Shown: piece after piece, positions 1-46,806 of the stretch
Layout: each line of letters starts with the position of its first letter
Position numbering within the stretch: the stretch's first letter is position 1
Sequence record: SRR22947727_1096
Strand: one strand, 5' to 3'
Length of the DNA stretch: 46,806 bases
Program-made: the position numbers and the translations under genes
Notes under the pieces: model-generated
The model's input: only the letters and a program-made list of their open reading frames with translations
Told to the model about the DNA's origin: nothing
Databases searched by the model: none

Positions 1-2
1 CA

Positions 3-3000
3 GCGTTTACATCTAGCGCATCATTCACTGCAGATGAAAACCAAATAGCTATTGGCACCGTCACTGCCAATGATGCCGATGGGGATGCGCTGGTATTTTC
101 AATCACGGATGGCGGATGGGGCGATATCAAGGTAAATATCAATGCAAATTCAGGAGTTTTAACTTTTTCTGCTGCCCCTGACAGAGAAACAAACACTGCA
201 TTCTCAGAAACAGTAACCGTTACTGATGGAACAAATACAGCTACACAAAATATCTTAATTGAATTAAATGACATTAATGATAATGCGCCTAGTGTTTTCT
301 CCTTCCCCTCCAGTGGAATAATAAACACCATTGAGCATCACAGAAAAGAAATTGCTAAATTCACTGCATATGATGATGATTCTAGTAATACAGCTTTTGC
401 TTGGACCTTATCAGGACAAGATAGCGAGTCATTTGAATTGGAAAGTACAGACGATAATGTGGATGTCACAAGATATTATCAATTGAAATCTAAAGAAAAA
501 CTTGATTACGAAACAAAATCTGAATATTCCATAACTATCAATCTTTCAGATGGCACTAACACAAAACAATACCCAACAACTATTAAAGTTATCAATGCCC
601 CAGACCATATTGGTTCTGATCTTAGAGGAACAGACATAATGCAAATGTATGGAGCATTAACAAGAATTAGTGAAGATGGCAGTACCTTAGCAGTTGTAGA
701 GAGAGGAGATCGTGTAAACCAATCCAATTCAGATGAAATATTTATTTACAAATGGCAAAACAATGATTGGGCAAAAATTACATCATTTGACTGCGGCAAC
801 GAAAATTGTGGTAACAGCTATTATTCAGGAACAGAATTAAGCGATGATGGGAATATAATAGCATTCACTTCGGATGAAAATATTTATGTTTATGAATATA
901 AGGAGGCTACCAATGATGATGGAAGCACTTCAATGCAGTATATACAAAAAGGAGATACAATCATCTTTCCAAAAAGTGATAATGGTAATGGTTATCAATA
1001 CTCATATTCATCACTTGATCTTCATCCGACTGGAAACATGCTTGTTGGCCGCGCTAATAATACTAGTGCATTCTCATCACAAAAAGGATCAAATTTTACA
1101 ATCTATGATTTTAGTCAAGATAATGCCTGGGTCCAAAGAGGAAGTACCTTTATTGATAGTTCAAATAGCTGGAATAATTCTGGTAAGGTAAAAATCTCAC
1201 CTACTGGTAATATCATCGCTTGGGCCACTATAGATTATTCTGGAGATTCATCATGCGATAATACCAGGGGTAGAGTTGGAATTCTGACTTGGTCTGGTAG
1301 TGCTTGGTTAGAAACTGATAGTATCACTTCCTGTGATTTTGCTTATCAGCCTAGCTGGCATGACTCGGAAAATAATGTTTCAAATTACATAGGTAGAGAT
1401 TTACAATTTAATGCATCAGGAACACATTTAGCCGTTGCTTCTGAAAATTATGTTTACATTGAAACACCTAATAATAATAAGAAATATTCTAATAATGGTG
1501 TTTATCATATTCATCCTATATCTACTACTGGAACAATAAGTTATGACAGTTCGCCATTGCATATGCCTTATGGATATAATGGTAATGAAGCATGGCCTAG
1601 TTATGGTGGAGAGAGCTTAGCATTCCATAGAGGTGACGCTTTGGGGACGAATGATGAGATGACTATCGTTGCAGATAGTCACTTATGGGATGATGCTGTT
1701 CAAGATATTAGCTCTTATACATCCCCTTTTACTCTTTGGAGCAATGGTGGGACTTCATGGGATCCAAATATTTACCAAAGACGTGTTGACACATACCGCA
1801 TATATGGATACGAAGATGGCTCGTGGAGCCAATCTCAAACGATATGGGGCGATAGATTTGATGATAATTCAAATAATTTCTATAGTGAAACTTCAGACAT
1901 TACCGCTGATGGGTCACGTGTTGTTGTTGGATTTGCAGGCAATGACAGAGACAGCAATAGTTATGGTTATGCTGAAGTTGTTGACATTGCAACATCCACA
2001 GCCACAACTGCAAAACCTGAACTAGTTACCGACAATAATGTTTCCATTGCTGAAAATGGTGGAACTTTGACCTTGACAGTAACCGATACTGATTCAACTA
2101 CTCTTAAATATTATATTTTTGGAAGAAACTCTAATTACTTTAAAGTTAACAATGAAGTAAACAATGGTTCCAGCTCAAGCACTTTGCAGTTCATCAATGA
2201 TCAAGATTATGAAACATTCGTTTACCCAAATGATGATGAGCGTTTAAAAATTACCGTTGCCGTAACAGATGGTGTTAATTGGGATTCAAAAGCTTTTAAA
2301 ATTGGTCTACTGAATGCTAATGATGCTCCAATCTTCACATCAGCATCAAGTGTTCAAGTTGATGAAAATCAGAATAGTGTTATTCAGCTGGCAGCGACTG
2401 ATCAAGACAACGATACTTTAAGCTATAGCATCTCAGGCGGTGCAGATCAGGAAGAGTTCACCGTGAACTCTGGTTCAGGTATTGTCACCTTCAAGGCATT
2501 TAAAACTCCTGATTTTGAGACAAAGGAAAGTTATAGTTTGATTGTTTCAGCATCAGACGGCACCTCAATCACTTCACAAAATTTGACCATCAATATAAAT
2601 AATTTAAATGATAATGCCCCAATTATCTCTCAGACATCAACAATAACGGGGACTGAATTCTCAAACGACACCATTGGGACTATTTCAGTTAGTGATGCAG
2701 ATGGTACGACTGATGATTGCATCGCTTCTGGTAAATCTTCAGGCTGTCTAACTGGCAGCATAACTGATGGTGGAAGCGTCTTTACAGTATCAGGTTTCAA
2801 TGGCGGAGCTTATCGTCTTTATTTTAAAAGTTATCCAGATTATGAAGTGCAGAATTCCTATGATGTTACCTTCACAGTTTCTGATGGTACATATACAGAT
2901 TCACAAAATTACAAAGTAACAATTACAGATATTAATGAACCACCATTATTTAATTCTAATCAATGTTGTGAATGGACAGTAGCTGAGAACCAAAAAGCTA

Positions 3001-5741
3001 TTGGTACAATTGGTGCAACAGATCCAGAAGGCCATAATCCGGTCTATTCAATTTCCGGAACAAGCAATATTGAAGTAAATAGTAGCACTGGTGTTCTAAC
3101 TTTTATCTCAGCTCCTGACTATGAAACTAAGACTAGTTATTCAGCTTCAGTTACTGTAACTGATGATGGTCCTAGCAGCAGTCTAAATCCAAATACAGCT
3201 AACATTACCATCAATGTAAGTAACATTAATGATAACTCTCCAGCCTTTACTTCTTCAGCTGCCTTTACTGCTGCTGAAAACCAAACTGCCGTCGGAACTG
3301 TTGCTGCAGCCGATGCTGATGGAGATAGCGTCGCTTTCTCTATTTCTGGAACAGACTCAGGATTAGTAAGCATTAACTCATCATCAGGCTTGCTTACATT
3401 TAATTCAGCTCCTAACTATGAATCTAAAGCCTCATATTCAATAGTTGTGACCGCTAGTGATGGTGTTAACTCAACAACTCAAGATGTAACTATAACTATT
3501 ACCAATGTTAATGAAGCTCCTACATTTACATCATCAGCAAGTTTTAGTGCTGAAGAGAATCAGACAACCATTGGTGCAGTAAGTGTTTCTGATCCTGAGA
3601 GTTCAACTTTCAGTTATTCTTTAAGTGGAACAGATGCTAGCTCTCTGGTGATATCAAGTTCTGGAGTATTAAGCTTTAATTCGGCTCCTAACTATGAGTC
3701 TAAGAATTCATACTCTGCAAAAATTACTGTAAGTGATGGCGCTAACTCAACAACTCAAGATGTAACTATAAGTGTAACTGATGTTAATGACGCTCCGGTA
3801 GCAACTGCTGCCAGTTACTATCTAAACCTTAAACCCCAGTCACAAACATCAGGATCTCTAACTTTAGCAGGAACAGATGATGATGGAGATACTCTAACTT
3901 ACTCTATTGTAAGCAATGGCAGTTATGGAACAGCATCACTGAGTGGAACAACAATAACTTATCAAACCGATGCTAGTACTCAATCTGCACAAACTGAAAG
4001 CTTCACATTCAAGGTAAACGATGGAACTGTTGACTCATCAGCTGCTACTATCTCTATAAGTTTAAAAACGGATCCTTTATATCAATATCAATGGCATCTT
4101 AATAACACCGGTCAAACTAACTTTGCAACCAATGCTGGGACTTCTGGTGTTGATTTAAATGTTGATACTGTAATTGCTTCAGGAATTGATGGTGATGGAA
4201 TAACAGTTGCAATTGTTGACTCTGGCTTAGAGCTAACGCATGAAGACTTAGCAGATAACATTGTGGTCAATAAGTCTTATGACTATAACAATGATGATAA
4301 CAACCCTGAACCAACTGGTAATGATGGTGATCATGGTACAAGTGTTGCCGGTATTGTTGCTGCAGTTGGATGGAATAATAAAGGTGTCAGAGGTGTTGCG
4401 CCAAATGCTTCATTGGTTGCTAATAATTTAATAGCTGCTAGTTTAAATTATACTGGTTATAGTGATGCCCTTGGTGGAGCTGTGTCTGGATACTTTGATC
4501 CAACTGATGTTGATATATTTAATATGAGTTTTGGTATTGGTCTTAATTCTTCATTTCCGACACCTATTTCAACAACATATGAGAATGGCCTTCTTAACGG
4601 AGTTACAAACTTAAGATCAGGAAAAGGTGCAATTTATGTAAATGCTTCAGGAAATGATTGGTATGAAGCAACAGGATCAGTTAAATATTGTGGTCCAAAC
4701 TATGGAGCAAGTGCATATTCTGATTTATTTCCATGCTGGGATTCAAGTTTTGATAAAGTTTTTGCAACCCCATATATTATTGGTGTTGCCTCCCTTAATG
4801 CAGATGAAACAAGATCAAAATATTCAACTCCAGGATCAAGTGTGTGGGTCTCAGGATTTGGAGGAGATAATGGAAATAACTCATCCCATACAGGAGGCAC
4901 GTATTATGGTGGTGAGGCAAAACCAGCAATAATGACTGTTGATGAATCTTCATGCTCAAAGGGTTATGTAAAGTCTGGAGTTAATGCTGGTAGTGGCTAT
5001 AATAAAAATATATTTAATAATGGCGATCATTCAGAAAATGCCAGCTGTAATTATCATTCTGCCTTTAATGGCACATCGTCTGCGGCACCAACAGTATCAG
5101 GTGTAATAGCTCTAATGTTAGAGGCTAATCCATCTTTAACTTGGAGAGATGTTAAACATATCTTAGCAACAACATCTACACAGATTGATGCTTCTAATTC
5201 AAAAACTTACCTTACTGTAAATCAGTATTCATGGATAACTAATGCAGCTAATTATAAACACCACAATTGGTATGGTTTTGGAAAGGTAGATGCAGCAGCA
5301 GCAGTATCTAGTGCTCAGAGTTATACTGCCGGAAGCTTAGGCACAGCGGTAAATACGGGACGTGTTGAAAGCGGTACTTTGAACACAACTTTTAATAGTT
5401 ATACCAGAACAACTATGAATGGTGATAGTGATCTAGTCGTAGCTGCTCCTGCAGGATCATCAGGTATCGTAGAATTTGTTAGAATTGGTATTTCTATGAC
5501 TCATGCATCACCAAATCATGTAGGTATTGAGTTACTGTCACCTGATGGCACAACCGTTCCCATACTCCCAGCATTTACAAGGGTTACTACAAACCCTAGT
5601 GGTTCTTTTTTTGAAATAGGTGTAAATTCATTATATGGAGAAAATATGGCTGGAACATGGACATTGATTGTAACTGATTACACTGATGACTCGGTGGGAG
5701 GTACTTTAAATGGCTGGGATATTAAGGTTTATGGAAGATAA
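3..5741 (+). CDS. Giant cadherin-repeat / beta-propeller protein with C-terminal kexin-like (ASP-type) S8 serine protease and P-domain; 5'-truncated by the window edge
   Basis: The frame of ORF 438..5741 is open back to base 3 (AFTSSASFTADENQIAIGTVTANDADGD...), so the TTG at 438 is not the true start. About 8 cadherin repeats (AENQ..G.V.A.D.DGD, PDYE.K..Y, DxNDNxP), a Trp/Gly-rich propeller-like block at ~600-2000 and an Ig-like domain. S8 triad: IVDSG (Asp 4218), DHGTSVAG (His 4332), NGTSSAAP (Ser 5076), plus oxyanion ASGND. P-domain ends ..GTWTL.VTD..GTLNGWDIKVYGR. Confidence 0.92.
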   Translation, partial: AFTSSASFTADENQIAIGTVTANDADGDALVFSITDGGWGDIKVNINANSGVLTFSAAPDRETNTAFSETVTVTDGTNTATQNILIELNDINDNAPSVFSFPSSGIINTIEHHRKEIAKFTAYDDDSSNTAFAWTLSGQDSESFELESTDDNVDVTRYYQLKSKEKLDYETKSEYSITINLSDGTNTKQYPTTIKVINAPDHIGSDLRGTDIMQMYGALTRISEDGSTLAVVERGDRVNQSNSDEIFIYKWQNNDWAKITSFDCGNENCGNSYYSGTELSDDGNIIAFTSDENIYVYEYKEATNDDGSTSMQYIQKGDTIIFPKSDNGNGYQYSYSSLDLHPTGNMLVGRANNTSAFSSQKGSNFTIYDFSQDNAWVQRGSTFIDSSNSWNNSGKVKISPTGNIIAWATIDYSGDSSCDNTRGRVGILTWSGSAWLETDSITSCDFAYQPSWHDSENNVSNYIGRDLQFNASGTHLAVASENYVYIETPNNNKKYSNNGVYHIHPISTTGTISYDSSPLHMPYGYNGNEAWPSYGGESLAFHRGDALGTNDEMTIVADSHLWDDAVQDISSYTSPFTLWSNGGTSWDPNIYQRRVDTYRIYGYEDGSWSQSQTIWGDRFDDNSNNFYSETSDITADGSRVVVGFAGNDRDSNSYGYAEVVDIATSTATTAKPELVTDNNVSIAENGGTLTLTVTDTDSTTLKYYIFGRNSNYFKVNNEVNNGSSSSTLQFINDQDYETFVYPNDDERLKITVAVTDGVNWDSKAFKIGLLNANDAPIFTSASSVQVDENQNSVIQLAATDQDNDTLSYSISGGADQEEFTVNSGSGIVTFKAFKTPDFETKESYSLIVSASDGTSITSQNLTININNLNDNAPIISQTSTITGTEFSNDTIGTISVSDADGTTDDCIASGKSSGCLTGSITDGGSVFTVSGFNGGAYRLYFKSYPDYEVQNSYDVTFTVSDGTYTDSQNYKVTITDINEPPLFNSNQCCEWTVAENQKAIGTIGATDPEGHNPVYSISGTSNIEVNSSTGVLTFISAPDYETKTSYSASVTVTDDGPSSSLNPNTANITINVSNINDNSPAFTSSAAFTAAENQTAVGTVAAADADGDSVAFSISGTDSGLVSINSSSGLLTFNSAPNYESKASYSIVVTASDGVNSTTQDVTITITNVNEAPTFTSSASFSAEENQTTIGAVSVSDPESSTFSYSLSGTDASSLVISSSGVLSFNSAPNYESKNSYSAKITVSDGANSTTQDVTISVTDVNDAPVATAASYYLNLKPQSQTSGSLTLAGTDDDGDTLTYSIVSNGSYGTASLSGTTITYQTDASTQSAQTESFTFKVNDGTVDSSAATISISLKTDPLYQYQWHLNNTGQTNFATNAGTSGVDLNVDTVIASGIDGDGITVAIVDSGLELTHEDLADNIVVNKSYDYNNDDNNPEPTGNDGDHGTSVAGIVAAVGWNNKGVRGVAPNASLVANNLIAASLNYTGYSDALGGAVSGYFDPTDVDIFNMSFGIGLNSSFPTPISTTYENGLLNGVTNLRSGKGAIYVNASGNDWYEATGSVKYCGPNYGASAYSDLFPCWDSSFDKVFATPYIIGVASLNADETRSKYSTPGSSVWVSGFGGDNGNNSSHTGGTYYGGEAKPAIMTVDESSCSKGYVKSGVNAGSGYNKNIFNNGDHSENASCNYHSAFNGTSSAAPTVSGVIALMLEANPSLTWRDVKHILATTSTQIDASNSKTYLTVNQYSWITNAANYKHHNWYGFGKVDAAAAVSSAQSYTAGSLGTAVNTGRVESGTLNTTFNSYTRTTMNGDSDLVVAAPAGSSGIVEFVRIGISMTHASPNHVGIELLSPDGTTVPILPAFTRVTTNPSGSFFEIGVNSLYGENMAGTWTLIVTDYTDDSVGGTLNGWDIKVYGR
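3399..3771 (+). repeat. Intragenic tandem duplication of cadherin modules (276-bp period)
   Basis: taactcaacaactcaagatgtaactataa is identical at 3467-3495 and 3743-3771. tttaattcagctcctaactatgaatctaa (3399-3427) and tttaattcggctcctaactatgagtctaa (3675-3703) share the same 276-bp offset. Confidence 0.85.
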
Positions 5742-5742
5742 T

Positions 5743-6306
5743 ATGAAAATTATTAGCTTTATTTTTATTACAACAGTAATTTTCTTTTCACCTGAAGTTT
5801 TAACTGAGGATGAGCTTAAGAATGAGTTTGCAACCAGTTCCAATAAAAGCAATTTAATCTTAGAAAGAAAAAATGAAATTACAATACTTCAAGATTCAGT
5901 AGTTATTATGAGTAAAGCTACCTTACTTAATGATATTCCAGATGTCACAAGAGTTGGAAGTTTTATTTTTGAAGAAACTCCAAATAAACTCATAAATATG
6001 CTTAACAATAAAACCCAATCTATTGATAATGCTAGTTATGAAACTGGTTTTCGTTTGGTGGAAGTACTCGGCAAGAACAATCTGATAACTGACGGTTCAT
6101 TTGTAGTGTATTTTAAAGACCCTTCTGATAAACAACAATTTAACAGTGATTATCAACTTCAACCAAAATATGAAATGCCAAATGCCAACACATATAAAAC
6201 TAATGACTTTAAAACATTGCCGGCTTTAATGGATACTTTAAAGAATGATCAAAGAGTACAATTGGTAGAGCTAGACTTAATTGATCCTTATATAGTTCTT
6301 CAATAA
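5743..6306 (+). CDS. Secreted protein, probable external chaperone/inhibitor of the upstream protease (ASP ORF2 / propeptide-like fold)
   Basis: ATG 1 nt after the protease stop. Signal peptide MKIISFIFITTVIFF. C-terminal half (DGSFVVYF...LKNDQRVQLVELDLIDP) resembles subtilase propeptide / I9-like domains. Confidence 0.6.
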   Translation: MKIISFIFITTVIFFSPEVLTEDELKNEFATSSNKSNLILERKNEITILQDSVVIMSKATLLNDIPDVTRVGSFIFEETPNKLINMLNNKTQSIDNASYETGFRLVEVLGKNNLITDGSFVVYFKDPSDKQQFNSDYQLQPKYEMPNANTYKTNDFKTLPALMDTLKNDQRVQLVELDLIDPYIVLQ

Positions 6307-6307
6307 A

Positions 6308-6808
6308 TTAATCAAACTCAAAGCCTGGCGTATCTCTCTTAAAGTCAGCTATTTGATCTAGCATCTCTAAAGCTCTTCTAAATCCTTCATTATCATCCTC
6401 GTCACTTTCAGCAATTGCTGGAAGGTTTCTAGAGCAAGCAATAATAGTTTGAGTGAGGTTATATAAGCCTCTAGGATTCATAGATGTATCTTTATGCAAG
6501 CAATCTATAGCTTTGTCTAAAATAAGAGAGAGGCCACTTGTAGCTTTGTTTTGAATAAACTGGATATCATTCACAATATCATACTTTTTAGCCTTTTTTA
6601 TCTCTTCACTTAGCTCAGCTCTAAATGCTATACGTTGATCCTTCCATGACTCTTTAGACGAACGCCTATAGATAGTTGACGGCGATAGTTTAAACTCTTT
6701 AATCAAGTTATCTAAGGACTTAAAGCTCCTTCTGCCGTCTTTATGAATACTGCCATAGATATATTCGTGCTTTAGGTCTTCAATAGCTTGACTATTCTTC
6801 AGTGACAT
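6308..6808 (-). CDS. Phage-type HTH protein resembling a terminase small subunit
   Basis: N-terminal LKHEYIYG...SLDNLIKEFKLSPSTIYRRSSKESWKDQR matches the HTH pattern of phage TerS proteins. Followed by a helical region and an acidic tail (FRRALEMLDQIA). Confidence 0.55.
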   Translation of the reverse strand: MSLKNSQAIEDLKHEYIYGSIHKDGRRSFKSLDNLIKEFKLSPSTIYRRSSKESWKDQRIAFRAELSEEIKKAKKYDIVNDIQFIQNKATSGLSLILDKAIDCLHKDTSMNPRGLYNLTQTIIACSRNLPAIAESDEDDNEGFRRALEMLDQIADFKRDTPGFEFD

Positions 6809-7017
6809 ACTCTAATCTCTTGAAATAGGGCGCTAGCTGGTTCCAGTTTTGAACCAGTAGCTCCACCATTTCTGTTTCATTAAGTTTGCCTTTAAAAGAT
6901 ATACCTTAATTTTTTAATATCTCTCTAAATATCTTCCATAGATAGTTTTGTTCTGTTTGGAGAGTCCATATAGGAAATTTAAATATGTATATTATTTATA
7001 TTTTATTTGCATATATT

Positions 7018-7032
7018 TGATATAGTACAAAT
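7018..7032 (+). promoter_or_regulatory. Extended -10 promoter of ald, probably leaderless
   Basis: TG-a-TATAGT ends 6 nt before ATG 7033; no Shine-Dalgarno. Confidence 0.55.
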
Positions 7033-8121
7033 ATGAAAATAGGTGTTCCAAAAGAAATCAAGAATAATGAATTTCGTGTTTCATTAACACCAGATTCAGT
7101 AAAATCCTTAACAGAAAACTCACATGATGTTTATGTTCAAAGCGGAGCAGGTTCATCTATTGGTTTTGATGACAATCAATATATTGAAGCCGGAGCTTTT
7201 GTCGTAGATTCTGCCGAAGAGGTTTATAAATTAGCGAGTTTGATTGTAAAGGTAAAAGAGCCTATGCCATCAGAGCTAATTCATCTTAATAAAAACCATA
7301 CTCTTTTTACATATCTCCACTTGGCAGGAGACCCAAAACAAGCTGCAAAACTAATTGCAACTGGTGTTACAGGCATTGCCTATGAAACGGTTACATCAGA
7401 TGACGGAGCACTACCTTTACTAGCACCAATGAGTGCTATTGCTGGTCAGTTAAGTATTGTTGTTGGTTCATATCATCTTCTCAAACCAAACGGTGGTGTT
7501 GGAACTTTAATAGGAGCCTTTAAAGATGTTGAACCAAGAATAGTTACTGTTATTGGTGCTGGAGTTGCTGGTACAGAAGCATTAGATCAAGCAATAGCAA
7601 GCAAGGCATTTGTTAGAATAATTGACCTTTCTGAAAAAAGATTATCTGAACTTCAAGCTATTTATGGGGATCATAATATTGAATATATAACCTCATCAGA
7701 ATCTACTATTTCTGAGGCACTTAAAGATTCAGATTTAGTTATTGGATCTGTATATGTTGTTGGGAAGCAGGCTCCTAAAATTATTAAAACTGAAATGCTT
7801 AAAAGCATGAAAAAAGGAGCTGTACTTGTTGATATATCCATTGATCAAGGAGGTTGTTTTGAGTCTAGCAAACCAACTACCCATGACAACCCAACATATA
7901 GTATTGATGGTGTAATACATTACTGTGTTACAAATATGCCAGGAGCTGTTCCATTAACAGCTACTGAAGCGCTTAATAAATGCACTCTCAAATATGTACA
8001 CGAGCTTGCGGATAAAGGAGTTGATTCTGCACTTCAGGACAACAAACATCTTGCAAATGGTTTGAATATGAAGGGTGGTAATATTGTTCATCCAGCTGTA
8101 AAAGAAGCTCTTTTAAGTTAA
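7033..8121 (+). CDS. ald: Alanine dehydrogenase
   Basis: MKIGVPKEIKNNEFRV, VKVKEP, FTYLHLA, LPLLAPMS, DISIDQGGCFE, HYCVTNMPGAVP. Confidence 0.97.
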   Translation: MKIGVPKEIKNNEFRVSLTPDSVKSLTENSHDVYVQSGAGSSIGFDDNQYIEAGAFVVDSAEEVYKLASLIVKVKEPMPSELIHLNKNHTLFTYLHLAGDPKQAAKLIATGVTGIAYETVTSDDGALPLLAPMSAIAGQLSIVVGSYHLLKPNGGVGTLIGAFKDVEPRIVTVIGAGVAGTEALDQAIASKAFVRIIDLSEKRLSELQAIYGDHNIEYITSSESTISEALKDSDLVIGSVYVVGKQAPKIIKTEMLKSMKKGAVLVDISIDQGGCFESSKPTTHDNPTYSIDGVIHYCVTNMPGAVPLTATEALNKCTLKYVHELADKGVDSALQDNKHLANGLNMKGGNIVHPAVKEALLS

Positions 8122-8146
8122 ATATAAAAGTCGTTAAAACTACAAC

Positions 8147-8929
8147 ATGAAAATTCCTATCTATTACATTGATGCATTCACAGATAAGTTATTTTCTGGT
8201 AACCCAGCTGCTGTAATATTTTCAGATATAAATGATAACGACTTAATGCAGAAAATTGCACAAGAAAATAATCTATCTGAAACAGCATTTATAAAAGAAG
8301 ATTCAGGAAAATTTTTCATTAGATGGTTTGCACCATCATGTGAAATTGATTTATGTGGACATGCCACCCTAGCTTCTGCCTTTGTATATTTTAACTTTAT
8401 TAATCAATCAGCTAATGAATTCATAGTTCACTCAAAAGTTAATGGTCCTCTTTCTGTAAGTTTAAGCAAAGATCTTTTGTTACTAGACTTTCCTAAAGAT
8501 ACCCTTAGTCCAAACTCTATGCATCAAGAGATTTATGAAGTTTTAGGAATAGCCCCAATTGAGCTATATGAGGGTAGGGACGATATACTAGCCATTCTTG
8601 ATAATGAAGCTTTAGTTAAAAGTTTAAAACCAGACTTTTCCTTATTAAAAAATATAAACAAAAGAGGGCTTATTATTTCTGCTGAAGGAAGTGATTGTGA
8701 TTTTGTTTCAAGGTGTTTTTTCCCATCAACTGGGGTTGATGAAGATCCTGTGACAGGTTCTGCTCATACAACACTAACTCCATACTGGTCTAATAAGCTC
8801 GGTAAAAAGAAACTTCATGCAAAGCAATTATCTAAAAGAGGAGGTGCTCTTTATTGCGAAGAAAAAAACAGCAGGGTTATTATTGGTGGCAAAGCAGTTA
8901 AATATATGCAGGGTAATATATACCTTTAA
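8147..8929 (+). CDS. PhzF family epimerase/isomerase
   Basis: IDAFT..FSGNPAAV, NLSETAF, EIDLCGHATLA, EDPVTGSAH. Confidence 0.95.
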   Translation: MKIPIYYIDAFTDKLFSGNPAAVIFSDINDNDLMQKIAQENNLSETAFIKEDSGKFFIRWFAPSCEIDLCGHATLASAFVYFNFINQSANEFIVHSKVNGPLSVSLSKDLLLLDFPKDTLSPNSMHQEIYEVLGIAPIELYEGRDDILAILDNEALVKSLKPDFSLLKNINKRGLIISAEGSDCDFVSRCFFPSTGVDEDPVTGSAHTTLTPYWSNKLGKKKLHAKQLSKRGGALYCEEKNSRVIIGGKAVKYMQGNIYL

Positions 8930-8932
8930 ATT

Positions 8933-9946
8933 TTATATTTTAATTATTTGCTTCCCAAAGTTTTTGCCTGTTAGAACATCTCTAAGTCCCTGAGGTGCAT
9001 TCTCAAAACCCTCAGTTATAGTTTCTCTGTACTTCAACTTACCATCGGCAACCAAGGTTGATAATTCAGCAGTCACATCTGCCCATTCATCAAACCATTC
9101 AGTATTTACAAAAAATCTATGTTTTGGGACTGGGTTTAGTTTAGCCATCTCATGAAATGGTGTTTCTGCTTTCATGATATCTGTTGAATTATACTGAGAT
9201 ATGTATCCACAAATAGGCACTCTTGCACCATGATTAAGAAGAGGCGCTATCGCCTTAGTTACATCTCCACCAACATTTTCAAAATATATATCAACACCAT
9301 CAGAGCATGCATTTTGAAGGTCTGCTACAAAGCTACTAGACTTGTAGTCCACGCAGGCATCAAATCCCAATACCTCTGTTACGTAGTTACATTTAACATC
9401 ACCGCCGGCAATACCAATAACCTTGAGGCCGTATTCCTTTCCTAGTTGACCAACAACTGTTCCAACAGCCCCAGAAGCTGCTGACACAACTAAAGTTTCA
9501 CCTTTTTTTGGCTTTCCAACATAATTCAATCCAAAATAAGCTGTTCTACCTGGCATTCCAACAGTTCCAAGATAAGATTGAAGGGGTATATTATTGTTCT
9601 CGACCTTAAACAAAGATGGGTCTTTATCACTTACTCTAACGAAAGTTTGCCAGCCTTGATGAGCACAAACTCTATCACCCACATGATATTTTGAAGAATT
9701 GCTTTCGACCACAGTTCCAACTGTTTCACCTGTCATAGGCTCTCCAAGTTTTGCAGGATCTGCATATGACTTAGAGTCATTCATTCTTCCTCTCATATAA
9801 GGGTCAATAGATAAAAAATCTACTTTTATTAAAATCTCATTCCTACCTATGCTCGTAATTGATTCATTATTAAGTTTCCAACAATCATCAGCTGGCATTC
9901 CGTTAGGTCTTTTATCTAAAAGCCATTGTTTATTTTTATAATTCAT
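8933..9946 (-). CDS. NADP-dependent oxidoreductase (prostaglandin reductase / CurA-YncB family)
   Basis: LSIDPYMRGRM, GMPGRTAYFGL, VVSAASGAVG, DIYFENVGG, GKNFGKQ. Confidence 0.95.
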   Translation of the reverse strand: MNYKNKQWLLDKRPNGMPADDCWKLNNESITSIGRNEILIKVDFLSIDPYMRGRMNDSKSYADPAKLGEPMTGETVGTVVESNSSKYHVGDRVCAHQGWQTFVRVSDKDPSLFKVENNNIPLQSYLGTVGMPGRTAYFGLNYVGKPKKGETLVVSAASGAVGTVVGQLGKEYGLKVIGIAGGDVKCNYVTEVLGFDACVDYKSSSFVADLQNACSDGVDIYFENVGGDVTKAIAPLLNHGARVPICGYISQYNSTDIMKAETPFHEMAKLNPVPKHRFFVNTEWFDEWADVTAELSTLVADGKLKYRETITEGFENAPQGLRDVLTGKNFGKQIIKI

Positions 9947-9958
9947 CTCGCTTCCTTT

Positions 9959-10540
9959 TTATATTAAATTTGTTAATTTTCTAAAATGACTTCTGCACAC
10001 TACTTTATACACATCATTCCCGCCAAGCTGAACCTGCGAGCCCTCAGTGACAATTTGACCTTCCTCATTTAGCCTCACTACCATAGTTGCCTTTCTAGGA
10101 CATTCTGAACAAACAGTTTTTAGTTCAATAAGGTTATCAGCTAATGCAAGCAAGGCTGAGCTTCCTTCAAACAACTCCCCTCTAAAGTCAGTTCTTATTC
10201 CGTAGCACATGACAGGTATATTCAATGAATCAGCAACCTCACTTAATTCGTGTATTTGTTTTGTGGATAAAAACTGAGCTTCGTCTATTAAAATACAGTG
10301 AATAACTTGATCACTGAGTTTTTTAATACTTTCATAAAAATTATATTTTGAATTAACTATTATGGCATCTGCCTCAAGACCAATCCTAGAAACAATCCTT
10401 CCTTTATTAAAATCTTCATCTTCTTTTGGAACAAATAAAAGAGTATTCAAATTATTTTCAAGATAGTTGTGATTTGATTGAAGCAATGAGGTAGATTTAC
10501 CTGCATTCATTGTTGAATAAAAATAATGAAGTTTTGCCAT
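9959..10540 (-). CDS. tdk: Thymidine kinase
   Basis: MAKLHYFYSTMNAGKSTSLLQ, IDEAQFL, YGIRTDFRGELFEGS, Zn-lasso cysteines. Confidence 0.97.
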   Translation of the reverse strand: MAKLHYFYSTMNAGKSTSLLQSNHNYLENNLNTLLFVPKEDEDFNKGRIVSRIGLEADAIIVNSKYNFYESIKKLSDQVIHCILIDEAQFLSTKQIHELSEVADSLNIPVMCYGIRTDFRGELFEGSSALLALADNLIELKTVCSECPRKATMVVRLNEEGQIVTEGSQVQLGGNDVYKVVCRSHFRKLTNLI

Positions 10541-10578
10541 GTATTGAAATTTATATTATGTAACTGCAATAATAGTCC

Positions 10579-10812
10579 ATGAACGTTTTTCAAGAAAGAG
10601 GAATAACACATTTAGATCTTCACGGTGTGCGACATCATGAGGTCAAGGATGATGTAATAGATTTTTGTTACCAACATCAAGGCGACATTCCTCTAATAAT
10701 AATATGCGGTAACAGTGTTAATATGATTAAGATAGTTTCGCAAACCCTTGATGAGGATCAAATTGAATACTCTTCTCCAAGATTTGGTATTATCAGGATA
10801 GAAAAAATATAG
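10579..10812 (+). CDS. Small stand-alone Smr-domain protein
   Basis: LDLHG and IICGNS motifs, 77 aa. Confidence 0.7.
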   Translation: MNVFQERGITHLDLHGVRHHEVKDDVIDFCYQHQGDIPLIIICGNSVNMIKIVSQTLDEDQIEYSSPRFGIIRIEKI

Positions 10813-10818
10813 GACTTT

Positions 10819-11976
10819 ATGAATAACTTAGACATTCTTCAACTAGACAAACAATTAACATCAGAAGAGCTTCTGATTAAAGATACTGCTAAACAGTATG
10901 CTCAGGAATCTTTAATGCCAAGAGTTTTGCTTTCCAATAGGAATGAAACCTTTGATAGAGATATTTATTATGAGCTTGGTGAGCTTGGTCTCTTAGGTGC
11001 AACTATAAATGGTTATGGGTGTGCTGGTGTTGGATATGTTGCCTATGGATTAATTGCTAGAGAAATTGAGAAAGTTGATTCAGGTTATAGATCTGCATAC
11101 AGCGTGCAAACTTCTTTAGCAATGAATGCTATATATGAATTCGGTTCGGATGATCAAAAAAATAAATACCTTCCAAAAATGGCCAAAGGAGAACTTCTTG
11201 GGTGTTTTGGATTAACTGAGCCTGACGCTGGTTCAGACCCTGGGTCAATGAAGTCAAATGCAAAAAAGACTGAGGATGGCTATCTTTTAAATGGATCAAA
11301 GACTTGGATAACCAATTCACCAATTGCTGATGTATTAATTATTTGGGCAAAAGATGAAGGCGGTGTTCTGAGAGGCTTTATCTTAGAAAAAGGAATGGAA
11401 GGCTTAACAACTCCAAAAATTGAGGGTAAGTTTGCTTTAAGAGCATCTATAACAGGCCAAATTTTCATGGAGGATGTTTTTGTACCAGAAGAAAATATGC
11501 TTCCTGAAGTTCAAAGTTTTAAAGGCCCTTTTTCTTGTTTGAATTACGCAAGGTACGGAATTGCATGGGGTTCACTTGGTGCTGCAGAGTTTTGTTGGGA
11601 AGCAGCTTTGGAATATTCAAAGAACAGAGTCCAGTTTGGCAAGCCTCTTGCTTCTAAACAAATTGTTCAAATTAAACTTGCTAACATGCAAACAGAAATA
11701 GCTATAGGTCTTCAATCAGTATTAAGAGTTGGAAGGCTGATAGAAGAGGGGGCATTTATTCCCGAGATGATTTCACTAGTAAAACGAAATAACTGCTCAA
11801 AGTCTCTGAATATTGCTCGAGTAGCAAGAGATATACATGGTGGAAATGGAATAAGTGATGAGTATCATGTTATCAGGCACTGTATGAACTTAGAGGCAGT
11901 TAATACTTATGAAGGGACTGAAGACGTTCATGGCCTGATACTAGGAAAGTATCAGACCAATATTGGCGCCTTTTAA
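10819..11976 (+). CDS. gcdH: Glutaryl-CoA dehydrogenase
   Basis: [55 protein letters not shown]. Confidence 0.93.
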
Positions 11977-14033
11977 TTCTTTAAATATTTATCAATAAAC
12001 TCTTCTTGTATTTCTAAGTATTCTAGAGCCGCCCTTTCTTGACACCCAGTTACACAATGGCCAGCTTTTGCTTGGAACATCGCCATATACTCTTTATTTA
12101 AAGATTTCAGTTTATCAATTAAGTCCTCTGCATGTCTTGGTTCCACAGTCCTATCATTAGAACCTTGAAGAATAAGAACAGGAGCTTGTATATTTTTAAC
12201 AAAGTTTACTGGAGAAGATGACAGGGCATATGCCTTACCTTCTTCTGTAGAAATATCCCCCCATTCCAGAAGAGGTTCCTCATCCCATGATTGGCGAATA
12301 CTAGCTCTATTTGCAAAATTCTCAAGAATTTGAATTTGATCAGTAACACCAATTGCATTGATACCACATCTATATAAGTCAGGTGTGAATGTTAATCCAG
12401 CCATGGTTGCATAACCCCCATAACTTGCTCCAACAATACAAACCCTATCTTCATCCGCGTAACCATTTTCAATAGCCCAAGCCACACCGTCTGAAATATC
12501 ATCTTGCATGCTTTTACCCCACTCTTGATTTCCTAATACATAATGGTTAGTTCCAAGACCAGTAGAGCCTCTAAAGTCGGGTTGAAGAATATTTACACCT
12601 CTGCTTGTAAAAAACTGTACCCATGAGTCATAGCCAATATACTGTTTTGTATTGGGTCCACCATGAGGCATTATCATAAAATAATTTTTATCAGTTTTAA
12701 CTTTAGAAAGTGTTAGAAGAGCTGGTATCTCAAGACCATCTCTAGCCGTGTATCTAACCTCTATCGCTTTAGAAAGCTTTGATCTATCTAACCATGGCCT
12801 AGTTTTAAATAATGACTGAACCGAACCTTTTACCAAATCAACAAGAAAGTACTCTCCAGGTTCATGAGTTCCCCAGATTCGAGCTACCATTCTTTTTCTA
12901 TCAGAGCTTGAAGATACTATGCTTACATTATGATCTGGGAACACTGACTTAACAGTTAAGTAAGCCTCTTCAGATTTTTTGTTAAAAAATATCTTTTCAG
13001 GCTGCAATGATTCGTAACTTATTGAAGAAATCTCACCAGACATTCTGTCGTTAGACGCACCACCACTAGCTTGTCTACAACTTCCAGTTAATCCAGAAAC
13101 GTCATAATCTGGATCTTGATATAATTTATCTCCAAATGTTTTGGTCTTATGGTCGTATAAATAAATAGCATTAGTATCATTTTCTTCAATCAAGACTCCG
13201 TTAGGGCTAAACTTTGAACCTGATACAACCATCTTTCCTTTATAAGTACCTATAGGAACAAAGCCAGGCTCTTGGCAATTGAAAGAAAAATGCTCAACCC
13301 ACTCTTTTGAATCTTTTTTATATTCATAGAGAATTCTTTTTAAGCCATGATCTAGTAGAATGCCTAGCGGATATCCATCTGTATCAGTTATTTGGCCTAG
13401 AGTTGCAACACCCCTCATATCACCAATTGATGGACCAAATGCGATTGTTTCTTTTTTCCCAGTATATACATTAAGCTTAAAGTAATCCCAGATAAACGGA
13501 CGCCTTTCATTGTTTAGTATATAGATATGTTCAGGGTCATCATATGCTATGTCATAAACTTCACTTGAACTTCCTGCATTTCTTTCTAGAATTATTTTTT
13601 GTCTTTTGCCATCTAGATTCATTGCTTTTGTAACAATTTTTTTCTGTCCCATTTTATAAGCAGGCCTATACCAAATCCTATTATTATTAAGCCAACCAGC
13701 AGCAGATATTTTATCACTGTCTTTTCCTTGACTTAATGTCTTGGTCTCACCAGTATCTAAGTTCCATAAAATTAAACCATTGTCATAAGCCTCATCCTCA
13801 ACGTATTTGCTGTAATCTTGTTCTATATCACATACATTATCTTTAATAGTATTCTGGATAAGCATATGCTTACCATCAGGTGAGATAGAAAAACTTGCCT
13901 GATTACTCCTACATGCAAAGTGTTCTAAAGGAGTTGAGTCATCAAATGCTAAAATATTTTGATTCATCAAGCCAAAAGAAATTAATAATGAAAGCATAGA
14001 AAGATTAAATTTTGACATATTGTTTTTGGACAT
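11973..14033 (-). CDS. Exported S9 family (prolyl oligopeptidase-like) peptidase
   Basis: Signal peptide, propeller N-domain, [20 protein letters not shown] (Ser), GSNDRTV (Asp), AGH (His). Start may be 14033 or 14018. Confidence 0.92.
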
Positions 14034-14259
14034 AAGAAGTTAATAAATTTATTGAATATCTTAATTTTATTATCTCATTATAAAATGTCAAGTCTTGTTT
14101 ACATTGTTAATTGAAGAATTTTAAGTTGTTAGTTATCAATCTATTTGTATATTCTAGCTAACATTAGAATTATCCTTTGCTTATTACTAATAAAGTGTTG
14201 CAATTTCAGCACAAGAACAGCAAAATAGGGTGTTTAACTTATTTTACGAGGGGATTCGT

Positions 14260-17200
14260 ATGAAAAATTTTTATTTATTAATGGCATTTGCCTTTATATT
14301 CACACCATTTGCAATTGCAGATAACCCAGGTGTAGAAGATGAAGTAACAAATCCTGTTGTTGAGGAATCAGCTCCAGTTGTTGAGGAAGAGGTTGTAGCG
14401 GAAGAAACAACTTCTAGTTCTACAGAGTCTGATGATGAGGTTGTAAGTCTTGAAAAAGTTATTGTTACTGGATCAAGAATTAAAAGAACGCAAACAGAAG
14501 GTGCTTTACCTGTTTTAGTTATAACTAAAGAAGACATAAGCAATTCAGGTTTTAGAAACGTTACCGAAGCCCTTCAGGCTATTCCTTCTGCAAACCAATA
14601 TACTCAGAACGAATCTCTAACAAACAACTTTACTCCTAATGCTAATGAGCTTGACCTAAGAAACTTAGGGCCTGGAAGAGTGTTGTATCTTATTAATGGA
14701 AGAAGAACAGCTGATTATCCAGTACCTTATAACAATGCTGGTAACATAGTGAACATAGGAACAGTTCCTTCAGGACTAGTTGAAAGAATTGAGGTATTGT
14801 CTCAAGGTGCTTCAGCTATTTATGGATCAGATGCAGTTTCTGGTGTTGTTAATGTTATTACTGTTAAAGGCAGAGAGACAAGTAATTTAGAAATTTATGC
14901 TTCTGAAACAGAGCACGGTGGGGATAATATTGTTCAAGCAACATTTACAACTGGTGGATTCTTTGGAAATTCTAGTTGGACATTAGGTATTGACGGAACA
15001 ATGGTTGATCCTATGTATTATGAAGACAGAGAAGGTTTTGACTCTTTTGTATATGACGCAGCATACGGTCAAAGCTACACTAACCCAAGAGCAGGTTTGC
15101 TTTGGTATACAGGTTCAGATGGTCTAGGACCAAGAGCTTATTATGGCTCAGAAGAATTTGGAATCCCTTGTTCAACAATTTCTCCTGACTATTTTGACTT
15201 TGATAAACAAGAGGCTGAATGGTTATATAATGGTTCATATCCAGGACATTATTGTGGTCATGACTATGGTGGAGATCGATTTGGTGGAACATCATCATCC
15301 ATAGTTAATGAAAGAGAAGATCTTTCAATCATGGCTTCATTTACTCATACATTTGACAATGGAATTAACTTAGATGCTAGATATTATAACTATCATGATG
15401 AAGCTTATTACAGATCAAGTGTTAATAGATATATATCTATGTCTGGTGGTATTTTAGATCCTCAGAGAATTGGTGAGTTGACATCAACTTCAACAGATCC
15501 AGTTAATAATGTTCCTCTAGCAAATGCTGCATTAACAGTTCCTTATTTTGTAAGATATTTCTCAGCTAATAATGCACCAAATGCAGAAGCTAGATCAGAT
15601 ATTGAAGAAGATATGAGTGATATGTTTATTGGTCTTTCAGGAACAACTAATCAAGGTTGGGAATGGTCTGTTGGCTGGAATTCAACTGAATATACTTATG
15701 CAACTTCAAATCAAACATTTACAGATAAAATGTATGACTATTTTGCAGGTGTTGGTGCAACAGATGCAGATGGTAATCTTTTAAGAGGTTCATACAGAGC
15801 TTATACATCACCATATAACCCTGCTGACTATGGTTTTGATAATTATGATGATTTTGCTGCAAACTTTGGTCTTTCAAGAGATCCAGTGTGTGGATGGCAG
15901 AATCAGTTCGGTAGAAGCTCATGTTTCTTAGCTGACAGATTATTCGGTGAAGTCACTAATGAAATGCTTGGTTCATGGTTAGCAGACGATTCACAGTTAG
16001 CTGACTCTAACCAAACAACTGTTGATTTCCAACTCGCAGGTGAGTTTGAGCTAATGAATAAATTTGTTGGTTTCGCTGTAACGGCAGAACATCAATCACA
16101 GAATTATTCACTAACACCAGCTCCTGGTAGATTGGATAACGATGATGATCCTGATGCAATTGTATTTATCCAAGGATCTGCTATTAATGGTGGTGGTAAA
16201 AGAGAAAGAACATCTCTAGGCTTAGAGCTTGCTTCTCAAGTTACTGATAAGTTAGAGGTAAACGTGGCTTCAAGATATGATGGCTATGACGATGCTTCTT
16301 CTAATGTTGGATCAAGAAGATCTAATATGTTTAGTTTTGCATACAGACCAAATGATGACGTTTTAGTTAGAGGTTCAATCTCAGAGTCATTTAGAGCTCC
16401 GGACATGAACTACCTGTTCCAAGAAGCAAGTTCAGGTTTCTACAATGGATTCCAAGACTATGTTGCATGTTATGCATATTACGTAAGTGATCCTACTACA
16501 TACAATTACACAGACTATAGAGATTGTGAAGTTGGATCAGGAAGTGTTAAAGCTAACCTATCTGGAAACTCTTCTCTTGAAGAGGAAGAAGGTGAGAACT
16601 TTCAACTTGGTTTAGTTTGGAACATCACTGAAAACTTAGATTTCACTATTGACTTGTACGAAGTAATGCTTGAAAGAGCTGTTACTAGAGAGAGTCCTTA
16701 TACAATCAACTATGCAGAAGGTAAATGTACTTATGGAGATGCTTTCCAAGAATTCATGAGAGATGAATTCCCTGACAGAAATTGTGCTGATGTATATTCT
16801 CAAATCATTCGTGGAGATGCGACAGATTCAATTACTGGTGACGTTTTGCCTATAGGGGCTTTTGAAGAAGTATTCCCAAGATACTCTAATCAGTCATACT
16901 TAAACTATGAAGGTGCTGACTGGAGCATGAATTATAGATATGAAACTCTCAATGCGGGTGACTTCTACTTCGCAGTTTCATCATCACATATTCTAAAAAG
17001 CGCTTCTAAGTTTGATGATTACTCTGATGAGCAAGATGCATTAGATGTATATTTATATGAGCCAAGATCTCAGCAGAATGCTAGCGTGAGATGGGTTTAT
17101 GAAGATTGGTCAGTAAGCTTATTTGCTGATAGAACAGGTCACATGGAAGCATATAATGGAACTAAAACAGAGCCACATATAATCATGAATCTATCTACAA

Positions 17201-17361
17201 GCTATAGATATAGCCCTGATTTAAGTTTTTATCTTAGTGTAAGAAACCTAGAAGATAAGATGCCTCAAAAAGATGCAGCTTATGGTTTCCCTTACTATAA
17301 TCAAAACTACTTCAGTGCATTTGGTAGATATATCACTGTTGGTGGTAGCTACACATTCTAA
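14260..17361 (+). CDS. TonB-dependent receptor
   Basis: ATG 14260 with SD gagggg. Signal peptide, TonB box EKVIVTGSRI, plug LRNLG..R.L.LINGRR and ERIEVL..GASAIYGSDAV.GVVN, FRAP, C-terminal GRYITVGGSYTF. Confidence 0.97.
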   Translation: MKNFYLLMAFAFIFTPFAIADNPGVEDEVTNPVVEESAPVVEEEVVAEETTSSSTESDDEVVSLEKVIVTGSRIKRTQTEGALPVLVITKEDISNSGFRNVTEALQAIPSANQYTQNESLTNNFTPNANELDLRNLGPGRVLYLINGRRTADYPVPYNNAGNIVNIGTVPSGLVERIEVLSQGASAIYGSDAVSGVVNVITVKGRETSNLEIYASETEHGGDNIVQATFTTGGFFGNSSWTLGIDGTMVDPMYYEDREGFDSFVYDAAYGQSYTNPRAGLLWYTGSDGLGPRAYYGSEEFGIPCSTISPDYFDFDKQEAEWLYNGSYPGHYCGHDYGGDRFGGTSSSIVNEREDLSIMASFTHTFDNGINLDARYYNYHDEAYYRSSVNRYISMSGGILDPQRIGELTSTSTDPVNNVPLANAALTVPYFVRYFSANNAPNAEARSDIEEDMSDMFIGLSGTTNQGWEWSVGWNSTEYTYATSNQTFTDKMYDYFAGVGATDADGNLLRGSYRAYTSPYNPADYGFDNYDDFAANFGLSRDPVCGWQNQFGRSSCFLADRLFGEVTNEMLGSWLADDSQLADSNQTTVDFQLAGEFELMNKFVGFAVTAEHQSQNYSLTPAPGRLDNDDDPDAIVFIQGSAINGGGKRERTSLGLELASQVTDKLEVNVASRYDGYDDASSNVGSRRSNMFSFAYRPNDDVLVRGSISESFRAPDMNYLFQEASSGFYNGFQDYVACYAYYVSDPTTYNYTDYRDCEVGSGSVKANLSGNSSLEEEEGENFQLGLVWNITENLDFTIDLYEVMLERAVTRESPYTINYAEGKCTYGDAFQEFMRDEFPDRNCADVYSQIIRGDATDSITGDVLPIGAFEEVFPRYSNQSYLNYEGADWSMNYRYETLNAGDFYFAVSSSHILKSASKFDDYSDEQDALDVYLYEPRSQQNASVRWVYEDWSVSLFADRTGHMEAYNGTKTEPHIIMNLSTSYRYSPDLSFYLSVRNLEDKMPQKDAAYGFPYYNQNYFSAFGRYITVGGSYTF

Positions 17362-17375
17362 TAAATTAGAATACT

Positions 17376-17405
17376 AAAAAGAGCCCTATATGGGCTCTTT
17401 TTTTT
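17376..17405 (+). terminator. Rho-independent terminator after the TBDR
   Basis: aaaaagagccc-tatat-gggctcttttt followed by a T run. Confidence 0.9.
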
Positions 17406-17443
17406 GGGATGAAATATAACTACTTTATATATATAATACCGCT

Positions 17444-18184
17444 ATGAAAAATCTAATACTTGCACTTCTTTCTTTTCCTTTAATCTCGCAAGAGATAGTA
17501 AATGAAACAATTAATACTCAGGTCGAGTCCAGTCAGGCTTCTGCTCAATTGCAAATTAAAATCGATGAGCTAGACGTCGAATCAAAAAAAATATATTTTG
17601 AATATAAAGATACATTAAATGAATACAACTCTCTTAAGAGCTATGACGATCAATTATCACAGATTGTGGACGCTCAAATTATAGAAATGGAAAGCATTAA
17701 TGAGCAGATAGATTCTTTAGATGATGTAAATATAGATATATTACCCTTACTTAAAAGAATGATTGATGCACTTGGTAAATTTATATCTATAGATATTCCT
17801 TTTCTAATTGATGAGAGAACAGCAAGAGTTTCAGATCTTGATGCTCTTATAGTAAGAGCTGATATTACAACTGCAGAAAAGTTTAGAAAAATATTTGAGG
17901 CATATCAATTAGAGGCTGAGTTTGGAAAAACAATAGAGGCTTATCAAGGCTATTTAACTCTAGATGGAGCAGAACTTGCTGTAGATTATTTTAGACTCGG
18001 TAGACTGGGACTTTTCTACAGAACTCCAGATGGAAAGGATACTGGATATTGGGACGCATCGTCAAAAGACTGGAATCATCAAGGCTCATCTTTGAACAGC
18101 AAACTTAAATCAGCATTAGATATTGCTAACAGACAATCTCCTCCAAACTTTATAACACTTCCATTAAAACCAATTACACAATGA
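17444..18184 (+). CDS. DUF3450 family protein (TtpB-like)
   Basis: DIPFLIDERTARV, AEKFRKIFEAYQLE.EFGKTIE.Y.G, FRLGRLGL; first gene of the TonB cluster. Confidence 0.9.
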   Translation: MKNLILALLSFPLISQEIVNETINTQVESSQASAQLQIKIDELDVESKKIYFEYKDTLNEYNSLKSYDDQLSQIVDAQIIEMESINEQIDSLDDVNIDILPLLKRMIDALGKFISIDIPFLIDERTARVSDLDALIVRADITTAEKFRKIFEAYQLEAEFGKTIEAYQGYLTLDGAELAVDYFRLGRLGLFYRTPDGKDTGYWDASSKDWNHQGSSLNSKLKSALDIANRQSPPNFITLPLKPITQ

Positions 18185-19506
18185 AATATATACTAAACAT
18201 AAGCACACTTATTTTTTTAATAAGTTTTAACTTATCTGCTCAAGATGTTCCAGAGCTTACAGACGATGAGTTACGTAATATTGAAATCAATGAATTACTT
18301 GAATTGGTTAAGACAAATAAAAGTATATTTATTAATGAAGATAATAAGAGACTAAATTCATTTATCAATAAAGTTTCTGAAAGAAAGGCTCTTTTAAATG
18401 ATGCTAAAAATAAATTAAAAAATGAAAAGGAAAGAAATATTAAGCTTGAAGATTCTTTTGAGCAAAATGAAAAAACACTTGCTGATCTTGAAGAAAAGTT
18501 AGAAATAAAGGTAGGTGTTCTTGGAGAACTGTTTGGAGTTACAAGACAATACGCTGGAGAACTTTTAGCTGCCAGTGAAAACTCAGTAGTATTTTATGAG
18601 TTTCCAAATAGACCTTCGATTCTTAGAGATATAGGACAAGAAAAAGTTCATAACCTAAATCAACTTGAGAATTTATGGATATCTTATTTTGATGAAATAG
18701 TTGCTGGAAGCGAGATTAAAACATTTAAAGCAACAATTACATCTCCTAATGGAGAGAATATTGCTGGTGATATTACAAGATATGGTTTATTTTCTGCTTC
18801 CTATGATGGAAAATTTGTTAAACCTGTTTCTTCATTAAACTCATTTCAACTTCTTGCAAAGCAACCTGAAGGGACCTTCACAAAGACATTATCAAAGCAT
18901 AAGAGTGCAGATGAATATACCAATGTATCTATTGACCCAACCAGAGGGTTTCTACTATCTTTATATTTAGATAAAGCTAACTGGTTTGAGCGAATTGCTC
19001 AAGGTAAGTCAATTGGTTTTGTAATAATATTCATTGGCTTTATTGGCTTAGCTTTTAGCATTTTTAAGATTGTTAGATTAAGAGATTATTCCAATGAAGT
19101 GCTCACTGACGCACCGCAAAATATTCCATCACAAATGGAGTCACTAATTAAAGACGGAACTTCTCGCGAGTCCAAAGAAAATATTATTGATGAATTTATT
19201 ATCAATTACTCAGGAAAGATTGAATGGGGGAATAATTGGGTAAAATTCTTTGCTGCCGTAGCTCCATTATTAGGACTGCTTGGAACAGTTATAGGAATGA
19301 TCGAGACTTTCCAGGCCATAACACTATTTGGCACTGGTGATCCAAAACAAATGGCTGGTGGCATATCACAAGCACTTGTAACTACAATGCTTGGATTAAT
19401 AGTTGCTGCACCATTATTGGGAATGTATACATATCTGTCAGAGAAGACTGAATCCATTGTACAGGTGCTAGAAGAAAAGGCTTCTTACATTTTATCAAAG
19501 GATTAA
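18181..19506 (+). CDS. MotA/TolQ/ExbB family protein with long periplasmic N-terminus (TtpC-like)
   Basis: GELFGV.RQ, IDPTRG, APLLGLLGTV.GMIETFQAITLFGTGDPK.MAGGISQALVTT. Confidence 0.93.
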   Translation: MKYILNISTLIFLISFNLSAQDVPELTDDELRNIEINELLELVKTNKSIFINEDNKRLNSFINKVSERKALLNDAKNKLKNEKERNIKLEDSFEQNEKTLADLEEKLEIKVGVLGELFGVTRQYAGELLAASENSVVFYEFPNRPSILRDIGQEKVHNLNQLENLWISYFDEIVAGSEIKTFKATITSPNGENIAGDITRYGLFSASYDGKFVKPVSSLNSFQLLAKQPEGTFTKTLSKHKSADEYTNVSIDPTRGFLLSLYLDKANWFERIAQGKSIGFVIIFIGFIGLAFSIFKIVRLRDYSNEVLTDAPQNIPSQMESLIKDGTSRESKENIIDEFIINYSGKIEWGNNWVKFFAAVAPLLGLLGTVIGMIETFQAITLFGTGDPKQMAGGISQALVTTMLGLIVAAPLLGMYTYLSEKTESIVQVLEEKASYILSKD

Positions 19507-19509
19507 TAA

Positions 19510-20022
19510 GTGTTTTTAAATGAGCTAATAGTTAAAGGGGGACCGGTACTTTATCTGTTATTCTTTTTAACACTAATTATATTTACCGTTCTTATTAATA
19601 AGTACTATTTTGTTTTTATTGATAAAGACTCTTGGTATAAAGATAAACTAGATAATTTCTATACAGAGTTTCCACCATCTCACATGAAACTCTACAATGT
19701 AGAAAAAACTTTTTTATCAGAGTTCAGAAGAGATTCTTTATCAAATATTAAGCTTCTCGATGGTTTAATAGGTATGTGCCCAATGATTGGATTGCTTGGA
19801 ACTGTATATGGAATGATTGAGGTTTTTGAAGTCCTTTCATTTTTAGGAACTGGAAACCCAAGAGCTATGTCTTCTGGGGTAGCTAAGGCAACAATACCGA
19901 CCATGGCTAGTATGGTTATCACTTTATTTGGACTATATTTCAGACAAGATTTAACACAAAGAATCAACAAAACAACTGAACAAATGAAATTATTGATTAA
20001 ACAAAAAGGATATACACATTGA
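19510..20022 (+). CDS. exbB: ExbB proton channel
   Basis: GGPVL, CPMIGLLGTVYGMIEVF, MSSGVAKATIPTM. Confidence 0.9.
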   Translation: MFLNELIVKGGPVLYLLFFLTLIIFTVLINKYYFVFIDKDSWYKDKLDNFYTEFPPSHMKLYNVEKTFLSEFRRDSLSNIKLLDGLIGMCPMIGLLGTVYGMIEVFEVLSFLGTGNPRAMSSGVAKATIPTMASMVITLFGLYFRQDLTQRINKTTEQMKLLIKQKGYTH

Positions 20023-20423
20023 GAAGAAAGAATAGAAAAAAGGTTGAAGACTCAGCATTAGACTTAACTCCGATGATGGATATAGTTTTTATTATGCTAA
20101 TTTTCTTTATTGTTACAACGTCATTTGTAAAAGAAACAGGAGTAGATATAAATAGACCTAATGCAGAAACTGCAGAAAGAGACGAAAAAGGTAATATTCT
20201 CGTAGCCATAACCTCCAATAATGAGATATGGATTGATAAAAGAAGGGTTGATTTAAAAGCTGTTAGAGCAAATATAGAAAGGTTAAAGATAGAGTATCCT
20301 GGAGGTTCTGTGATTATTCAAGCTGATAAGGAATCTCGATCCGGTTTATTGGTTGAGGCCATGGATCAGATTAGACTTGCAGGAGTTCAAAATATCTCAA
20401 TAGCTGCAAAGAATGACAATTAA
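20019..20423 (+). CDS. exbD: Biopolymer transporter ExbD
   Basis: DLTPMMDIVFIMLIFFIVTTSFVKE, VIIQADK. Confidence 0.95.
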   Translation: MRRKNRKKVEDSALDLTPMMDIVFIMLIFFIVTTSFVKETGVDINRPNAETAERDEKGNILVAITSNNEIWIDKRRVDLKAVRANIERLKIEYPGGSVIIQADKESRSGLLVEAMDQIRLAGVQNISIAAKNDN

Positions 20424-21039
20424 TATTAAATTATTTTTAAGATTTGTTATTGCATTTTCAGTAACATGCATCATTTTTTTTATTATTCAAACACTAATCT
20501 CTCAAGCCTCTGAGCTTAATAAAAGGAATAAAGCTCCTAATTTCATTGAATTTATTCGAATTAAGCAAGATGACTCGTTGCAGGAAAGAAAAAGAACAAT
20601 ACCTGATAAACCTCCCACGCCCAAGAGACCACCTCAGCCACAGGTTGAGATAGATGTATCCAAACCGCCTCCTACTGCTAATTTAGATTTTGATATGCCA
20701 GATTTTTCACTCCCTACTGATTTTTCAGGAGCCTTTATGGGTAACTTAGAATCTATGGGTACTGGAACTAGTCAACTTATTCCTATTGTAAAGGTTGCCC
20801 CTAGGTGTCCAAGAGAGGCTCAAATTTCTGGGATAGATGGCTCAGTTACTCTTTTATTAAATGTAAATTCAAATGGAAGGGTTAGCACTATTCAAGTTAA
20901 ATCTGCTAAACCTACTCGAGTTTTTAATTCAGAGGCAATTAAAGCAGTTAAAAGATGGCAATTCAAACCTAAAACTATTGATGGTATTGCTGTAGATCAG
21001 AAGGGTGAATTACTAGTGGAGTTTAGTTGCAATGTTTAG
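20413..21039 (+). CDS. tonB: Energy transducer TonB
   Basis: N-terminal TM, Pro-rich linker, C-terminal domain (PREA..GIDG.V, F..EA.KAV.RWQFKP). Confidence 0.93.
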   Translation: MTINIKLFLRFVIAFSVTCIIFFIIQTLISQASELNKRNKAPNFIEFIRIKQDDSLQERKRTIPDKPPTPKRPPQPQVEIDVSKPPPTANLDFDMPDFSLPTDFSGAFMGNLESMGTGTSQLIPIVKVAPRCPREAQISGIDGSVTLLLNVNSNGRVSTIQVKSAKPTRVFNSEAIKAVKRWQFKPKTIDGIAVDQKGELLVEFSCNV

Positions 21040-22243
21040 ATCGATTTTTATAATTTTGGTATTATTTTCATTTTCTCATTCAGTCTTCTCTTTAGATGAT
21101 GCTATTAGCCAAAGAACATATGAATATCTTAAAAGAGTAAACGAGGCTATTGATGAAGAGAATTGGGAAAGAGCAAAAAAAGATTTAGATACATTTGATC
21201 GATACTATCAATCAGATCAAAGTTATGAACGAGCATTGATGCAACAGCTTTATGGAAATTTTTATGCAATTCAGGGGAAGTACTCTGAAGCTATAAGTAA
21301 ATATGAAAATGCTCTTCGATTTAAAAAGATGCCTTTAATTACCGGATTTCAAGTTCGTAAGAATCTTGCCCAATGCTATTTTCAAACTTCAGATTATAAA
21401 AATACTATTAGGGTATTAGAAGACTACAAAGCCATAGCAGAAAAGAGACTTCAAATCTTTCAACCCTTAAATGCAATCATGCTAGGTATTTCTTATTACC
21501 AAGAGGGCGACCTTATGCCTGCATATGAGAATATCGCATTTGCAAATGCATCATCAACAAAATATAAAGAGGATTGGCTTGGTTATGAATTTGGAGTAGC
21601 TATCGAGCTAGAGATGTTTGAAGAAGCTAAGGATGTTGCTCAACTCCTTGTTTTCTTAAATCCTGATAAAAAAGAATATTGGAAGCAACTTAGCGGTTTA
21701 TATTTTGCAACTGATTCAGATGATGAGTCTCTAGCTGGATTTGAGCTTGCTTATGAAAGAAATACACTGACAAAGGAAAAAGAATTTGTTGACCTTGCTA
21801 AATACTATTTATACAAAACTCTTCCTCAGAAGGCTGTAAAGGTTCTTGAATCTGGAATTAAATTTGGAATTGTTGATAAAACTAAAGAGAATTATGACCT
21901 TTTAGCTGACTCTTATTTTCTTCTAAAAGATAGGGTAATTGGCATTGAGTATTTAATTAAATCATTAGAGATTGATAGTGATCCAGATACTGCATTTAAA
22001 ATTGGTCGGTTTGCATTTGAAGAAGAGAATTGGGATCTTGCATATACATATCTCAAGAAGGCTAAGGATCTTAAATATAGCAAAACACCAGGAAGATTGG
22101 ATTTATTGATGGGAATTTGTAAGTATGAAAATAATGATTACAAAACAGCATCTAAATTTTTTAATTATGCTTTAGATTTTGAGGGAACAAAAACTTCTGC
22201 AGAGGGCTGGCTTTTATATCTTGAGAACCTTCAAGCAAGCTGA
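21032..22243 (+). CDS. TPR protein of the TonB system (TtpD-like)
   Basis: Signal peptide, TPR helices, YWKQLSGLY; last gene of the cluster. Confidence 0.85.
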   Translation: MFRSIFIILVLFSFSHSVFSLDDAISQRTYEYLKRVNEAIDEENWERAKKDLDTFDRYYQSDQSYERALMQQLYGNFYAIQGKYSEAISKYENALRFKKMPLITGFQVRKNLAQCYFQTSDYKNTIRVLEDYKAIAEKRLQIFQPLNAIMLGISYYQEGDLMPAYENIAFANASSTKYKEDWLGYEFGVAIELEMFEEAKDVAQLLVFLNPDKKEYWKQLSGLYFATDSDDESLAGFELAYERNTLTKEKEFVDLAKYYLYKTLPQKAVKVLESGIKFGIVDKTKENYDLLADSYFLLKDRVIGIEYLIKSLEIDSDPDTAFKIGRFAFEEENWDLAYTYLKKAKDLKYSKTPGRLDLLMGICKYENNDYKTASKFFNYALDFEGTKTSAEGWLLYLENLQAS

Positions 22244-22274
22244 ACTTTTTTAAGTAAATTATTGTCAAATACTT

Positions 22275-22952
22275 ATGATCATACAAACAAAAGATATTAA
22301 GCGATCATTCGTTATGGGAAGCTCAACGGTTGATGCTCTAAAAGGTATTAATTTCGGTGTTGAAAAAGGAGAGTTTATAGCAATTATGGGGCCATCAGGG
22401 TCTGGTAAAACTACATTAATGAATATTATTGGTTGTTTAGACACTCCAACATCTGGTCAATATTTATTGAATAATAATCTTGTTAATAACTTAGATGAAG
22501 ATGAGCTTGCACTAATTAGAAATAAAGAGATTGGCTTTGTATTTCAATCCTTTCATCTTCTAGCAAAAAATTCAGCACTAGATAATGTCTTACTTCCATT
22601 AAAGTATGCTGGTAAAGGTAAGGAAGAGTCTTTGCAAAGAGCCACAGAGGTCCTTCAGGCAGTCGGGTTAGAGGATAGAATGCATCATGGTCCATCAGAA
22701 CTTTCAGGCGGTCAGCAGCAAAGGGTGGCTATTGCTAGAGCACTTGTAAATAAGCCAAGTATTATTTTTGCAGATGAGCCAACAGGTAATCTCGATACCA
22801 AAACAGAAGCAGATGTGATGAATCTTTTCAAAAAATTAAACGGCGAAGGTCAAACAATTATTTTAATCACACATGAGCAAGAAATCGCTGATCAGTGCAA
22901 AAGGATTATTAAAATACGAGATGGCCTCATTGAATCTGATAGAATTAATTAA
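22275..22952 (+). CDS. ABC ATP-binding protein, MacB/LolD type
   Basis: GPSGSGKTT, IGFVFQSFHLL, LSGGQQQRVAIARAL, ADEPTGNLD. Confidence 0.96.
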   Translation: MIIQTKDIKRSFVMGSSTVDALKGINFGVEKGEFIAIMGPSGSGKTTLMNIIGCLDTPTSGQYLLNNNLVNNLDEDELALIRNKEIGFVFQSFHLLAKNSALDNVLLPLKYAGKGKEESLQRATEVLQAVGLEDRMHHGPSELSGGQQQRVAIARALVNKPSIIFADEPTGNLDTKTEADVMNLFKKLNGEGQTIILITHEQEIADQCKRIIKIRDGLIESDRIN

Positions 22953-22964
22953 TTAGGAACATTT

Positions 22965-24188
22965 ATGAATAAAATCAATAAAAAGCAATTGGTACTACTC
23001 GGCATTATCGTAATAGTTGTTGCATATTTTTCTTTATCTCCAAAGGATGAACCTAAACAAGATGAGGCTTTAGCAAATTTTTATAAAAAAGATGAAGTCT
23101 CCCCAAAAAAATTATTTGTTTCAATCGAAGCATCTGGCTTAATTGAAGCCATATCATCTGTAGAAATTAAATCTAAAGCTTCTGGTGAAATTCTTTTTTT
23201 AGGTGCTGAGGTAGGTGATTTCGTATCTAAGGGCTCAATGCTTTCTCAAATTGATCAAAGGACTCCAAAAAATATTTTAGATCAGTCTAAATCAGACCTT
23301 ACTGCCTCTAACGTAAGGCTTGAAAATGCTGAGGCTCAATTTAATAGAGGAAAAGAACTTCATGACAAAGGGAGTATATCTGACAAAGACTTTGAAGATA
23401 TACAAGAGAACTTTGCCCAAGCCAAATCCACTCTTGTAAGAACTCAAGTTACCTATGAAAATGCTAAAATTGCATTAGATGATACAGTGGTTAGATCTCC
23501 TGTCTCAGGAACAGTAATATCTAGACCTGTTGAAGTTGGTCAGGTTATATCATCACCAACTCAAGCTGTTGGCGGCGGTACAGTTTTAATGACAATGGCA
23601 GATCTTTCAAAGGTAAGGGTAAGAGCCCTTGTTGATGAGATTGATGTTGGCAAAGTTTCTATAGGTCAAAAAGTGTCTATCAAGGTAGCTGCATACAGAG
23701 ATAAAGAATTCTTTGGTACTGTTTCTAAAATAGAACCTAAAGCAAGAGTTGAGCAAAATGTTACAACTTTTCCTGTTTTAATTGATATAGACAATAAAGA
23801 AAACTTATTACTACTTGGCATGAATACAGACGTTGTTATTGATGTCTTAAATAAAGAAGTTGCTTTAAGTACCCCATCTATGTCATTACGAACACGTAAA
23901 GATATTTATTCTGCAGCTTCAATAATTAATATGCCAAAAGAAAGTATTGATAAATTTCTTGAAGACCAGGTAACCGGTGAAAATTTTAATAAATTTATTG
24001 TTATAAAAGACTCATTAAGAGGACCCTTATTAACATGGGTAGAAATTGGTGTTTCTGACTTGGCTAATGTAGAAATTGTAGATGGCTTAAATCAAGGAGA
24101 TACTATTTATATTATGCCAAGCAAAAGCCTTTTTGATTATCAAAAAAGATTTAAAGAACGTGTGAACGCCTCATTTAGCTTTGGTTAA
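22965..24188 (+). CDS. Efflux periplasmic adaptor subunit (MacA/HlyD type)
   Basis: N-terminal TM, VEIKSKASGEI, VRSPVSGTV, VDEIDVGKV..GQ. Confidence 0.92.
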   Translation: MNKINKKQLVLLGIIVIVVAYFSLSPKDEPKQDEALANFYKKDEVSPKKLFVSIEASGLIEAISSVEIKSKASGEILFLGAEVGDFVSKGSMLSQIDQRTPKNILDQSKSDLTASNVRLENAEAQFNRGKELHDKGSISDKDFEDIQENFAQAKSTLVRTQVTYENAKIALDDTVVRSPVSGTVISRPVEVGQVISSPTQAVGGGTVLMTMADLSKVRVRALVDEIDVGKVSIGQKVSIKVAAYRDKEFFGTVSKIEPKARVEQNVTTFPVLIDIDNKENLLLLGMNTDVVIDVLNKEVALSTPSMSLRTRKDIYSAASIINMPKESIDKFLEDQVTGENFNKFIVIKDSLRGPLLTWVEIGVSDLANVEIVDGLNQGDTIYIMPSKSLFDYQKRFKERVNASFSFG

Positions 24189-24193
24189 TAGAT

Positions 24194-25450
24194 ATGTTTT
24201 CTAGTATTAAGAAATTAGTATCACCATTCATGATAGATTTATCTCTATTTAGAGAAGCTCTTCAATCTGCATCATCATCAATAAGATCAAATAAAATACG
24301 CTCTTTTTTAACTGCCTTGGCAATTATTATTGGAACAGCGGCTGTTATTGCAATTATTGGTCTAGGTTCAAGCGCCTCAAAATCACTAGATGAAAAAATT
24401 GATGATCTTGGAGGCAGAACGCTTTATGTTGGCCCTAGTCAAAGAAAAAGAGGTGCAGTAACACAGGGCTTAAATCCTCTTGTGATTAAAGATGCAGCAG
24501 CTCTAGAAAAGGATCTTGAGCATAGTTGGAAAATTTCTCCAACAATGACTGGTTCTAGGCAGATTAAATTCAATACAGCTAATATAAGTGGAAGAGTTGG
24601 GGGTTATTTACCAATACACTTTAATGTTAGGGGTTTTGATCTTGATATTGGAAGGTTATTTAATGAGGAGGATAATTTAGCAAGAAGAAAGGTTGTTGTG
24701 CTTGGATCAAAAATTCCTCAAGAACTAAAAACAAGACCTGCTCTACTATTAGGCAAACAAATTACAATTGCAGGCGTTTCATACGAAGTTGTAGGCATAT
24801 TAAAAGAGGAAGGTTCAACAGGATGGCAAAGCCCTGATGAAGAGCTATACGTTCCTATATTAACAGCTGCACAAAGAATATTTGGAAGGGTTAGTGTTGA
24901 TTCCATTAATGTAGGCGTTGCTAATGATGCCAATATTGAACAAGTGATGATGTCTATTGAGAGAATATTAAGACAGCAGCATGATATTGGCCCAGGCCAG
25001 GATAATGATTTTAGAATTGCTGACTATAGTCAATTTTCAGATTTACGCAGAGATGCTACAAATATCTTTACTTTTTTAATTGCAGGAATTGCTGCTATAA
25101 GCTTACTAGTTGGAGGAATAGGGGTTATGAATATAATGCTTGTTTCTGTAACTGAAAGGACAAGAGAGATTGGTTTAAGAAAAGCACTTGGAGCATCGAG
25201 AAACATAATTATGCTTCAATTTATTGTAGAAGCTATTCTTCTTTGTGGAATTGGAGGCATTATTGGAGTATTGATTGGAACGTCATTGCTAGCTCTTTTA
25301 ACTTCTATCTTTAGCTGGCCTTTTGAAATGCCATTAGTTGCAATAATTGGATCGATATCTTTCTCAGCTCTAGTTGGATTATTTTTTGGAATATGGCCTG
25401 CCAATAAAGCTGCTAAATTAGATCCAGTAATAGCATTAAGGCATGAATAA
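24194..25450 (+). CDS. ABC permease, MacB/FtsX type
   Basis: RSFLT.L.IIIG, SLLVGGIGVMNIMLVSVTERTREIGLRKALGA, PANKAAKLDP..ALR.E. Confidence 0.95.
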   Translation: MFSSIKKLVSPFMIDLSLFREALQSASSSIRSNKIRSFLTALAIIIGTAAVIAIIGLGSSASKSLDEKIDDLGGRTLYVGPSQRKRGAVTQGLNPLVIKDAAALEKDLEHSWKISPTMTGSRQIKFNTANISGRVGGYLPIHFNVRGFDLDIGRLFNEEDNLARRKVVVLGSKIPQELKTRPALLLGKQITIAGVSYEVVGILKEEGSTGWQSPDEELYVPILTAAQRIFGRVSVDSINVGVANDANIEQVMMSIERILRQQHDIGPGQDNDFRIADYSQFSDLRRDATNIFTFLIAGIAAISLLVGGIGVMNIMLVSVTERTREIGLRKALGASRNIIMLQFIVEAILLCGIGGIIGVLIGTSLLALLTSIFSWPFEMPLVAIIGSISFSALVGLFFGIWPANKAAKLDPVIALRHE

Positions 25451-26543
25451 GCTAAAAGTTATTCAAATTTTACCTGAATTAAATATTGGCGGTGTTGAAA
25501 GAGGTACTAAAGACTTCTCCAAGGCGCTTGTAGAAAAAGGGCATGAATCCATTGTCATTTCAAATGGTGGCATTTTTGAAGCTGACATTGAAGCAAATGG
25601 CGGAACCCATATAAATCTTCCAGTACATAAAAAAAATCCTTTATCTTTTTTCCTGGCATCTAAGCTTGCAAAAATATATGAGGACAATCAACCTGATATA
25701 GTTCACGTTAGATCAAGAATGCCTGCTTGGATAAATTTTTATGCTTTTAAAAAATTAAAAAAGAAACCAATACTTGTTTCTACATTTCATGGTCTTTATA
25801 GCACTCCTATATATAGCCAAGTTATGTCAAAAGTTGATCACATAATAGCAATTAGCAAAACAGTCCGAGATTATATAGTTGATACATATGATGTTGATAA
25901 TTCAAAAATAACTATTATTCCACGCGGTTGCGATCCAAAAGTGTTTAATAAAGATAATCCAAAAACTGAGTGGTTAGAGTCCTGGTACGATGAGTTTCCA
26001 CAGACTAGGGATAAAATTATACTAACTCTTCCAACAAGGATATCTCAATGGAAAGGTGTTGATAGCTTTATTGAGCTAATTTCTTCAATGAAAGATAGTA
26101 AATTTCATGCTTTAGTTGTTGGTCCAACATCTAGAAAGAAACAGGCATACCTATTAGAGTTAAAAGACAAAGTTGCTGAAAAAGGTATAGGTGAGTTCAT
26201 TACATTCACAGGCTCTAGAAATGATATTTCTAATATCTATAAAATATCAGACGTCGTATACAATTTATCTATTAAGCCTGAGCCTTTTGGAAGAACTACC
26301 ATTGAAGCTTTGTCATCCGGAGCTAAAGTTATAGGCTGGAATCATGGTGGAACAAAAGAAATTCTTCAAGAGCTTTTTCCATATGGCTTAGTTGATTTAA
26401 ATAATATAGAGTCATTAATGGAAAAGACTATAGAAATATCAGAAAAAAACTTTTACCAACCTAAGCCCAATACCTTTCTTTCAGAAAGAATGATAAATTC
26501 AACAATCTCGCTATATCAAGATCTAATTAATAAATCTTCATAA
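25443..26543 (+). CDS. Glycosyltransferase family 4
   Basis: GGVERGT, IVHVRSRMPAW, KPEPFGRT..EA. Confidence 0.93.
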   Translation: MNKLKVIQILPELNIGGVERGTKDFSKALVEKGHESIVISNGGIFEADIEANGGTHINLPVHKKNPLSFFLASKLAKIYEDNQPDIVHVRSRMPAWINFYAFKKLKKKPILVSTFHGLYSTPIYSQVMSKVDHIIAISKTVRDYIVDTYDVDNSKITIIPRGCDPKVFNKDNPKTEWLESWYDEFPQTRDKIILTLPTRISQWKGVDSFIELISSMKDSKFHALVVGPTSRKKQAYLLELKDKVAEKGIGEFITFTGSRNDISNIYKISDVVYNLSIKPEPFGRTTIEALSSGAKVIGWNHGGTKEILQELFPYGLVDLNNIESLMEKTIEISEKNFYQPKPNTFLSERMINSTISLYQDLINKSS

Positions 26544-27499
26544 ATTTCTTTAATTTGCATTGATTTTTTTTGAACTGAGAATTCATTTCTTACATATTCA
26601 TATATAGATGATTGATCAAAATTTTCTATTTGATCTACATAATTATTAATCAATTTTGTAAGTGAATTAATATCATCTGGCATAGCTAAAAACTCTTTGG
26701 GAAGAATCTGATTCATATGACCAACATCAGTTGATAGAACAGGGACTCCACAATTAAGAGCCTCAAGCGCTACCCTTGGGCCACCCTCACTTCGAGATGC
26801 CACTAAAAGAACCGAAGCTTTTTTATAGAGATCTATTAATTTATCCTGACTAACTTCATTGATAATCTTTATTTTTTTATCTAATTTATAACTTGATATC
26901 AATGATTTAAGATTATTATATTCTTTACCAGTTCCAACTATTAAGAGGGTTGAGTTAACATTCTTCCATGATTTAATAAGCAAATCAAAACCTTTAACTT
27001 TCTCCAGTCTCCCTACTGACAATGCATACTCATTTGTCCTGATAATACTATTACTAGACATTAAAGGTGACCACCAATTTGAAATAACCTTTGTCTCTAC
27101 ATTTAGGTTAGCAACTGTTTTAGATGAGACCCCAATAACTAAATCAGCTTTCTCATAGGCTTTTAAATTTTTCTTCACCCCATGGATAGTTGCAAGGTGT
27201 TTGAAAGGTATAAATTTTTTTACAATATTAATAACTTGTGTGGTCTTTGTTCCGTGAGAATGCACAATATCAGGATTTATTTTATTAATAAGATATGCGA
27301 GTTTTAGAATTTGATAGATTGACCTTCTTCCAAAATTTTCTATCTCTATTAGCTCCAGTCCGGAATTAAACTTTTTTGATATACCCGAAGAAACGATTAT
27401 TTTTATATCAAATTCGTTTTTTTGATTACAAGCAAGTTCATTTACATGTTGCTCAATTCCTGCAAATGAGTCACTCATTACTATATGAATTATTTTCAT
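26516..27499 (-). CDS. Glycosyltransferase family 4
   Basis: PDIVHSH, VGRLEKVKGFD, SEGGP...LEA. Confidence 0.92.
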   Translation of the reverse strand: MKIIHIVMSDSFAGIEQHVNELACNQKNEFDIKIIVSSGISKKFNSGLELIEIENFGRRSIYQILKLAYLINKINPDIVHSHGTKTTQVINIVKKFIPFKHLATIHGVKKNLKAYEKADLVIGVSSKTVANLNVETKVISNWWSPLMSSNSIIRTNEYALSVGRLEKVKGFDLLIKSWKNVNSTLLIVGTGKEYNNLKSLISSYKLDKKIKIINEVSQDKLIDLYKKASVLLVASRSEGGPRVALEALNCGVPVLSTDVGHMNQILPKEFLAMPDDINSLTKLINNYVDQIENFDQSSIYEYVRNEFSVQKKSMQIKEIYEDLLIRS

Positions 27500-28452
27500 A
27501 ACTTTTTTAGTCTCTTTAAGATTGTATAAGCCAGTTTTTCAGCCTCACGTAAAACATCAAAGTGTTTATTTTGAGGTCTTAGCTGTAGTTTATATAATCC
27601 ATCTGCCATCAGATTTTTATCCAAGGATCCTATCCTTCTTTCGTTAATTAGCATGCTTATATTTTTTACAATTTTATTAGATTGCTTTGCATCCATATCA
27701 AATAAAAAACTTTTTCCAGAGGATGAAAGGCTTTCGTATACCATGCTAACACTATCTCTTGTTATCACTCTGATCGATGAGCTTTTAAGAATATCTTTAT
27801 ATATATTTTTGCTCTCACTATTATTTATATCTTCAAAATTAAGATTTTTGAAATCTTTAATTAAATTGTAAATTTTATTATTCATAGAATCTGGTGTTCT
27901 TCTTGAGTTAAAGATATGCCACATCTTATATGGATAAATTGAAGATAAAAAACGAATTTGTTCTAAAATGTAGTCCTCATTAAATTCATAATGTTTGTTT
28001 TTACCGCCAATTGAAAACATGCCCAAACTCTCCTCAACAGAACCATCATAAACACTAGAAAGAGAACCTTCGAAGTAAATAGATTTTGACTTACTTATCT
28101 TTTTATTTGAATCATGAAAAGGCAAGCATATAAAATCGAATGACTTTCTAAAAATAATATTAGGACATAGGATCGAAACTATTTTTACTTTTTTATATTT
28201 TCTTTTGAGATTGACCATTTTTAAATGGGTATTACTGCCTGCCCCAATAATTAAATCAAAATCAAAATCATGAATTTTATTCGTACTTGATTTAAATAAA
28301 CCAAAGGTCAGCCATTCAAGCGCATCATTTTTGATCTTATCTATTGCAATCTCTTGGATATTAACATTTTGAGAAATTTTAATTTCACGTAGCAAAGCTT
28401 CCACTTGCTTCTCATGGCCTAGCTTTCCATCTTTAATCCATAAAATGTTCAT
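27496..28452 (-). CDS. ELM1/GtrOC1-like putative glycosyltransferase
   Basis: DGK.GH..Q, IIGAG..TH, P.HD, IGG, SRRTP, T.DSVSMVYE. Confidence 0.85.
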   Translation of the reverse strand: MNILWIKDGKLGHEKQVEALLREIKISQNVNIQEIAIDKIKNDALEWLTFGLFKSSTNKIHDFDFDLIIGAGSNTHLKMVNLKRKYKKVKIVSILCPNIIFRKSFDFICLPFHDSNKKISKSKSIYFEGSLSSVYDGSVEESLGMFSIGGKNKHYEFNEDYILEQIRFLSSIYPYKMWHIFNSRRTPDSMNNKIYNLIKDFKNLNFEDINNSESKNIYKDILKSSSIRVITRDSVSMVYESLSSSGKSFLFDMDAKQSNKIVKNISMLINERRIGSLDKNLMADGLYKLQLRPQNKHFDVLREAEKLAYTILKRLKKL

Positions 28453-28496
28453 AAATTAATACGTTTTTGCAATTAACACTTTGTTATAATAACGAT

Positions 28497-29264
28497 ATGT
28501 CTGACTATAAATCTATCTTTCTTTCTGATATTCATCTTGGTTCTAAGGGATGTCAATCAGACTTTCTGAACAATTTTCTTAATAATCATTCTTGTGATAA
28601 TCTTTTTTTAGTTGGTGATATTATCGACTGTTGGAGACTTAAGTCAAAGTTATATTGGCCGCAGTCTCATAGTGACGTATTTAATAATTTTTTAAATAAA
28701 TCAAAAGAGGGCACCAAGGTAATTTATATAACAGGAAATCATGATGATTTTCTTCGAAACTATCAACCATTAGAGCTTGGGAACATTGAGCTCAAAGAAG
28801 AACATTCATACACAACCGTAAAAGGGAAGAAACTTTTAATTATTCATGGTGATCAATTTGATGTCGTAACAAGATATGGAAAAAGACTTTCTATTCTTGG
28901 GGATAAGATTTATACCTTACTTCTTAAGATCAATATTATTTTAAATTTTTTTAGATCAAGATTGGGTTTTGGATATTGGTCATTGGCAAAATACTTAAAG
29001 GATAAGGCAAAAAAGAAAGTTAATAAAATGTCAGATTATGAAGAGTCATTATCACATGAATGCAAAAGAAGGGATTTTGACGGTCTTGTTTGCGGGCATA
29101 TACACAAAGCTGAAATTTCGACTATCAATGGTGTCTCTTATCATAACTGTGGCGATTGGGTTGAATCATGCACCGCTTTAGTTGAAACAAATCAAGGTAA
29201 CTTTAAGATTATTGATTGGGGAATGATTGAACGAGCTGATATGAAACTAATATCTAATGGCTAG
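28497..29264 (+). CDS. UDP-2,3-diacylglucosamine diphosphatase-like metallophosphoesterase (LpxH-like)
   Basis: SDIHLG, GDIID.W, GNHD, HGD.FD, CGHIH, N.GDWVES. ATG 28497 preferred (TG-t-TATAAT 6 nt upstream). Confidence 0.88.
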   Translation: MSDYKSIFLSDIHLGSKGCQSDFLNNFLNNHSCDNLFLVGDIIDCWRLKSKLYWPQSHSDVFNNFLNKSKEGTKVIYITGNHDDFLRNYQPLELGNIELKEEHSYTTVKGKKLLIIHGDQFDVVTRYGKRLSILGDKIYTLLLKINIILNFFRSRLGFGYWSLAKYLKDKAKKKVNKMSDYEESLSHECKRRDFDGLVCGHIHKAEISTINGVSYHNCGDWVESCTALVETNQGNFKIIDWGMIERADMKLISNG

Positions 29265-29281
29265 GTTTAAATTTACCAATA

Positions 29282-29467
29282 ATGAAAAAAAATATTAAAA
29301 ATATAGCTATAGCACTAATATCTCAATACGGTGAAGAGGCTGAGACGATTGCCATGCTTAGAGCAGCAGAGTATGCAGCATCTTTGGACACTGAAAATTG
29401 GCTTCATTGGGAACAGGTTATCAAAACAATTAATAATATTAATCTTAATCCTTCTTTAGATGGATAG
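29282..29467 (+). CDS. Small hypothetical protein (61 aa)
   Basis: Fills the gap in operon orientation; A..LI..YG..A...A..RA....W..V..I helical-hairpin pattern. Confidence 0.7.
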   Translation: MKKNIKNIAIALISQYGEEAETIAMLRAAEYAASLDTENWLHWEQVIKTINNINLNPSLDG

Positions 29468-29503
29468 TAATCCAAGCAGCTTTATAGTTAAATAATTAAC
29501 CAA

Positions 29504-29806
29504 ATGGATATTAACTCAAAATTAAAAAAACTATGCTCAGATTCTTTCAAAGTAGATTTAATTGATGTCACTAATGAGAGTTACCTCCATAATACATCTA
29601 TTAATTCGGAATCACATTTTAAACTTATACTTGTATCTAATGATTTTATTGGATTAAAAATAATAGATCGTCATAAAAAAGTGCATCTAGCATTATCAGA
29701 TATTCTGAATGATATTCATGCATTATCATTGCATTTATTCACAATTGAAGAATTTAAAAAAAATACTTCAGATTTAGAATCCCCAGAGTGCGTAAATAAA
29801 AAATGA
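29504..29806 (+). CDS. bolA: BolA family protein
   Basis: NES..H, ESHFK..LVS..F, RH..V, IHALS. Confidence 0.92.
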   Translation: MDINSKLKKLCSDSFKVDLIDVTNESYLHNTSINSESHFKLILVSNDFIGLKIIDRHKKVHLALSDILNDIHALSLHLFTIEEFKKNTSDLESPECVNKK

Positions 29807-32226
29807 AAAAATATCTTAATCTAATAATTAACTACCATAAATTTATTCTTTTATTTTTAGGCTTGTTAATGTTTGTAAGCTCATATGGAATAAATAATTT
29901 TAAGCTTGATGCCTCATCAGATGCCTTGGTTATAGAAGGTGATCAGGCCTTAAAAACTTATAGAAATATTGAGAAGGAATTCGGCAGCTCAGATTTTTTA
30001 ATAATTGTCTTTGAGCCTTATGATGAGATTTTTTCAAATGATGTTATTGAAATAATTAAAGAACTTGATACAAAGCTTGAGCAAATTGATAGAGTAGAAT
30101 CTGTTTTATCAATTGTAGATGCCCCGGTTTTTTTTCAACCAAGAGTTCCTCTGGTCGATGTTTCGGATAATTTAAAAGATCTTGATAATCCAAACATTGA
30201 CCTTGCACTAGCAAAAGATGAATTCTTAAATAATCCTATATATCAAAGTCTTATTATCAGTGATGACGGCAATACAACAGCAATACAAATAAATCTAAAA
30301 GATAATAAAAATTACAATAATTTAATAGAGAGAAGATATACATCACTTGAATCAGGGGATGATAAATCTGTCAGTAAGTTAAATATTGAAATTTCAAAAC
30401 TTAATGATGATATCTCAAAACAGAATATTGAAACTATAAAGGCTATAAGAGAAACAATCTCTCCTTTTAAAAATTATGGAACTATTTATCTTGGTGGTCC
30501 CTCCATGATTGCTACCGATATGATGACATTCATACAAGATGATTTAATTGTCTTTGGAATTGGCGTTGCCATTGTTTTTGCATTAATGCTTTACTTATTC
30601 TTCGGAAATATTTGGTTTGTATTTTTGCCATTAACTAATGCGTTTTTAGCAACATTTTCCACTGCTTCATTTCTTGGTTTTATGGATTGGAAAATTAGCG
30701 TTGTATCATCAAACTTTATTGCCCTTTTATTGATATTAACTATTTCCTTAACAGTGCATGTTTTAGTAAAGTTTAACGAATTAAAAGATGAAATTTCTTC
30801 AAGGGAAAAAAGGCTAGATGATACATTAAAACAAATCATAGCCCCGTGCTTCTTTGCTGCTTTTACAACTGGAATTGCTTTTATGTCTTTGCTGACCGGT
30901 GAACTGAAGCCCGTAATAGAATTTGGAAAGATGATGACTGTAGGAATACTATTTGCATTCATGACAACCTTTACCTTCATTCCTAGTGCTTTAATGCTAA
31001 TTAAAAATACAAATACAAAGGATGTTTTAAGGCTTCATAGAATTACAGGTATCTTTTACAGGCTTTCTAAAAGGAATCATATTTATATTTTTACATTTTC
31101 TATAGTAATGGCATGTCTTCTATCCTTTGGAGCGACAAAATTAGAAGTTGAAAATAAATTTATAGATTATTTTGATAGTTCTACAGAAATATACAAAGGA
31201 ATGCTAAAGATAGATAAGGATCTAGGAGGCACAGCAACACTTGATATTATAATCTCCGAGCCCACAGAGAATTTTATTGAAGAGGCTGATGAGGATGATG
31301 ATCTTTTTATTGATGATTTATTTGAAGATGAGTCTTCTAATGCATCTGGTTATTGGTGGAATATCTACAGCTTGTCAAAACTCGAGGATATTCATGATTA
31401 CTTAGACTCTAAGAACGAAATAGGAAAGGTTTTAAGTGTTGCAAGTGGGATTAAGCTCGCCAGAGAAATTAATGAAGGCGAAGATCTTAATGATCTTGAA
31501 TTGGCCTTATTAAGGTCAGTATTGCCAGAAGACATAAAAGATACATTGTTATATTCCTACATTAACGAAGATGATTCAGTTGTAAGAATTTCAACAAGAG
31601 TTGTTGAAACTTCATCTGGTTTAAATAGAAATAATTTAATTAAAGAAATTAAATATGATTTAATTGAAAAGTTTAACCTTGATGAGGATCAGTTTGAGAT
31701 TACAGGGCTTGCAGTTCTTTATAATAATATGCTGCAGTCACTATTCGCAGCTCAAATTGGTTCTATATCAATTGTGTTTGCTGTTATTGCTTTAATGTTT
31801 TTAGCAATATTTAAAACTTTCAAGGCAATGATAGTAGGCCTCATTCCAAATGTGTTTGTTGCACTATCAGTTATTGGTACATTAGGACTTCTTGGACTTC
31901 CGCTAGACATAATGACAATTACAGTGGCAGCAATAAGCGTAGGTATGGCTGTAGATAACACCATTCATTATATGTATAGATATAAAAAAGAAATGAAAAA
32001 AACAAAAGATCCAATGGTCTCTATGCGAAATTCTCATATAAATGTTGGAAGAGCTTTATTTTATACAGCAGCTACAATTTCTATTGGTTTTTCAATACTA
32101 GCTTTTTCTAATTTTTTCCCAACAGTGCTATTTGGAATTTTTACTAGCATGGCATTAATTATTTCTTTTATATCATCACTAACATTACTTCCAAATTTAT
32201 TAGTCAAATTCAATCTTTTCAAATAG
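29803..32226 (+). CDS. MMPL / RND superfamily transporter
   Basis: F.LDASSD.L, GG..MIA.DM, two TM bundles, G.AVDNTIHY. Confidence 0.9.
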   Translation: MKKYLNLIINYHKFILLFLGLLMFVSSYGINNFKLDASSDALVIEGDQALKTYRNIEKEFGSSDFLIIVFEPYDEIFSNDVIEIIKELDTKLEQIDRVESVLSIVDAPVFFQPRVPLVDVSDNLKDLDNPNIDLALAKDEFLNNPIYQSLIISDDGNTTAIQINLKDNKNYNNLIERRYTSLESGDDKSVSKLNIEISKLNDDISKQNIETIKAIRETISPFKNYGTIYLGGPSMIATDMMTFIQDDLIVFGIGVAIVFALMLYLFFGNIWFVFLPLTNAFLATFSTASFLGFMDWKISVVSSNFIALLLILTISLTVHVLVKFNELKDEISSREKRLDDTLKQIIAPCFFAAFTTGIAFMSLLTGELKPVIEFGKMMTVGILFAFMTTFTFIPSALMLIKNTNTKDVLRLHRITGIFYRLSKRNHIYIFTFSIVMACLLSFGATKLEVENKFIDYFDSSTEIYKGMLKIDKDLGGTATLDIIISEPTENFIEEADEDDDLFIDDLFEDESSNASGYWWNIYSLSKLEDIHDYLDSKNEIGKVLSVASGIKLAREINEGEDLNDLELALLRSVLPEDIKDTLLYSYINEDDSVVRISTRVVETSSGLNRNNLIKEIKYDLIEKFNLDEDQFEITGLAVLYNNMLQSLFAAQIGSISIVFAVIALMFLAIFKTFKAMIVGLIPNVFVALSVIGTLGLLGLPLDIMTITVAAISVGMAVDNTIHYMYRYKKEMKKTKDPMVSMRNSHINVGRALFYTAATISIGFSILAFSNFFPTVLFGIFTSMALIISFISSLTLLPNLLVKFNLFK

Positions 32227-32235
32227 TATTACCTT

Positions 32236-33339
32236 ATGGGTCCTTTAAATGGTATCAAGATAATTGAATTTGCTGGCATAGGCCCAGGTCCATTTTGCGG
32301 AATGGCTCTTGCTGATCTTGGGGCTGAAGTTATAACTATTAATAAAAATAATGAAAAAGGCATTTACAATAAATTTGATATTCATAATAGATCTAAGTAT
32401 TCATTAACTGCTGACCTTAAAAATATCTCCTCAAGAGATGAAATCCTTAAATTAATATCTCAAGTGGATGGATTGATTGAGGGGTATAGGCCTGGAGTAA
32501 TGGAGTCTTTGGGTTTAGGTCCTGATGATTGTTTTAATGTTAACTCGAAGCTTGTATATGGAAGAATGACAGGATGGGGGCAAGAAGGCCCTATGTCTAA
32601 AAATGCAGGGCATGATATTAATTATATTTCGCTAACTGGTGCTCTTGGCGCTATGGGTAGAAATGATTCTCCTCCATCACCACCTCTAAATTTAATTGGT
32701 GATTATGGTGGCGGAGGCATGCATCTTGCTCTTGGCATGACCGCAGCATTTATTCATCAAATTAAAACGGGAGAGGGTCAGGTTGTTGATTCTGCAATGA
32801 TCGATGGGACGTCTATGTTAATGAGTTTTTTTTATTCCTTTAATCAGATGGGTTATTGGGAAGATGCTAGAGAATCTAACTTGCTTGATGGAGCTGCGCA
32901 TTTCTATGACACCTATGAATGTGCTGATGGGAAATTTTTAGCCATTGGTTCAATTGAGCCAAAATTCTACAATATTTTTTTAGAAAAACTTGGAATTAAA
33001 GATAGTGAATTCTTGGATCAAATGGATAAAACTAAATGGCCTGACCTTAAAATTAAAGTAGCAAAAATAATCCTTACTAAAGATAGGGATGATTGGGCAT
33101 CAATATTTAAAAATACAGATGGCTGTGTAACGCCAGTACTCTCTCTTTCTGAGGCTCCATTGAATGAGCATAATGTTGCAAGGAGCACATTTACTTCTCT
33201 TGATGGGGTAACTCAGCCAAAACCATCTCCAAGATTTTCTAAATCTAAATTAGATATTAGACACAACTCTAGAGAGAAAGGGGCAGATACCTCAAGCTTG
33301 ATAGAAAAATTTAATCTAGACCCAAAAGCTTTTAGTTAA
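32236..33339 (+). CDS. CaiB/BaiF CoA-transferase family (alpha-methylacyl-CoA racemase-like)
   Basis: IEFAGIGPGPF, EGYRPGVME.LGLGP, AGHDINY, NL.GDYGGG. Confidence 0.93.
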   Translation: MGPLNGIKIIEFAGIGPGPFCGMALADLGAEVITINKNNEKGIYNKFDIHNRSKYSLTADLKNISSRDEILKLISQVDGLIEGYRPGVMESLGLGPDDCFNVNSKLVYGRMTGWGQEGPMSKNAGHDINYISLTGALGAMGRNDSPPSPPLNLIGDYGGGGMHLALGMTAAFIHQIKTGEGQVVDSAMIDGTSMLMSFFYSFNQMGYWEDARESNLLDGAAHFYDTYECADGKFLAIGSIEPKFYNIFLEKLGIKDSEFLDQMDKTKWPDLKIKVAKIILTKDRDDWASIFKNTDGCVTPVLSLSEAPLNEHNVARSTFTSLDGVTQPKPSPRFSKSKLDIRHNSREKGADTSSLIEKFNLDPKAFS

Positions 33340-34111
33340 AGAACTCAATTGCATTATTATATGTCTGGTCTATGAGGGTTTCTTTATCAATATCTAATAA
33401 CATAGAAACCTCATTAGCTATATGAGGTAAAAAAGAGGGCTCATTCCTGTTTCCCTTTGTTTTAATATTTCTTGGTATTAAGTAAGGACAATCAGTTTCT
33501 ATCATCAGCTTTTCAATAGGAATGCTTTTAACGGTCTCTCTTAGGACGTGGTTTCTCCTTTCATCACATATCCAACCAGTTAGACCAACAAAAAAGTCAT
33601 ATTCCAAATATTCATCTAGCTCATCTTTAGAACCGGTAAAGCAGTGAACAACACACTTGGGTAGGTAATCTTTATATTTTTTTAATATTTTAATAAAGTC
33701 ACCATGCGAATCTCTTTGATGAAGAAATAATGGTTTATTATGTTTGATAGCAATTTTTATTTGCTCCTCAAAAGCATATATTTGATTCTCGTAAGATGAA
33801 ATATTTCTAAAAAAATCTAGACCAGTTTCCCCAACAGCATTAGGTTTATGCATCAAGATAATATTCTCTAAGTGCTCGGGCGTTTCTTCATTAAAATCAT
33901 TTGCATGATGGGGATGAATACCAGATGTAAAAAAACAATTACCAGAATATGAATTCTTTATTTTTAAAATTTTGTCTATATCTTTTATCTCTGCAGAAAC
34001 TAATAAAAACTTGTCAACATTGTTACTAATTGCATTTACGATTACTTCATCTAAATCCTCATCAAATCTATCACTCGTGAAGTTGCATGCTATATCAAAT
34101 AATTTATTCAT
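33332..34111 (-). CDS. tatD: TatD family DNase
   Basis: GIHPH, GETGLDF, FLHQR, VVHCFTG, GW.CDERR, ETDCPYL. Confidence 0.94.
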   Translation of the reverse strand: MNKLFDIACNFTSDRFDEDLDEVIVNAISNNVDKFLLVSAEIKDIDKILKIKNSYSGNCFFTSGIHPHHANDFNEETPEHLENIILMHKPNAVGETGLDFFRNISSYENQIYAFEEQIKIAIKHNKPLFLHQRDSHGDFIKILKKYKDYLPKCVVHCFTGSKDELDEYLEYDFFVGLTGWICDERRNHVLRETVKSIPIEKLMIETDCPYLIPRNIKTKGNRNEPSFLPHIANEVSMLLDIDKETLIDQTYNNAIEFFN

Positions 34112-34158
34112 AATTTTAAGTTTTATATATCTCTAATTATGAACTAAAATCATGAAAC

Positions 34159-35010
34159 ATGAATCAATTTAAAAAATTCCAATCAGCTATTTCTGTTAAA
34201 AAACTATCTAATAGCTTATTTAAAATAACGCCAGACAAAGATTATTTCGTAGGCAACACACCACATGGTGGATATCTAAAAGCTGTTATGAATAATGCCT
34301 TGATTGCTTGCTTGCCTCACTCCATATCTATTAGCTCATCTATCCAATATTTAGATAGAACAGAAGCAAAAGAAGTATTTTTAGAAGTAGATATTCTTAA
34401 AATTAGCAGAGGAAGCTCATCTGGTTTTGTAAAACTAATTCAAGATGAAAAAGTATGCGCAACCCTTACAGGGACATGCTCTGACTTTGAGCATATGAAG
34501 GGCTTTGATGGTCTGAATACACCTCTTCCTAAAATCTTTGATGATGAAAATCACAATAATTATAAAAGCTTAAATTATGACATGATCTCCAAAGGGTTTA
34601 CGCCATCATTTATTAAACAGCTTGATTGTAAAATTAATCCCAAGCATGCTTGGTGGGACAGAAAAGAAAATAATGATGATGCAGAGGCAAGATGCTCAGC
34701 TTTCCTTGAGATGTCTGGAGGAATCCCTGATCAATTCTGCCTTTTCTATTATTCAGATATTCTTCCGCCCGTTGTTTCAAATAAATATGGTGCATTAGGA
34801 TGGATACCAACAATTACTTTAACAACCCATATCCGGATGATGCCCACAACCTCAAAGCTATTTGCAGACTTTAATGCTTCTGATATTAGAAAAGGTTACT
34901 TTGAGCAAGATGCAAGAATTTGGGATTTGAACGGAAATTTTGTTGCTTCAAGCAGACAACTGACTAGAATACTTAAGTCAGATGAAAAATTATCAAAATA
35001 CAGGGAATAA
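34159..35010 (+). CDS. Acyl-CoA thioesterase family (double hot-dog)
   Basis: PHGGY, D..PP, W.PTITLT.H, IWD..G..VA.SRQL. Confidence 0.88.
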   Translation: MNQFKKFQSAISVKKLSNSLFKITPDKDYFVGNTPHGGYLKAVMNNALIACLPHSISISSSIQYLDRTEAKEVFLEVDILKISRGSSSGFVKLIQDEKVCATLTGTCSDFEHMKGFDGLNTPLPKIFDDENHNNYKSLNYDMISKGFTPSFIKQLDCKINPKHAWWDRKENNDDAEARCSAFLEMSGGIPDQFCLFYYSDILPPVVSNKYGALGWIPTITLTTHIRMMPTTSKLFADFNASDIRKGYFEQDARIWDLNGNFVASSRQLTRILKSDEKLSKYRE

Positions 35011-35012
35011 AG

Positions 35013-35867
35013 ATGCAATTTAAAGGAACTAAAAATTATATAGCAACAGAAGATCTGAGTTTAGCTGTTAATGCAGCAGCAGCGCTGGAGAGACCTTTGC
35101 TTATCAAAGGTGAACCAGGTACTGGAAAAACTCTTCTTGCAATAGAGGTAGCCGATGCTTTGGGATTAGAGCTAATCGAATGGCACATCAAATCAACCAC
35201 CAAAGCTTCACAAGGACTATATGAATATGATGCCGTAACAAGGCTTAGAGACTCGCAGCTTGGTGATGAGAGGGTTAAGGATATAGCAAATTATATTAAC
35301 AAAGGTAAATTATGGGAGGCATTTGAATCTGACAAACAGGTTGTATTGCTCATTGATGAGATTGATAAAGCTGATATAGAGTTTCCTAATGATCTTCTTC
35401 AAGAAATAGATAGAATGGAATTCTTTTGTTACGAGACTGGCAAAACCATTAAAGCTAAACACAGGCCTTTGATCATAATGACATCTAATAATGAAAAAGA
35501 GTTGCCAGATGCATTTTTAAGAAGATGCTTTTTTCACTATATACAATTCCCAGATAGACAAACTATGAACAAAATTGTTTCCGTACATTACCCAAAGATT
35601 AAAAAGAAGCTTGTTAATGAGTCTCTGGAAATATTTTTTGACCTTCGTAAAATTCCTGGACTTAAAAAGAAACCATCAACCTCAGAATTAATTGATTGGT
35701 TAAAATTATTACTGTCAGATGATATGCCTGATGAGATTCTAAAAAATGCAGATTCATCTAAAGCAATTCCTCCTTTATACGGTGCTTTATTGAAAAATGA
35801 GCAAGACGTGCAACTTCTAGAAAGATTGGCATTTATGTCTAGAAGAGAATCTGCTTCATCGAAATAA
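35013..35867 (+). CDS. MoxR family AAA ATPase
   Basis: LLIKGEPGTGKT, LLIDEIDKADIEFPNDLL, ELPDAFLRRC. Confidence 0.95.
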   Translation: MQFKGTKNYIATEDLSLAVNAAAALERPLLIKGEPGTGKTLLAIEVADALGLELIEWHIKSTTKASQGLYEYDAVTRLRDSQLGDERVKDIANYINKGKLWEAFESDKQVVLLIDEIDKADIEFPNDLLQEIDRMEFFCYETGKTIKAKHRPLIIMTSNNEKELPDAFLRRCFFHYIQFPDRQTMNKIVSVHYPKIKKKLVNESLEIFFDLRKIPGLKKKPSTSELIDWLKLLLSDDMPDEILKNADSSKAIPPLYGALLKNEQDVQLLERLAFMSRRESASSK

Positions 35868-37043
35868 ATGCTTATAAATCTTTTTCAAACCGTAAGATCT
35901 TCTGGTGTTCCATGCTCACTTAGAGAGTTATTAGATCTTCTTGGCGCTCTTGAAAAACAATTGGTCTATGCAAATATTGATGATTTTTATTACTTATCAA
36001 GAGCAATACTTGTAAAAGACGAAAAACATTATGATAAGTTTGATAAAGCTTTTGATATTTATTTTAAGGGTATAGAAAAATTAGAAGATATTTTCCAAGC
36101 TTTGATTCCTGAAGACTGGTTAAGAAAAGCATTTGAAAAAGAATTAGATCCAGAAGAGCTAAAAAAGATTAAATCTCTTGGAGGTCTGGATAAATTGCTT
36201 GAAGAGTTTAAAAAAAGATTGGAAGAACAAAAGGATAGGCATGAAGGTGGCAACAAATGGATTGGTACTAATGGAACTTCACCTTTTGGACATGGCGGTC
36301 AAAACCCAGAAGGAATAAGGGTTGGGGGAGAGGGCGGTCAAAAATCTGCTGTAAAGGTATGGGAACAAAGACAATATAGTAATCTGGATGACTCTATCAT
36401 TATTGGAACTAGAGAAATGAAGATGGCCTTAAGACGCCTTAGAAAATTTGCCAGACATGGCAATGATCTTGAGCTAGATATGGATGGAACTATAAAATCA
36501 ACCGCCAAAAATGCAGGATATCTAGACATTAAAATGGTTCCTGAAAGATCTAATGCCGTTAAAGTTATTGTTCTTTTTGATGTTGGTGGTTCAATGGATC
36601 CATACATAAAGCTTTGTGAAGAGCTTTTTTCAGCAATTAAAACAGAATTCAAGCATTTAGAATATTTCTATTTTCACAACTCTATTTATGAATCTGTATG
36701 GAAAGATAACAGAAGAAGATCGCAAGAGAGATTCCTTGTTCAAGACATCATTAATAAATATTCATCTGATTACAAAATTATTGTGGTGGGTGATGCCACA
36801 ATGGCTCCTTATGAAATAACTAATTCAGGTGGAAGTATTGAGCACTGGAACGAGGAACCCAGCGTAACCTGGATTAATAGACTTTCAGAGCATTTCAATA
36901 ACATGGCTTGGCTAAATCCTGTTCCTGATGACCACTGGGACTATTCATCATCTGTTTGTATTTTGAAAGACTTATTCGACGATAGAATGTATCCTTTAAC
37001 TTTAAAAGGTTTAGAAAACGCAATGGGAGAGTTAACTAAATGA
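35868..37043 (+). CDS. VWA domain protein (CoxE-like), partner of MoxR
   Basis: GGNKWIGT.GTSPFG, DVGGSM (MIDAS), VGDA.M.PYE, WLNP. Confidence 0.92.
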   Translation: MLINLFQTVRSSGVPCSLRELLDLLGALEKQLVYANIDDFYYLSRAILVKDEKHYDKFDKAFDIYFKGIEKLEDIFQALIPEDWLRKAFEKELDPEELKKIKSLGGLDKLLEEFKKRLEEQKDRHEGGNKWIGTNGTSPFGHGGQNPEGIRVGGEGGQKSAVKVWEQRQYSNLDDSIIIGTREMKMALRRLRKFARHGNDLELDMDGTIKSTAKNAGYLDIKMVPERSNAVKVIVLFDVGGSMDPYIKLCEELFSAIKTEFKHLEYFYFHNSIYESVWKDNRRRSQERFLVQDIINKYSSDYKIIVVGDATMAPYEITNSGGSIEHWNEEPSVTWINRLSEHFNNMAWLNPVPDDHWDYSSSVCILKDLFDDRMYPLTLKGLENAMGELTK

Positions 37044-38380
37044 ATGCAGTAAATAATAGTAAAGGAATTAAATGGGGACCATTTACGTTGAGGATACCAT
37101 TTATACATATTAAATTTAGGGCTGGTGAGTTTTTTCAAGGAATGGTAATTTCAGGAGCTACAGCTTTTGCAGCAGTTCCTGTTGCAATGGGTCTTGGTCT
37201 TAGTTTTGAAGATGGTATCGCTTTAAGTTTTATTGCTGGAACATTGATCGCATCTGGTCCTATATTGTTTGGAGAACCAATGGCTCCAGGGTGGATAACA
37301 CCTGCATTGCCAATTGTAATTGCAGCTTTTGCTGCTAAAGGGCAATTTACTGGCGTATATGATGTAACAACTTTCCATTATATGGCAGCAATATGTATTG
37401 AATTTACTCTTCTAATTTTCATATTAGGTGTAACTGGTTGGGGCAAAAAATTAATACAAATTATTCCAAATGGTTTAAAGGCAGGAATTATTCTTGGCGC
37501 AGCTCTTGCAGCATTCTATCAAGTGTTTGTAACTGATTTAGATAAGCTATTACTTCAACCAATTTCAATGTTTGTTGCGATTTCTGTTTGTGTTATTACT
37601 ACTTTCTCAGATCCGTTTAAAAAACTTGCTGCAAATAATAGGTTTTTTAGTAAATTAGGTTCACTAGGTCTTCTTCCCGGATTTGTTCTTGCAGCCTTTG
37701 TAGCTTTCTTATGCAATGAAGTAACATTCAATATTGAATGGGGTTTTAAAATTCCTGATGTAGTATCCCTTTTTAATAAAACATCACCACTTGCTATTGG
37801 CTTTCCTCCAATAGAAATGTATATAGAAGCAATTCCCTTAGTTGTAATTGGCTACACTCTTCTATTTGGTGATTTAATTACTGCAAATGAAGTTTTAAAT
37901 GATGCTCAAAAGTCTAGACCAGATGAAAAGCTTGATATTGATCTGAATAGATCACATCTTTCTATAGCGGCAAGAAATCTAATAGGTCTATTAATCAATC
38001 CCTTTTTTCCAACACAAGGAGCATTATGGACAGGTGTTCATGTAGTTGTAGTTGAGAGATGGAAAAAAGGCTTTAAAGAAATGCCATCAATATTTGATGG
38101 TCTGGGCTCATATTATTTAATGGCGCTCCCCATTCTTTACTTCACTTTACCTTTTATCACTTTAATGAAGCCTTTAATGCAAATGGCTTTATCTCTAACC
38201 CTCATATTAACTGGTTTTGCTTGTGCATATGTTGCGATGGCAATTCCTAAGAAGAATTCTGAAATGGCTTCAGCGTTATTAATTGCTGTCTTTATAACTT
38301 TTTTCAGTGCCTGGGTTGGTTTATTAATTGGTATAATACTCAGTATATTTGTCGTTGGCTTAGATAAAACTGAAAAATAA
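37040..38380 (+). CDS. Polytopic membrane transporter (SLC23/NCS2-like superfamily, substrate unknown)
   Basis: About 12 hydrophobic segments, PGWITPALP. Confidence 0.7.
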   Translation: MNAVNNSKGIKWGPFTLRIPFIHIKFRAGEFFQGMVISGATAFAAVPVAMGLGLSFEDGIALSFIAGTLIASGPILFGEPMAPGWITPALPIVIAAFAAKGQFTGVYDVTTFHYMAAICIEFTLLIFILGVTGWGKKLIQIIPNGLKAGIILGAALAAFYQVFVTDLDKLLLQPISMFVAISVCVITTFSDPFKKLAANNRFFSKLGSLGLLPGFVLAAFVAFLCNEVTFNIEWGFKIPDVVSLFNKTSPLAIGFPPIEMYIEAIPLVVIGYTLLFGDLITANEVLNDAQKSRPDEKLDIDLNRSHLSIAARNLIGLLINPFFPTQGALWTGVHVVVVERWKKGFKEMPSIFDGLGSYYLMALPILYFTLPFITLMKPLMQMALSLTLILTGFACAYVAMAIPKKNSEMASALLIAVFITFFSAWVGLLIGIILSIFVVGLDKTEK

Positions 38381-38385
38381 TTACT

Positions 38386-39306
38386 ATGGCATTCGCATTA
38401 GAGATCACAGATCTAAAAAAAACATATCCTGGTGGAGTAGAGGCCTTAAAAGGAATATCGCTTTCAGTAAATGAGGGAGATTTTTATGCTTTGCTTGGCC
38501 CCAATGGTGCCGGAAAATCATCTACTATAGGTATTATTGGATCATTGGTAACAAAGTCATCCGGCAGTGTAAAGATTTTTGATGTAGATACCGAGAAAGA
38601 CGCACCACTTGCCAAAACGATGCTTGGTGTTGTATCTCAGGAAATCAATTTTTCTCAATTTGAAAAAGTTATAGACATAGTTGTAACCCAAGCTGGGTTT
38701 TACGGTATTTCAAAAAAAGAGGCATTACCTAGAGTAGAAAATATTTTAAAAAGATTAAGCTTATGGGATAAAAGAGATCAACAAGCAAGAACACTATCAG
38801 GAGGCTTTAAGAGGAGACTTATGATAGCCAAAGCTCTTGTTCATGAACCAAAGTTATTAATACTTGATGAACCTACAGCAGGTGTAGACATAGAACTTAG
38901 AAGAGAGATGTGGTCATTTTTAAAAGAAATAAATAAAAATGGTACAACTATAATACTTACCACTCATTATCTTGAAGAAGCAGAGCAGCTATGCAGAAAT
39001 ATAGGAATTATTGATCATGGTAAAATAGTAGCTAATACAAGTATGAAAGATCTATTGGGATCACTTAACGTTCAGGGTTTTGTCTTTGATCTTCAGTCAC
39101 CTTTAGAGGAAGCCCCTTTTATAGATGGGTTTCCAATTAAGCTTGAAGACTCTTTAACTCTTATAGCAGCTGTAAGTAAAGATAGATCGATTAACGCTTT
39201 ATTTAACGAACTATCCAAATTAGGTATCAAGGTAAAATCAATGAGAAATGAAGCAAATAGGCTTGAAGAGCTATTTATTGAAATGGTGAACTCTAATGAA
39301 AAATAA
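38386..39306 (+). CDS. yadG: ABC transporter ATP-binding protein (YadG-like)
   Basis: GPNGAGKS, LSGG.KRRLMIA, LDEPTAGVDIELRR, NRLEELF. Confidence 0.9.
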   Translation: MAFALEITDLKKTYPGGVEALKGISLSVNEGDFYALLGPNGAGKSSTIGIIGSLVTKSSGSVKIFDVDTEKDAPLAKTMLGVVSQEINFSQFEKVIDIVVTQAGFYGISKKEALPRVENILKRLSLWDKRDQQARTLSGGFKRRLMIAKALVHEPKLLILDEPTAGVDIELRREMWSFLKEINKNGTTIILTTHYLEEAEQLCRNIGIIDHGKIVANTSMKDLLGSLNVQGFVFDLQSPLEEAPFIDGFPIKLEDSLTLIAAVSKDRSINALFNELSKLGIKVKSMRNEANRLEELFIEMVNSNEK

Positions 39307-40075
39307 CCCAAGCATTAGAATTGGTCTTTGGACTTTAGCAGTAAAAGAAATTAGGCGTTTTTTAAGAATATGGGTTCAAACATTAGTGCCTCCAGCCGTA
39401 ACGATGTCTCTTTATTTTGTAATATTTGGATCATTGATTGGTCCAAGAATTGGATCCATGGAAGGCCTTGATTATATTCAATTTATGATTCCTGGATTGA
39501 TAATGATGTCAGTTATTACTAATTCTTATAACAATGTCGTCTCATCTTTTTATTCTGTTAAATTTCAAAAATCTATTGAAGAGCTTTTAATATCTCCAAT
39601 GCCTAATTGGACAATACTGCTTGGTTTTGTGATTGGCGGTGTGTGTAGGGGTGTTTTAATAGGCTTTATTGTATTTATTGTAAGTCTTTTGTTCTACCCT
39701 GAATTTACTGTTGTCAATCCACTTTTGACTATTACAGTCCTTCTTTTAACCTCAATTCTATTCTCATTAATGGGTTTTCTAAATGCTGTTTTTGCAGATA
39801 GCTTTGATGATATTTCAATTATTCCTACATTTGTTTTAACGCCTCTTATTTATCTCGGTGGTGTTTTTTATTCCATAAAAATACTTCCTGAATTTTGGCA
39901 AATTGTGTCAAAAGCAAATCCAATGCTTTATGTAGTCAGCACGTTTAGAGAAGGCATGCTGGGTGTTAGTGATGTTTCAATTTCCTTTTCCTTGGGAATG
40001 ATTTTAGGATTTATAGGTCTTTTAACCGGGGCATCTTTATATCTTTTAAAAAAAGGCTCAGGCATTAGACAATGA
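39296..40075 (+). CDS. yadH: ABC-2 permease (YadH-like)
   Basis: KEIRRF.RIW.QTL.PP, PGLIMMSVITNSY.NV.SSF, TPL.YLGGVFYS. Confidence 0.9.
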   Translation: MKNNPSIRIGLWTLAVKEIRRFLRIWVQTLVPPAVTMSLYFVIFGSLIGPRIGSMEGLDYIQFMIPGLIMMSVITNSYNNVVSSFYSVKFQKSIEELLISPMPNWTILLGFVIGGVCRGVLIGFIVFIVSLLFYPEFTVVNPLLTITVLLLTSILFSLMGFLNAVFADSFDDISIIPTFVLTPLIYLGGVFYSIKILPEFWQIVSKANPMLYVVSTFREGMLGVSDVSISFSLGMILGFIGLLTGASLYLLKKGSGIRQ

Positions 40076-40794
40076 CAAGAAAACACCTTGGCAAAGCCAC
40101 TTCAAACTATTCATCAGCATCGTTCAAAACATTAGATCCAATTCCAAGAGCTCTTAATTCTGATTCTTTTGGAGTTGATTTTTGGAATGCATATGAATTT
40201 ACATATCTTGATAAAAATAATCTTCCAGTATTAAAAGTTCTTGAAATAGCAGTGCCTTCAAACTCTAAGAATATAGTTGAATCAAAATCATTAAAAATTT
40301 ATTTGAATTCTTTTTATAAGAAAAAATATAAATATCAGAAGGATGTGCTTACTGTAATCAAAAAAGATCTAGATAAAATTACCGAATCATCTATCAAGGT
40401 TCGCTTTGTTAACAAATATATAAACGCACCTGATAGCATAAATCTTAATAATACAAAACTTAAAAAAACACCATCAAACAAAATACTATTATTTACAGGA
40501 TTTAGATCAATCTGTCCTGTTACAGCTCAACCAGATTTTGCTAATATTTATATTCTTACTGAGGCAAAAATTGATATTTCATGGCTTAATAATTTTTTAG
40601 TTTCTTATAAAGATAAAGGTGATTTCCATGAACAATGTATTGAAGGAATATTTTCTGAAATAAACAATAAATATGAACCAAAAAATTTAGATATTATTGG
40701 CAGATTTATGAGAAGGGGCGGCATAGATATTAATCCTGCTCGTTCCTTAGATAAAAAACCATTTTTTACAAATTTTAGATTTTTTAATCAATAA
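40072..40794 (+). CDS. queF: NADPH-dependent 7-cyano-7-deazaguanine reductase (two-domain type)
   Basis: W.AYE, ESKSLK.YLNSF, CPVTAQPDF, FHEQC, RRGGIDINP.R. Confidence 0.93.
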   Translation: MTRKHLGKATSNYSSASFKTLDPIPRALNSDSFGVDFWNAYEFTYLDKNNLPVLKVLEIAVPSNSKNIVESKSLKIYLNSFYKKKYKYQKDVLTVIKKDLDKITESSIKVRFVNKYINAPDSINLNNTKLKKTPSNKILLFTGFRSICPVTAQPDFANIYILTEAKIDISWLNNFLVSYKDKGDFHEQCIEGIFSEINNKYEPKNLDIIGRFMRRGGIDINPARSLDKKPFFTNFRFFNQ

Positions 40795-40879
40795 AAATTA
40801 TATCTCTAGACTTTTATTTTTGCTCAATTCTCTTTAGTATAGTTAACTTAGTATTTTTTTATATTTAAAGGAGAGAAAA

Positions 40880-41311
40880 ATGAAAAAATTATTACTTGCT
40901 GCCCTTGTACTGCCTATATTTATAAAAGCAGAGCCCTGGGTTGATTATGAGTTGAGCGATCAAGTTACTGAGATGACAGTGGTAACTGTTAAGCCCGGTT
41001 ATAAAGATGATTACCTTATGGGTATTAAGAAGACTTGGGTAGATGCTTGTTCAATCCAAAAAGAATTAGGCCATATAGTAAGTTGCTCAGTTTATTCAGC
41101 AGAGACTGCTGGAACAGACCCAAATGTATTTTTAACAATAACATATGCAGATTTAGCCGCTATGGGACCTAATAAAAAAAGATATAAAGAATTTAATGAT
41201 GCCTGGAGAAAAAAAATATCTGAAACAGATCAAGATAATATAGCTGGTGGCTACGGCGATATTCGTGAGATTGTTGATTTGGTTGTTTTAAGAAAAGTAA
41301 ACTTTAAATAA
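40880..41311 (+). CDS. Secreted hypothetical protein
   Basis: SD ggaga, signal peptide MKKLLLAALVLPIFIKA, own terminator. Confidence 0.85.
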   Translation: MKKLLLAALVLPIFIKAEPWVDYELSDQVTEMTVVTVKPGYKDDYLMGIKKTWVDACSIQKELGHIVSCSVYSAETAGTDPNVFLTITYADLAAMGPNKKRYKEFNDAWRKKISETDQDNIAGGYGDIREIVDLVVLRKVNFK

Positions 41312-41331
41312 TTAATTCTTTTCACAATTCT

Positions 41332-41357
41332 AAAAGCCTCTTTGAGGCTTTTTTTTT
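41332..41357 (+). terminator. Rho-independent terminator
   Basis: aaaagcctc-ttt-gaggctttt followed by a T run. Confidence 0.85.
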
Positions 41358-41382
41358 AAATTAATGTAAAATCTTCAAATCA

Positions 41383-41472
41383 GGAGAGGTGTCAGAGTGG
41401 TCTATCGTGCATCCTTGGAAAGGATGTGTACCTTCATCGGTACCGGGGGTTCAAATCCCCCTCTCTCCGCCA
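41383..41472 (+). tRNA. tRNA-Ser (GGA)
   Basis: Acceptor GGAGAGG/TCTCTCC, anticodon arm catcc-tt-GGA-aa-ggatg, long variable arm gtacc..ggtac, T arm ggggg-ttcaaat-ccccc, discriminator G and encoded CCA; 90 nt. Confidence 0.97.
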
Positions 41473-41516
41473 ATCCATTTTTTGACTTTTTGATCATTTG
41501 TGATAATTTTAGCTAT

Positions 41517-41807
41517 ATGAAAAATTTTATAAGCAGTCTTAATTCATTACTTGAAATGCTGAGCAGCGTTGAACACGATATTAACATAGCAGGATACTCC
41601 CTTACGGAGAAAAAAGTTTATTTTACAATCATCCAAACAACTGCAAGAACTGGTAATTGTAATATTACAGATGTAATTAATACATCCTCATTATCAAGAT
41701 CTACTGTATACAAAGCTATTAAAAAACTTGAGAGCAATAACTTGCTTAATGTTCATCAATCAAGTGTTGATAAAAGAGAGTCTTTCCTAGATGTGGTTGT
41801 TTCTTAA
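41517..41807 (+). CDS. Small MarR-like winged-helix regulator (96 aa)
   Basis: SLSRSTVYKAIKKL...S.VDKRE. ATG 41517 preferred because the ORF-track start lies inside the tRNA. Confidence 0.85.
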   Translation: MKNFISSLNSLLEMLSSVEHDINIAGYSLTEKKVYFTIIQTTARTGNCNITDVINTSSLSRSTVYKAIKKLESNNLLNVHQSSVDKRESFLDVVVS

Positions 41808-41837
41808 TTAGAAACTAATTTGCTCTAATATATTTTG

Positions 41838-42434
41838 ATGACATTTAATCAAAAAGCACAGGATTTCATTCTTACTAATATTTTCCTTTATATTTTTGCT
41901 ATGGCTGTCTGGTCACTCTGGTCATATTTTGCTTTTGTTGGTTTAGAAAAGATGGATTGGCAGGGTAGTTTGTTATACCTTCCTCATGGCGTCAGGGTTC
42001 TATGTGTATGTTTCTTTGGGTTAAAATCTCTTCCTGCCTTAGTTGCAGCTGAGATAACAGGTCCTTTATTTATTAATCCTGAACAGTATTTTGGTGTATG
42101 GACTATTGCCAGTATTGGCTCTATTGCTTCTGTAGTTATTGCAAGGAATTTAGTTGACTGGTCTCAAGAAAATATAGTTGGATCGATAGTTAAACCAATA
42201 AACAATAATAATTATAGAAAAATTGTATTAGTAATTGTAATATCCGCATTGCTTAATGCCATATTAGCTAATTTCATAATTACCTTACTAGATACCGGCA
42301 TTCTTCTTGATCCAATAGTTATTCTTAGATTTTTTATAGGAGATTTTTTGGGTGCTTGTGTCGTAATTCTATTTCTTAGTGTTACCTTTACCAACTTAAA
42401 ATTAAACAAGTTATATAGCCCTAATAAAGATTAA
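41838..42434 (+). CDS. Integral membrane protein, MASE1-like
   Basis: About 5 TM segments, LYLPHGVRVL and F.IGD.LG motifs. Confidence 0.7.
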   Translation: MTFNQKAQDFILTNIFLYIFAMAVWSLWSYFAFVGLEKMDWQGSLLYLPHGVRVLCVCFFGLKSLPALVAAEITGPLFINPEQYFGVWTIASIGSIASVVIARNLVDWSQENIVGSIVKPINNNNYRKIVLVIVISALLNAILANFIITLLDTGILLDPIVILRFFIGDFLGACVVILFLSVTFTNLKLNKLYSPNKD

Positions 42435-42437
42435 TTC

Positions 42438-42466
42438 TTGACTACTGTATAAATATACAGTATTGT
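42438..42466 (+). promoter_or_regulatory. Sigma70 promoter with a LexA (SOS) box in the spacer
   Basis: -35 TTGACT (42438-43), 17-bp spacer, -10 TATTGT (42461-66). taCTGTataaatatACAGta (42443-62) is 19/20 to the gammaproteobacterial consensus taCTGTatatatatACAGta. Confidence 0.88.
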
Positions 42467-42473
42467 ATACATT

Positions 42474-42683
42474 ATGAATAATTTAATACATATAAACTTT
42501 AATGATAGCGTACTTACTGAGTTAAATAATGCTGTAGACATATTGTCTTCAAAAAAAACAGTAGCTTATAAATATTTTAATGGAAATATTGTTGAACTCG
42601 AAAAATATTTAAATAATGCTAATTATTATAATTCAAGCAAAATACTCGCCAATGAAGCAACTCAATTAGAGCTTTTTTCCTAA
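42474..42683 (+). CDS. LexA-regulated small protein (69 aa) with C-terminal clamp-binding-like motif QLELF
   Basis: ATG 7 nt after the -10 of the SOS promoter; ends ...EATQLELFS. Confidence 0.7.
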   Translation: MNNLIHINFNDSVLTELNNAVDILSSKKTVAYKYFNGNIVELEKYLNNANYYNSSKILANEATQLELFS

Positions 42684-42730
42684 ATTCATTCTTTAAACTT
42701 TTAATCATTCTTAAGTTGTATATAATCAAA

Positions 42731-42945
42731 GAGGGTGTCTTGTTTGTAAGTTTTTTAAGGGGGCTTGCTAACATTACTTTTTTTACCCTGAACAATGGAG
42801 GTGGTCCTATTAGTATTTATATTAAACCAGGAAACGGAGGAGCTGCCTTTTGACACAAGGTATCTTTTAAGTTTCTGACTAATTTGGGTTGCATAAACCC
42901 TAGTTAGATTTTTTCTAAACCCTCAAATTAATCTTTGGGGGTTTT
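42731..42945 (+). ncRNA. Candidate structured small RNA (or mRNA of a 37-aa peptide, 42740..42853)
   Basis: TATAAT at 42721-26; locally G-rich; stem 42733-43/42855-65; hairpin 42874-42908; terminator-like hairpin 42917-45. Confidence 0.5.
42917..42945 (+). terminator. Probable Rho-independent terminator
   Basis: aaaccctcaaa-ttaatc-tttgggggtttt. Confidence 0.65.
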
Positions 42946-42951
42946 CTATAT

Positions 42952-43827
42952 ATGGAATTACGTTATTGGTCTTTATTAATATTTCTAGGCTCTATTTGGG
43001 GAAGTGCCTTTATGTTTATAAAGGTAGCTACTCCAGAACTAGGAGCTGTTTTTTTAGTTCAACTAAGACTAGCATTAGCTTCTTTGGTATTCCTACCGTT
43101 ATTACTAAGGAACAAACAACTAAGGCTATTTAAAAAAAGCTTTAAATATATTCTAATTTTAAGTTTAACCAATACCGCTATACCCTTTGTTTTATTTTCA
43201 GAGGCCTCAAAAGGCTCAGATTCAAATATGCTAGCTATACTGAACTCTTCAACAGCACTAATGACTATGATAATCGCTCTTTTTTGGTTAAAAGAAAAAG
43301 TTATATCAAAACAAGTTTTAGGTTTATTAATTGGTTTTATAGGAATAATTATTTTAGTAAATCCATCAAATAGCTCTATTGATCCTTACTCTGCTTCAAT
43401 ATGTTTAGCTGGTTCATTTTGTTATGCATTCTCGGGAGTCTTTATACAAAAACATTGTATTAATATAAATAAAATGGTTCTAATCGGTTGGTCATTGGTT
43501 TTCGGAACTATTCTATTATTACCGATTTCTTTATTTAATCTTCCAACGTCCTTTCCTTCAAATAATGCAATTCTTTCGGTTCTGTGGCTTGGTGTGGTAT
43601 CTACTGGATTATCTTTTATTGGATATGTTCGATTGATTGAAAAAGTAGGCGCTGTTAAAACTTCTACAGTTGCATATTTTTTACCTGTGTTTGGAATTAT
43701 TTGGGGAAACATATTTTTAGATGAGATGGTATCGTTTCTAATCGTAGTTGGATGTATTATGGTCTTAATAGGTGTATTTTTTGCTACATCTAATAATAAA
43801 AATTTGGAGACTGTTGATGGAAAATAA
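42952..43827 (+). CDS. DMT/EamA family transporter
   Basis: IWGSAF.FIK, about 10 TM, V.YF.PVFG..WG..FL.E. Confidence 0.93.
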   Translation: MELRYWSLLIFLGSIWGSAFMFIKVATPELGAVFLVQLRLALASLVFLPLLLRNKQLRLFKKSFKYILILSLTNTAIPFVLFSEASKGSDSNMLAILNSSTALMTMIIALFWLKEKVISKQVLGLLIGFIGIIILVNPSNSSIDPYSASICLAGSFCYAFSGVFIQKHCININKMVLIGWSLVFGTILLLPISLFNLPTSFPSNNAILSVLWLGVVSTGLSFIGYVRLIEKVGAVKTSTVAYFLPVFGIIWGNIFLDEMVSFLIVVGCIMVLIGVFFATSNNKNLETVDGK

Positions 43828-44200
43828 AACTTTAGATTCACTATTAATAGAAGCAAATCATAATGTTACAAGGATAGGTTTTGACGAAGCATTGAAAATA
43901 ATTAATTTGCCTAATACATTTATTATTGACGTGAGAGAGGAGTCGGAGCTAGCTAATTTAGGTTTAATTAAGAATGCTATCCATATACCTAGAGGATTAA
44001 TTGAATTTAAAATTGAGTTAAATTCTTCAAATAATCCCGCAGGTATTAATAATAATTCTAATTTATTATTTTATTGTGCTGGAGGGTACAGGTCTGCACT
44101 GGCTGCAAATACTGTTAAAAGCCTTGGTTTTATTAATGTATTTAATATTGGTGGATTTCAGCAATGGGTCAACTCAGGTGGAGAAATTCAACCAATCTAA
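43817..44200 (+). CDS. Rhodanese-like protein
   Basis: IDVRE..E, IPRG..EF, YCAGGYRSALA, GGF..W; ATG 43817 with SD ggag. Confidence 0.92.
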   Translation: MENKTLDSLLIEANHNVTRIGFDEALKIINLPNTFIIDVREESELANLGLIKNAIHIPRGLIEFKIELNSSNNPAGINNNSNLLFYCAGGYRSALAANTVKSLGFINVFNIGGFQQWVNSGGEIQPI

Positions 44201-44300
44201 AAACTTTAAATATATTTAAAAAACATATATATACTCTTCAATCTATATAAATATTTTTCTATAGATGTGTGTATAATTTATTTTTTTTGAGGAAATTATT

Positions 44301-46730
44301 ATGAAAAACTTTATTTATATCAACTTATCTATTGCTCTTATTTTAACATCAATTACATTTGCTCAAGATAATATTGTTGAGGAAGTTATAGTTACTGCAA
44401 CTAAAACGGAAAAGACATTACAAGAAGTTCCGGTAGCTGTTTCTGTTATTACATCTGATGAAATAGAAAAAGCAACCATCATAGATACTTTTGATCTTAA
44501 ATCTATTATCCCATCATTAGACACAAGACAATATCAATCTTCTACTAATGCTACTTTTTTTATTAGAGGTTTTGGTAATGGATCTAACAATCCAGGTGTA
44601 GAACCATCAGTTGCATTGTTTGTTGATGGTGTATACAGATCAAAGACACAATCTCAAATAGCTGATCTTCCTATGCTTGAAAGAGTAGAAGTTCTTAGAG
44701 GTCCTCAAAGTACTCTTTTTGGTAAAAATGCATCTGCGGGCGTTATAAATATTGTTACAAAAAAACCTTCTTTTGATAAATCGAGAATGATGTCACTTGG
44801 TGTTGGGAAATATAATTCAAAAATAGGCAAAATATATACAACAGGTCCTATTAATGAAACAACAGCATATAGTTTTAATGCTAATTTTAATAAAAGAGAT
44901 GGAAGCTCAGATAATCCTGTAACAGGAAACTCAGTAAATAATAGAGATAGATTAGGCTTACGTGCAGAACTTTTATTTATTCCTAATGATGATCTATCGA
45001 TAAGGCTAACTGCCGACTATGATGAATATGACGAAATTTGTTGTGCTGTTGGCAGTGCCAATTATGGTACTGCAAATTCGGTAACCGCAGCTTTTGGAGG
45101 ACAAATTATTCCTAATGATCCTTATACTGAAAAAGCATTTTTTGATTTTGACCCTATATCTGATGGAGACAATTCTGGAATTTCAATTTATATAGAAAAG
45201 GATTTAGATAATATTCGTATAGAGAGTATTACCTCATCTAGAAAAAGTTATAACTTTGAACTTCAAGATGTAGATTTTGAATCAGTTGATCAAATTGATG
45301 CTAATAAACTTGTTAAAGATTTAGATGCAGTAACACAAGAGATCAGAATTTTTTCTGAGGATAATGAAAATATAAACTGGTTACTGGGTGCATATTATTA
45401 TCAGGAAGATATGAAATATGATAATTCTATCTATTTTGGTTCATTATGGAGACCTTATATTGATGCTCTTGCTCCGGGAGCTTTAGCTGGAGTCGCAGAA
45501 GCTTTTGGTATTCCAAACTCATTATTATTTGCAGAAGGTCAGGGTGTTAATGAAATTTCTACACAAGATAATACAACTAAATCAATATTTGCTCAGCTAG
45601 ATATTAAACTTACTGATAGATTGAGTGCCATTGTTGGAGCAAGTTATATTGAAGATGAAAAAACTGTATCAGTTAATCAGACCAATACTGATATTTTTTC
45701 AAACTTAGATTTTGTTGGAGCAGGCACCCTGGGGCTTATCGGAGCTGGTTTTACACCTGAAGAAGCTGCAGTTTTAGCAAATGATCCAGCTTTTAATCCT
45801 TTATTAGGTCTTCAAGGAATTCAATTTTTACCACAATTTGTAAATTTTCCTAATACCGCTCAAGATGGAGAGAGTAATGATGATAACGTTGACTACACTT
45901 TTAAACTTGCTTATGTATTAAATGATACGACATCTATCTACGGTGGAGTTTCAACAGGTTACAAAGCCACTGCTTGGAATATTTCTAGAGATTCATTGCC
46001 CGATGCAACTGAAATTTCTGCTTTGGCATTGGCTGGATCTCCAGTTGGACCTAATACAGGTGTTGGAAGAAGGTATGCTGATCCAGAAGAATCAGAGGTT
46101 TTTGAGATTGGTGCAAAAATAAAATTACCAACTGGGTATTTAAATATTGCTTTGTTTGATCAAAAGATTGAAGGATTTCAATCAAATACATTTATTGGAA
46201 CTGGGTTTATACTTGCAAATGCTGGCTCACAATCAACTGAAGGATTTGAGTTTGATTTAGTTATGTCTCCTACAGATTATATTGATCTTGCAATAAGTGG
46301 ATTATTTATGGATCCAATATATGACTCATTTCCAAATTCAAGTTCAGGTGATTTGACAGGAACCATGCCATCAAATATCTCGGAAAATACCATCTCATCA
46401 ACGATTACATGGAATTTGAATTTCAATAATTGGGATGGATATTTAAGACTAAGTCATTTATATGCAAGTGAAGCAAATATGCTAGAAAATCCTGCATGGC
46501 AAACAATATTAGAGAATGCAGGAAACGGTATAAAAACTCAAGATACAATAAATTTTTCAGCTGGTATTGAAAGGGATAATTTATCAATAACAATATGGGG
46601 TAAAAATATCAATGATGATAAGTATTTAATTTCTGCTTTCCCAGCTGTTGCTGATCCAACATTTACAACATTCTTTGGATACCCTAATGTTTATTCATCT
46701 TATGGAGCTACATTAAATTATAGGTTTTAA
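44301..46730 (+). CDS. TonB-dependent receptor
   Basis: EEVIVTATK, IRGFG, VDGVY, ERVEVLRGPQSTLFGKNASAG.IN, C-terminal YGATLNYRF. Confidence 0.97.
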   Translation: MKNFIYINLSIALILTSITFAQDNIVEEVIVTATKTEKTLQEVPVAVSVITSDEIEKATIIDTFDLKSIIPSLDTRQYQSSTNATFFIRGFGNGSNNPGVEPSVALFVDGVYRSKTQSQIADLPMLERVEVLRGPQSTLFGKNASAGVINIVTKKPSFDKSRMMSLGVGKYNSKIGKIYTTGPINETTAYSFNANFNKRDGSSDNPVTGNSVNNRDRLGLRAELLFIPNDDLSIRLTADYDEYDEICCAVGSANYGTANSVTAAFGGQIIPNDPYTEKAFFDFDPISDGDNSGISIYIEKDLDNIRIESITSSRKSYNFELQDVDFESVDQIDANKLVKDLDAVTQEIRIFSEDNENINWLLGAYYYQEDMKYDNSIYFGSLWRPYIDALAPGALAGVAEAFGIPNSLLFAEGQGVNEISTQDNTTKSIFAQLDIKLTDRLSAIVGASYIEDEKTVSVNQTNTDIFSNLDFVGAGTLGLIGAGFTPEEAAVLANDPAFNPLLGLQGIQFLPQFVNFPNTAQDGESNDDNVDYTFKLAYVLNDTTSIYGGVSTGYKATAWNISRDSLPDATEISALALAGSPVGPNTGVGRRYADPEESEVFEIGAKIKLPTGYLNIALFDQKIEGFQSNTFIGTGFILANAGSQSTEGFEFDLVMSPTDYIDLAISGLFMDPIYDSFPNSSSGDLTGTMPSNISENTISSTITWNLNFNNWDGYLRLSHLYASEANMLENPAWQTILENAGNGIKTQDTINFSAGIERDNLSITIWGKNINDDKYLISAFPAVADPTFTTFFGYPNVYSSYGATLNYRF

Positions 46731-46744
46731 TATTTTTTGACTTT

Positions 46745-46773
46745 AAAAGAAGGGGTATTCATACCCCTTTTTT
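46745..46773. terminator. Bidirectional Rho-independent terminator
   Basis: aaaagaaggggtat-tc-atacccctttttt between the convergent TBDR and tRNA. Confidence 0.85.
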
Positions 46774-46776
46774 AAT

Positions 46777-46806
46777 TGGTGCGCCCGGGAAGATTCGAAC
46801 TCCCGA
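46777..46806 (-). tRNA. 3' part of a tRNA, probably tRNA-Arg; truncated at the window edge
   Basis: Reverse complement tcgggagttcgaatcttcccgggcgcacca gives a T arm, acceptor CGGGCGC and CCA. The anticodon lies outside the window, so identity is inferred from the acceptor stem. Confidence 0.8.

Follow-up and report, generated by a model that had tools for sequence, protein, structure and literature searches.

A conserved SAR86 microprotein gene with a LexA box in its promoter encodes a tail resembling a β-clamp-binding motif

The window, i.e., the whole stretch of 46,806 nucleotides of DNA that was analyzed, contains a σ70-type promoter-like site whose spacer is occupied by a LexA (SOS) box and, behind it, an open reading frame (ORF) of 69 codons whose product ends in QLELFS (Table 1). 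The first-pass annotation, made from the letters of the sequence alone, had pointed to this combination, and box, ORF and tail were all present where it had placed them. Since all three are also conserved in relatives, the arrangement is not a chance one.

Table 1. Features at and around the microprotein locus (positions in the window)
Feature	Position	Strand	Remark
tRNA-Ser(GGA)	41383-41472	+	overlapped by the 5′ part of the MarR/TrmB-like ORF
MarR/TrmB-like ORF, 136 aa	41397-41807	+	
-35 hexamer TTGACT	42438-42443	+	similarly placed TTGAC/TTGT-type hexamer in many orthologous loci
LexA (SOS) box TACTGTATAAATATACAGTA	42443-42462		20-nt palindrome filling the spacer of TTGACT-17-TATTGT
-10 hexamer TATTGT	42461-42466	+	overlaps the end of the LexA box
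69-aa ORF including stop	42474-42683	+	ATG at 42474; stop codon TAA at 42681-42683
Three-helix N-terminal domain, residues 9-48	42498-42617	+	predicted, pLDDT ~80-85
Variable linker, residues 49-63	42618-42662	+	predicted disordered; low pLDDT
Tail QLELFS	42663-42680	+	QLELF (Gln64-Phe68, encoded by 42663-42677) matches the β-clamp-binding motif QLxLF; Ser69 at 42678-42680
-10-like TATATAA of the RNA-like element	42719-42725		
RNA-like element	42728-42948	+	~215 nt, strongly conserved; between the microprotein ORF and the EamA gene
Intrinsic terminator of the RNA-like element	~42918-42948		just ahead of the EamA gene
ATG of the EamA gene	42952		

The box departs at one of its 20 positions from the gammaproteobacterial consensus, TACTG(TA)5CAGTA. 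The short core CTGT-N8-ACAG was weak evidence by itself, with one match in the window against 0.36 expected and at least one match in 31 of 100 shuffles. When one mismatch at most was allowed, the extended palindrome TACTGTAT-N4-ATACAGTA was present once in the window and in none of 100 shuffles. In a promoter scan the TTGACT-17-TATTGT pair scored 9 out of 12; promoter-like sites taken alone were not above chance (five, against 4.0 ± 2.1 in shuffles). One such site on the opposite strand (42652-42625), which falls in the non-conserved linker, was treated as a chance occurrence.

The TATTGT found at -10 in the window represents strain variation: G001, the nearest genome (1.3 Mb; 97% identical to the window over 1.7 kb), has TATAAT in its place, and contigs from four RNA-library runs carry T>A at 42464 and G>A at 42465, giving the same hexamer. 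In these four runs the locus lay within contigs of 1-5 kb that spanned the whole region. The breaks of RNA-library contigs near 42430-42460, all from one study, probably reflect strain variation.

Because the ATG lies only 7 nt past the -10 hexamer, the mRNA of the ORF is predicted to be leaderless or nearly so, a prediction made from the promoter-to-ATG geometry. No Shine-Dalgarno sequence is found ahead of the ATG. The spacing recurs in relatives: in 61 of 94 loci a -10-like hexamer lies 6-7 nt ahead of the ATG. Shine-Dalgarno-like words preceded the start in only 5 of the 94 orthologous loci, compared with 9 of the 34 long ORFs of the window. In eight loci and in the distant homologues there is no room for this arrangement, as the box directly adjoins the start codon; here the box itself more likely forms a short leader.

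The pattern of change in the ORF is that of coding DNA. Between the window and one relative (L013) there were 13, 9 and 33 differences at the first, second and third codon positions, and thirteen members of 72 aa, summed over all pairs, gave 1454, 955 and 2494. The frame, start, length class and tail were kept across nine genera, at identities down to ~30%. Judged by these comparisons, the ORF is genuine and evolves under purifying selection. Nor is it a detached piece of dinB, imuB or umuC, a possibility that the first-pass annotation had raised: a complete umuDC sits elsewhere, as seen in G001, whose microprotein differs from that of the window by one substitution.

The statement that the protein could not be assigned to a family was borne out in Pfam, NCBIfam, PHROGs, PADLOC and the PDB. 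Pfam returned no family at E up to 1, and thus no match to SulA (PF03846), DinI or YebG. When all 89 aligned members were run against NCBIfam, no match was common to more than three of them, and such matches were all weak; with five members, PHROGs and PADLOC gave nothing meaningful, and neither did a profile search of the PDB with the family. No usable match came from the ESM Atlas.

The gene was found in 96 of 139 genomes of one SAR86 family of the GTDB (21 of 26 high-quality genomes; 9 of 10 genera), and when all 96 loci were retrieved the ORF was recovered in every one. A profile search across the order matched 108 of 266 genomes, distributed over its four families as 97/139, 0/50, 0/47 and 11/30, the last being weak matches. 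From this second family with matches we fetched nine distant homologues of 49-56 aa. Among 1.84 billion representative proteins there were only 60 matches at E up to 0.001, many of them chimeric or mis-started calls; all 60 were 33-118 aa long, and the idea of fused or longer forms was dropped. The 59 loci in named genome records were labeled SAR86 cluster (51), Gamma-/Proteobacteria (7) and, in one case, a Flavobacteriales MAG. A phage origin was rejected, viral contigs yielding no relative. The homologues that had been predicted in SAR86 thus exist and were found nowhere else, and on these searches the family is confined to SAR86, occurring in one GTDB family and, in the form of short and distant relatives, in another. 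The gene can also be lost: one copy has decayed, with three TGA and two TAA codons in frame (G130:C3:109474-109683), and another is shortened to 45 aa and lacks the tail (L099, G009:C8), so the gene is dispensable.

The surroundings of the gene are chromosomal and stable, with MarR-like and membrane genes upstream, and genes for an EamA transporter (48 of 59 loci) and a rhodanese (41 of 59) downstream. The true start of the MarR/TrmB-like gene in the window is probably an internal ATG downstream of the tRNA-Ser(GGA) that the 5′ part of its ORF overlaps.

Between the microprotein ORF and the EamA gene we also observed an RNA-like element with its own -10-like sequence and intrinsic terminator (Table 1). 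Its conserved blocks are TAAGGGGA, TACCCT, GGAGGTG(G/A)TC(C/T)TATTAGTATTTAT, CGGAGG and CCTTTTGACA, and one of its stems changes from TCCT/AGGA to TCTT/AGAA. The sequence GGAGGTGATC is complementary to the 3′ end of 16S rRNA. A single copy of the element per genome was found in 23 of 26 high-quality genomes of the microprotein-carrying family, and also in 8 of 10 high-quality genomes of a sister family in which the microprotein ORF is absent; the element is therefore independent of the ORF. Rfam assigned it to no family, the best match (32.8 bits, against a cut-off of 60) lying on the terminator. With the Rfam small SRP RNA model (RF00169), no SRP RNA was found at E up to 0.01 in any of five SAR86 genomes (G001, G070, G078, G127 and G212), and at E up to 10 the five yielded one 16-bit fragment only, although it could have escaped a first-look filter. 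All five contained 6S RNA, away from the place of the element. The element is a candidate for a divergent SRP RNA or for something new.

The box is conserved along with the ORF. Of 97 family copies, 94, spanning nine genera, have an exact CTGT-N8-ACAG no more than 75 nt ahead of the start codon, which bears out the co-conservation that had been proposed. The three misses were two loci at contig ends (L105 and L107) and one (L094) in which the box overlaps the chosen ATG. In all nine distant homologues of the second family a LexA box abuts the ATG. The distance from ACAG to ATG was 12-16 nt in 82 of the 94 loci (12-13 nt in 61) and 4 nt in eight, and the hexamer right behind ACAG was TATAAT in 36 loci and TATATT in 15. 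The overlap of box and promoter seen in the window, or an equivalent one, therefore also occurs in orthologues.

A host lexA, which the first-pass annotation presupposed, is present in G001 and is preceded by its own LexA box; across the order the gene was found in 221 of 266 genomes (118 of 139 in the family that carries the microprotein). When G001 was searched for the long palindrome with up to one mismatch, only four sites were obtained (G001:C1, positions 64702, 90201, 274624 and 627141), and they precede lexA, umuD-umuC, recA and the microprotein gene; sites with three mismatches were no commoner than those of a control pattern. The SOS regulon of G001 thus appears to be reduced to four operons, in which the microprotein gene is the only effector-like member, and we infer from the placement and conservation of the box that the gene is under LexA control in vivo.

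Sister families without the microprotein gene retain the remainder of this system. They keep lexA (43 of 50 and 36 of 47 genomes) and PF00817, the Y-family polymerase domain that marks UmuC (13 of 14 and 9 of 10 high-quality genomes); over all four families PF00817 was present in 54 of 57 high-quality genomes. In two genomes of one sister family, boxes occurred at lexA, umuDC and recA only. In two genomes of another there was an extra box gene, a different microprotein encoded by an ORF of 62 aa with a C-terminal membrane helix, the LexA box directly abutting its ATG (L244, G194:C2, box at 371228; L240, G212:C1, box at 360021). The product of this 62-aa ORF may be a short membrane peptide made upon SOS induction that inhibits division or acts as a toxin in the manner of TisB.

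AlphaFold2, run on the alignment of 89 sequences, produced a model of the 69-aa protein with a mean pLDDT of 71.5, in which helices are predicted at residues 9-19, 23-34 and 39-48. Residues 49-69 are predicted to be unstructured, and the clamp-like motif lies within this region, one residue short of the C-terminus. The linker cannot be aligned, and the length of homologues varies from 61 to 84 aa. Four residues are invariant in the alignment (M1, A31, F35 and Q64) and six nearly so (D11, D22, K23, F32, Y45 and E66); Q64 is invariant within a tail that is otherwise unalignable. The protein has no membrane segment. A Foldseek search of the PDB with the model returned nothing at E up to 0.001, and in a wide search with VIA-align no Z score exceeded 4.6, the best neighbors being generic three-helix DNA-binding domains that did not separate from unrelated rows.

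For the analysis of the tails, 94 of 97 copies were usable, those left out being L045 (ambiguous residues), the 45-aa copy L099 and a contig-end fragment (L105). The most frequent tails were QLEFSF (25 copies) and QPELLH (20), followed by QLAMF (7), QLELFS, QPELI and QMEFSF (6 each), QLEFTF and QLELL (5 each), QLEFRF and QPELFSENRCS (3 each), QLEFAF and QLELPFN (2 each), and QLEFLF, QLELFY, QPELSF and QLELSF (1 each). The last 25 residues were permuted as a control; because the genomes are kin, the tail counts are not independent events. A relaxed pattern, Q-x-x-[LMFI]-(x)-[FLI], was found at the C-terminus or a few residues before it in all 94 tails, compared with a mean of 3.0 in the shuffles. 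The published definition of the clamp motif fitted 22 of the 94, including the QLELF of the window (shuffle mean 0.3). The other 72 fit the relaxed form only, having either Phe at position 4, as in QLEF.F and QMEFSF (42 tails), or Pro at position 2, as in QPEL.. (30 tails). Glu at position 3 was nearly invariant, although known motifs leave this position free. The nine distant homologues fall into three equal groups, one with a terminal QKSLF or QKDLF, one with SSI[SIN]F and one lacking both. The expectation that a terminal QLxLF would be conserved therefore held for a Gln-led hydrophobic motif, found in 94 of 94 tails, but not for the strict definition, which covered 22 of 94, nor for the distant relatives, where 3 of 9 end in Q-K-[S/D]-L-F.

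In one review (PMC11139829), the clamp motif is given two forms, Q-aliphatic-x-[L/M]-[F/L] and Q-aliphatic-x-[L/M]-x-[F/L], and binding is best for QLxLF and QLxLxF; there the top clamp binder in phage display was LQLELDF, overexpression of MGPRQLDLF inhibited the growth of E. coli, and in MutL, whose motif is QPLLI, the Pro keeps the Gln out of the pocket (PMC11139829).

In UmuC of G001 and of 14 of 15 further SAR86 loci there was a Q-x-x-[LMF]-F motif near residue 357 (354-361), the place of the E. coli QLNLF; the fifteenth locus gave an ORF of 372 aa without the motif. Its forms were QYSLF (in G001), QHSLF, QKSLF, QNSLF, QQLLF, QYELF, QLDMF, QSDFF, QMNLF and QGDLF, and two of the distant microprotein homologues likewise end in QKSLF. 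Departures at positions 2 and 4 are therefore normal for the SAR86 clamp, which tolerates a range of residues at the former and Phe at the latter. The residues of the DnaN pocket, given in the same review as R152, L155, T172, H175, R176, L177, P242, V247, N320, Y323, V360, M362 and P363 (PMC11139829), were mapped by position and local sequence, with an inferred offset of one residue after 177. They were invariant or nearly so in 28 SAR86 DnaN sequences (30 loci, two of them dropped as truncated), and since the pocket was the same across tail classes, there was no signal of co-variation. The DnaE of G001 (1147 aa; L236, G001:C1:727900-732400) has no C-terminus resembling a clamp motif, and the simple pattern Q-x-x-[LMF]-(x)-[FL] was not found internally near the expected place. 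The idea that the tail mimics the C-terminus of Pol III α was dropped, because the DnaE of G001 has no such C-terminus.

The reading we prefer, and to which we give about an even chance of being correct, is that the microprotein is a LexA-repressed ligand of the β-clamp that acts as a replication brake or a polymerase-traffic factor. It starts from the observed box, promoter geometry, coding status, conservation of box and tail, and minimal regulon, and takes the tail to suggest clamp binding and an effect on replication. LexA on the spacer-filling box would repress the promoter; upon DNA damage the promoter would fire, yielding an mRNA with little or no leader and a small soluble protein of 69 aa, in which a flexible linker would join a three-helix domain to the clamp-binding motif at the C-terminus. 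The QLELF tail would then dock in the conserved hydrophobic pocket of DnaN, where the bound microprotein would be a competitor of Pol III, of UmuC (Pol V) and of the remaining proteins that use the clamp, the outcome being a damage-induced brake on replication or a redirection of polymerase traffic. Counting against a clamp ligand are the 72 of 94 tails that fall outside the strict motif, the Pro at position 2 and the near-fixed Glu at position 3, the distant homologues, of which only three of nine end in Q-K-[S/D]-L-F, the lack of co-variation in the DnaN pocket and the decayed and shortened copies, together with the sister families that keep lexA and PF00817 but have no microprotein gene.

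The main rival is an SOS checkpoint effector aimed elsewhere, e.g., at the division machinery, in which the helical domain would be the active part and the tail would serve another target, as a protease degron that clears the protein quickly once repair is complete, or as a docking tag for a different hub. We consider this unlikely, yet it stays alive for two reasons: the usual SOS division inhibitor, SulA, was missing from five of five high-quality genomes of the family that carries the microprotein, and the extra LexA-box gene of the sister family also encodes a microprotein, one with a membrane helix, recalling the small SOS division inhibitors. SulA and other checkpoint proteins are cleared via C-terminal degrons, and the deviation of most tails from the strict clamp motif, with Glu nearly fixed at position 3, would also suit a different target. 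On the other hand, the tail in the window is an exact QLxLF, and clamp motifs are marked by just such an invariant Gln with hydrophobic positions at +3 and +4/+5; we know of no degron or division-protein motif of this form. The 69-aa protein, moreover, has no membrane segment and matches none of SulA, DinI and YebG. The tail also argues against a modulator of RecA, LexA or UmuD, similar in function to DinI or RecX or escorting UmuD′2C, which would time mutagenic bypass by tuning RecA filaments, LexA cleavage or UmuD processing. Small SOS-induced modulators of RecA are known, and lexA, recA and umuDC are the only genes with which the microprotein gene shares its regulon. Such a role would leave the Gln-led terminal motif unexplained, however, and there was no Pfam match to DinI or RecX. 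Because the microprotein is far narrower in range than PF00817, which spans all four families, the two do not co-occur tightly, and we regard a modulator as improbable.

A small DNA-binding regulator of the helix-turn-helix type, acting on a second tier of damage genes, appears very improbable. It is suggested by the best structural neighbors of the model (MexR, FapR, ArgR-N and the DNA-binding domains of NtrC and GcrA), but these matches were weak in the VIA-align search, Foldseek found nothing at its threshold, three-helix bundles are generic, and the conserved disordered tail would have no explanation. Finally, it is barely credible that there is no functional protein at all, the box serving another transcript or the frame being open by chance in AT-rich DNA. 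The missing Shine-Dalgarno sequence would fit that view, but such sequences are rare anyway among the long ORFs of the window, and the conservation of frame, start, length class and tail across nine genera, with a bias of differences to the third codon position, speaks against it.

A more specific picture can also be drawn, which we offer as a tentative proposal with the chances somewhat against it. The SOS response of SAR86 would have been reduced to lexA, recA, umuDC and a "clamp plug" induced through LexA and translated from a leaderless message, a new class of SOS effector. With its C-terminal motif seated in the DnaN pocket, it would bring the replisome to a pause and pass the clamp on to Pol V. 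The task of a replication checkpoint would thereby fall to a stand-alone linear-motif protein, and not to a polymerase, toxin-antitoxin pair or division inhibitor. SAR86 bacteria rank with the most abundant groups in sunlit ocean waters and have strongly reduced genomes; a gene retained there among just four LexA targets is likely to be central to surviving UV damage. In the literature we found no paper on the LexA regulon of SAR86 or on a small LexA-regulated clamp-binding protein, although supplementary gene lists might differ; should the tail bind the clamp, the microprotein would be the first stand-alone clamp ligand under LexA control that we could trace. It would imply that a minimal SOS response needs a brake besides repair and bypass, and would provide a simple natural case in which replication is controlled by competitors for the clamp pocket, a site now pursued as an antibiotic target.

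Several known systems share parts of this design. DinI and YebG of enterobacteria are small and LexA-controlled, as the microprotein appears to be, but it lacks their Pfam match, and the fold predicted for it consists of helices followed by a disordered tail. The small SOS-induced checkpoint proteins, i.e., SulA and the SidA/YneA-type membrane microproteins, are likewise LexA-controlled small effectors and halt the cell cycle. Unlike them, the SAR86 protein has neither a SulA match nor a membrane helix, and its tail resembles the clamp motif rather than a ligand of division proteins. SocB of the Caulobacter SocAB pair and RipA of RipAB from Streptococcus pneumoniae are toxins that target the DnaN pocket. 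The likeness to SocB that had been suggested holds for the putative function only: SocB and RipA come from toxin-antitoxin pairs, whereas the microprotein gene lies behind a LexA box and has no small antitoxin-like partner ORF conserved beside it, its neighbors being the MarR-like, membrane, EamA and rhodanese genes. The closest resemblance in layout is to the E. coli polymerases Pol II (QLGLF), Pol IV (QLVLGL) and Pol III α (QVELEF), in which a Gln-led penta- or hexapeptide likewise ends a disordered tail. The microprotein differs from these in having 69 aa and no catalytic domain, with putative clamp binding, and most of its relatives differ from the polymerase tails by their Phe at position 4 or Pro at position 2. 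The QLELF of the window fits QLxLF, and the QLELSF and QLELPF of relatives fit QLxLxF.
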